This document shows, piece after piece, positions 1 through 64,000 of a stretch of 64,000 nucleotides of DNA; the first letter of the stretch is position 1, and each line of letters begins with the position of its first letter. The DNA lies in contig OX597822.1 in NCBI GenBank assembly GCA_951406725.2, positions 82,770,001-82,834,000 on the forward strand, in the 5' to 3' direction. The notes beneath the pieces were generated by a model, which worked only from the letters and a program-made list of their open reading frames with translations, made no database searches and was not told the origin of the DNA. A program made the translations under genes and the position numbers. Source of the stretch: Octopus vulgaris (lineage: Eukaryota).

Positions 1-768
1 GGTTGTAGTAGAAGACACTTGCCCAAGGTGCCATGCAGTGAGACTGAACCATGTGGCTGGGAAGCAAAGTTCTTACACAGCCACTCAATCTATTTTTATG
101 TACTAAACTATGTTACCTCGAGTATATCTTCATTGTGTACATGTGTTGTTTGTTGTTTAGCCCTGATTGAGAAAATCTGTGATAAAAGCTTATTCCAGCC
201 TATGATCTTCATGCCTTGATTTGTTTTTAAAATAGGTGTGATTCAAGGGAGTTTTTGCTGCTGTTCCTAACAGGTTGAACAACAGCATAAATGTTGGTAG
301 TGGTTGATGTTCATGTGTTGAAGTGGACAACAATAGGCTTGTGAAATCCATTATCATTTATTTATTATTAGTAATTGTAAATTGCTAATTTCATGCATGC
401 GCCCAGTTATAGAGCTTAAGTATATAGTGTTATTTTAATAGTAGTTCATTTTTTAATATTAGCTGGTCTTTCCTAACAAAGGATTAAAAATTTGGCAACT
501 AAATATTCAAAAGATTATGTTCAGTAAGAAAAGTTTATATCTCCTAAGCTTCTTTACTAACATATTTTCTTTTCCATATTAATAGAAATATTTGTTTTAT
601 TAGTTTGGAAAATCTGTCAGTGTATCAAATCTTCTTATTGATTATCAGTTATCAATATATTCACTATGATTAATATATATTTCTGCGGTTTCCATATGAC
701 TGTGAATCAATATCTAGAAAGTTCTCTAAGGTACAGCCCTGGGGGTTTTCTTTTTTTCTTTCTTTTTT

Positions 769-799
<31 letters not shown>

Positions 800-1089
800 G
801 TACTATAAGGTTTCCATATATGCAAGTGTGTCTTCTCCCTGCAACCAAAACTATCAAAACAAAAGTCATGGGCCAACACAATTTTGTGCATTTGTTGTCA
901 TAAGCATTGCCATCAGAATACAAAGAGCCTGGATGATTCTATCTAATGCTCTAGTGACTCTGCTGCTTCAGTAGATTTGTTTAATATAGCATACATAAAG
1001 TTATCAATATCTTGTTATTGGAAAGGTTAAGGGATGGCAGAATCAGGAGAGCAACCAACAGCATTCATGTTCTTTTATATACTCCTTCC

Positions 1090-2260
1090 ATCCCACATTC
1101 TATCACCTCCTTAATAACCACCAGTATTCTTTCTATAGAGCCAGATCCACTTATCACTTACAATCCTCTCTTGCCCACCTTTGTGGACTCTTGGAGAAAT
1201 TTGAAAGCAATGTTATTTTCCCTCAACATCAGCAGACTTTCAACTGTGTCTGGCATGCATATCTCCTACTGAAACTGCCGGCCCTATGGTTCCCACCCAT
1301 CTCTCATCTCTTAAGCTAGCATTTTTTTTCAGGTCACACTCTGGCCTTGTATGTTGACTGAGCTCCTCTGTTCTCTCATTCTATCAACTCCAATGTGCTC
1401 AAAGTTGGGTTTTATCTCCCACTCTCTTCCTTTACATCAATTACATACTTGCCACCACACCCAACAACATCCACTCTCACACAGATGAGACTATCCTTCA
1501 GTCATCCTTAACATTCCCTAATTATGCAGCATCCATTTGTTAACTAGGTGCCTAACACTAAATCTACACTGACTCCATGAACAGTGACCTCAAAGCATCA
1601 CCCAGTGGAGTCAAGTCTCTTTCAACAGCAAGAAAATATGAACACTAATATCAAGAAAACATCATCACACACACACCTTAATCCTGAACAACATTCAAAC
1701 CCTTCAAAATTCCTCCAATTCTTGGATCTCACTATCTCCAAAGATCTCCCTTGATGAGAACCCATTCTCAACATAGGTGGGCTTGTCCCTTCTCTTCAAA
1801 ACTAGAAGTCGCCAACAACTATTTTTTATACTCTTCAAAGCTCTGGTGAGGTACACAATGAAATATTGCTTTCACCTCTGGGAAGTGCTGTTACTGCATT
1901 CACAGACATCATAGACCAAATCCAGAAAAGCACCATCTGGCTGATTGGCATGAAGTAACAGACATATTCAATCTTTTTGGCTCACAGCTGCACCAGCTCT
2001 TCTCACTGTCATTTCTACTATAATGGCCTCTGTCCCTCAGAGCTGACTGAGTTCCTGCCCCCTCCACCCAAGCATTCCTATTCTACATATCCCTCCTCCT
2101 CTCATGATCTTTGTTATGTCCAACTGCTCAGCTCCTACACGTATCACTACAACCAGTTCTTCCTTCCCAGAACATCATCCTTCTAGAATTCTCTTCCTAT
2201 TCATATCTTTTCTGAAGGTGTTGATTTACAATGGTTTAAGAACATCAAAGCTAACAATCT
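1090..2260 (+). mobile_element. decayed LINE (CR1/Jockey/L2 group) RT and C-terminal fragment
   Basis: frameshifted remnants LFKALVRYTMKYCFHLW, YYNGLCPSEL, FLPRTSSF-NSLP typical of the 3' end of LINE ORF2. Confidence 0.7.
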
Positions 2261-2767
2261 CATTGGTCTAAGTAACAATCCCACTGGTATTTCAAACCCA
2301 GCAAGTAAAAAAAAAAAGAAAGAAAGAAAGAAAAAATCAGTCTCAGTTCTGTCGGGTTTGATTTTGTTTTTCTTCCTTCCTGTATCAATGTCTTAATCAA
2401 ATACTTTATTAAACTCACAGTATGTTTCCTTTGAAATTTGTGGCCCAGTGCCAATATTAAAAGTCAATAAGCTGTTTAATATTGCTGCGTTTATGGTATT
2501 CAGCATACAATATACTTATATAAGATGTATATACATGTGAAGGTTTACAGAAACACTAGCATGTATTTTCTGTTGGTTTTTCTTATGTGAGTAAATCAGT
2601 TATCAGTTGATAACTTGCGTGTTTGGAGCTTATTATACTATTCAACAAATGAAATTCATATAGGTCGATAAAATAAGTACCAGTTGAGTACTGGGGCCAA
2701 TGTAATCAACTTAACTACTCCTGGGTAAGAGTATAAAAACTGCACCCTTCTACCAAGCCAAGTAGAG

Positions 2768-3058
2768 CAGTGCTACTTGAAGTGGTGGTCCACGGACTGG
2801 TGCCAGCCTGTGAGCCATCAGCTGCTGGTACGTGGCAAGTTTCCAGAAAAGAAAGAAACATTATAAAATGCTTATGTAATATTGTATTATTTGTTTACAA
2901 AATAAGCATAAGATTTTTTTAAAGTTATCAACTTTTATTATATTCATTATATATATTGTTTCCGGTATAAATTAATATTACTAAGAAATATTACCAGTCC
3001 TTAGCGCATTGGGGTTGGGGCTGCCTGTACGCCACATCAGATAGTTTGAGAAACACTG
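2768..3058. mobile_element. hAT/Charlie-like MITE
   Basis: termini CAGTGCTACTTGAA...TTTGAGAAACACTG; second copy at 23395-23636. Confidence 0.7.
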
Positions 3059-4254
3059 ATGAAGAGCCAGTGTGGCAAGGTAGGCTCAGCAAACTAGTAT
3101 AATGTCAAGCTTTAATTCACAGCCTTCACATCAGAAGGTAGAGAGAACATGCTGAGATCTTCATCCTGCAATGGGCTTGAACATAGGTAATCCAACTGAA
3201 TTCATTTATTTGTGATTATAAACTGAAATATTTTTGATTTGTTCAAACTATGTTCTTCAGTAGTGAATCAATATACTGCATTTTATAATCAAGTATTGTT
3301 TATTAAAATCTTTAGATTTTTGTAAGTTGAACTGTATATTTATTCATATTGCAACAAGTATCTGAAGTTTGACCTCATGGTATTGGTTTAATAAAGTAAA
3401 ATTGGTTAAATCTAGAACTCAACCTGGTGCTACTTATTTTCATTTCTCTGTGTTCATGCCAAACCCACATAACCTACATAGGTATCTTTGGTCATATATG
3501 CACACCAAAATATAATAACCTTAATCCAGAAATATGAGGGTCCAGTCTTTAGTTTTTATGCCATTTCAGTCCTACTTCTGTATTAGTCAAACTGGTTGAA
3601 AAATAAAATCCTATTTTCTCTTCTAAATTCTGGTGCCTAATTATGTAGACTGTACTGCTAGCTACTACTTTCATATACACTTCTAAAGTGATTGTTAATG
3701 GTTATTAATAGAAGCAAAATATTTCATTCACTAAGCATCACCAATGTTTACACTTGTTCTCACGTCACTATTTTTTTATAGGCTACGGTTGATACGCTTG
3801 TGAATATAACTAGAGTACAATAACTCACATGTTTGTTAAAAGTGTTTCTGTCTATTTATTCACCTCCTCTTTTATTTTGGTAACAGACTGATTGTTCTTT
3901 GTTATATTACTTGTAGCAAAGTTAGTTTGCACACAGTTCTAAATTACCATTTTTTTGTTTGTTTTTTATTAGTCTTAATCCATACAAGAGAGTTTAACTA
4001 TGTGCAGATGTTGTAATCATCACCATCATTGTTTTGACTTTCATTTTCTCATGCATGCATGGATCAAACAATTCATTGAGGCAGATTTTTCTATGGCCAG
4101 ATGCTATTCCCTGTCACCAACTAGCTGTCACTTGACTAGATGTATTTTCATGGGAGATTGGAAGCAAATGTCCCTGTATGACAGTGACACTCGTTTACAA
4201 TTATCATGCCATGTCAAGACAAGGAGGCACAACACACGCAAGCAGACATACCTA

Positions 4255-4550
4255 CTGTGTGGCACCTTGGACCAGTGTCTTCTACTATAGCCTCAGGCCA
4301 ACCAAAACCTTGTGAGTGGTAGATGGAAACTGAAAGAAGCCCATCGTGTGTGTGCGTGTATGTTTGTGTTCCCTATCATCACTTGACAACCGATGTTGGT
4401 ATGTTTACTTCCCCGTAACTTAGTGGTTCGGCAAAACAGACCGATAGGATAAGTACTAGGCTTACAAAGAATGAGTCCTGGGGTTGATTTGTTTGACTAA
4501 AGGCGGTGCTCTAGCATGGCCAAAGTCAAATGACTGAAACAAATAAAGGA
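4255..4550 (+). mobile_element. tRNA-SINE family A (CORE-like central domain), 5'-truncated
   Basis: GGCACCTTGG..AGTGTCTTCTACTATAGCC...TGACTGAAACAAATAAA, repeated many times in the window. Confidence 0.8.
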
Positions 4551-4564
4551 ATATATGCACATGC

Positions 4565-4715
4565 ACACAACAGGCTTCTTTCAGTTTCCATCTACCAAAT
4601 CCACTTACAAAGGCTTTGGTCAGCTTGGAATTAGAGTAGGACACTTGCCCAAGGTGCCACACAATTGGACCAAAACCATGTTGTTGGGCTGTAAACTTCT
4701 TAACCACACAGCCTT
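4565..4715 (-). mobile_element. tRNA-SINE family A, 5' half
   Basis: reverse complement of family A head. Confidence 0.8.
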
Positions 4716-5297
4716 GGTCAATGCAGACCAATATTGACTAAAAAAGAAAATGTTGCTCTGTTTTAGTCTATCAAGCCTGAAGTTGAAATTGTTGATGGTT
4801 AGTGAAGCTAACTCTATTTTCAGTATTCACTTTTCTTGTGTGTATATTATTTATGGTGGTTGTTTTATTTGAGCTGGGGGAAGCAGAAACCCTTTTTGAT
4901 ACAACCCATCTGATACCATCTGGTTCTATGCTACAAAGCCTTTTGGTTTTAAAGTGTTTATATTTATATATCAAAAACCCCCACCTCATAATATCTTTGT
5001 GTAAAACACCTTTTGTTCATCATCCTTGTTTAATGTCCACTTTCCATGCTGGCATGGTTTTTGTAGATGGCTGTCCTTCCTAATGCCAACCACTTAAGAG
5101 TGTGCTGGGTTCTTTTTACATGCTACCAGCACAGGCCTCTGTTGTGTATAAATTGCTTTGTTTTAGGTGTGTATTTATTCTAAATAGACTTTAACTATTG
5201 TTAATATTAGATTATATTGTGCAAGTAATATAAGATATTAACTTATTTTGTTTTTGGAATCGGGAAATATTAAGTGGGGTGAAAGAAATGACTTTAA

Positions 5298-5510
5298 CCC
5301 TTTAGCATTTAACCCAGCCATATCAGGCAAAAAGATTCTTTGTGTTTCATGTTCAGACTGGCCAGATCCAGCCTCTCACATCTACCCCATAGTGTCATTC
5401 TAAAAATAAACAATCATATCATCAGTATCTCAAAGCTATGATGATACATGATTAATTAAAAGAATGTAAATAAATATTAGATTTGACGGAGTAATCTGAA
5501 TGCTAAAGAG
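5298..5510. mobile_element. piggyBac-type MITE
   Basis: TTAA|CCCTTTAGCATT...AATGCTAAAGAG|TTAA. Confidence 0.75.
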
Positions 5511-6170
5511 TTAACGAAGGTCTAATAAATCGCATTAGAATGATTTGGTGTGCTGTTTTAATTAATGTTGTGTGGTTTGCATTTAGGAGATAAATATTCT
5601 TAAAATTAATCTTCATCTTTGACTAAAATCAAGATTATGTGAAATGAACAATATTATTGTTTGTTTTAAACTATTATGTATTCCCACCCATCTTTATATA
5701 ATGGTAGGTAGCCATGTTTCTTTATTGCACCTGTACTTGTCCCTCTATTCCCTTTCAACACTTGACATAAAACCACCTCCTCTTCTCAATTACCCCACCT
5801 CCACTTTGTAGTGGGGGGGCTTTTTCTTTTTCCCTCCCTGTTCTTTTTCTTCTTATAATTTACTTGGCAATCTCACTAGTGCCAGTGGAATGATAAAGCT
5901 CCCAGTACACTCTGTAAAGCACTAAGAAGGTCAGCCAGCTGTAGAAATCATGCCAAAGCTGTCACTGAAACTCGAAGCAGCCCCAAGGCCTGCTGGATCC
6001 TGTCAAACCATCCAACCCATGCCAGTATGGAAAACAGATGTTATATGAGGATGATGATGTTGATACATAAAAAGATTACTTCCTTAAAAATTAAATGCTA
6101 CCTTTTCCCTTTGCAACTTAATCCATATGATCGATTCTCTAAAGTAACCTATATTTTCTCTTTATTTCAG

Positions 6171-6274
6171 ATGAGAGTCACAAGCAGATGTTTGCCAAAT
6201 TCATGAAATCACACAAATGCTATGACCTCATTCCAACAAGTGCAAAATTAGTGATATTTGATACACAATTAATG
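6171..6274 (+). CDS. PRKAG: AMPK gamma subunit, first coding exon visible in window (upstream exons outside window)
   Basis: tttcag acceptor, gtaatt donor; encodes (D)ESHKQMFAKFMKSHKCYDLIPTSAKLVIFDTQLM, the conserved pre-CBS1 segment of AMPK gamma. Confidence 0.95.
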
Positions 6275-6533
6275 GTAATTGTTTGATTCTTTTTATCTTT
6301 TTTTTTTACCTCCCTTCATAAGATAAAAGTTTACTTTTAAATATTTTTAGAACTATTGAAGATTTGAATATGTTTTTAAAATTCCGTGCTAGTAAATCTA
6401 CTTTCCATATAGAAATCAGAGACAGTAATATTTAGTGTGTATCTGTGATCATTTAGTATATGGACACAATGAAATATTCCCAGTTATATCAAAGAGTTTT
6501 ATTTAAAAAGACATATGATTCTGAATATAAAGT

Positions 6534-6534
<1 letters not shown>

Positions 6535-6584
<50 letters not shown>
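6535..6584. repeat. (CT)n microsatellite
   Basis: direct reading; another (CT)n at ~12443-12517. Confidence 0.95.
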
Positions 6585-6588
<4 letters not shown>

Positions 6589-7614
6589 TTAGAAGAAGAA
6601 GAGTAGTGACTAGTGTTGGGGTAAGTTGTCCTTAGACTGGAAACCTGGTCCAAATGCTTACAACAATGTAGACTCTACTAAAGATACCTGAGTGTCAGGG
6701 AGGGGATGTCAAGCCAAGGTGATGGAGTAAGTCTGCTCTGTAGGTGCAAAACCTATTTTTAGGAAAATTAGCAATTTGAGTTATTGATTGCATTCATGTT
6801 TCTCCTAATAGTGTTTGACAACCAGAAATCAAAACTAGGTTCTAAACAAACTAACAAAGTAGCTTTCATATAGTCACTTGATCTGCTAGAAATATCAGCC
6901 ACATTTTCCTTGAATCACACCCTACTATCTTAAAGATGTTTAATATTACATCTTAGATAAAATAATATTAAAATTATGATGCTTCAACATAAAAAAGTAA
7001 AAGTTGTGTCGTACAAATGTCTGGAAAGCGAATAATGTATGAGTCAGATACATGCTTGTGTGTGAATAGAGGGGAGAAAATCAGGTGTAGTGTTAGCGAA
7101 TCTCAGAAAGCATGGAAGTTTTGAAGGATGCAGTGCTCCTAGAATTAAATAAAATAGAACAGGATACGATACAATAAGGTGGGGAAATGAAAGGAAATAA
7201 AATGAAACAATATAAAATACAATAAAGATGACAGAGTAGAAGGAGGTTTAATTTTTCTTTAATAATTTGGGGGGATAAAAAAATATAAAAGTTTTAAAAG
7301 ATTTTTAAAATTCTGTCTTTTTTTTTTCAAGTTTTAAAACTTTGAAGATGCATGAAAGGTTTGTGGATATAGAAGTTGGTATAAAAGTGGATAGGTAGGT
7401 GGATGAATAGACAGACATAGACCGATCAATCCTGAAGACCTCCCATGCAAAATAAAGTATCCAGTAAATTCATTTAGTGGAGAATTACACTGTGAACCAT
7501 TAAGTCATCAATGAATTTATTGTCGAGCAAAATATACATCATCTGTAAATTTATCTTCATGCTCTCTATCCACACAATAAATGAACCTAGTTAAACAAAA
7601 TTCTTTTTTGGTTA

Positions 7615-8440
7615 TGATTGTTTCAACAATTAGACTGCAGCCATGGTAGGGTACTGACTTAAGGGTTTGGTTGAACAAATCAACCACAGTAATTTTTTTT
7701 TCTTAAGTCTGACACTTATTTTATTGGTTTCTTTTTGCTGAGCTGCTAAGTTATGTGGACATAAACACACCAACACCAGTTGTCAGTGGGAGGAGAGGAC
7801 AAATAAAAACATAAAGATATACACACACACACACATACATGATAGGTTTCCACTCAGTTTCCATCTCCCAGATGCATTGACAAGGCATTGGTTGGCCTTG
7901 TGGTATAGTAGGAGACACTCTCCCAAAGTTCCACAAAGTGGGACTGAACCCAAGCCTATGTGGTTACAAAGGGAGCTTGCTAACCACACAGCCATGACTA
8001 TATGAAATGAGTTTGTATACTGCAATCAGCTTTACATGAAAAATAATTTCTCATTTTTTATTTTTACTTGTTTCAATCAATAGACTCTGGCCATGCTGGG
8101 GCACTGCCTTGAAGAATTCTTGGTCAAATGAATTGACCCCAGTACTTATTGTTTTTCTAAGCCTGGTACTTATTTAGTTGTCATGTTTTGCTGAACCACA
8201 TAATTATGGGGGAGGTAAACACCAACACCAATTGTCAAGCAGACACAAAGATGCGCACTCACACACACACATAAATATAGATATATGGCTGGCTTCTGTC
8301 AGTTTCTGTCAACAAAATCTACTCACAAGGCTTTGGTCAGCCAAAGACTATAGTAGAAGACACTTGCCCAAGGTGCCATGCCGTGGGACTGAACCTGGAA
8401 CCATGTGGTTGGAAAGCAAGCTTCTTAACCACACAGCCAC
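7615..8440 (-). mobile_element. two tandem SINE family A copies
   Basis: GACACTTGCCCAAGGTGCCA..GTGGGACTGAACC-type head seen twice. Confidence 0.8.
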
Positions 8441-8801
8441 ATTTGCATCTTTTAGAAAATATAATCACACAATAAAAAATGCAATAAAAAGTTAGCACTA
8501 ATTTAAAGTGGTTGAACGAAAAGACATTATTCTAGAAAGACAAATTACGAACATCTTCTTTCAAGATAATCCTTTATTTCACAATTTTTGTTATTTATTG
8601 ACAATGTCTTGAATTCTCAGTCTTTGTATGTCTTTATGTGATGCGTAATTATGACAATGATGATGATTTACTATTCAATTGCTGTATTGCTTCATGAGTG
8701 TTTCTTTTTCAAGATTGCAGTAGGATAGAATGCTTCTATCAATCTGCTGAATGATTGATAAATGACTAATGTCGGCCTTCACAGGAGTTGTTTATCTTAG
8801 A

Positions 8802-9033
8802 GCAGTGGTTCTCAGCTGAGGTCCACATGACGCTTGTGAGTGTGAGTGTGGGGGTGGAGTGGGAGTTCCATATAAGATTTAGTTCTTAAAACTTATGTGC
8901 AATAAATTGTCTGGACTTTTACAAGACACAAAATGTTTTAATAATTTATTATATATTGACTGGCTATGAGTATCCACCCAGGTAAATTTGGAATCAGAGA
9001 GGTCTTTGGACTAAAAAGGGTTGAGAACCCGTG
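8802..9033. mobile_element. hAT-type MITE (CAGTGGTTCTCAAC family)
   Basis: CAGTGGTTCTCAG...GGTTGAGAACCCGTG termini; relatives at ~19843-20036 and ~57958-58270. Confidence 0.65.
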
Positions 9034-9619
9034 TCTTAAATGTATCTTCCTGGGCTTCAGCAAAATAATTTCAAAGTGTCCAATCAAAGACAGGAAATTA
9101 TTTAGTCTCAAAAGTACTTTGGTCAAGGAGATCTATGATCAAAAACATTCTAGTTATGACCATCCTGTCTTTTACCTATGTGCAGAGAACTTCAGCTTAG
9201 GTGTTTTCACCCCAGGTTCAATTCTACTCGCCAAAAAAATTAAAAAAAGATATTTTGTTCAAGTGAAAGAAACCATTGGCAATGTAGATGAACAGTGGTT
9301 GGTGGAGAGGATTTCCATATTTAGTAAAACTATGATCTACATTGTTTCAAAACACTCTCTTTTTGAAGAATTAAGTTATTTTAGTAAAACTGAAAGTTTG
9401 ATTGTTTTTATTCAGGATTTTAATTTTTAGTCAATATTTATAACTTGGTATATATTTGTAACTTGCTTCGGTACATTACTCATCAGGTCCCACCATTTGC
9501 TACACCAGCTAACTTGTATTTGCTCTCCTTCACTTTGTGGTTTTATTCCATTAACAGATACTCTGGCTTGTTGTTCACGCATCCAGAAATCACTGAATGT
9601 TGTTTTTAATTTGTTTCAG

Positions 9620-9701
9620 GTTAAGAAAGCATTTTTTGCTCTTGTCTACAATGGAGTAAGAGCAGCACCTCTGTGGGACAGTGCAAAGCAAGATTATGTC
9701 G
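9620..9701 (+). CDS. PRKAG: AMPK gamma exon (CBS1)
   Basis: ttcag/gtaagt; [27 protein letters not shown](G); 82 bp, phase consistent. Confidence 0.97.
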
Positions 9702-11129
9702 GTAAGTTGTTAAGGCAGTGAATTCTTTTCCATTATTTAAAACATTTCATGTAACTTAATACATATAAATATATCTCAACAAATATCCAAGCTATGTATT
9801 TGCAATTGTATACATGCATACCTACAACTATTATTAAATTATCAATCCATAAGTTATATTTTCTCGAATTTAAGTCAAGCATATTTTTCACCTTAAGATC
9901 TTGATGTTTAACTCACAGGTCATCCATGTTCATTTTCTTTTGTTGAGTATTTACAATTACAATAATCTAGCTGTCCTTTTTCAAGGTAGTGGTGTAATTT
10001 GAGATAGATTTGGTTACTATTTCTGGTAAGTTAAGCACTCTCATTGGCTGGTTCTTTCAAATGATTACCATTGTATAATACCTAACTGTTCCAGCTAACC
10101 ATTGTCATGTACTTATCTCAAAGGATTATACAACCCCAGTAAACTAATGTTTGGGTTGTGCATTGAGGGATATTTCAAATTGGTGTCTTTTCCATAAATA
10201 TTTCCATGGTCATTGCTCTGGTGAACTTTCTGGTCTAGTACCCTCAGTGAAAACCTTTAAATGTGGCACATTGTTACTCTGTTGAGCTTCCTGTTAGTCA
10301 TAAGTTCTTCTTTCTAATAGCTTTTTCCTCAAACTACTGTTCTCTGAAACTAACATTGTCTTGTTTTCCTTTCAATTATGATATTCTGTCCTTTAAGCTT
10401 TCTGTGAGTCAGCATTTTTTGAATTTATAGGGCCCTTCTTTGTAGTCCTTTATGCAATTGTAGCCTCAAGCCTTGTGTGGGGCAGAATCTTACTAAAAAA
10501 TGTCTTAATTTCTCTTGCTCCTCTGCCTTGTCATAAGCCAGGTCTTGCTCCATTAGTCCTTACCCTAATCTTGACAGGTTTGTCTTGCTTCCCATGCCCT
10601 CTCCTTTCTGGCTTCCACTTAAGAAAAGCTTTCATTTGCCTCTTTGTGGTTCATGTAAGCAAGCATTTTCTGTCATCTCATGGTAATGATATTCCATAGC
10701 TTACTCAGCCTAGCCCATTCCTCATTCATCATATGGTCACACAAAAAATTATCGGTATGGTCTTAATACATTAGCAGAAGACATCTGCAGTTTCTATAGA
10801 TTCTGCTAATCGTTTCCAATATCTCAGGTACATAAGTGAACCAGACAAACTGTATAAATAAGATTAAGCAAGGTTTCTTAATCTTGGATCAATTTATGTT
10901 GTACCTTGGGGAGAAAAAAACTCCTGACACTTTTAAGCAAGGAGAAAAATATTGTCTCAAATTTTTATGGTGATACTGAGCATAAAAGTTTGAAGAAGGC
11001 ACTGTGGGAGAGGATTGTTGTTGTTTAGACTCAGCTCAGCCCTGACTGAACAGACCTATAATGAAATGTCTTCCATTGGTGTACATCTTTTTCTTCATAG
11101 TCCTTGGACTCGTGTCACTTTGCAGCATC

Positions 11130-11400
11130 TGCCTTTCAGGTCTCTGTTGCTGAAGAGGAGATAATCACTCTGAAATGCATATATCCAACCGTCTGGTTGG
11201 ATATATGTTGTGAACTAACTCAGTGTAGTAAAAATTGTTTGCCAACATAACATGGCAGTCCTGGTTTAGGACGAATAGCAAGCTGGAGACAATGTCTCCT
11301 GGGGATAAATTACAGCAACATTAGCAAACAATCTTTACTACAAAGTACTGTTGCTGAATATCTCGGGTTGTAAGATTTAAAAATAGTAATTTTCTAACTC
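11130..11400. mobile_element. Penelope-like pLTR remnant with internal inversion
   Basis: hammerhead motif plus direct and inverted pieces of the same repeat seen at 61641-62101. Confidence 0.55.
11146..11189 (+). ncRNA. minimal type-I hammerhead ribozyme-like motif (Penelope-type)
   Basis: GTTG-CTGAAGA-GGAG(ATAATCA)CTCT-GAAA-TG(CATA)TA-TC-CAAC: stem I GTTG/CAAC, intact core, AUC cleavage triplet. Confidence 0.6.
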
Positions 11401-12041
11401 AGTGTCTTTGTCTACATCGAGAAATTTTCTCCATCACAAAATGCAGTCAGTGGCTTTCTTACAAGTTCAAATATGCCTCAAACATATTTGAACAGGTAAC
11501 AAGTTTGTATCTATACATACAGCACTGCTTAGCACTGTATTCTTATTGCTCACTGTCATTCCTTTTTTCTTAAGACAGTCGAATTTGGAGCGGGGGGGAT
11601 TATTTAATTGCTGTTTGTAGCAGTTCAAGTGACCCTGAAGAGGTTTCCTCATTGGCTTGAGGTGAAAAGATTGCTAAAAGTTCAGTGGACAGAATGATGA
11701 AGTGAAGCCAGGAGAGAATGGGACAGGGTGTTGAGAAACTTAAAATAATCAATTCACTCAACTAAGAGCATTTTACAAGGCAGTGTGCCATGTTCATGTA
11801 TAGGCATGTACATGTGACTCACATACAACAAAGCTGCATGTGAAATACATACAAAAAATTCACTGACCACTAAAAATGAAACATGTTGTGTGAGATTAAC
11901 AGTGAAGTTAGTATTGATTAGTACTGAGTACCAAGACCTGAGTAGCATCAAAGATGTAATTATTAAATTAAAATTATTATTGTTGTTCAAATATTTCTGT
12001 TTGATTGCCTCACAATCACATGACGTTATTCTCTCTTACAG

Positions 12042-12100
12042 GCATGTTAACAATTACTGATTTTATTAGTATTCTGCAGAAGTACTACAAAGCTCCTTTA
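12042..12100 (+). CDS. PRKAG: AMPK gamma exon (CBS1 end)
   Basis: ttacag/gtaagt; (G)MLTITDFISILQKYYKAPL; 59 bp. Confidence 0.97.
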
Positions 12101-12439
12101 GTAAGTATTTTTACACCATTTAAAAATACATTTTGTTTGTTTTTGTCGAAAATTACCAATTAGTTTAAAATAATGTTTTGTTTTTTTTTGCTTTTAGTTT
12201 TTTTTACAAGTTTTGAGGTGTGGACTGTGGTCATGCTGGGACCATCACTATCAAAAGTATCAGTTGATTATATTGGCACCAGTACTTTGTTTCGTATTTA
12301 TTTTATTGATTCGATAAAGATCAAACGGCAAAGTTGATCTTTGCATAAAGAGTTATTAGCTATGATTAAACTAAACACCACAAGTAGTCTTGTTTGATGC
12401 TCTGATTCTGATCATACTCACCAATACCTGTACACAAGC

Positions 12440-12518
<79 letters not shown>

Positions 12519-13077
12519 ACTCACTCACTCACTCACTCACATTTTTTGCTACCAAATTTTACCAGCTATCCTTTCTAACATAAGGCTGTGGTAGAAAGCA
12601 GAATTATGTGACTGGAAAGCAATTTTCTTAACTACGGGCCATGCCTCCCATACTTTGAAACTTTATAGAGAAATGATAGCGATTGTTCTGGTAAAGCCAT
12701 GTTTAATACATTCAAATGCACTCAGATGTGAGAAAACCTTCTGCTATGGAGATAGCCCCAGGAGAAAATTCTCCTCTTAGACATATGTGTAAACACAAGA
12801 GGAGTTGTAAATGATATCATTGGATTGTCAGACATGCATTTCTGTGTCATTTCACTTTGGACATTACACTTTGTCAGCTATGAACAACAAATGTCATTCA
12901 CAGCCTGATAAGAACAAAATTACTCTTTTTGAGACAGCATATGGAATATATGCTGGTGTGTATAGAGCTTTATCAAACTAAAATTAAATAATGTTATAAA
13001 AAGCTGTGTTGAATGAAATATATTTGTATAAAGTCACATTGAAGTTACCTATATACTTAAATATTTTATAATTTCAG

Positions 13078-13123
13078 GCTCACATGGAAGAATTAGAAGA
13101 ACACAAAATTGATACTTGGAGAG
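13078..13123 (+). CDS. PRKAG: AMPK gamma exon (CBS1-CBS2 linker)
   Basis: tttcag/gtatgt; AHMEELEEHKIDTWR(E); 46 bp. Confidence 0.96.
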
Positions 13124-13319
13124 GTATGTACATGGTTACAATAATCTTTCCATTCTAATGTACAGGTTTAGGTTTCTTAATTGAGAACTTAGATTGAAAT
13201 CTGGCTTTAAGAAGGCATTCTGGATAATAAACATGGTTGAGGCAAAGAGGTTATGTTCAGACTCCCTCATCCATATTCAATTAACTATCTGATAGTGATT
13301 TTATATGTATTGCTTTAAA

Positions 13320-13745
13320 ATTTTAGCACAAGGCCAGCAATTTCAGGATGAAGTCATAAGTTGATTACATCGACCCCAGTACTCAACTGGTACTTATTTT
13401 ATCAACTCCAAAAGAATGAAAGGTAAATTGACCTCAGTGGTATTTGAACTCAGAACATTTGGATGGACAAAATGCTGCTAAGCATTTGCTGGACATGCTA
13501 ACAATTCTGCCAGCTCACCACCTTGATATTTTTCTTTGTAAAGCAGTGAAGTGGCAGAATTATCAGCATGGTGGGCAAAATGCTTGGGGCTGCATTTCGT
13601 CCATCTTTACATTCTGAGTTCAGATTCCACCAAGGTCATCTTTGCCATTCACCCTTTTCAGCTCAATAACACTGGAATTAATGTAATCAGCTTACCTCCT
13701 CCCCTGAACTTGCTGGCCTTGTGCCAAAATTTGAAGCCAGTATAT
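13320..13745. mobile_element. head-to-head pair of SINE family B (Meta-domain-like)
   Basis: minus copy ~13320-13522 and plus copy ~13541-13745; TTCATCCTTT..GGTCGATAAAATAAGTACCAG-type core. Confidence 0.75.
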
Positions 13746-15378
13746 TATCTTATATGATGACAAATAATCTTACAAAGTTTCATGCTTCTATCTTTTCATT
13801 TACCTTAGTTTCAGACTCTGAAACTATTCAGTGCAAACATTCTCAGTTTGGCTGCCCAATCCAATAAAATAATTGGTTTTGTATGAGTTACTTCTTTTTC
13901 AGCTATTCTTAGTTTCAACTACCTCATTGCTCTTATCAACATTGTTATTAGCAGTTTTGGGATTGGCAACCAACCTACAGCTTTTATTCTCAGTTTTCTA
14001 TTTTCATGTATAAGTCTTGATTTCTATATATCTTTATTTCTATATTTTTGTATATTCTTTGTCGATGAATGGCCTTAGCAATTTCGTTGGTATTTGGTTA
14101 ATAGCTCTTAGAGTTTTTGCATCTTATTTCAATAGTTTCTTTGAATGCCTTTCAGCAAAAATTCTGATTAATAAAACATAGAATGGATGGATATTAAAAT
14201 GCAAAGATTTAACATATTTATTCAATATTTTGAGAAAAATAATTTTACTGGTTACATTAAATATAAGGTTTGAAGAGAATTTCTAAGGTTTCACAGTTAT
14301 AAGAAGACAATGATTTTCTAAACATGGGTTCTTCAATTTTATCTGTCTGGTGTGCAAATTAAGGAACATGTACTATTTATCAATGATCTTGAAACAAACT
14401 GGGTTTTTTTAAATATCAAATTTCAAACAAGTTACTATATTTTTAGAAACTTAAATAAGAAATTATTGTTATGGTCAATGATCTCATTAAACATGGGGCA
14501 AATTTCTTTCTTTTTATTCAATGTTGGTATATATTTACATCAACACATATGAAACACAGTGTTGATTAAATATTAAAATCTTTCATTTCTAAAGATAAGG
14601 TTTATTAATCTGAAAAATTGTAATCTTATTTAACAATTTATCTTGGATATTTGTACAGATAAACCCCTTTTTTATTAGTTTTTAATTAACCATTATTCAT
14701 AAGCCAGTGAGGTAACCTTGACATGTTAGCTAAACCTTCTAGAGATTCATCTCTCCATTCATTTTCTCTGCCCATTACTCCAAGGAGAGTCATAGAATGA
14801 CTATCAGAAGTAACTACCATTATACCTTCCAAATGGATTCCTGAAATATGACCAACTGCAATAATGGATGTTATACAACCATCTTGTTCTTGGTGTGCAC
14901 CTAGGTTTCCTGCCAATTGGCTTGGTTTGAAGAATCTGTCTTGCAATTTTTTTCTCATGACATTCTCATCCCATGTCTGTAGTACCAGAGCTATGACCTC
15001 TCAGTGTGGAGAAGTAGCAACTCATCATGGAGAGAGACTCTCTTTTAGAAGTAGCAGCAAAATTTCTCTATAAAAATGAGATATGCTGGTCATATCAACT
15101 ACATTTTGATGGAATGTTTGCATGATCAAAGCTGATCTTGGTCTAAATAACCACCTTATCCCTAAATATCATCCATTAATAATTATAATTTAATAACATA
15201 TATTCAAAAACTATTTAATAAATAAGCCTACAGCTTGATAAATTATTAATTATGAAAGTTTCCACCTCAAATTCACAGATATTGATTCGATCATACTGAA
15301 TACTAGGTTGGAAATTATCTCTAAATATTTGAGAATTTATATGAAAACTGATTCTTTTTTTTTTTTAATCTTTTTCAG

Positions 15379-15557
15379 AAGTTTTAAAGGACAAACAAAA
15401 ACCATTTGTTCACATAGAGCCTGATGCTAGTTTATTTGAAGCTGTGAAAACATTAATAATGAACCATGTTCATCGGTTGCCCGTGATTGACAAAAACACG
15501 GGCAATGCTATATATATATTAACACATAAAAGGATCTTAAGATTTATGTATCTTTAT
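15379..15557 (+). CDS. PRKAG: AMPK gamma exon (CBS2)
   Basis: tttcag/gtaagt; (E)[59 protein letters not shown]. Confidence 0.97.
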
Positions 15558-15620
15558 GTAAGTAGACCTTTACTGATTGTCTTGATTTTGTTTCTGTTCA
15601 AATATTAACACTTTTAATAC

Positions 15621-15622
<2 letters not shown>

Positions 15623-15676
<54 letters not shown>
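15623..15676. repeat. (CA)n microsatellite
   Basis: direct reading. Confidence 0.95.
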
Positions 15677-15680
<4 letters not shown>

Positions 15681-16364
15681 CAGTCTACTTGCTAGAAATC
15701 ACAACCAAATTTTCTTTAGCATGATATTGCCTGGAAAACAGAAATGCCATCTACAAAGGTTTTTAAACAAAAACACATAACTATAAATGTTTTCTTCAAA
15801 CTTCCATTTCCTATTTCAAAAAATAATTCTGACAGTGAATATTCAAAAGAAAACCATGCATGGTTTACCACCTGATGATCAAAACAACCAATTCGGAGTA
15901 CAGGATTTTGGAGCCTTTCAGTTATACTGCATTAAAGAATACTCTACATTTGTATTGAGTCCTGTAATTTATCACTTCTGATGAGTAAACAGAGATTTAT
16001 ATCTGTGGGTTTGAGTCCCATGCAGATAGGAAAGCCTTTTTTCTGTCGAGGGCTTACATGCCCCATTATTAGACTATTTTCCTTAGTCGTTGCACGGTGA
16101 TCGCCATAAGCTTTAAGCTTATATAAAAATATCATTATTATTATTATTTACAGGATTGTAAAATACGGCACCGTATAACAAAACCATTTGTACTGAAAAC
16201 ACATATATATAAACTAGGATGGTCATGGTTGGAATGCCTTTGATCGTAGGTTTTGTATATCAGGACAAACTTGTAAGCTAATAGCACACAGACATATTCA
16301 CATGAACAATTCTGAATTTTTTTTTTTTTTGATTTGATCTTTTACTTATTTACCTGTATTTAAA

Positions 16365-16740
16365 ATCATCATCATCATTTAACGTCTGCTTTCCATGCTA
16401 GCATGGGTTGGGCGATTTTTGACTGAGGGCTGGCGAACCGGATGGCTGCACCAGGCTCCAATCTTGATCTGGCAGAGTTTCTACAGCTGGATGCCCTTCC
16501 TAACGCCAACCACTCCAAGAGTGTAGTGGGTGCTTTTTACGTGCCACCAGCACGGGGCCAGTCAGGTGGTACTGGCAACGACCTCGCTCAAATCATTTTA
16601 CACATGCCACTGGCACAGGTGCCAGTAAGGCGACGCTGGTAACGATCACACTCAAATGGTACCTTTTATGTGCCACTGTCACAGAAGCCAGTTAGTCACT
16701 CTGGTAACGATCATGCTCAGATGGTGCTCTTGGCACCATA
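16365..16740 (-). mobile_element. SINE/LINE-tail family D with internal degenerate repeats
   Basis: (CAT)n-TTTAACGTC.GCTTTCCATGCT..CATGGGTTGG...CTACAGCTGGATGCCCTTCCTAACGCCAACC; copies at 22228-22620, 23985-24490, 32175-32320, 33868-34200, 59030-59230 and inverted at 5860-6060, 54710-54900. Confidence 0.8.
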
Positions 16741-16749
16741 ACATGAATT

Positions 16750-17720
16750 TGTCTAATGTGCAAGGTATTGCCAAAATATAAGTTAAGTCTTGAAAAAAAG
16801 TGATATTGAAAGGGAAATACGTTTTAGTTATTTTAAATGATTTGAAAGTTTCCACTTGTGCAATATTTTAGAACAAATAAATTGATTCAAAGAGGAATTA
16901 GGAGTTTTATGATTACAAAATACCTGCTATATATACTGAGTCAAATCGAATATATACTATATTCTTCCATTTTACTAAGATGTTTATAAATTAAAAATTT
17001 ACTATTAGCACTTTGATTGTATTACTTGTGAATACCTATTGAAACTTGAGTAAAGACAAACATACGTCTATAAGAGAAATTATGTTGCTCCTGTGGAGGA
17101 CTACTTTTAGCCATCTGGACTATTGTTTCTAATTATGGCCAGCACATAGTGTTAAATTAAAAGTAGAATCTGAGGCTATTCTATGCTATTACACCAAGAA
17201 AATTGCCTCAATTTCACAGTTGAACTACTTGGAAAAGTTAAAATACATGTAGCGATTTATAAAGAATTTGGCAAGGTTTAGTGCTAAACTTTAAGATTGA
17301 AAGCTATATGCTCCCCATCGAGTATTAGTACTCAGTGCTATAACATCTTAGAGTTTAAAGGCCCACAGCTTCTTCAGTACCTTCCCACTAGATCAAAATA
17401 GTGGAATAAATCATTCTCTAATGTATTTCGATTTTGAAAATAATCAAAAATCTACTGAGATTCAATGGAATAACTAATTTTATTATCATGCTGCTGTTTT
17501 AGAATATATTTTAATTTGAGAAATTTGAGAAATATGGGAGATAACTCTGGAATGATTTAGTTTCAACATCTTAAAATTGAGAGGGATGGTCTGTAACTGG
17601 AGATTTTTATCACAGATCTTGGAGGTACTCTCAAGCATGTTAGTATCAAAAATGTCATGTCTTAATTGTTTAAAACAGCAGTAAAAAAAAAATAAGAAGA
17701 AATGTGGAAAAGGAACGCCT
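16750..17720 (+). mobile_element. possible heavily decayed hAT transposase relic
   Basis: remnants WPAHSVKL (CxAHxLNL-like) followed by ARFSA (TRWSA-like) in the expected order; many stops. Confidence 0.3.
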
Positions 17721-17882
17721 TAAACTGAAATTTAAAATGTAACTTAAAAATGAAATTTTGAATTACACATCAGTATTTTATCCTGTTAGAAGAGCTTCTA
17801 TATTTTTGTGTCAGCCTAATTAAGAAATCATTTTTTAAAATCTTTTAACTAAATTTTTAATTAAACTTTTTTTCTTCTTCAG

Positions 17883-17963
17883 ATTAATGACCTCCCTAGA
17901 CCAGATTTCATGCATCAGACTTTGGCTGAGCTCAATATAGGAACTTATGATAATATTATCACA
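17883..17963 (+). CDS. PRKAG: AMPK gamma exon (CBS2-CBS3 linker)
   Basis: cttcag/gtaagt; INDLPRPDFMHQTLAELNIGTYDNIIT. Confidence 0.96.
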
Positions 17964-18331
17964 GTAAGTAAATTAATTATCATTTTTCAGACAAAGGTTT
18001 AAATTATAAAATAAATTTCTTTAAGATATATTAAAATCTTCTTGGATTTACAGCACTTAATGACTCACAATTATTTTCACTCTATACCCTTTGAAATAAT
18101 TAGTTTATTATTACTATTTTGGTGAGCTGACAGAATCGTTACAATGTTTGACAAAACGCCTAGTGATATTTCTTATGAATCATTATATTGTGAGTTCAAA
18201 TTCTACTGCAGCAGACTTTTCATACTTTCGTAGTTAATAAGTACCAGTGGAATACTAGGGTCAGTGTTATTTGAATTACCCTTCCTCTAACATTGCTGGC
18301 CTTGTGCAAAAATTTGAAGCCATTCTCCTTA

Positions 18332-18847
18332 TTTGCCTGGTGGTTGTGTTGAAAGCGGTTCTTTGGTGGACAAGGCTGAAAGGCATGAGGACAGATACAT
18401 TCCTCTTTGGTAGATCTCTCATTGACTTTTTCAAGTTTCACTTGAAAAGGAAATTGAGAGTGGAGGAGGAAGTTCTGTCCTCGAGTGAGTTTATTGAAAG
18501 ATGGGTGAAAGTTGCAAAAATGGCAAGAGTGAATGGTACCTCTCTATGTGTAGACTTTTGAGTCAGTGAGAAGGGATTGGAGAGGGTACTTGCTTGTGGG
18601 GTTTCTAGATTATCCCTAGAGGCCTTGCTGTATCAGAAGGGCCACATCTCTATCATCCTCCCCACTACATTTTTTAAAAAATCTTTTGTATGCTATGCAT
18701 ATATCCCTTCTTTTCCAGTGTATACCGTGTATACTTAATTTCTTTCTTTCCTCCTTTTTTTTTACCATATCATTATATGTAAAAAAAACCTTTATGTCTG
18801 TCTTGTTATTGTCCTCCCTCATCCTTCGCCCTTGTGGCAAATAAATA
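18332..18847 (+). mobile_element. 5'-truncated L1/Tx1-like LINE 3' end with TSD
   Basis: ORF tail KAVLWWTRLKG...EFIERW...stop, 3'UTR ending AAATAAATAAA, flanked by AAGCCATTCT(C/T)CTTA (18317-18331, 18848-18862). Confidence 0.65.
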
Positions 18848-18886
18848 AAGCCATTCTTCTTACCTTATTATTATTATTTGTTACAG

Positions 18887-19009
18887 GCTGGGCCAGACAC
18901 ACCAATCATCAAAGCATTAAACTTATTTGTAGAACATCGTATATCAGCACTACCTGTAGTTGATGAACAGGGCAAAGTCGTAGATGTATATGCTAAATTT
19001 GATGTGATT
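18887..19009 (+). CDS. PRKAG: AMPK gamma exon (CBS3)
   Basis: ttacag/gtaagt; [41 protein letters not shown]. Confidence 0.97.
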
Positions 19010-19618
19010 GTAAGTAACATTCAGTTGAATATTTCTTTTATTGTGCTAACTAAATGCTGTAATAGAGAAATTACTGACTAATTCATGGATATGATTCAGC
19101 TCACTTGATTGTTTACAATAAGTCAAAAGATTATCTAGAACATTCTTAAATACTGTCTTGGTGAAGACAACAGGAAATCCATCCACTATTGAAACTTTTG
19201 TCATTTAACGTTCACTTTTCCATGCTTGCATGAGCCAAATGGAATTTGATGGAACAAGATTTTCTACAGTTGGATGCCCTTCCTTTTGCCAACCCCAGCA
19301 TGGTTGCATTCCAATGACTGAAGCCAGCAAAGGATAAAAGACACATGCATACACTATATTCTTCCCTCTTTCCCTTTAATTTTTTTGTCTCTATTTTTCT
19401 CTCCCCCTCACTTCTTTCCTTCACTCAAATACTGTACAGAAAGAGGAAAAGATTTTAACATTGTAAATATCGAATGATCCAAAACAATTTTTCTTTACTA
19501 CTACTTAATTCAAGACGTATTTTACAAACAATACACAATGTCTCAAGCGAACTACAATATTCTCCTGTTCCATGCTATGTTTCAAATAATCCTTACTTTT
19601 TTTTTTTTTTTTTTACAG

Positions 19619-19690
19619 AATCTTGCTGCTGAAAAGACATACAATAATTTAGATGTTACAATATCTCAAGCTTTAGAACATAGAACAGCT
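19619..19690 (+). CDS. PRKAG: AMPK gamma exon (CBS3 end)
   Basis: poly-T tract + acag / gtaagt; NLAAEKTYNNLDVTISQALEHRTA. Confidence 0.97.
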
Positions 19691-19842
19691 GTAAGTATTG
19701 CCTTTCATCTCATTATTTTCATATTCAAATTACTCTGTAAAAAGATTTTTTTTTCTTTAAGAATTCCTCTATTTTCATTATGGAAAATTTGCTTTGGGTT
19801 CCTGTCTGTTCTATTAGGACTGAAGTAATGTATCCTATAACT

Positions 19843-20036
19843 CGGTGGTTCTCAACTGGGGACTATGTAAGCTACAAGGCATGAAATATTTTGACAATTC
19901 TTTTTATACAGTTCCTGATAATATTCAATTATAAAAATATAATGGAATTTATTTAGAATCTCAAATGGGTATGGGTGTCCATTAGAGTAAAATAAGAATC
20001 GAAGGAATCCACAGACAAAATATGGTTGAGAACCAC
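19843..20036. mobile_element. hAT-type MITE
   Basis: CGGTGGTTCTCAAC...GGTTGAGAACCACT inverted termini. Confidence 0.65.
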
Positions 20037-20099
20037 TACTATAAATTATATGCTGTGTTCAAGAAGGCCTGCCCATCATGGCAAAACTGAGGTTCTTTT

Positions 20100-20302
20100 C
20101 TACTCTAGACACAAGGCCCGAAATTTTTAGGGAGGGGGCCAGTCAATTGACCCCAGTATGCAACTAGCACTTAATTTATCGACCCCGAAAGAATGAAAGG
20201 TAAAGTTGATCTCGGCAGAATTTGAACTCAGAACATAAAGACAAATGAAATACCACTGAGCATTTCAACCGGTGTGCTAATGTTTCTGCCAGCTCGCTGC
20301 CT
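20100..20302 (-). mobile_element. SINE family B
   Basis: ATTTATCGACCCCGAAAGAATGAAAGG...GAATTTGAACTCAGAAC; other copies at 18120-18320(+) and 21000-21200(-). Confidence 0.8.
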
Positions 20303-21367
20303 GAGGTTCTGAAAGCATAATGTCTACACACAAAACTGGGTCCTTCCCATTACTTGTCCCTGTCAAACCTTCTTCATCACCCCTGCATCTCCTTATCACT
20401 GATTCTTCCATCATTTTCCTAACTAGTGCAGTATTCTGCTACAGTAATTGAGAGCTGAGCTGAATATTTCCTCATCCTTTTCCTGAGCTACCAGTTACCT
20501 TTCCATTTTCTAGAACCACTTCCTTTGGACATCCTTCTTCCTTAACATTGTCCCTCTCCACTCACATTTTCCATTTATCACTGTTTCTCTGTCACCACCT
20601 CCCCTTCCCTACCATTCCTCTAGCTCATATTTACCATCGACAACCCTTCCACCCTTGTTCACTATACTTACCCCTACCCTCGTTTTTAATCCTCTCTCTC
20701 ATACAAGCACTCCCATCATCACTCAGCCTTTCCAATCAATCATCTCTGCTCACACTCTTCTACTCACCTTCTTGTTCCAAGAGGACACACGCCGGTGATA
20801 CCTCACCACCATTTTTATCCCTTTTTCCCCCTCAACTCCAATTACTCCCACCTGCCCTTATATATTGTGAGGTCACCATGTATCTCCTCTGCTGCAAGGA
20901 ACTTGTTCCTGTCCCTCTTTGCATTTTTTAACATTTCAACATCCAGCATAAAACCACTTCCCTCATTCCTGTACTCCCTCTCATTTGAATGGCCTCTTTA
21001 GGCACAAGGGCTGCAAGTTTTAGTGGAGGGGCTAGTTGATACCATCAGGCTTTAGTATTTGACTGGTACTCTATTTTATAAACCTTGGATCAAGGAAATA
21101 CAAAGACTGACTTTGGTGGAATTTGAACACAGAATATAAAGAGTTGAAACAAATTGCAAAGCATTTTTTCTTTTTCCCTAATGCTGATTCTAACAGCTCT
21201 AAAACCATAAAAATATTTTGTAAATTTTCTTCAGAATTTAGAAAATTATGAGACTGAGTAATAAATTTGTCTATAGTTTCCACTGACATTCTTCAAAAAT
21301 ATTATAATAAATGTACATTTTCATCTTTTTGAAAAAACTGAATTTTTTTTTTCCTATTTTTTGATAG

Positions 21368-21442
21368 GGATTTGAAGGCGTTGTTAAATGTCAGAATACC
21401 GAAACTTTGAACATAATAATAGAAAGACTTGTGATGGCTGAG
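21368..21442 (+). CDS. PRKAG: AMPK gamma exon (CBS4 start)
   Basis: gatag/gtaagt; GFEGVVKCQNTETLNIIIERLVMAE. Confidence 0.96.
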
Positions 21443-21513
21443 GTAAGTTAGATTGCAACCATATTATTGTCCTTTAATTAACATCAGAGTTACTTAAAGT
21501 TCATAGTCCTGTA

Positions 21514-21804
21514 AACCACTATGCCATATGCCTGTGGGCATATGGCGTAGTGGTTAAGAGTGTGGGCTACTAACCCCTAGATTCTGAGTTCAATTCCAGG
21601 CAGTGACCTGAATAATAATAATAATAATAACATCAAAAAATACCTTAGGAATGAGAACCCAAGTTCAAAATTTCCCCAAAACACCTGATGAAGGCTGGAA
21701 GGTATATCAGCTGAAACATTGTGTTAACAACAAACAAGATGAGGACAAATATCTGTCAAATGTAAATAATGTGCATAATTACTCATCTCTTAAATACAGA
21801 ACTG
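21514..21804 (+). mobile_element. tRNA-derived SINE with 5' fold-back, (AAT)n linker and hammerhead-like 3' module
   Basis: A box TGGCGTAGTGG (21543-21553), B box GAGTTCAATTCC (~21586-21597), 19-bp inverted copy of the 5' end at 21514-21532. Confidence 0.75.
21680..21725 (+). ncRNA. minimal type-I hammerhead ribozyme-like motif inside a tRNA-SINE
   Basis: AACAC-CTGATGA-A-GGCTG(GAAGGTATAT)CAGCT-GAAA-CATT-GTGTT: stem I AACAC/GTGTT, stem II 5 bp, stem III vestigial. Confidence 0.6.
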
Positions 21805-22881
21805 TGAATCAGTCCCTGTTATTCTAATATATTATTCTGATGCAAGTGCAACTTTTCCAAAATGAGAAATACCTAGCAATTGTGAATGATGAACCTTCTT
21901 CAGCTGAAAGTGAATTAAAATAATCTTAAAGCAAATTAAAAGAATCTCAAAGAAATTAAAATGACCTTGGAACAAATTTTTTTTAAATTACCTCAAAATC
22001 ACAGTATTTATGTAGCTCCTCTACATCTAGGAAACTAATCTGCTCTGGCCCCATCTCACATACTTTTTACCCTTTGTCACCTTGTGTAAAGGAACTCTTT
22101 CAAAGTTCATAGTCCTGTAAATCTATATAATAGCCTCACTTGTGTTGGTGGTACAACAAAAAGCACTTACTATATACTGTACAGTGGTTGGTGTTAGGGA
22201 GAGCATCCATTCATATGTTGCTATGATACATCGTCGTCATCGTTTAACGTCTGCTTTCCATGCTGGCAGGGGTTGGGCAGTTTGAGGACTGGCAAGCCAG
22301 GAGGCTGCATCCCAGTCTGTTTTGGCAAGGTTTCTACAGCTAGATGCCCTACCTAACGCCAACCACTCGAGGGGTGCTTTTTACATAGCACGGGAGCCAG
22401 TCAGGCAGGACAGGCATCACCCATGCTCAATTGGTGCTTTTTACATGCCACCAGCACAGCTGCTAGTCAGGCAGCACTGGCATCAGTTATACTTGAATGA
22501 TGCTTTTTATATGCCACTGGCACAGGTGCCAGCCATGCTCAAATGGTTCTTTTTACATGCCACCAGCACAGGTGCCATCCAAAGGTACTGGCATTGGCCA
22601 CACTTGAATGGTGGCCGATACCAGTACCAAAGATATAAACAAGTTTAAAACCACAAATACAACCAACAACGTAGGTGCTTTATGTTGTTTCATTTATATT
22701 TATGTAATTATATTGTAATTATTTTCAAAATCTACCAAATTATTTGAATATTTTATTACAACAGTTAATAAACTAACATGGTGTGTTTCTTTTTTCTTCT
22801 AATTCCTCTTAAAATACATAAGTAATATCTATTTTTGAGTTAACTTTTCTTAGTAAGTTTCAACATTTATTATATTTTCAG

Positions 22882-22975
22882 GTTCATCGGCTTGTGGTTG
22901 TTGATAAAGAAGATCATGTCAAAGGAATTCTGTCTTTATCCGATCTACTCACTTTCTTAGTTCTTAATCCAATGG
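22882..22975 (+). CDS. PRKAG: AMPK gamma exon (CBS4)
   Basis: tttcag acceptor; VHRLVVVDKEDHVKGILSLSDLLTFLVLNPM(G); weak gtaaaa donor (read-through gives GKI-stop at 22986). Confidence 0.93.
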
Positions 22976-23394
22976 GTAAAATATGAATTAGTTTTTTCTA
23001 TTTACATTTAGCTTTCTCCCTACTTTATCTTTATGAACATGGAGAGGTTTTCAATCACATTGTTTCTCTTTGTTTTCTATTCAGCTTTTGGGGCAGTTTG
23101 GTGGGGTTTTTTTTTTTGTTTTTTTTTTGTTTTTTTTTTTTGCAATATTAACCAGATAGAGGGGTTTTTTTGCCATTGCTCTAGCATGGCATTCTTTACC
23201 CTGTTTTAGTATAGTTTTTAGTTTTTCACAAATTTAGTTTCTTTACAATTGCCTCATCATTTCAGCCTCTAAGATAGAAAACTGTTTAATGTATTGTTTA
23301 TAATTTGTAGTTGTCTAAGTTTCGTGTAAATTTTTAATTAGATATTTTTTTTAGTTCTACAATAACTACTTTATATTTTTCTAGTTACATAAAG

Positions 23395-23636
23395 CAGTGG
23401 TACTGAAAGTGATGGTCTGCAGACTGGCACCTGTCTGTGAGCCATCAGCTGCCAGTACACTGCAAGTTTCCAGGAAACCTTATAAAATGATTATGTAATA
23501 TTATATTATTTGTTTACAAAATAAATATAAGATTTAAAAAATTGTCAACTTTTATTATATTCATTATATATATTGCTTCTGGCATATTGGAAAAAAAACT
23601 GCTGGTACGCCACATCAGATAGTTTGAGAAGCACTG
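23395..23636. mobile_element. hAT/Charlie-like MITE with 8-bp TSD
   Basis: CAGTG...CACTG termini; flanks ACATAAAG / ACATACAG (7 of 8 identical). Confidence 0.8.
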
Positions 23637-24229
23637 ACATACAGCACCCAAATACACTTTTTAAAGTGAGAGTTTGGAAGGAACCAACTTGAGGAACCAT
23701 GCCAAAGCAGTGGCTAGAACTTGGTGCAATCGTCTGACTCACCAGCTGCAATCAACCTGTCTAACCCATGCCATCTGGGAAAATCAATTTTAAACAATGC
23801 CGATGATGGTTATCTTTCTGAGTCAGATTTTGGAGGTTTTTCAGGTTTTGTCCTTTTTCTGTCTAGTCTTACTTATTTGTTTTTCAACCAATTGAGAATA
23901 TTATAATACAGGGGCAACTGGAGAATTTCTGCATTTTACCTTATCTTTTGCATTTAACTCTGTTTTTAAGAATTAATCTAATACCAACTTCCCTTTTCAA
24001 TGCTGGTATGGGTTGGATGGTTTGATCAGAGCTGGCCAGCTGGAGACCTGCACCAGTCTGATTTGGTTTGATTTCTACAGCTGGATACTCTTCCTAATGC
24101 CAACCACTTTACAGAGTGTACCGGGTGCTTTTTACATGGCACCTGCATGGATGCCTCTTACATGCATTGGCACAGGTACCTTTTATGTGGGACCGACACA
24201 AATACTCTATATGCTCTTAATGTGGCTCT

Positions 24230-24425
24230 GGCACAAGTGCCCTCTTTGTGGGCACCAACACAAGCGCCATCTTTGTGTGGCACCGGCACATGCACCCTCT
24301 TTGTGTGGCACCGGCACATGCACCCTCTTTGTGTGGCACCATCACATGCACCCTCTTTGTGTGGCACCATCACATGCACCCTCTTTGTGTGGCACCAACA
24401 CAAGTGCTTTCCTTGTGTGACACCA
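24230..24425. repeat. 28-bp minisatellite (~6-7 copies) within a family D element
   Basis: unit GCACCCTCTTTGTGTGGCACC(GG/AT)CACAT. Confidence 0.9.
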
Positions 24426-24722
24426 GCAAAAGGAGGCTTTTAACATGATGCTGGCACTGGTGTCTTTTACATGGTGCCAGCACGGGGGCTTTTTATGTGA
24501 CAGGAACATTAACGATGCTGCTGTAGTCAACAGGTCTTCATGAGTAGGATGGGTGTTCTTGAAATTAATACTCACTTAAGAAGTATTAATCTAATACACC
24601 TGTAATATTCCTTCCTAGTCTTCTCTTTCATTTGTGTTGCAGTTGTCTTCTCTGTTTCTTTATCTATCAAGATATTAGTTTTAATCAGGGATTATTTTTT
24701 TTTTTTTTTTGATTTTTTTCAG

Positions 24723-24748
24723 GTTTGGATCCCAACAAACAGGACTGA
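24723..24748 (+). CDS. PRKAG: AMPK gamma probable terminal coding exon
   Basis: long poly-T tract + cag acceptor; phase-compatible (G)LDPNKQD-TGA. Confidence 0.7.
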
Positions 24749-25587
24749 TTTCTCTACATTCATTTCTTTTAATCAATCCATCCATTTTAACCATCATCCA
24801 TCCTAGTGCAACATGTATTCTACTAGAAAGATGGTGGGAAAAGGGGACAACTGAGATTTTGAGGATTTGCACACAAGTCTGCTAGTGCTTACTTACCAAA
24901 GTTGAAATGATTGGGTCTTGGCCATATTTCACTGTTGTCTGTTCCCAGTCAAATTGTAACTAATATTGTCTCAATCCCAGAAAACCTGTGTACACTTTCT
25001 CTCATCTTTGAGGGATTCTGTTTACCTATCAAACAGTAGTGGCCTAGCTTACACCTAGCTTAACTATTTAAGCAATCGGGTCGTTGCACAATTTTTTTTT
25101 TCCAAATCTTGGAGACACTTTTATCTCTTTTTCTACAAGATTTCTTGTAATTGTCTTTCAATTTGACTTACAGTTAATGTTTTGCACAGTTAACAAGAAA
25201 ATCTTGACATGATTCTCGACTACCACTCTGTGCCACTCTTGATACCACAAAATGTATTGCTACCAGAATGTTTAATCCACAAACCAGCACAAATGGCTCT
25301 CTATAGAATTTCTTTTAAATCCAGAATAAAAGTTAAAATCATAAATAAGTCTTAGAACTACAACTAGTTTCTTGTGAAATACATTCTTCTCAGATAAACT
25401 GACAGTACCAAAAACTTCAATGTTAAAAACATGTAAAGAGTAAATTGAAAATTTACATTTTTTTTCAATAGCTAATCTTTTTTCATAATTTTACTATATA
25501 TAAGTATATATTACTTTATTATGAATCAAAATTGTGATACATTTAATATTGGTTCTATTGTGTATCTTTTTAAAGATACATACATGC

Positions 25588-25664
<77 letters not shown>
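25588..25664. repeat. compound (TA)n(TG)n(TA)n microsatellite
   Basis: direct reading; other (TA)n at ~29738, 31413, 48458, 60540. Confidence 0.95.
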
Positions 25665-25668
<4 letters not shown>

Positions 25669-28629
25669 GTTATACATATACTCCTTATCTATATAAAACT
25701 TCTTTTTAGACTCAGTTTTTCTGTTATGCAGTGTTGAATACATAAAAATCAATTGTTTACAATTAATTTCCAGTTGACGTACATGTGCCTTCATATTTTA
25801 AATAAACAGTCATCGTTTATAGTTAGTGGAACAACTCATTGACACCATTACAGAATACTGACTATGGGATTCACATCTTTAACATTCTCTAACTTACATT
25901 TAAGAATACTTTAAAAACTGTGAGTGATTTGTTGTGTATGTGTGCATGTGTGTTTGGAAAATTTCATCATATTGAAATTGTACAGAGATTGTCTTCTTTG
26001 TCTTTTTTTAATTATTAATGTAAGAAACTAGTGTTGAATATGGAAAAGATATCTGGTATTGAAACCAAGTATTTGATATTTTAACAAACTTATCTGGATT
26101 TAAATTTAGCCATTTGTATTTTTGTTGGCTGTAATCTATTAATCTCAAATGTCAATAATAATTATAACATAAATTATTATCACAGCTAAAGTTGTCAATA
26201 CATTGTTGTTAAGAACCACAATTTGAAATAAAATTATATTCAGTCTCTATTTGTAACAAAATACTAACTTAACCAAGCTCAATTAACAAATTAGGTTAAT
26301 GAACACTGTCAGAAGACATAATTTATCAATTCTAATTGATTTACTCAAGATTTACGTCAGACTTAGATATTTTATGAACATTTTTTTTTACTTTTAATAT
26401 TTCCTTTCCTGGTCCTAAGTTTTACATATGATTATCTCATGCAGCAAGTACTAATGTATTTCACTTCAAATTTTACACATAAAAATAATCAGCTGGATAA
26501 GGTAGGGGACTACTAAGCCATGGGTCACAAGTTCTTCTATCATTAAGTATTGTATATCTGTGTCTGTGGATAAGACTACTGATTATATTCACCTAAGTTT
26601 ACCTGCTTGGATTATTATAGCTTCCAGGCCTTCAGGAAAACAGACTTGGGGTGGACTAGCATCCTTTCGGGGAGATTTGAAATCCTGTATGATGACACCA
26701 CAAGAACTGGGTTTAAACACCCAGTCTGACAAACTTCTGTGGTTTAACAAGGTAACTCCTCTGCAACAACTTAACCTGCCAGAAATAGCAGCTAAATCTC
26801 CTTTAAATTCCATCCTATCTTCATAGGAAGGTCTTCTAATTGGTTAATGTCTTACTAGAAGTAGTAAACAACATAAACAGGTTGGTCATGGCTGGAATGT
26901 CTTCATCATGGCTATATTTAAGCTGAGGCTTAATACCTCCTGTAATTCATAAAATGATTTGAGTTTTTTTTGTTTTTGTTGGTTTGTTAATCACCTAATA
27001 ATCTAACTGTGATATAATCTGAATTTGCTTAAATCTTCTGTTAAAGATTTTAAACTGATGTCAAAGGCAGTAGCAAAACAAATGGTACCAGACTATTATT
27101 GGATTTACTTTCATCCCTCTGTGTCTTAAGTTCAGATCTAAGCAGAGTCTATATTCTTTCATGGGATTGATTCTGCTAAGAATATAGACATTTCCTACAA
27201 ATTAGGAATACATTCTTCCTAAAACATCAATGTCTTTTATTTTTCCATTGAATTCTTGGAAACGATTTTGATTTAGTAAACAAAGAAACTTCCTTGGCAG
27301 ATTGGTTTAACTGTTCCACTTTATGTCTTGTGGTACATATCATGAATGGTTCAGCACTCTGGTGTGTGTGTATTCACACACATACACACACACTCACACT
27401 GTAATTCAAAACATCTGTACTTATGCTTGAAAAGACAGAAGAAAGCGTTTTTTTTTTTTTTTAATTATAATTTACCATCCGTATTAGTAATTTTATTAAG
27501 AAAACTAACACTTAAAAATTTGTTTCAATACATATTATAACAGCACAAATTTTTAGAAATCAAATCATGAAATATCATGCTTAAATGCCTTTTTTTTCTT
27601 TCTTTTTTTTATAAATTTTAACTTTCACGCATTCCAGTGTACACACTACATTGCTTAGGCACACATCATTGTTTAGATACAAAATATACTCCCAGCCCTC
27701 ACCCCTTCTCTCCTACACACACCTAAACCCAAGCCCTGTGAGTGAAATTGGACAGATTGAAATCGTAGAGGCCCATCAGATTGACAATACTAATTTGGTG
27801 GCTTAGAAGGTGAATTTTTTGAAACCAACAAAATGGCCCAGAAAATTAACTTGCACTTTAGGTCAGGGTTTGTGTTGCAAGCAAGCAGTAGTTCAATTAT
27901 TTCAATGGTTTGTAAAATGAACTGCAAATATTTCTCTCACAAAACTGCTTTATAGTGTTATTGCTGTTTTCTTAACCAACCATATATACTGATAGTATTT
28001 ATTTTTATATTAAGTTATCAATAGTACTAGTTGTCATTGTTTCCATACTGACCATCTCTGACGAGCACAGTTATTGGATCATCTGATTACCTAATATCCT
28101 GTGTGAAACTAGTTGGTAAGATCATCTGTAATGGATCTATAGTACTGTATACTTAATATATACCCATTTTATTGACAAATATACGACTGTATATTTTTTT
28201 CTGATGTATGGATTCTTAGACAACGGTACTTATATAGTAGTGCTAGATAAGAGGAAAATAGAGAACACCTGATGTTTTCTAGCTCTGCATTTTATTAGCT
28301 TGAAGCTATCAGTTATTTATTAAGCTATATAGTTTGATGTAGCATTGGCTACTAACTTAATTTATAGGGAAATATTTAAACAAAATATACTTTATGTCTT
28401 ACCTATATTCAACTGTAATTCATAGTTTTGAGACAAAATTCCATAAAAAATTCTTGTAAACATCACTTTAATATATCAATAAATTTACGTTACAGTTGTC
28501 TTATAAAACCATTTTAATTGGCATTTATTTCAGAATTTAGCTACATTGTGTCAGTGATGTATTTTAGCTTGAAACATAGTATGGAAAGGATTAAAGTGTT
28601 ACTATAATGGATATGGACGCATCAAAACT

Positions 28630-28845
28630 TTAATCTTTTAGCATTCAGATTACACTGTCAAAGTGATGCTTGTTTATTCATGTTATTTTGAATTAATCAT
28701 GCATTTTCTCATAGCTTTCAGAATTTTATGAAGTAACTGTTAATTTTTAGAATGATATTCTATGGTAATTGTAAGAGGGGCCCATATCTGGCCAGTTTGA
28801 ACATAAGACAGAATATTTTGGCCAGTTTAAATGCGAAAAGGTTAA
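28630..28845. mobile_element. piggyBac-type MITE (same family, decayed)
   Basis: TTAATCTTTTAGCATT...AATGCGAAAAGGTTAA; internal similarity to 5298-5510 and 54089-54298. Confidence 0.65.
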
Positions 28846-29739
28846 AATGGCCTGTCAATAGAGAGAACTGTGAATATCAAATGAAAGTTCATTTTTAATT
28901 TTCTCTAGAAAGGTCCTGTTGACATTTAAGTGCACCTTGTAAGGTGATGTACGATATAAGCTGTCAAATAAAGCACCTCTTTTGGAGTGGTAGACATAAT
29001 GTATTGTTTAGTTCAGCATCATCTTTGGTATCAGGTGTTGGGTTTGAAAGTAAGCCAATATTCTGTATCACTGCTTCTTACTAAACCATAAAAAAAATAA
29101 CATATAAATAGTTTGTGAAAGTTTAACATGTGAAAGAATAATATGAAAAAGTATTGCATTTTGTGGCACAAAAGACACATGGGCATATTAGAAACCCCAA
29201 TTTCAGTAGCAGGTATTCTGGACAAAAAAGTTTTTAGTGCTTTAAGACTTATGGGAAGTTCGACTTTATAGGACCTGGGGGGTGGATTTTTTTTTTTTTT
29301 TTTTTTTTTGCTTCTTATATGTCAACAAAAGGGTATATTTTTGTAGAGGAAAACAATTAAAGCATCTTCTAAATGCTTCTTAATTTCAATCATCAGATGA
29401 TAAATGTTAAAATCTAACAGAAGAAACATTTTTGCTCAAATGTCTATTGCAGCTTTAAGTTTGTTATTTGTTTAAATGTGGGGGGAGGTGTTCCATCAAA
29501 TCAAATTAACACATAAAGATTATTTACACAAAAATAGTAGCAATGAAATTTGTCGAAGTTGACGACTTAACAGATTTGTTTCATGCTGGTAGCAGTACTG
29601 TGGTATTGTAATATGAGACCAAATTTATAACCTGACAGTGTGGTATGAACTACATAAATGAATGTTTCTTACTTCATCTTATAATTGGTACTGATAAAAA
29701 CTATTATTCTTATTGGCAAATGTGATATCTGGATTTGTG

Positions 29740-29795
<56 letters not shown>

Positions 29796-31409
29796 TTTCC
29801 ATACTAGCTTTAATCAAGACAGGGATGTCATTAATATTATTCAGGAAAAGTATTGATACAGTGTTTAACTATATACTGCTGAACAGAACAAAACAGCAAA
29901 AAATGTTTTTGATTTTTTTTTTTTTTAACTGAAAAAAGTGTGTGTGTATGTCTTATTGTTTTTTAAATACATATTTATAAATTCTTAAACTCTGACATTT
30001 AAATCCATTATAAAAACATCAACAGACTGATGATCTCCCTTTTCCAAATTTTTCCACATTTCATAAGCCATTTTCTTAATCTTAATACGGTAATGAAGGT
30101 TATTTCAAAATTTAATATTTCTGATGAAATTCAAAACCTTTCTGGATTTTTTGTGCAAAGATGTTTTTTGTTTGGTTTTTTTTTACTAAAACATTTGATT
30201 TTTTTATGGGAACTTTAGGATTGGTTGTAAAGTACATTTGCAAAGTGGAAGCAGTTTAGATGTGTGGACTTTGTCGTGTGACATCATTGATTAACATAAC
30301 AGAGATGGTTTTAAGAGAAGTGTATGGAGGAAGAATTCATTAGGGTTATCAGTTTCTTCCTCTCTTGTTTCTAAAACCAGATCCAACCAAAACTAAATTC
30401 CATTTTCTATTCCTCAAGAAAGAGAGGATTGATAAAACAACCACCAGTAATAGACTGGGTTCAAGTCAAACTTCTAAATTTCTTCAACAGAAATTATTTC
30501 CCTGCGGCTAATCAAAAGAAATCAAAACTAATTAGCACAACATTAATCTATTAATTTATCAAATAATGACTTTTAACCATTTTTTTTTTCTATTGGAGGA
30601 GAGGCATGTAATTAATTTAATCATTTCTAGTAATTGACTGTCACTTATTTTATTAATTCTGAAATAATGAAAATAAAGTTTGGCTTTGGTAGAATCTAGA
30701 CACTGAACACAAGGAATGAGGCTAAATCCTGCCAGGCATTATTATGTGCAGCACTTTACCATTTCTGTCAGTGACATTGGTCTTTTCTAATTCTGTCACT
30801 TTAATATTTTAAGTGGGAACATTTTGGGGGAAATAAATGTTGGTACAAAATACCTTATTTTGATTGCTCTGTTAAGATATATAAAATGATAACAATAAAA
30901 AATAAATATACAAACATTAAAATAAGTGACAAATCAAGATATTCTTTAATTCCTTTTTTTTTTTTTTTGATATACCTTGATTTGGGAGATCTTCAGAATT
31001 TGAGCAATTCTGTTCGTTCTTTAATTAATGATTAGGTAAATGTTTGTTCACACACACACACACACACACTTTTCAATAGAAATGAAAACTGATTAAGGGC
31101 ATCAAAAATACATTTAAACAATTTATTCTAGTGATATTAAATTGAATGAAGTGTTCCTTTTTTTTTTTTTTTTTTTTAAATGTAAATAAACAGTTGTTTC
31201 ACATTGTATATTTCTGAAATAGAATATTTCTTCCCTTGAAAAAATTAGTTTTCTAACTCATTAGCAGCTGCCAAAAGACATTTGCCTTTTTTTGGATGTA
31301 TTTTACTTGATTTAGGCAGCTCAAAGAGAATCTAAGCTTCTTCCAAAATGGGGAACATTGTTAGTTCTAGTGGCTGTTAATATGCCAAGCCACTAATTTG
31401 GTGATGCAA

Positions 31410-31452
<43 letters not shown>

Positions 31453-34400
31453 TTAACTATTTAGTAAATTTTTGAAGAGAGATAATAAATTTGTATATGA
31501 ATTGTATAAACAGAAAAAAATAAGCTTTTTCTCTCACTGTCTGTGTGTGTATATAATTATGCATATATATAATATATATATATACTTACATCTATATTTA
31601 GAATTTAAAAGGAGAAATTCCATGCATACATATATATTTTGTGATGTACAGCCAAAGGAATTGAATGCAGGGTTTAAAAAAAAAAAAATGAATGACCCTG
31701 TTTTTAATTTTTTTTTTATTAATTCATTAATCTTAGAAAAATAAAATATTTGGAATTAGCCTTCAAATATATATATATTTATTTTTGTTTTTGTTTTCTT
31801 TTGAATGCATTCATAACATTGTGATGGTTATAAATTTCATTGAAGATGCTTGCTTGGGTGTATAATGTTGTTCATCTAATGACTGACTGAGTCAGCAATC
31901 AAACTCAGCTGTGTGGTTAAGAAGTTCGATTCCACTATGTAGCACTTTTGGCAAGGGTCTTTTATTATCTCCCCGAATTATCTAATTTTGTGTGGAAAAC
32001 TTTGATAGAAAGAAATAGGGAAGAAGCCCATCATGTATGATGTGCGAATGTACATATGTATATCATGTCATTTGACATCTTTTGTCCATGTTGGCATGAG
32101 TTGGACAATGTGACAAAAGCTGGAGAGCTGCACTAGGCTCCAATTGTCTGGTTTTATATATATATATATATATATCATCATCATCATCGTTTAACGTCCG
32201 TTTTCCATGCTAGCATGGGTTGGACGGTTCAACTGGGGTCTGGCAAGCCCGAAGGCTGCACCAGGCCAGTCAGATCTGGCAGTGTTTCTACAGCTGGATG
32301 CCCTTCCTAACGCCAACCACATATATATATGTATGTGTGTGTGTGTGTGTATATATGTATGTGTGTGTGTGTATGTATGTGTATATATATATATATATAT
32401 ATATGTGTGTGAAGGCACATGGCTCAGTGGTTAGAGTGTCGAGCCAACGATCATGAGGTTGTAAGCTTGAATCCTGGACTGGGGTGCATGTTGTGTTCTT
32501 GAGCAAGACGCTTTATTTCACGTTGCTCCAGTTCACTCAGCTGTAGAAATGAGTTGTGACATCACAGGTGCTAAGCTGTATCAGCCCTTGCCTTTCCCTT
32601 GGATAACACTGGTGGCGTTGAGAGAGGAAGCCGGTATGCATGGGCAACTGCTGGTCTTCCATAAACAACCTTGCCTGGACTTGTGCCTAGGAGGGTAATT
32701 TTCTAGGTGCAATCCCATGGTCAGTGTTGTGGCCGAAGGGGGTCTCAGAATATATATATGAGTGTGTATATGCATGGCTATGTGATTAAGAAAGCTTGCT
32801 TCCTAACCATGTGGTCTTGGGTTCAGTTCTACTATGCAGTACTGAGTGAGTGTCTTCTACTGTAGCCAGTACAATCAAATCCTTGAGTGGATTTGGTAAA
32901 CAGAAACTCACCTGAAACAGGTAAGAGTTGGTGACAGGGCATTGAGCAAGCCGTAGAAACTCTGCCTCAACAAGTTTTGTTTGGCCCATGCAAGCACAGA
33001 AACCACTTCTCAGCCACTGTTGTTACGAGATCTACTCTGATCTGAAGTAGTAGTGCCTTCCAGGAGCCCAGCTATGGGTTAATGAGCTTGTCATGGAATT
33101 ATCTATTGGATGGTCACTCACAAACACCCCACACAGATCCAGGGCAGAAGAGGTCTTTTTATTTTTTGTTGCTCATCTAAGAGAAAATAACTCCATACAA
33201 ATCCTGCAGCCTAATAACAACTGGACATGTGGCACTTATTGCACCCAACTAATCCATGTTTGAAGAACAAGAGAGTGGGACTGGATAATCCTCCTACGAG
33301 GATTATATGGTTTGCCTGCCTGTCACCTGCTAATCTTTGAATGTTAAAACTAATGTATGTAGAAAATTCCATGCCTTGATACATAAGTATGTCCCGGATA
33401 GCCTTAGGTATAAAATTTTTAATAGATGTTCAGTGAAAGTTTCTTGCAACTGCTGCTCCAACATGAAAGATATTATTATATGTAAGTCACAGTAGGTGCC
33501 TTAATACTGTAAGGTTAGTTCAGTGTTTGAAGAAGCTGAAATTTACCTCAGTTCTACAAAATAATGAAACTCAAACGTTTATTAGGCTATGTGAAAGTAA
33601 CATTAACAAATGACATACCAACGACCAGTCTTCTTTCAAGAAAATCATCAAGTTAACTAGCAATCTAAGAACTCCACTGATTTACTGAATTCTAGATCTG
33701 AAATTTTCACTAAATGTAAGCATTTGGATAAGTTTCTATTATCAAACTGGAAAACACCACAAACTTTAACCTTTTCTCTTTAAATTAATTACACCAAGAA
33801 TTATTAATTCCCATTCTAACAGTTCAAAGGGACACAACTTATAGTAGCTTGCATTTAAATCCTGTGTATCGTCATTATCATTTAATGACCATTGTCCATG
33901 CTGGCATGGGTTGGACGGTTTGACCTGGGCTGGAAGGCTGCATCAGACTCCAGTCTGTTTTGGCATGGTTTCTACAGCTGGATGCCCTTCCTAATGCCAA
34001 ATACTCCGAGAGTGTAATGGGCCCATTTGTGTGATACCAGTATCTGCCATGACTGCAGTTTTACTTGGCTTGATGTGTCTTCTTCTCAAGCACAGCAGAA
34101 TGCCAAATGGACTTGGTCATTGCCTCCGTGAGGTCCAATGCTCAAAGCCCAACATAATGCCAAATGGTCTTGATCCTAGCCCTTGTGAGGCCTGTATTAA
34201 ATGATATTTATTTCTCACTAGATGGAGTACTCTTCTTTTGTAGATCCCATGTATAACAGAACAGTACTTTATGTTGTAATAGGGACATACAATCCAGGGA
34301 GCCAAGTCTAGGAAGGTACTAAACTTCAAGCATTTATGCAGCTAGTACAGATGACCAAAGATGGAGAATATATGATAAAAACGAGTTTATTAACATCATT

Positions 34401-34739
34401 AGTTACACACTTTATCCCATAGTGAAATTAAAAGAAATTTTGATCTGTTAACAGTTACCATACAACTCACAGTTCAGCAACTTTTGTTCCTAAAACTGAA
34501 TTAAAATCCAAGAAAATAAGGAACAGAAAATTTCTTTAAATATAACGTATAAACAGAGCTCTCTTGGTTGTGTATTTAATTTGATATATATATATATATA
34601 TATATAATAAAAACATAATACAAGGAGATAACAAAGGAAAATATGGAAAAACCCACAATATATGTGGACATGGTGAAACCTTCGTCAGTTACCAAACAAA
34701 ATTCCTTACAATTTCAACACTTTCTGATAATATTATTCA

Positions 34740-35407
34740 ATTAGGCTGATTGGGAAGCCTCCAGACCCAAACACGTCTGCTGTCTGAAAATAATGCAAAT
34801 CTGGATTCAGCTGAGAAAATCACTCTATCCCCAAATGAACTGGATTTTTCTGACACCTCCTTAGCCCATTTCTTCCTTTTCGTGATATTAATTGGTTGAA
34901 GGAAAGGTTTTCTTCTAGCTGCTCGTTCATAATACCCAAGCTTATGCAGATATGTAACACACATTCTTGGACTTCTAGCTGTTTTGCAATATCGGAGGCC
35001 TTCGAACAGGGTTTGTTTTACACAATTCTCTTCAAATAGCGAAGCTTCCTTTCCAAGGGCCCAGGTCGGCCAGGACGAGAATCTGTTGATTCTTTTCGTT
35101 GGCTTTTGAATTGCACTATAATTCTATTAACAGTAGCAAGAGGTATTTGAAGATTTTCAGCAATATTTCACTGGCTAAGACCAGCTACAGATTGCCCAAC
35201 AATACGACCTCTTTGAAAATCTGACAGTTCTGCTGAATTTTTTGTGTGCAGCATGGTTACTCTCTTCGCAACTGTTTAACATAATGGCACCTGGAATGAA
35301 AAAGAATAATTACATTGTAAATTCTACACCGCTGAAAACATATTAAGACACTTAGATCAGAAATTTCGAAAATTAAAGGTGTTTATTTACTTCCTGCATG
35401 TCTGTGT
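34740..35407 (-). mobile_element. Tc1/mariner transposon 5' half, pseudogenised transposase
   Basis: ATG at 35254: ELSDFQRGRIVG...RPGRP...AARRKPFL...KWAK...[10 protein letters not shown] (first catalytic D lost), two stops and a frameshift; TIR-like end near 35407. Confidence 0.85.
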
Positions 35408-37387
35408 ACAATGAGAGAAACAAGTAAACAAGGACAGTAACAAAAAAAATATACTTTAAATTTATAATGAGCAACACAGAGATATTCAGGCACACGCAAT
35501 GTTTATCATTAAAGAGACCAAAAATGACATAGAAAGTAATGCTAATAGGGAAGATGGGGGTTGTTATGAATTCCTACTTTTAGATATGGATAACCAAGAA
35601 CAAAACATGAAAGAGCACCATAAATGTCATTTATTTGGTTTGGTTGGCTTTTTTCATTATTGGCTGACAGAATTGCAGAGGCAGTAATTGAACCACTTTT
35701 GTTGTACTTGGGCTGTTTCTATATGTGGTAAGTATACTTGCTTACTCTCAAATACCCTTACCACCTCTCATGGATATGCCATGAAGGAAAGATAAGTCAA
35801 TATGTTTGCAGCATCCATAGAGCTGCAGGTGATGATGGATATTTGTTAAGTATAGCTGTACATATCTGCCTTAGAGTCTTGAATAAATTACCCCACAAGA
35901 CAGCAGGGGTTTATTATTACAGTGGGCATGGTCTGTGCACTCTTTCATCCTTCAAACTTGTATTGGTCTAATGCAACAAGTACCATGAGTCCAGTATTTA
36001 TGAGGATAAAGGATTTGTATGGAGTTACCTTCTCTTAGATGAGCAAAGAGCTGAAGGGCCTGTGTCTGTGAGTGGCCTTCTTTGGAAGGCAATGCCATGA
36101 TTTATTAATTGACCCATCGCTGGGACCCTAACAGTGGCTACTACTCTGTGTCAGTGTAGACCTGACAACAAGAGTGACTAAGAGGTGGTGCCACTCTCCT
36201 CAATATCCTGAATCTGGGGCCCACATCCAGATGCAGTTTCAAGTCATACCCATACCCAGCACATCATTTATTTATGCACAAGCTTTACCCTGACTTCAAC
36301 AATGTCCACACCCTTTCTTTTCATCAACATATTGAAATTGTTGTATCAGCCCAAATGTCCAGGGCTGATAATAAAAACAAATTTTTAGAATTGTTCACAA
36401 GAGGAGATTGTTGATCTTCAAGGAATTTGACATTTCTATTCTGCTTTCAAGTGTATCTACAGAGTCTGTTGATTTCCAAGTTGACAGAATATCAGACAAA
36501 AAGCCAGCAATTCATACTTTATAATCAGCATTGCATTGAGTTCCTATTGGTTCCTATGTACATAACTCAAGTGTGTATAAATCAATGCTGTAGCTGTAAC
36601 TGGCAACAGTATTGTTACAGTTGAATTCTTTACAATTAAAAATCCAGCTTCAGTTATTCTCACATGAATTGCTACTTGAGACAGATTAGCTTCCTAGCCA
36701 GGTAGAGAGTGTTCTTGCATCAGCTTACCAGAACCTGAAATTTAGATAAAGGATTAGTATATCTTCTTTTATCTTTTACTTGATTCAATCATTGGACTGC
36801 AGCCATTCTGGAGCACTGTCTCAAATGAATCTACCCCAGCCCTTATTTTTTCAAAGCCTGGTACTTATCCTATTGGTCTTTTTCGCTAAACCACTAAGTT
36901 ATAGGCCATAAACAAACCATCACTGGTTGTCAAGTAGCTCCAGTGAATGAGTGCAACTAATTTGCATACCATTGGCCTATCAACAGGGATCTTAGTCCAC
37001 ACAGTATCAAGCTAAGATATAAGATAATTTGATTGGCACTTTTAGAAAATTATAATAATAATGATAATGAAATTATTGTGTATAGTGCTCAGGTGCACTA
37101 CAACTCATCAAAGGTGCATGTGCAGTACATAGAATTATGGACAAATGACAAGAAAGTGAACAGTGTAAGAGTCATGATATACATGTGTATGGAGGTGGGG
37201 GGGATATCAGGTGTAGTGTTGGTGAATTTCAGGAAGCATGGAGGTTTTAAAGGATGCAATGTCTTGGTGACTAACAACTGATGCAGGTAGTTTGGAATTG
37301 TAGATGCTTTGAAAAACAAAAAACAAAAAAATCCAGTAGAAAAGAAATTAAACATTAAAAATTTATTTGCTATTAAAACTGACAATC

Positions 37388-37742
37388 GTAGCACTCCATC
37401 AGTTACGACGACAATGGAACAGCCTGCTCGTGAAATTAACCTGCAAGTGGTTGAGCACTCCACAGACATGTGTACCCTTAACGTAGTTCTTGGGGATATT
37501 CAGCGTGACACAGAGTGTGACAAGGCTGGCCCTTTGAAATACAGGTACAACAGAAACAGGAAGGAGTGAGAGGAAGTTGTGATGAAAGAGTACAGCAGGA
37601 TTCGCCACCACCCCCTGCCAGAGCCTTGTGGAGCTTTAGGTGTTTTCACTCAATAAACACTCACAACACCCAGTTTGGGAATCAAAACCGCGATCCTACG
37701 ACCTCGAGTCCACTGCCCTAACCACTAAGCCAGTGTGCCCCC
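37388..37742 (-). mobile_element. tRNA-SINE family C
   Basis: A/B-box head and GGAACCCTCGTCGTCGTAACCGACGGAGTGC-type tail shared with 38693, 44268, 54345 and 60597 copies. Confidence 0.8.
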
Positions 37743-38692
37743 ACAAAAAAAAAAAAAAATCTGACAATACTAGTAAGAGTTAAGAATCAGTGTCGATTGA
37801 AAATTAAAAGATGTTTGAACATTACTTATGGTTAGACTTATAGCAATATTTCACACTCGCGTTGATTGTCTCTATAGAACAGCAGTTCTCATCCACAGCC
37901 CTTCAAGCATTCTTCTAGCAGCCCTCAATGGTCTACTCCCATTAAATATAATAAATGTTTCTTTAATTGCCTTGTTTTACTTTTGTTTTTTTTGTTTGTT
38001 TGTTTTTTTGGTGAGGCCCCCTGAAAAAAATCCAGGTTTTGGATCTGACCCAGCTATTAAAATGGTTGAGAACTACTGCTTTTGAAAGTTTTGGTAACAG
38101 AAACTTTAAAAGCGATTTTCCCACCCTTCAACCAGACAAACAGCTTACAACCTGTTCGGTAGTGCTATTAATAATAATGGAGAACCATTGAAAACTTGAA
38201 ACAGTTTTACAACTGGATGGATGTCAGTTGAACCTGCCATGGATATAACTTGATTTATTAATGCATGTGACACGTTGAATGGGTATTTTCTACTATAGAC
38301 CCAGGTTGACCAAAGCCTTTTGAATGGATCAACCCATGCCAGCATAGAAAACAGACGTTAAAGGAGGAGGAGGAGGAGGATGGTGGTGGTGGTAGTGGTG
38401 AAGAATCTGTGTGTGCGCGCGCATGTGTGTAAGTGTGTGTGTGTGTGTGTGTTGACATGCAGTGGTAAATGTACAACATCATAAAAGCATAGTTGTCCGT
38501 TTCGAGCGCCTTGTACGTAAAAACGTGTCAGGCTTCGGGGAAATATTACCTTATTTGGAAACCGGTGGTGGTTAGTGACAGAAAGGGCCTTCCAGCAATT
38601 AATCTGCCTAAACAAATTCCGTCTAATCTATGCAAACGCGGAAAAGCGGGCATCAAATGGTGATAACACTGTCTTTAATTATTGCTCGGCTG

Positions 38693-38907
38693 TGGAGGCG
38701 CAATAGCCCAGTGGTTAGGGTAGCGGACTCGCGGTCATAGGATCGTAGTTTCGATTCTCAGACCGGGCATTGTGAGTGTTTGTTGAGCGAAAATAGATAC
38801 ACGTATCTGTGGAGTGCTCAACAACTTGCACGTTCATTTCACAAGCGGGCTGTTCCGTTGATCGGATCTACTGGAACCCTCGTCGTTGTAACCGACGGAG
38901 TGCCACG
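38693..38907 (+). mobile_element. tRNA-SINE family C, internally deleted
   Basis: GGCGCAATAGCCCAGTGGTTAGG...GTTTCGATTC head; family tail; ATTGCTCGGCTGT repeated on both sides. Confidence 0.8.
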
Positions 38908-39499
38908 ATATTGCTCGGCTGTTAAAGAAATTCATTGCGATTGCAAACCAAATTCTTTGCATTTACACCGTATGAAACACATTAGATCTTTTGAATGAAT
39001 TTATTTACTAATTTTTCCTATTTGATCAAATCTATCGCAAATATTTTGTACTGCCGACAAAATATATTCACAGAAACTGAAATTCAGCGCTTTCCGCAAA
39101 TAATGCTAGTAATTAACTAGCATTATTTTTACTTTTTAGCTTTTTTTCTTTTTTTAATAAAGCGAATGTAATTAAAATTTGATGAACAAAAAAGGGGAGA
39201 TAACTCCAATATAGCTTGGAAATATTGAAAATCTTATTTTCCGTTGTAAAGAGAAGTTGATCGTCGTTATGGGTTTACATCATTTAAGTTCGTCGCTCTA
39301 TGTTCTGTGTCCAAGGCCCAGCGTAATCTTTATCCTTTCAAGATACGATAAATCGATTATGTCACCTATACTTCATCTCAATATATTCCGGTCTTTTTCC
39401 TTTGCTAAAAGACATCGGTTTTCCTGTTTTCATTAACTTATTCATTGCTAATGTTATTGAAAAATAAATGAATCGCAGAAGACGAATTAATACTAGAAA

Positions 39500-41300
39500 G
39501 AGATGTGGTTCGAATTACAGCCCTCGGTCCGTTGTGTGGTAGCAGACGTACCGCAGCGAGCAAAAGATTTTTTTTTTCATCTGGGTTTTCGAGATTGTCT
39601 CAGTCACGATATCTGTTTGCTGGACAGTTTCAGATCACCTGGTAAACCGATTAATGCAGGTTAATACTGAGGTGAAATTCCAAGAAGGAAGCATTAGAAC
39701 AATAAAACGAATGTGAATGTGCTAAAACCATGTGATGGAACGGTGTCTCCCGACTTTTGATTCCATTCACGACTGAATATTCTGTCGAGACAAGTCCAGA
39801 CGAAACTGATCGATATTAAAATAGCCATCGATGTATCATTTAATATACATACACTGTCGATAGGTCAGTTACTGCCATGTTTATCTTGAGATAACATCTC
39901 TTAAGGACTAACTGTGATAAAAACACAACAAATATCAGAGAGCGGGTGGGGAGTCATCCCAGTAGCGCCCAACAAAAGTACGAGACGCTATTTGGGGCCT
40001 TTTCAATAGCGCTTAATTAGACCTTGTCACATACCTGAATGAGAATTCATTGTCTCTGATATAGAAAAACGTGAATAAACATTCGTTGATGAAGGTCGAA
40101 ATGCATCTGGCGCTCTCGCTGGCCGCTGCTGGGTCAAATTTTCATTTCGCTATATTTATTGTTTCCTAACAAAGCAACTCCAGAGATGTTATCTCTTGTC
40201 AAATACTGCAGTAGCTGGCATATCAACAGTGTATATACATTAAGTATGATACATTGATGGCCATTTTAATTAAATACTGTCTCAGTTGCGTATGCCGGAT
40301 TTTAGGTCAATATCCATTTCGGCGTTATGTTGGCACCAGGTTGTAACGGTCAATTGAATGCAAAAAGACTTTATGACAGTGCTTCTGAGGAAGGTAATGA
40401 TTTTTGTGACCGGTGGAAACATCACACCAGTCAAGACTAGTGGATGAGGTTGTATGGGGTGGAGGGGCAGGGGGGTATACACGCTGAAAAATCAAAGAAG
40501 AGGACGGATTTCGGAAACTCAAACGTTTTCCAGACAAACGATCTGTTCAAGACCTCTGAAGGCAGATATGTAGCCAACAAGCCTTGACCGAAGGTATGAT
40601 ACTTGATTTGAGCTGGTTGGAGGCGTTTTGTGACAAAAAAGGCTGCCAAACTTCATCATCTCGCTGCTGAAGAATCTCACTGAAGGGTCCCCAAACAAGT
40701 TTAGTGGTGCGTCAGGTTTGCAGTGAATGAGTTGAGTAACCTCGGGTAACATGACTCTGACCTTCACGAACGAGGTAATACAAGCTCTCTTGAAAGGTAA
40801 TAAGATGGTTCTTTTTGTGATCCTGGAGTTTGTTTATTACTGACTGAGTGATTTCAGTATGTAACGAATGGATATTCGATTGGTTAACAGAAGAACAAAA
40901 TTCTGTGTGAAGTCCAAATACAAAATTTTTTATTATCAAAAATATATTGCCGTTGCGGCCAATGGCAGAAAAGATGTTTATCCCAAGCGAATCAGTTCAT
41001 GTACGTCCGTGGATGATGTGTATGTGTTAGCAATGATAGTGGATTATTGTAGTCGGCGAATTTCGTCGTAGCCGTGAGAGTGGCGTAAGTTTCTACAAAT
41101 AAGTAGACTTCGGCTGTATCACGACCATTGGTCAGTTACTAGACAAACGATCTTCATATACCGTAATCGTCTGTCAATGAGAGGGCGCCAAAGATAAAAG
41201 CGTTACTGACATTCCAATATATTATTTATCCCGTAAAATTAAGTTTTTTGAAACAACTGGATTTTAATGAGTTAAGAATCTGCTGGGTCTGTTGTGTTTT
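39500..41300 (-). mobile_element. Ty3/Gypsy LTR retrotransposon pol relic
   Basis: fragments LIHCKPDAPLNLFGDPS, AFFVTKRLQPAQIKYHTFGQGLLATYL (RNase H) and WCDVSTGH..YLP (integrase N-terminal region) in RH-IN order. Confidence 0.8.
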
Positions 41301-41949
41301 CGCCGGTCAGCGAATCCACTGATAAAAAAAACTTTATTCATATTTCCACCAGAGACCTAAATGGCTAATTGTTTGTTGACTTCATCAGTCCCTGACAAAG
41401 TCATGTTTGGATGGTTTAAACTTGGTTTAATGTCTGAATTGAATGAATCAAGTTCATTTCGTGTGTAGAGAGACGGTGTTTACGGACGTTGCCAATGTTC
41501 CTGTCACAAGCACAAAGGGGGATAAAACACCGCTAAAAGTCGACCAGTCCCACAAATTCCTTCAGCTCACAAAATGATATAAGAGCTGGAAAATCTAAGA
41601 TGAATTTCACTTTGTCTTTGAGTGATCGGATCCCGCCACCATTGATGAAATCACAAAGAAAAGTCAAGGAAAGAATCCCCAAAATAGCACTTAATAGGGT
41701 TGATGATAATCCAGCACTGCGTCAGATTCTGAAAAAGCTGATGAATATGCTGTTCGAATAGGTCTTCGGTGGAGTTGAAGAGTCACCCAGTTAAATGAAG
41801 ACATGAAACAAAACTCAACGCTGTTCTGCATTACGATGTCCAAAGAATATTCATGGGAACTCGGGGGGCGGGGGACAACGGTGCAGCATGTATGTGCAAA
41901 TATGTGATTTGTGGAATACGAAAACATCCGGCTTAAGTTAGAGAAGTCA

Positions 41950-43170
41950 ACTGACAAAGATTCAGCAGACTGAAGTTTCTCTCCTTCGAATCCAAATATC
42001 AGGTGATATTCCTGAACATTATCGGGAAAAAGGCGGGTAACTTGCATGAGCGACCACATCCTAGCCAGTAGAGCGTAAAACGAAATCATGTGAAGAAACG
42101 TTATTGATTGGTGCTGGCACCAAATCACTTTCTTCAACCCATCGCGGACGTTCAGGTTACAACCTATTCCAACTTCATCCTGAAAGGTGGTGTCTCCACT
42201 TACGTACACTCCAGTCTCTCTGATATTCACCTGTTTCATCACGTTATCAGCAAGAACCACTTCCAGCTTTTCTGGAACAAAGTCTCTCTCACTCATTTCC
42301 ATAAAATAATCGGCGAACCCTCTTGCTCTCCGAACTTCTGAAATCACCAGCATCTCTTCGAACATATCCTCTCCTGTACTGAGGTCAAATATCTTACTTC
42401 GCTCCTCTCCTAAGTCATCGTTTTTGATCAATGTAAAATTCACATCGCACACTGACGCGATGGGTATAGTCTTTTGTAATCTTCATTTCTTTCCATCAAC
42501 GTGTCTGAGATCGACACTCAGATATTTCAAACGTCTTTCATCTCTTCCTCATCTCCAAACCTAATCTATTCCAATCTGAATCTACTTCTGCGTCCACTGG
42601 GTCATCCGATTACTGTACCTATCGCAAACTACTCAACACATTCCCATACCACGCAACACATACACCCCACGCCCTATTCTTCAAGTCTGCTGGTCAGTTT
42701 ATACCAACTACTCCTGGCCGACTATGTGTTTCACCTGTAACCCATCACAGCCAGCTAGGTCGTGACTGAAACATTCTTTCTAGGTGTGTTCTTCTGCATC
42801 CTGCAGACAACAAGAATTCAGTGTCTTACGCACCCCTCCCCGACCAATGGTCCAATAATAGTTCTGTTCAGGCAAAAAGCAAGGTCTTAAACGCCTGGTA
42901 AAACTCAACCAACCTGCCAAATTTGGTGCTGTTTACCCAGCAACGTAATCACTACAAGACTTGCAAAAGATGACTTGGTGCTGCGTACCGCCATCAAGCT
43001 ATCCTGCTTCCAAATTGCAGACGATCCTTTTGGTATCTTGCCATAAGGAATTCTTTCCTCCACACTACAAGAACAATGGTTTTGTGAAAGGTTCTCTCGC
43101 AGACAAAGCCTAAACTTTCGCTTCCCTGTTTGCAGTCAAGTCCACACTTCACACATTTGTCAGATGTTCT
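41950..43170 (+). mobile_element. decayed LINE endonuclease/linker (CR1/Jockey group)
   Basis: KGGVSTYVHS...CSPN (APE endonuclease-like) and RSFWYL...DKA-TFASLFA remnants. Confidence 0.65.
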
Positions 43171-43179
43171 CCAATTCTA

Positions 43180-44245
43180 TCCAGTCCCATGCTGGATTTT
43201 ACTGCTCGCGCCGGAAATAATCAATTGCCACTGCGAGGCTCGCCTGCGCGATGACATGCACAACTACCGCCGACTCAACCGGATACGCACAAGGCCATCA
43301 CAGACGACCGGAAAAAATCCTGAGCGGAAGAAGCTGAGCACCTGGAGGCAGCGGCAAAGAACAATATTAGTCAAGTGTTTAAAATGCTCCACAGAACTCG
43401 TGCCGGCCCCCAGTTCAAGGCAACCCTGGTGAAGGATACCAATAGTAACATCATTACCAAGGAAACATCCCGTCTCGAATGCTGGGAGGAGCACTTCTGC
43501 CTTCTTGATCATCCACCTCTCACAATCGGTCACAGCCTAACCATCAATGCAGACACAACCTCAACCAGCTTCTCAGCTGTGCTCTTCCCGCCATTAGAAG
43601 CAGACTTCGCCTGCAATAAACCGGATTCATGCTAAATCGATCTACTGCCGACAATATTTTTGCCTTTCGTCTCATTATTGAAAGATTTCGGAGGTTTGGC
43701 TCCTTCCGACCTTTTCAACTGCGTTATCGATTAGGTTTGTGAGCGAGTTTCTGGCGTTACCTTCGAGAACTAGCACCTTACAGACCGGGAGCATGCGGAC
43801 GACACCACTCTATTCAGCAACCTGATCGACCAGCTCAGGGACACACTGACCATTTACAGAGAAGAATCAGCAAAGCTCGACCTTCTGACGTGTTGGGTGA
43901 AGACCAAACTGATGCATGTCGGACCCTCCCCTTCTCCATATTGGCCCGGACATCTACCTGAGATCCACAATCACCAACAATGGAGACCTAACCCCAGAGA
44001 TCTACCGCAGATGTAGCCTGGCTGCCGAAGGCATACACTCTTTATGGAAGCCCCTTTGACACCATTGCTCTCTCTCGGAAGACGAAGCTCCGTATCTATA
44101 ATGCATCGGTCCTCTCCGTTCTTCTCTGCGGAGCAGAAACGGGACCCCCTAACGAAGACCTTGGCAAAGAGGATCGACGTTTTCGATGGCAGAGCTCTGG
44201 AGACCATCAAGAACATCAGATGGTACCATCACGTTTCCAACGAAA
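43180..44245 (+). mobile_element. decayed RTE-clade LINE (RT and C-terminus)
   Basis: RLECWEEHF, LFNCVID, LTDREHADDTTL, KTKLM, KTKLRIYNASVLSVLLCGAET, IRWYHHVSNE. Confidence 0.85.
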
Positions 44246-44267
44246 AGCAGTTAAAATATTTTGTGTC

Positions 44268-44620
44268 GTGGCACTCTGTCGGTTACGACGACGAGGGTTC
44301 CAGTTGATCCGATCAATGGAACAGCCTGTTCGTAAAATTAACATGCAAGTGGCTGAGCACTCCATAGACATGTGTGCTCTTAACGTAGTTTTCGGGGATA
44401 TTCAGCGTGACACAGTGTGACAGGGCTGGCCATTTGAAATACAGGTACAACAGAAACAGGAAGAGTGAGAGAAAATTGTGGTGAAAGAGTACAGCAGGGT
44501 TCGCCACCACCCTCTGCCGGAGCTTCATGTGTTTTCGCTCAATAAACACTCACAACGCCCGGTCTAGGAATCGAAACCGCGAGTCCGCTGCCCTAACCAC
44601 TGGGCCATTGCGCCTCCACA
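44268..44620 (-). mobile_element. tRNA-SINE family C, near full length
   Basis: CpG-retaining copy, flanked by AATATTTTGTGT on both sides. Confidence 0.85.
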
Positions 44621-46094
44621 ATATTTTGTGTATTGCAGAAGTATAAGTAATTTATTGCAGATAAATTTTAACAAAATCTTATGTGGACCCCTAAAGGGTC
44701 CTATAGACCCTAGTTGAGAACCACTTATCTCGATCAATAAAAATAAAATAAACAAAGGGTTTGAATCACAGTTACCATTAATACAACCACCATCACCGCT
44801 ACCACAAATCAAGGGAACTTTTATGCAGTCACTGGCCTTGCTAGAAATAGGAGACAAATTTCCCTCAATTAACACATCATACCCTTTAAAATCCATCCGT
44901 AACATTGGATTATAGTTCTTGATAACCAGATGAGATGGTTACAGGTAAAATACCTTTGATCAAGGTTGAGTTGGTGTTAAATAACAATAACAACAATATT
45001 GTCACTATTATAACTCACATATCAAATAATGTTGCTTCAACATTATCTACGTAAAATTGTCGTTTCGGTTAATTATGGAACACAGTGTAAATATTATTGC
45101 TGTTTATTTTGCTTCAGATTTTACAACTAAGATGCATAACATAAATGAATACATTTATGTTACTGAATTATATATATTCCTTGCGGACTGGGGTGACAAT
45201 TTTTCCATTGGAACAAATTAGGTCGGCAATTCTTCAGATGAAGTAGGCTATAGTGACAATAAGCTGTTGTTGGTGGTGGTGTGACGATTCTACAAGTGGA
45301 GTAAAACTGTCAGGTGGGTAACGGTTCTTCAGGTGGAACAGGCCAGGAGTAAATATTCAAGTAGACATCCTAGTGCTATAATTCTCCAGGTGATCAATAG
45401 AAATATATTTAACAATTCTTTATATTCGAAAGAATTTTACTTCATGCAGTCTCATGGTCTACTGTCTCTTTATCAGAGCAAGAATTACGATTCTACACCA
45501 AATTCTGCTTATCCTTTGCATATGCTGTCCAACTTAGCGAACGAGAGTTGCCGCTATGCAACTCCTTACGCCTCTCTTGCATAGAATGTAACACTTCGGG
45601 TGAATTTTCAGATAATTTATAGTATACTCCGAATTTTCACATTAAAATCGGACTTTTCTCGAGTAATTTGCATTACTGTATATATTATATGCGTCAATAA
45701 AAAAAGAATCAAAACCAAAATTCGTTTGCAGAAATAGTCTCCAATTTTGTAAACTCCAAACTGGCTATCGTTAAAAATATGAGGAAATCGTTTAAGATAG
45801 TAAAATAAAATAGTAAACTCTGAAATCAAAAGAAGTGAAAGAAGAAATGAAGACTTAAAAATGGACGAATGCAATGGAACCAGCAGCATGGCATCTCAGA
45901 AATTTTGCAGCCAGACATAAGGAAGAAACTCCAAGCCACGAGGGAAAGTGAAATAAGCTAAAAGATAGAGCGAGTAAAGGAATGTGAGAGAGGGAAAAAG
46001 AAAGAAAGTAAGAAATTGAGTGAAGGAATCTAAAAAGGAAGAGAAAGAGAATAATGAAGAAAAGAAAAGAAAGAAATGGGTGGAGCTTAATTGT

Positions 46095-46360
46095 CTTTAT
46101 TCCGCCCCCACTTTTTTTCTTTTTCTTCTGTTGGTGGGAACGAGGCTAATGCTGCTCCTGTCTCCTTCTCCATCTGTAATTATTATGCAGCTCTCGCCCG
46201 GAAACCGGGGCGAAAATCTCGCGAGATTGAATTGCGCCGGGAGCAGGAACAGCAGCAGCAGCATCAACAACAGCAGTAGTAGCAGCAGTACAACAGCGGT
46301 AGTAGTAGCAACAGCAGTAGTGACAGCAGCAGTAGAGAAGTGGTAAGCGGCGGGAGTAAA
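46095..46360 (+). promoter_or_regulatory. CpG-rich promoter/5'UTR of the second gene
   Basis: GC box CCGCCCC (~46102), CCGGAA, perfect palindrome AATCTCGCGAGATT (46215-46228), GGCGGGA E2F-like site, then CAG/TAG triplet repeats. Confidence 0.65.
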
Positions 46361-46479
46361 GGGACAGACACAACAAACAAAGCGAGAGAGAGAGAGAAAG
46401 AAAGAAAGGAGAGAGAAGAGCAGAGAAGTGGTTCAAAATTAACAGAAAAAAGAAAAAAGAAAGCAAAGAGAGAGCGAGG

Positions 46480-46635
46480 ATGCAACATCATCAGATGACT
46501 ATGCAACAACAGCCGCCACCGCCACCGCCGCCGCCGCTTCCACCGCCGCTACAGCAGCAACAACAACAGCAGCAGCAGCGCTATGCCCCTCAGGGCCCGC
46601 CACCAATGCGGTCATTTTCGCCATCAGGATATCCA
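46480..46635 (+). CDS. first coding exon of a second gene, polyP/polyQ N-terminus (tentatively SMARCD/BAF60-like)
   Basis: ATG in CpG-rich context; MQHHQMTMQQQPPPPPPPPLPPPLQQQQQQQQQRYAPQGPPPMRSFSPSGYP followed by consensus gtaagt donor, phase 0; gene identity is inference only. Confidence 0.75.
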
Positions 46636-48453
46636 GTAAGTAATAATATATTACATATGTAATCAGGGTTTGCAAGTGGGTGGTGCGTTTGGAACTCGGT
46701 TTGTGCCAAACCAGAAGAAGAAGGAAGGAAGAAAGGAAGGAAGGAAGAACCACAGACGAAGTTGAAGAACAAGCAGACAGAGAGAGGGGGAGAGAGAGAC
46801 GGAGAGACAGAAACCTGCATAAAGGGAGAGAGAGGGAAAGAGAAAGGCCTCGCAGAGAGAGAAGGAAAGTGAAGGACTGTCTCGCATAGAGAGAGCGAAA
46901 GATATATATTTATAAAGAGAGAGAGACCCCTTACTGACAGGGAGAGAGGGCGACACAGATATGTAGATAGATATAGAGAGAGGGGGAGAAAGATACGGTC
47001 AATCAGAGAGAGAAAGAGAGAGAGAGAGGGCGAGAGAGAAGGAGAGAGAGAGAGAGACAGTCTGACATATTATAGACACACATAGACAGATATAAGTTAT
47101 TTAAGACGTGGGGAAAAATCAAGGCAAGGCTACGCGACATCTTTTATATACGACGAGGAAAAAGTCCCTTTTTTTCTGCGATGGTATCTGGACAACGAGC
47201 GGAGCCGAAAAGGAAGAAGGAATTGAAGGTTGTTAAAAAAAATCACACTCGCACACTCATCATATCTATTTTTTAATGATTTTTCAAATAATTTTATTTA
47301 TGTATTTTTTAATTTAAATTTATCTATTTATTTTCACAGTATAGTATATAAAATTACACATATATATTTAATATATATGTTTGTCTTTTTTTTTAATTAT
47401 ATAAAATTCTATTCTATTTCATAATTTGTCTCATACTTTCATATACTATCTCTGTGCTTTCGTATTTTATCTATCTCTCCCCCCTCCTTCTATAACTCTA
47501 TATCTTTCTCCTTTTCTCTCTATCCCCTTCCCATTTTCATATAATCTTATCACTCTATTTTTTAAAAATCTTTCCTCCCCTCCTCAAACTCTGTTTCTCT
47601 CACCTTCATTTATTTCCCCCCCTCTATGTATTTATCTACCTATCTATCTACGTCTTTTGTTTTGTCTTCTCTCTTACTGTTTCTCTCTCCCAGCCATCCG
47701 TAATAATCCCCCGACATTATTAAACACTCACATTACACACACACTGTGTGTGTGTATGTATATATGTATAAATACGTATATATATATATAATGTCCCTGT
47801 CTCCCTCCTCTCTTACACTTCCTATAGAAGAGCAAACACATATTGTGGCAGGAGGAATCTCTTGAAGGATGAAATAATGGGTGGATGTGTGTGTGTATGA
47901 GTGGTGAAGATCGTCACTATTATTATATAAGATTTGAATTACAATCGTGCAACGAGGTGTGGCGAGGGATGGTGATAATAATAATAATAATGGTGATGCA
48001 ATGGTGGATGGATTTTTATGCTACGATTATTCTGACCATTAATAGTTTTACATTCAAGGTCATAATTTTACAAAGGGTGGAAAGATTGGATGCTTTTAGC
48101 ATGAAATTAAATGGTTACGTCCAACAATCTCAACCGGTTCCCTGTTTATTAATTATTATTATTTTTTATTATTGATATTAAATCATTTATTAAAGGAATA
48201 ATTTTATTTTTGGTTATATTTTAAGGAAGTTATTCGGCATATATTGAATATTCAATAGTAACTTTCCGTTCCCTCTTAATTTGGATTTTAATTTTTGGTT
48301 AATTAGCTCAATATATAATTCCCCCCTGATTAAAGACGGTTGTAATACACGTGTGTGTGTGTATATATAACGTGTATATATATATATATTTTTATTTTTT
48401 TTTTCGTTATCTGGTATTTTAATTGAGGGAATTGTAAAATTAACCAACGAACG

Positions 48454-48501
<48 letters not shown>

Positions 48502-51500
48502 GCTAGTTTATATAAAATTTTCGTTAATTTTTAATTGATAATCATTATTAGATCGCCTTTTTCCCCCTGCTAATACCGTTTTATCGTAAAATTCCTTTTA
48601 AATATTAATTTCTATTCATACCTGAATGTGGGTGTGTATAAATGGAACAAAATTTTTATGAAAGTGTGTGTATAAGTTAGAACTAAATTTAACTTTATAA
48701 ATTTCACTAAATTCAATTTAGGTTATCGTTTACACACACACACACACATATGTACGTATATGTGTATTATTTATGTCCATATATTCATGTATATATCTAC
48801 TTATGTATGTATATATGTGTATATGTATGGCGATAGGTATATCAGTTGTTACATTGTCTGAATATGTATTGAATTATTTAGTCTAAGTGGCCGAATATTC
48901 CACGGAGACCGTTATCTCCAATTTATAATTTCCCAGACTATCTTCGTGACACAATTTTTGACCAGGCTGGTCATCTGTTTGAATTACAATTACAGAATCA
49001 TCTTCAATGTTTTCTACAATGCTTGGATTCTTGACAAAGATGAATAATGCCATGCAACAATAATTTAAACCGGAGGGCCTCATTATTATACACTATAGCC
49101 ATCCATATAAAATTTCTCTAACATATTTATATATATACTCTGTTTAATTATTCTGCCAAGAAATACGGATCCCATTCGCTGCCATATTCCTCTGTTAAAC
49201 TTCACGTTTCACATTTTCCATTTGTCACGTATTTAGACCTTATTTAATATCCTATTAATATCATAATTATTTGTCACAGTTGTAATAATGTTCGGTTTTC
49301 TCTAAACACCCCTTGTCCCCTTTTTATTAGGAAATTTAATAATAATTAATGACCAGTATTTAGTATCTGTTATATTTCGGTAATGTTCTTCTTGGTGACC
49401 ATGCTGTGGGTGTGATAATGTTTAATAATCTCACAGATCTTGCCCTCAACGAGTTAGCATATGTATGGTATTTATTAATAGACGTTCCAACCGTGACGTT
49501 CCGTCTTTGTGTATGTCGGCACCGTCATTGTTCGATGTATATTTATGACGGTAAGTGGGTATTGACGGGTGGTTTGGTTGCTATTTCGAACCGCTCGAAC
49601 GACCGAGTATTATAATGTTTAATCGTAGGTCAGCTTTGATCGAACAAAGCTATGATCAGAACCGTTCCAGCCATGACCATCTTGTGATTTTATATCTAGG
49701 CCTACGTTATCCAACGTGCTCCTTATTTTAAACAGGAGCGTGTAATTCAGGGTGGTATTTGGTTGTTATTTCTAACAGATCGAACGTTCATGTAGAAGGC
49801 TTCTTCGTCCTATTTTCATTAATCTCAAAACACCGGTCATCGATTTTCGTTCTACCTGCATGCCTAGCACATATTTACTTTTCTGCCTGTTTATTGATAA
49901 ATAAACAATACCTCTTCGTTATTTCCCCAATAAAATCAAAATAATTCAACAAAACGTTGCCAGTCAAGGCCAAGCTAAAGAACCACAAAACTTCATCATT
50001 AAAAGACTTCTATTCCCGCTTCAGTTCTTTCTCTTCTTCCACTTCAGACATCTTTTCTCTTGTCTCATTTCTGAAAACCTCTTTTAGAATTTGTTCTGGA
50101 TTCGGAATAATAAATACTGTATATGACATTTGTTTTATTTCGTTTTGTTTATCGAGCTTTAGTCATCATCGCCGCAAAATAAACCTTTATTTAACTGTTC
50201 CTTCTATGGTTGTTATATATTTATATATTATGTCGACCTAGAAATCCATTTACAAAACAAAACGGAAACTTCACTGGCAATTTTTCCCATCGTATTTTCC
50301 CTCTTTCTTTCTCCATTATTTTAAATTATTAAATAACTTATTCTGTAACTTTTCCTCTGATCATATATACAGTTAATGAATTCCTCAGACAAACGAAGAA
50401 TTATCAAATTCTGAGATGGATAAAGATGGTATATAAGACAGTTAATCTTTAGAGGTTTTTTTCACTCCTTTGTTTGTTTGTTTTTTTCAACTGTTTTTCA
50501 GAGGGAATTTTTTTTTTTGAAAGTTAAGATTCTTAAACAACACAAAATACATCGAGAATTCATTTCATCACACTACACTAAAAAAATAATATACATTAAA
50601 ACTAAAACATTTAGATTTTACATTCTGGATTTTGTTTTCAAAATTTGTGTGTATATATATATACACACACAATGTTTGAGTGTTCAAACGGGGGAAAAGA
50701 TTCTCGATACATGGTATTTTTATGGTATTAATTCGGTCGAACTCGGCTTATCGCTAGTGATTATAGCTTTTCACAAAACGTTATATATATATATATATAT
50801 AATATTATATATATATATATATAAACACACAAATAGGAAAATATCAGCTCGATAACTTCCAACAATTAGTAGATATTGTTTTATGGAGCTTTATTTGTTT
50901 TTGGTTTCAGAATTTAATTTAGGTCAGATTTAACAACAAAAGAAATTATAAAAGCACTCCCAATTACCAAGTTTAACTATTTTCTCAACTTCTTTCTCAT
51001 TTAATAATGATTTCTAAAATTTATTTGATGCAGTAATTGTTTTTATTTATTTATTTAACAAGGCATAAATAATTATTTCATAAAAATATTGTCTGAAAGT
51101 TCCTGAGGCAGTTAACTTCCGTTGACTTTCGATTCTTAGTCACAACCATTATTATACTTTATGGACATCACTAGTCATTCTCTGTTCTTATACACATAAA
51201 CTCGTTCTCTATTACACTGTCTGAAAGGTTTATTTTACATATTTATATATGAGTGGTTATTTATGACTGGAACATAGAAATTATGTTGGCAAATAGATAA
51301 TGAATCCGATAAAGTCCTGGTTTCGTTTTTCGGCCACTACTATTTAGATTCCGTTTCGCTCTTGTTGTTGCTTATGTACTTTATAAAACTAGGATTGTCA
51401 CTCAGTCTCGTTTCACTTACCCGTAGAAATCTTAGTATTTAGAAACTTCTTTGACGGGGATGTTGTATTGTTTCTGGGGGCAGGTATTGGTTTATGTAAA

Positions 51501-51599
51501 GACTACAGCCATAGCTCTCGACTATGAGGTCGAGCTAACAACGATGGATGTTCGTTCTGCTTGAAATAACAGCCAAATCACCGTCTTTCAAAAAAAAAC

Positions 51600-52125
51600 T
51601 TCCTTTTTTATTCTTTCAGGGTCGATAAAACCTGTATCAGTTGAGAGCACTAGGGCCGGTGTAACTGACTTGTCTCCCCCAGGCCCCCAATTTCTGGCTT
51701 TATGCCAACATTTGAAACCATTAATATTCAGACAGAGAAAGCTGGCAGAATTGTTAGAGCATTGGAAAGATGCTTTGCAGCATTTCCTTTGTTCATTCTT
51801 TTTTATGTTCTTTCAACCTTTGGGGTCGAAAAGAATAATGTACCAGTCATGTACTGGGGTCGATGTAATCGATTTCTTTCTCCTCTCAAAATTGCTGCCC
51901 TTGTGCCAATAGGAGAAAGGATTATTATTATTATTAAGGCAGCGAGCTGGCAGAATCGTTAGCGCGCTGGACGAAAAGCTTAGCAGTATTTCGCCCGTCG
52001 CTACGTTCAAATTCTGCCGAGATCGATTAAATAAGTACCAGTTGCACACGGAGGGTCGATCTAATCGACACACCCCTCCCCCAAAATTGCTGCCCTTGTG
52101 GCACAATTTGAAACCATTATATTAC
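51600..52125 (+). mobile_element. three tandem SINE family B copies
   Basis: repeated GGTCGATAAA..TACCAG..GGGGTCGATGTAATCGA..CCTTGTGCCAA units separated by (ATT)n tails. Confidence 0.8.
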
Positions 52126-53396
52126 AGAATTGGTGCAGCTCCTGACAAATGCTTTGACGCCATTTAGTTATGTCCCTTTACATCGCAAACTGTCTTCTAT
52201 CTTTTCAGGGCTGTTAAAATAAATAGGTGTCAAACACTGGAGTCAGTTTAATTAAATGTTCTCCTTTAATATTTCTGGGATGGTTCTAATATCACTGATT
52301 AATAGAATTGTGGAGAATAGCAGAATTGATAAAATATAAGGGAAGTTGCTCGACAATATTTAGTTATGTCCCTTTACATTGAATCTCGATGGCTTTGTTT
52401 TGTGTTAAAATGTCTTATGGTATTAGTTGCACTCATTACGTTCTTAGTTCAAATTCTACTGATTTGGAGGGCCGGTAGAGTGCTAGTCAAAAACTGAAGT
52501 TAGTTGAATTGGCTAACCATCTTCTGAGGTTTCTAGCCTTGTTCCTGTCTGAGAAAAAAAAAATCATTTTGGGATCAGTAAAATAAGGAACATTTTAAAT
52601 GTTCATCAACATCAACAACCTCTGGCCATTCCTGTCTCAAGTCCTGTGTCTCATCCGGCCAATTACTGGGTTTCCATGGTGTGTAAGTGGTGAAGATCAC
52701 AGCATTGCCTCTGGATAGGATGCTAGCCTGTTGCAGGGTTTCTCATTTACCTCTGAACGAACTGGTGCTTTGCTTCAGAACACAATGTACTGCCCGGTCT
52801 GGGATTCGAAACCATGAGCTTGAGGTCGTGAGTGCAACACCCTAATCACTAGTTCACACCCATCAATTTGAATACGGGTGGGTGGTGGCAATTAAATAGA
52901 TCATACTGTTCCTCTCAAATTTGTGGTGTTGTGCTTGACTCATCAAAAGCAAGCTTTTGTAAAATTGTTGGACAAAATACCTTGTGTTTTTTCCAGTTTT
53001 CTCTATTCTGAATTTAAATCCTGCTGAGGTTAATCCTTTCACCCTTTCAGATTCAAAGGATCACTAAAGTAACTGAAATCAATCTCATTGACTAATCCCT
53101 TTCCAGATTTTAGGTGTTGTGGATCTGTTAGACACAATTGTTATTAGTCACCACTAGGACGGTGCAAAAGCCAAACTGCATGTGTAGTTTGGTTCCTCTC
53201 GCTTCTCGTTTAGATCTGCTTGTGGGGAGGGTTAAGCTTTCATCCACACTGCATCTCCTTCCTATACATGGGCCAATGTGAATTGTGTTGGTTATAAATA
53301 CAATGCAATACTGGCAACAGTACCAAAGCTGACCCATGAATCATGTTGTTTTGTACTTTATCAATTCAGCCATTGTGTTACTGTTAGATTCTAGAA

Positions 53397-53572
53397 CAGT
53401 GGTTCCCAGACTTTTTGGGGCTGCTGCCCCCTTGACACCCTGACGGATTCTTAGCACCACTAGGACGGTGCAAAACATTTTGTTGTTTTTAGATGAATCA
53501 CTCCCCCATTATTGCCCCACTTTTCTTCCACTGCACCCAGGGGGTGCAATACCACCCACTTTGGGAACGGCC
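53397..53572. mobile_element. hAT-type MITE
   Basis: CAGTGGTTCCCAGAC...CTTTGGGAAC termini after a TCTAGAA target. Confidence 0.55.
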
Positions 53573-54088
53573 TTGATGGAAGTATGATGAAAGCTGTTCT
53601 AGGATTACATTATCCAGTGTGTCCTCCCTACAAGACAGTAGGGTGCTATTTGAAGGAAGTTTTGGTACTTATGTGAGATCTCACTTCTTAAGTGTCATGT
53701 CAGTACAGTCCCATTGTGTTGTTGACATTAAGCCCTTGTGTGGCTATTACTTTACAACCATAAGTATCTCTTCATTTCAGTTTTAATTTGCTTGATTCAC
53801 TTCTAGCTGTAGATCTGTCACCGAGTCACTTATTTACCCTTTCACAGTTGCTTGTGGTGGTTTGTTGTAATTAGTGATGCTGAGAAGAGAGATGGTGTTG
53901 TTGGAGTTTAATTCTGTACTTAGTAGAAGGGGTTCTACGGGTATTTATGAAATTTGTTAGTGTCGTAATGACAGGTAGGTGCTAAGAGGGTGATTAATGG
54001 ATAGTTTATCATGTGGTTGTCATAGTTATGTGCAGAGTATTTGTTCTACTTAGCTTGGATTGTTTAGGATGTAAAGGAGGCTTATTAA

Positions 54089-54298
54089 CCCTTTAGCATT
54101 CAAATTGTTACTCTGTTTTATGTAATGCTTATTAATTCACATTGTTTTGAATTAACCCTGCATTATGTAGCTTTGAGATTTTGGTGATGTGATTGTTTAT
54201 TTTTACACTAACAGTGTAGGGTAGGTGTGAGAGGCAGGATCTGGCCAGTTTGAATATAAAGCAGGTAGAATATTTTGGCTGGTTTAAATACTAAAGGG
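54089..54298. mobile_element. piggyBac-type MITE (same family)
   Basis: TTAA|CCCTTTAGCATT...AATACTAAAGGG|TTAA. Confidence 0.75.
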
Positions 54299-56349
54299 TT
54301 AATTGTGATGTTGTTACACCTGTTCTTGTGTTATCTGCTGTTTCAGTCCGCTCAACTGGCAAAAATGAGTTGTACCTGTATTTCAAAAGGGGCCAGCCTT
54401 GTCACATTCTGTGTCACACTGAATCTCCCTGAAAACTCTGTTAAGGGTACACATGTCTGTGTAGTACTCAGCCACATGCGTGTTAATTTCACGAGCTGGC
54501 TATTCCGTTGATTGGATCAACTGGAACCCTCGTTGTCATAACTGACGGAGTGCTCCAGTTGTTTTCGTACCTTCTACTCTACAGCAATTCATATATCTGC
54601 TCTACAGCAGGGCACCTGCCCCTGTCACCCTGATCTCTCATCAGTTGGTACAAAGCCACGCTCCTCACTAATACTCCCTCCCCCCACCTGAGGGAGTTTT
54701 TGAGTTACAACTTACTCAGTGACCCTGTTGGTGCTGGTACCACATAAAAAGCACTCAGTATACTCGGGTAAAGTCGATGATGTTACGAAGGACATCCAGC
54801 TGTAGAAACCATGCCAAAACACAATTTGGGCCTGGTGCAGCCAGCTACTGTCCAACCCATGCTGGCATGGAAAACAGACATTTAATAATAATAATAATGA
54901 TGAATGTATGTAGGACTACATTATACAATGTGTCCTTTTGTTTTAAAACAGTGGCTTATAATTTGAGTGAGATTTGGCTGCTATTTCTAGCTGTTTGAAC
55001 AACCATATAAATGTTCTTTTGCTGTATATGGTGAGGTAAATGTTACATGAAGCTTTCTCAGTTCCATAATGTTTCCTTGGGTCATTAGGGTTGCGTGTGG
55101 GTTATTCACTTATTCTTGTTGTTTATTCTTTTACTCGTTTCAGTCATTTGATTGCAGCATTACCTTGGAGTGTTTTAATTGAACGAATCAACTCCAGGAC
55201 TTATTTTTTATGCCCAGTATTTATTCTGTTGGTCTCTTTTGCCAGACCACTAAGTTATGGGGGCATAAACACCAACACCGGTTGTCAAGCGGTGATGTGG
55301 GGACAAACAGATGTTATTAATCATTAAAAAAGTGTATGCTATACATCTGGTGGTTTGCTGGTAAAGCATGTTCACTGGTTTAGTGTTTTTTAGGTATTTA
55401 ATTAATGAGAGGGAGATGGAAGATATAAGAATCTTTATTGATCATTACAATTGTTTAGACCCATCACCCCAGCTGTTCAGTATCCCACCCACGAGAGATA
55501 ATGCTAGATGGGTCAAAACAGTTGACGTGATCAATAAAGATTCTCGTATCTTCCATCTTCTGTCTCATTAATCAAATATATATCATTGCTATTCTGTTAA
55601 ACTGCCATATGTCCAAATTTGACCAAATGCTTGCAATAGCCAGTTCTTTTGGTCAAGCTATCATATCTCCAGCTGTTTCAGATGCCAAGATATGAAAATT
55701 ATCAAAGTGTAGTACAATGGTTTAGCATTTTTCAAAAGTGTAGTAAGTCCCACATACGACAGTTTTGCAAAAATATTTCCAACTGAAAACATACATGCAT
55801 GGAGTTGCGATGTTATGCACCCAACAAAGTATTATTCTAACTCTTATATCAGTGTAAATCCTGAATATATCTATGTATAATTCGATTTACATTAATAAAG
55901 ATAAGTTTAACACATTAAATTAATGCATAACATCTTCATGAACGCCCCACTGAATTTAGAATATTTATATTACTCATGCGGTATTCTGTATTTTTCAGCT
56001 AGAGTGTAGTTGGGTCTCAAGGGGGTGGTACAAACCTAGCAATATGTGTTTTATAGAGAAAACAAAATTTCCATTCAAATGGCAATTACCAGATGATTTC
56101 TGTTCGAGTCTAACCGTTTTAAGCCATAGTGGGAATGCGACAAATGTCGCAAATAGGCATATGAATATTGTTTAAATTTTATAATCGACAAATTTATTAT
56201 ATTTTGTACATACGAGCATACCAGCCTGTGGGTGTAGTAAAATGGGTCTTGTGGGTGCAATTGCTCCCCAGGTGGGGGTTTCCCCACCCAGGAGTTTTAA
56301 GTGTTACAAGGGAGATAATGCTAGCACTTGCATCTTCTCATGTTATGAA

Positions 56350-56466
56350 GCATGGCCATGTAGTTAAGCACATCGTTCCAGGTTCAGTCCCACTGCGTGG
56401 CACTTTGGGCAAGTGTCTTCTACTATAGCCTCGGAGTGTATTTTGTAGACAGAAACTGAAAGAAGC

Positions 56467-56539
<73 letters not shown>

Positions 56540-56750
56540 TGTATGTATGTGTATATGTTTGTGTGTTTGTCCCCTCAACATTGCTTGACAACTGATGCTG
56601 GTGTGTTTATGTCCCCATAACTTAGCGGTTCAGCAAAAGAGACCGATTGAATAAGTGCTAGGCTTACAAAGAATAAGTCCTGGGGTCGATTTTCTCGACT
56701 AAAGCCAGTGCTCCAGCATGGCTGCAGTCAAATGCCTGAAACAAATAAAG
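56350..56750 (+). mobile_element. SINE family A with internal (TA)n expansion
   Basis: GGTTCAGTCCCACTGCGTGGCACTTTGGGCAAGTGTC head, (TA)n at ~56473-56537, family tail. Confidence 0.85.
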
Positions 56751-57507
56751 GAATTGGTTTCAAATGTTTCCAGCAGATCAGAAACTAGTATTCTGATCTC
56801 CCTTAAATCAGGTACCAACAGCTGAGTGCACCCAGTTTTCATGCACTTTCTGGTACCCAAAGTGTTGTATCATGTTGGAATGAAGTGTGGCCACACTGCA
56901 TTTGTGCAGCAAGCTCATTGTCAGTTTGTCCTCTTGTCAGTGGTTGCAGTCGATGGTCTCTCATTGCATCGTTTCCCCCTATTTTAAACTTATTAATCCA
57001 CCTTTGCACATTGTTCTTATCAGTGGTGTTATCTCTTTAAACTGCATGTCGCCTTCTGTAGATGTTGAATAGTCTGCGCCCTGCCTTCCATAAGAAATCA
57101 ATGATACCATGTTGTTTTTGCTTGGAACCCACAATTTGCCTGCAATTGAAAAGGATAAGTAGCAAGGTTACTCTGCTGACATGTGCAGTTTGAATTATCA
57201 ATGTTAGTTAATATGAAAACAGTAATGCCTTTCTTTGCATTACTTTCAGTACAGCCCTCAAATGCATGTGTATTAAGTGGGAATGGCAAAAATTGGTTTG
57301 TTGAACTCTGACTTATGTCCATTTATACCAATTTGTTTTTTTTGTTTCTTCTTGCCCATCATGGTTGATAAAATAAGAACCCGATAAAGTTAACCAATCA
57401 AAGCCCTTGAAAGTGGTTCTCCCATAATAGTGACAGTTGAATGTCTAAAACCTATAAAATGATAAAAGGTTGCTGATTTCAGCTTCTTGTATTTTATACC
57501 GACTTAA

Positions 57508-57728
57508 CCCTTTCATTACCAATCCGGCTGAAACCACCTATGGCTCTGTAGTACAAATGTCTTGTTTTCATAAGTTCTGAATTAAAATCTTCCACCAAAC
57601 CTTAGTCACAATTTATGTTCCTAACACGAGCTGAATGATAACCAAGTTATTTTACTAAATTCTTTGTTATATTTAAAGTAATTGAAAGAAACACAGAGCA
57701 TCTCAACAGAAATACAGTATTGAAAGGG
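57508..57728. mobile_element. piggyBac-type MITE (second family)
   Basis: TTAA|CCCTTTCATTAC...GTATTGAAAGGG|TTAA. Confidence 0.75.
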
Positions 57729-57957
57729 TTAATATAAGGCTTTTATGAACTTGCCGTCTTCCTCATTTGTCCATTCATGGGTCTTCTCGAAACAGTAAAT
57801 TTAGTTCTCTTTTCTGTGGTGACTTTCATTACTCTTCTTTATAGATTTATAAAAATACTGCCAGTAAACTAGAATGCCTTTTGGAAATTACTTTGTTAAG
57901 TGCAAGTTGTTGCAGTAAACATGAGATTCTGCTCAGTGAAAAGGTTTGCTGTTGAAC

Positions 57958-58270
57958 CGTGGTTCTCAACCAGGGTCCATTTGACCCCTGGGGGTTCATA
58001 TAAGATTTCTGGGGTCCATGTAAACAAAATAGTAAATTAGGGATCCACAGTAGTATATTAAGGGTCCATGAAAAACTTTGATTTAGATATGTTTATTGCA
58101 AGAAACAACTAGGTTTTTTTTTCCTCTGTTTTATTTAGTTCAACCTACATGAGTGAATGTGGGAATTTCGAAAGAGGTATCTAACATTGAATAGCTATAG
58201 GGGTTCACTAGAATAAAATAGTAATCAAAGGGGATCATGCATAAGAAAAAAAAAATGTTTGAGAACCATT
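57958..58270. mobile_element. hAT-type MITE
   Basis: GTGGTTCTCAACC...TTTGAGAACCAT inverted termini. Confidence 0.65.
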
Positions 58271-59578
58271 TTTGTTGTAGAGTCTATACATTGGTGACAT
58301 GATTGCAGTGACTCAATGTCGTTTAATGTGCAAAAATAGTGGTGCAACTTGAATAGTGATGGTTTGTGTAACTGTGGTTTTATGGTGTGTCTTGAGCTTT
58401 GACTGTGTCCACATGGAAAACCGAGGTAAAAATTGGGCTTGGTTATATTGTCAAATAGCTTTATAGGACTGTGTATTTTGTACTAGTTCTAACCAGAAAC
58501 TTTTTTTTTCTCAGGGTAGATGTGAGAGATATCTTCAGTTATATATTTTAATGATATCGATGAAAATATATTTAAAAGTCCCTGAACATTTGTGAGGAAA
58601 TGGTGCTCACTTTTTAGTTTTTAAAGTACTAAGTAGATGGAATAGAGCTTTTTCTGGTTAGGTCATCAATCTATTTAGTTTGAAATTTGAAAAATATATG
58701 GTATTTATTGCTTGCAGTTAATTCCACAATACATAGGTTTTTTTCACTGCTCATAACATATATACGCAATAGATAGACATTAACAGTGCATGATCTTGTA
58801 GTCCAACACCTTATCATCAGATAGGACATTTTACCTTTACTTTGAAGTTTAGTCTGCATCAGGTAAGAAGTATATGAAATAAAGAAAAAATATTTTAGGG
58901 AAACTTAAGTACATGTGGTACATTGTCCAGAAGCAGTATTATTAATAATAATAAATATTTTTAACATAAGTTCAAAAAGAAATTTTTTGGTGTTGATTTT
59001 GATTATATTGACTCTGGAGGAGCTGGAATTATCATCTTCATCATTTAATGTCCATATTCCATGCTGGCATGGGTTGGACAGTCTCACAGGATCCAATGGG
59101 TGCAAGGACTACATTGTGTTCCGCTGTTTACTTTAGCATTTCCCCCACAACTGATTGCGCTTCCTAACACCAACCACTTTGCAACTTTGACTGGGTGTTG
59201 TTTTTTCATGCCACCAGTACTTGTGTGGTTGCCATGCAGCTTACAAGACTATGAACACCAAGGGGCTAACTTTATGCAAGGAAAGGGGTCAAGTATGAGA
59301 GAAAAGGGCCAAAGCAGAAGAGGAGTTACATGGTTATGATTTAGAAGAGAGGAGAATGAAAGTGATTGGATGGCACTGGAAAATGGTGAAAATGGTAATG
59401 TTGAGGTGTGAGGGTCGACCTTAACGAGTCATCGTATGAGGTGGGCAGGAGTAAATGTTGATAAGCATTCTGATGCTAATAATTCTGCCAGTGTATTTTG
59501 TCACCACATTTATAGATCCTGACAGGTTTCCTCCAGTTTTCACATAAAAGCAACACTCAAACCTCTCCTTTCAACTCT

Positions 59579-60076
59579 TTACCCTTTCCCACATCCCTTT
59601 TCTTACTCTTTCCCACATCCCCTTTCTTACCCTTTCCCACATCCCCTTTCTTACCCTTTCCCACATCCCTTTTCTTACCCTTTCCCACATCCCCTTTCTT
59701 ACCCTTTCCCACATCCCTTTTCTTACTCTTCCCCACATCCCTTTTCTTAATCTTCCCCACATCCCTTTTCTTACTTTTTCCCACATCCCCTTTCTTACCC
59801 TTTCCCACATCCCCTTTCTTACCCTTTCCCACATCCCTTTTCTTACCCTTTCCCACATCCCTTTTCTTACCCTTTCCCACATCCCTTTTCTTACCCTTTC
59901 CCACATCCCTTTTCTTACCCTTTCCCACATCCCTTTTCTTGCCCTTTCCCACATCCCTTTTCTTACCCTTTCCCCACATCCCTTTTCTTACCCTTTCCCA
60001 CATCCCTTTTCTTACTCTTTCCCACATCCCTTTTCTTACCCTTTCCCCACATCCCTTTTCTTACCCTTTCCTCATC
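59579..60076. repeat. 24-bp pyrimidine-rich minisatellite (~20 copies)
   Basis: unit TTACCCTTTCCCACATCCCTTTTC with minor variants. Confidence 0.97.
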
Positions 60077-60536
60077 TTTTGCTTGGTTTTCTCTGTTTGT
60101 GTGTGCCAAATGCTTCCTTGCTTTCATTTCTTTGTAGGCAAATAGTCCAGACAATTTTGTGCTGCTTTTTCCATGATTGACATTTCATTTGCTACACATT
60201 GATTGTTTTGCTCATGATTTCCTGTTTAAATTGTTCTTTTTTTTATTTAGTATATTGCATGGTAGATGCCAAGTTTAAAATGGAAGATGCACAAGATATA
60301 TTCTGATAGACTGTTTCACAAAAACTGATTATAAAAACGAGCGCATAACATATTTCAATTTTAATTCTATCTTTCCACCATGTGAGAATAGACCTGATAA
60401 TTTCTTAAGCACTTAGCTGTGAGGTATGTTGTGTGCAGATATTTTGTTAGATGAATCGAGACACAAAGTAAACAGAGTTATGTACCTTTCCTAGGGTATG
60501 ATTAGTACTTGACCTGCATTAAAGTTTGAGCTTGTG

Positions 60537-60587
<51 letters not shown>

Positions 60588-60596
60588 AGTGTGTTG

Positions 60597-60917
60597 AAGG
60601 CACATGGCTTAGTGGTTAGGGGATTCGGCTCATGATTGTAAGGTCGTGAGTTCAATTCCTGGTGGTGCATTGAGTCCTTGAGCAAGACACTTTATTTCAT
60701 GTTGCTCCAGTCCACTCAGCTGGCAAAAATGAGTAGTACCTGTATTTGAAAGGGCCAGCCTTGTCACACTCTGTGTCACACTGAATTTCCCCGAGAACTA
60801 CATCAAAGGTGCATGTGTCTGTGCAGTGCTCAACCACTTGCACATTAATTTCACGAGCAAGCTGGTCTGTTGATCGTATCAGCTGGGACCCTCGTTGTCG
60901 TAACTGACAGAGTGCTC
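60597..60917 (+). mobile_element. tRNA-SINE family C variant
   Basis: TGGCTTAGTGG A box, GAGTTCAATTCC B box, TTGAGCAAGACACTTTATTTC core (also at 32412-32747), family tail. Confidence 0.8.
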
Positions 60918-61640
60918 CTTTATGTGTGTGTGTATATAAAATCGTAATCTAATATATAATATAAAAAAAAATAAGCGAAACACAGGCACATGAATGAGTT
61001 AGAGGCAGATTTATTTCTGCCTTTATAGCATATAAAGAAAATGTTGTAGGAATGTACGCAGCACATGTACTACTTAATACTGAGATTGAAAAGCAGGGGC
61101 GAATTTATGCCTACCTAATCTACCAAAATATAAAATATTTTGCATTTTATGCACAATAATCAGAGTAACCTTCATAATTTTATTAAATTAGGTGCATATT
61201 TTGCCATAAAACAAAGATGTTACTATCGATCTATTTCATTCAGGGTAGGCACTGTCTACCTTGCCTACCCAGGCGGTACGTCCCTGATACATACATATAT
61301 GTTTGTGTATGTATACACACACACACAACGGGCCTCTTTTTGTTTCCATCTACCAAATCCACTCTCAAGGTTTTGGTTAGCCGGGTGCTGTAGCAGGTGC
61401 CATGCAGTGGGACTGAACTCAAACCCCATCCACCAAAAAGTGAATAACTTTACTACTGTAAGTGGAACAAGTTCAATAAAAAAAATGCTATGAATGAGCA
61501 GAAACAGGAGAAAATATGGTTCTGTTTTTCTGTACATTGGAATTCAAATCTTACTGAGATTAACTTTGAATTATCCTTCTTGAAGTCTATTAAATTGATA
61601 GCAGGAATATAGTGGGGTCCATCCATTCAACATATCTCTT

Positions 61641-62101
61641 GATTAGAAAAATTACTATTTTTAAATCTCACAATGAAAGATATTCAGTAACAGTACTTTG
61701 TAGTAAAGATTGTTTGCCAACATAACAATGGTAGTTCTAGTTTATGACTAATGTTGCTGTAATTTAGCCTCAGGAGACATCGTCTCCAGCTGGCTATATG
61801 ACACAATCTGTTAAAAAATAGTAATTTTCTAATCTATAAATCAGTGACTAGTTGTCACTTTGAAAACTATATATTTCAAACGGGAATTTGGCAGCACCAC
61901 CTCTAACCGAACTATTGTTCTGTGCTGATGAAGGGAAATAACCCGGAAATCGCGATACACAGATATTGTTTTGAGCTGAGTGGGGGTGCTAGATTCCCTT
62001 GTTCAAGCCAGCTGGAGATGATGTCTCCTGGGGCTAAATTACAGCAACATTAGTCCTAAACCAGGACTGCCATGTTATGTTGGCAAACAACCTTTACTAC
62101 A
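61641..62101. mobile_element. Penelope-like pLTR remnant with ~96-bp inverted repeats
   Basis: 61699-61795 is the reverse complement of 62006-62101 (a few mismatches); 61641-61664 inverts 61811-61834; hammerhead motif between the long arms. Confidence 0.6.
61919..61963 (+). ncRNA. minimal type-I hammerhead ribozyme-like motif (Penelope-type)
   Basis: TCTGTG-CTGATGA-A-GGG(AAATAA)CCC-G-GAAA-TCGCGA-TA-CACAGA: 6-bp stem I, palindromic stem III ATCGCGAT, AUA triplet. Confidence 0.7.
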
Positions 62102-62149
62102 TTATATCTCTTCCCTTACAAATTAGTAACCTCGTGACAAATGTAGACT

Positions 62150-62460
62150 TAAGTTCATTTTGCATCCACGTGGTTTTGAGTTCTGTTCCACTGCATGGCA
62201 CCTCAGACAAGTGTCTTCCACTGTAGCCCTTGACCAACCAATTTCCTTGGGAGCAAATTTGTAAGATGGAAACTGTGGAAGTCCACCATGTGTGTATTTG
62301 TGTGTGTTTCTTTACGTCCCCATAACTTGGTGGTTCGGCAAGGGAGACTGATAGAGTAAGTGCCAGACTTGCTAAGTACTGGGGATGATTTAGTCAATTT
62401 GTTCAAAAATCCCTCCAGGTGGTGCCCCAGCATAGCCATACCTTCTATAACTGAAGGCGG
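62150..62460 (+). mobile_element. SINE family A, decayed
   Basis: similarity to other family A copies; further copies at 1-85(-), 36770-36935(-), 55130-55310(-), 61310-61460(-). Confidence 0.7.
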
Positions 62461-64000
62461 TAGAAATAGCAGTGCCATGTTATTTTTCAGTTTTTAGTTT
62501 CGTATATCTTTTAGTACTTTCAGGGTTTGTGAAATATGCATAAGTGAGATCCTGGAATCTGCTCAGTGATCTCTGATTCTTCTCTCTGGAACTCTGTAGA
62601 GAATCATTATTGTCCTTGAATATATTGTTAGCATAGAATAGAAGCAAACTGCTGGTGAGCCTAGACTGTCTGAGACTCTTTCACTGGAACCATTATAGTT
62701 GTTTCTGATGAATACCAAGAAGAAAAGCATGCCTTGCCATGCAGTCTTAATTTCCTTTCTCGGTGATTCTAAACCCACATTCCTCCAATATAATGAATCA
62801 ATATTATATAGGATCACATTATGCCATAGATTTATTTTAGTTCTGAGTCATAATTGATTTTATTGCTTATCAAAAGTCTATCTAAGGATAATACATCTTT
62901 TGTATAGCATCCATTTTATACTAAATATTGATTTGAAGTGGTATTTTTTGCTGTGTATTTTTTCCCTTCATAAATTAAAATTTTCCTTTTTTTTAAAAAA
63001 AAAAAAAATTGTGCACAATGTAACATTTTGATTTTTTTTCTATTTTTCTAATTTTTAAAAAATTTAATTTTCAATTTCACAAATCAGATCATTTCAACCA
63101 CTCATCCGTTCTTCCTTAATGTTTAAGCAGAAAAATAATCTTCGCATTTTAAATAGTTATTTCACACATTAGATAGACTTCAATATCTGGTACTGATATC
63201 TGCTAATTCTCCACATGAACATATTAAATGCAAGAAGGCTTCATGGGTATATTTACATGAAAGACAATGTTCTGTAATAGTCTAATCTTGACAGCTGTTT
63301 CGGGTGAACCATGGCAAATGCCATAATCACATGATAAAGATTCATAATGTTGTAGGTGTATGGAGTAACACGAGTTCTTGTAGATGCACGAAACAATGTC
63401 TTGTCACTTGCAGATTTTTGCTAATGTGTGTTTGTGTGTAATATATATCTATATCTATATATCTGTCTCACAAGATACTTGTAAGTGGAATTTGGATGCT
63501 TTGGAAAATCATTGTGGAAATGTTTGTGTTTACATTGTTCCATAACCTGTGAGACACAGTGGACGGAAATCGATAAAATAAGTAACCAAATTATAATTAG
63601 TATTGGTAGATTTATGGGTGTAATAAAGTAAGTACTTGAAGGCAGTGCTGTAGCATGGCCTCAGCTGAATGTCTGAAATTAGTAAGATAATTGTAAAACT
63701 AATAAAGTTTTGCTTTAAAATACTTCTTGGTATTAAAGCTGAAAGAATGTATGTTTTCTTGAACCTGGAAGAAATTTTAATGGAATCTACATAGAAGCCT
63801 AAGTTTGTGCTTTGTTCTGGAGAATTTAACAAATAAGACTAGATATACTGTTTAAACTATAAATCTAGTTGTCTGCTATTGAAGCTAGTTGTGTGCCTTT
63901 CCTTTGAGAAAGTCTTCCCTCTAGAATACTAGAAAAATCTAGTTTAAATCCAGACTAATTTTCTTTTCTCTAATCCTAAATATTTATTTTAATTACAACT

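Follow-up and report, generated by a model that had tools for sequence, protein, structure and literature searches.

The tRNA-headed element with an embedded hammerhead ribozyme that we analysed in a 64,000-nucleotide stretch of Octopus vulgaris DNA (the window, whose positions are used below) is almost certainly the pseudo-LTR and tail of an autonomous Penelope-like element (PLE). A sequence-only reading of the same DNA had taken it for a tRNA-derived SINE mobilised by a PLE reverse transcriptase (RT). The PLE RT as the mobiliser held up, but a separate SINE with a borrowed 3′ module did not, since the head, hammerhead and tail together constitute the PLE pseudo-LTR and free copies carry no diagnostic difference. 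The parts of the octopus element are each known from other systems, and for their combination, a tRNA head carried by an autonomous PLE, we found no precedent. Read jointly, the genomic evidence gives about an even chance to an autonomous protein-coding element with a full-length Pol III transcript, which would have captured a tRNA promoter, lost all terminators from its open reading frame (ORF), mass-produced a SINE and had its RNA cut by the hammerhead in vivo.

The features of the copy in the window are collected in Table 1. All parts named by the earlier reading were found at the positions it had given, except that the 3′ end lies at 21805 and not at 21804, so that the core element measures ~270 bases. 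The first 19 nt of the head recur upstream in inverted orientation across a 4-nt loop, with one G/A mismatch of the CpG type; an (AAT)n linker follows the head; and the hammerhead consists of stem I (AACAC/GTGTT), CTGATGA, an extra A, stem II (GGCTG/CAGCT) and GAAAC-ATT. In other copies the inverted arms range from ~20 to ~270 nt, the 19-nt hairpin of the window being one short case; the suggestion that the inverted terminal duplication is a PLE hallmark was right. The exact 20-bp direct repeat listed in Table 1 could be a target-site duplication, a long one, around a co-inserted fragment; the 296-nt spacer before its right copy gave genome matches of only 43-102 nt at 73-92% identity, with no long close match among them.

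Table 1. Features of the element and its surroundings in the window. Element position 1 corresponds to window position 21537.
Feature	Positions	Strand	Basis
Exact 20-bp direct repeat, left copy, abutting the inverted arm	21496-21515	+	sequence
Short inverted arm repeating the head's first 19 nt, placed head-to-head with the main copy	21514-21532	-	sequence
Terminal quasi-palindrome at the putative RNA 5′ end (position -7 = 21530), arm junction	21530-21539	.	fold-back junction counts
tRNA-derived head, predicted type 2 Pol III promoter, pseudo-LTR start	21536-21610	+	A box (21543-21553) and B box (21586-21597)
Core element	21537-21805	+	
(AAT)n microsatellite linker, variable in length, often the target of later insertions	21611-21630	+	copies compared
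PLE reading frame, first 155 nt; presumed start at the in-frame ATG 21651	21651-21805	+	frame
Minimal type I hammerhead, predicted cut 21720/21721	21680-21725	+	core and stems
PLE tail, bounded by the short (~21772/21779) and the long (~21805) 3′ ends, which are putative alternative RT start sites	21772-21805	+	end map
Exact 20-bp direct repeat, right copy, 296 nt beyond the element end	22102-22121		sequence

The assignment to a PLE was made from the sequences that adjoin the copies of this family. Six of the first 58 distinct copies share upstream sequence encoding the end of a GIY-YIG endonuclease, and 28 of 30 GIY-YIG-coding loci run on into the element, with the tRNA head lying ~30 nt past the RT/GIY-YIG stop codon in the long copies; an autonomous PLE (RT plus GIY-YIG) sharing the 3′ module, which the earlier reading had proposed to look for, is therefore present. 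On the other side, 27 of 30 loci with an ORF start have the last bases of the element just upstream. The resulting unit of ~2.65 kb runs from head through (AAT)n, hammerhead, tail, ORF, stop codon and 30 nt to the next head, and since 303 exact ORF-head junctions occur genome-wide, these junctions are unlikely to be assembly artefacts. Upstream of the GIY-YIG part, the RT gave a Pfam RVT_1 match (E = 5.5e-10). Over the C-terminal part, identity is 39% (E = 8e-61) to P0095, a protein whose matching region gives an above-cut-off Pfam GIY-YIG match; the family protein piece P0001 itself gave no Pfam match.

The in-frame ATG, at element position 115, opens a frame of ~835 codons that passes through the ribozyme. 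It measures 832 codons in the column majority, a yardstick that lacked 9 T-free bases in stem I and by which end-map positions past ~139 are offset by -9. In long copies this frame stays open across the hammerhead and runs on into the RT/GIY-YIG ORF; an unbroken ORF was not found in any single natural copy, the longest stop-free stretch being 569 aa. Partial tandem copies serve as pseudo-LTRs, with the element on both sides of the ORF (for example at loci L198, L202, L205 and L206). The family thus shows the canonical features of EN+ PLEs, namely a single ORF encoding RT and, C-terminally, a GIY-YIG domain, pseudo-LTRs and an inverted 5′ copy, as well as a tail of 26-33 nt between two classes of 3′ end, corresponding to the optional 30-40-nt tail of EN+ PLEs. 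On inspection, the linker of P0001 contains no paired CxxC, which a 781-aa Neptune-type control does contain. A Zn-finger in the linker is described as a feature of Neptune and Nematis elements (PMC8557442), and the family is accordingly labelled Poseidon-type by inspection. A 40% identity to an uncharacterised Anolis sagrei protein provides a lead, and only a lead, for the Poseidon clade.

In the same genome, a Pfam GIY-YIG search retrieved mostly a Neptune-type family, and none of the 15 loci inspected belonged to the family studied here. This Neptune-type PLE has intact 781-codon frames at many loci (e.g., L215:2245-4587, on G000:C16), and, its frames being intact, it is probably much younger than the studied family. 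A protein search for headless sister families gave, besides self, 150 matches at 61-88% identity, many of them with stops.

A LINE tail at the 3′ end was considered and rejected, as this end is the start of the PLE ORF. The element has sharp ends and unrelated flanks, and neither a poly-A or simple-repeat tail nor a 3′ end of the LINE type, as a tRNA-derived SINE would have; the tRNA-related head with A and B boxes and the short length are those of such a SINE. A distinct non-autonomous lineage was not found: the copies form one sequence pool, and the head lies inside the autonomous element. When 53 free and 94 ORF-joined heads were compared over 74-162 columns per comparison, no diagnostic column emerged (smallest P = 0.011), and the only majority difference between the two groups was a CpG. 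Head divergence was 0.073 in free copies versus 0.096 in ORF-joined ones, in samples picked by different queries.

The genome searched comprises 2.8 Gb in 227 contigs and yielded 6,221 first-look candidates for the family. Exact matches numbered 3,293 for the head and 8,905 for a 24-nt pattern from the 3′ half of the hammerhead, and backward-pattern controls gave 0 in both cases. Long copies are 87-95% identical to the column majority, indicating that the family, with a decay of ~9%, is old and decayed. The element was also present in five organisms of related species. Among 10 anticodon types sampled from the genome, a sample that left out Gln and Asn, the head best matched tRNA-Arg(TCT), with 47 identities over 74 nt (z = 7.2). 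The A and B box columns are conserved save for CpG decay, and both boxes are intact in the family majority, at the places in the window where the earlier reading had located a Pol III promoter. ARAGORN at its default settings called 0 genes in the window, the head included, and at relaxed settings made 29 calls in 71 heads, with mixed isotypes; Rfam scans called neither the tRNA nor the hammerhead and returned chance matches only. Octopus tRNA-derived SINEs of tRNA-Arg origin (OK, OR1 and OR2) were reportedly described by Ohshima and Okada in 1994. Their head is possibly the same as the one studied here, for which tRNA-Arg is the best match, and in Repbase/Dfam or by these authors the short form may have been filed earlier as a SINE. 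Another tRNA-derived SINE is present in the window at 60599-60662 and near 32411; it is 70% like the head over 64 nt, and its best match within the tRNA sample is tRNA-Cys.

Within the window, the bare hammerhead core pattern did not exceed chance (3 matches versus 1.99 expected), so that the copies of the family had to decide, and by their anatomy the hammerhead is real. Stem I and stem II pairs are standard in 91-98% of 180-205 pieces, and the whole core is kept in 100 of 200 spanning pieces, with core and palindrome kept in 51. The ribozyme has the core CUGANGA/GAAA/UH and stems I and II of a minimal type I hammerhead, and the extra base at 9-10.1, the G10.1-C11.1 pair and the palindromic 15.2-16.2 confirm its assignment to the minimal PLE type. 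The window copy is undeleted at the predicted cut and carries two CpG decays: among 224 pieces, position 21718 reads G 123 times and A 50 times, as expected from the guess of CpG decay, and among 221 pieces position 21712 reads C 148 times and T 62 times. From these column counts the original forms were GAAACGTT and a stem II of GGCTG/CAGCC, which supports the ancestral palindrome AACGTT that had been suggested. Covariation of stems I and II was not found inside the family, which is what would be expected of copies whose decay is not opposed by selection, and within-family conservation of the hammerhead columns is barely above that of the flanks (0.966 versus 0.94-0.96). Among relatives, covariation was evident, since 12 of 80 metagenome PLE loci have the same core with unrelated stems and mostly the same GAAACGTT.

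The window contains further repeats. A second hammerhead family is represented at 61815-62101 (+), with its hammerhead at 61918-61962 and an inverted arm at 61699-61795. It numbers 2,594 first-look candidates and has a ~345-nt circularly permuted unit with a palindromic stem III, head-to-head arms, conserved T4 runs, no tRNA head and no ORF of its own in 30 loci; from this anatomy it appears to be retrozyme-like. Minisatellites occupy 59507-60131 (24-nt period) and 24223-24474 (28-nt period), and a frequent dispersed repeat follows (CAT)n tracts at 4991-5160, 16340-16710, 22205-22600, 24059-24172, 32152-32344, 33843-34030 and 59006-59203.

Copies of the studied family begin and end at preferred places. 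At the 3′ side, 74 of 378 ends fall at a short site (~236/243) and 92 at a long site (~269), positions at which reads of four public runs also break; relative to the ORF, the sites lie at +122-129 and ~+155. At the 5′ side, ends cluster at -7 to +4. Among 30 intact heads sampled by their position along the chromosomes, 25 begin at the head (≤7 nt before it) and 5 are ORF-joined, 3 of the latter being near-identical duplicates, and 29 of 30 free heads (neither fold-back nor ORF-joined; a sample pooled from several queries) keep ≤7 nt of native upstream sequence. Exact matches to the ORF-joined and the head pattern (303 versus 3,293) were obtained with differing patterns and correspond to roughly 14% after a rough correction for pattern length and one CpG; the ORF-joined share of heads is ~10-17%. 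Loci L182, L183 and L184 (7.93, 8.95 and 9.05 Mb of G000:C1) are near-identical ORF-joined copies and probably segmental duplicates.

The 5′ boundary is a G, 13 nt upstream of the A box, which is a usual distance for a type 2 Pol III start. The ten bases from this G form a near-palindrome that makes up the junction of head-to-head arms, with 582 strand-hits. The arms commonly end at the short RT site and the main copy at the long one, which suggests two cDNAs primed from two nicked strands. Units are mostly arranged singly or head-to-head, and tandem ORF-head-ORF junctions are present at L147 and L155. At L141, L149, L153, L156 and L162 (also L143, L150 and L157), ORF sequence continues to ~220-250 or ~450 nt past the tail and is then followed by the element; these jumps may point to additional RT starts, or to RNA ends, within the ORF. 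The proposal that self-cleavage processes the RNA end had to be abandoned: 5′ ends lie at the head and 3′ ends at ~236/243/269, and the cut at 184/185 is internal and in frame. Self-cleavage as the maker of insert ends was thus rejected, the cut being at neither end.

At the cut itself, copies show a deletion scar. Strict alignment placed 44 piece starts at 183-189 versus 8.4 expected; an earlier, gap-tolerant 5′ end map had given a weak excess there (13 versus ~5), because deletions were absorbed into the alignments. A deletion resuming at 184-187 was present in 34 of 173 spanning pieces, and 29 of them share one 3-nt form located just before the cut, 11 of these 29 reading differently via decay of the new CpG. 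Genome-wide, the 3-nt deletion was matched 1,420 times versus 8,905 undeleted matches (13.8%). As a control, one-unit loss of a perfect TGA-TGA repeat ~30 nt upstream, which is a better slippage substrate than the cut site, occurred 12 times versus 7,194 (0.17%); plain DNA slippage was rejected as the origin of the deletion, the control event being ~80-fold rarer. The AAC microsatellite just downstream of the cut slips in 10-15 of 173 pieces. No variants linked to the 3-nt deletion were found among 28 versus 117 pieces (smallest P = 0.010), and in two-arm inserts carrying it the deletion was discordant between the arms in 3 of 5 and present in both arms in 2 of 5, a discordance for which an end-to-end copied hairpin was rejected as the sole source of long arms. 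By hand count, ~21 other junctions with different left partners fall at 183-189 versus ~4 expected. Being in frame, the deletion could also represent a viable master allele, and its matches looked clustered at 107-115 Mb of C1. In the second hammerhead family, 16 aligned copies, top-scoring and therefore biased against gaps, had no deletion at the cut. The deletion is likely a trace of self-cleavage and fits an RT that jumps across the cut RNA, and judged by this genomic evidence, hammerhead cleavage in vivo is quite probable.

Besides plain runs of T, interrupted T-tracts (T3VT2/T2VT3) also act as Pol III stops. The usual stop consists of at least four T residues (T4; PMC3141230), and the prediction derived from a Pol III start, that the sense strand has no terminators, was made before T4 sites were counted. 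No T4 site is common to >15% of copies, compared with 28 such A4 sites (309 pieces, coverage 20-188). Across the 2.65-kb unit, sense-strand TTTT and interrupted T-tracts together number 0 versus ~6 expected (6.05; 0 of 1000 shuffles), and windows with 5 of 6 T are also zero. T4 in the ORF was 0 versus 2.95 by synonymous shuffle (P = 0.032), 4.38 by base shuffle (P = 0.010) and 5.42 by synonymous redraw (P = 0.004). Under Markov nulls that keep the low TT/TTT, the T4 absence was not significant (P = 0.07 and 0.23), nor was the absence of T5 alone (P = 0.37), and G4 runs are absent as well (0 versus 3.4 expected).

Thirteen natural long copies have 0-3 T4 each versus 3.7-5.7 expected, at unshared places, with none in 3 of the 13. 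The Neptune-type PLE of the same genome, taken as a control, has 8-9 T4 at the same T content. Among the 80 metagenome PLE loci, all 51 with a coding match of ≥1.5 kb have T4 (502 versus 326 expected), and 19 T-matched relatives have 76 versus 60 expected (scaled P = 0.0025), five of the 19 with only 1-2 terminator-like sites. These counts suggest a moderate signal of terminator avoidance, in the predicted direction. Downstream of the ORF, a strict A/B-box pattern matched no head in the 80 metagenome loci, many of which have no 3′ flank. One of them, L243, has a tRNA-like A/B-box stretch at ~2510-2584, ~420 nt upstream of its RT match.

We propose that the PLE is transcribed by Pol III and makes its own 'SINE' via internal priming, a model that we favour with some reserve. 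Within it, a Pol III start at the head appears likely, and a Pol III template covering the whole unit is favoured by a narrow margin. Pol III would start ~13 nt before the A box, meet no terminator and read the 2.5-kb ORF and tandem units. The PLE protein would nick AT-rich DNA and start internal priming from two places in the ORF, 122-129 and ~155 nt from its start, as has been shown in vitro for the anole Poseidon element. Where priming falls in the first repeat, run-off at the 5′ end of the RNA would yield head-to-tail 270-nt copies; where it falls in a repeat further downstream, 5′-truncated, ORF-bearing copies would result. Two cDNAs, one per nicked strand, would join head-to-head via the terminal palindrome to produce inverted arms, and snap-back with a switch to target DNA would account for short arms such as the 19-nt one. 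The hammerhead would cut a share of the templates, probably in dimeric form or aided by protein; the cDNA copied from the 3′ fragment would end in AC, pair with the GU that lies two bases in from the end of the 5′ fragment and resume there, with the loss of exactly the 3 nt before the cut. Cleavage would not be needed for insertion and would inactivate the mRNA. The 270-nt copies would lack the downstream binding region (PAc, the Poseidon element of Anolis carolinensis, needs the ORF to +172) and be dead ends. In three raw RNA-seq runs, which cannot split element transcripts from host read-through, depth was equal on both strands and followed the copy-number gradient, with no pile-up of ends at the head or the cut.

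Part of this evidence could also be read for an ordinary PLE transcribed by Pol II, in whose 3′ UTR a tRNA-SINE with an (AAT)n tail had inserted; the head would then be a passenger, the ends would come from RT stalling or snap-back at the palindrome, and the lack of T4 would be a by-product of an A-rich, TT-poor strand. A head followed by (AAT)n does look like a simple SINE insertion, the window holds another tRNA-SINE that is 70% alike over 64 nt, the absence of T4 is unremarkable under Markov nulls with G4 being absent too, and PLE pseudo-LTRs have been reported with a transcription start and an internal promoter (PMC8557442). A terminal hairpin could, moreover, stop the RT whatever the promoter. 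We nevertheless consider this origin unlikely. Its hairpin of 4 bp is a weak RT block, and copies without fold-back stop at the same boundary, at -7 and 13 nt upstream of the A box; windows with 5 of 6 T are absent, as are T4 and interrupted tracts, the T-matched relatives lie above their shuffles, and both boxes have stayed intact in the family majority.

A divided system, with Pol III making only the template of the short copies from the head and Pol II read-through of tandem arrays supplying the mRNA and the ORF-bearing template, is more doubtful still. Such a division would explain the 5′ pile-up and avoid the translation of an uncapped RNA, and the tandem ORF-head-ORF junctions at L147 and L155 and the ~10-17% of heads that are ORF-joined fit with it; T4 avoidance would, however, be needed only in the first few hundred bases, and the whole 2.5-kb ORF is clean. 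Least probable, and very improbable in our view, is the model of the sequence-only reading, an independent non-autonomous SINE lineage with its own masters, mobilised in trans by the PLE like schistosome Sm-alpha. The absence of diagnostic variants, the frame that stays intact through the short element and the 3′ ends that coincide with internal RT start sites all speak against it, as does the report that anole Poseidon RNA needs the ORF to +172 (PMC11167929), so that copies ending at +155 would be dead ends; these points are to be set against the several-fold excess of short over ORF-joined copies and the slightly lower head divergence of free copies (0.073 versus 0.096), which would suit an independent lineage. 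We therefore retain the reading of a Pol III-transcribed PLE that makes its own short copies.

The closest described system is PAc (PMC11167929), which, in common with the octopus element as we read it, is reported to have a single RT+GIY-YIG ORF, a hammerhead at the pseudo-LTR/ORF junction with the start codon upstream of its cut, a tail delimited by two internal RT starts, and a dispensable cleavage. The first RT start of PAc lies at +111-118, compared with +122-129 and ~+155 in the octopus element, and its ATG is at stem II, whereas that of the octopus element lies 29 nt before stem I. In the available part of the PAc account, no tRNA head or Pol III promoter is described and no RNA-seq reads end at the cut; the octopus element, in contrast, has the head and, at the cut, the deletion scar. 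The extra base, G10.1-C11.1, the palindromic 15.2-16.2, the short stem I and the location in the pseudo-LTR are those reported for minimal PLE hammerheads by Cervera and de la Pena (2014; PMC4209133), who, in the sections available, state that there is no in vivo evidence and mention tRNA 0 times; reviews, as far as their accessible text goes, call the in vivo activity of these ribozymes a mystery (PMC7761336). Ribozyme-linked translation has been reported for other retrotransposons and viruses (PMC13725137); the difference is that the cut here lies after the ATG.

Schistosome Sm-alpha and Sj-alpha (PMC2770079, PMC8490949) likewise combine a tRNA-derived head, tRNA-Gln-like for Sm-alpha in S. 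mansoni, with a type I hammerhead at high copy number. They are, however, described as SINE-like, with canonical hammerheads (PMC4209133) and no ORF, and the available parts of these accounts do not mention an autonomous element with the Sm-alpha head (PMC2770079, PMC8490949). Non-LTR retrozymes are reported as non-coding hammerhead units that derive from PLE pseudo-LTRs and are mobilised by PLEs (PMC7761336, bioRxiv 10.64898/2026.07.22.740005), and their tandem arrays are said to lack promoters; the octopus unit, by contrast, has a promoter-like head with A and B boxes and an ORF start and belongs to a coding element, and is thus not a retrozyme of this kind. Cassandra, Helenus and Ajax carry 5S- or tRNA-like sequence in a retrotransposon terminal repeat (PMC10886601), but these are described as non-autonomous LTR elements, whereas the carrier in octopus is an autonomous protein-coding PLE. 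Non-autonomous pseudo-LTR derivatives are known for Chlamys (PMC8557442), and the giant squid genome paper, in its available part, lists hammerheads, SINEs and Penelope elements without linking them (PMC6962438). In a search of the open literature aimed at the tRNA head and the terminator-free ORF, we found neither an autonomous PLE bearing a tRNA head nor a retrotransposon ORF free of terminators described, and no account of the cut-site scar either. Judged from the genomic copies, three traits would go beyond known PLEs, namely the head-placed 5′ ends, the lack of sense-strand T-tracts and the 3-nt cut-site deletion.

Pol II is regarded as the polymerase of protein-coding retrotransposons, R2 relying on Pol I co-transcripts, and Pol III as typical of the non-coding elements that parasitise them. 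If our reading is true, this PLE with a tRNA promoter and no terminator in its ORF, recognised from its sequence, would blur the line between Pol II and Pol III elements, and it would provide a direct route of SINE birth, as a by-product of the SINE's own autonomous element. SINEs of the Sm-alpha type with hammerheads may then be orphaned products of such elements. The scar at the scissile bond, found in ~14% of copies, provides a purely genomic assay that is usable on any PLE family.
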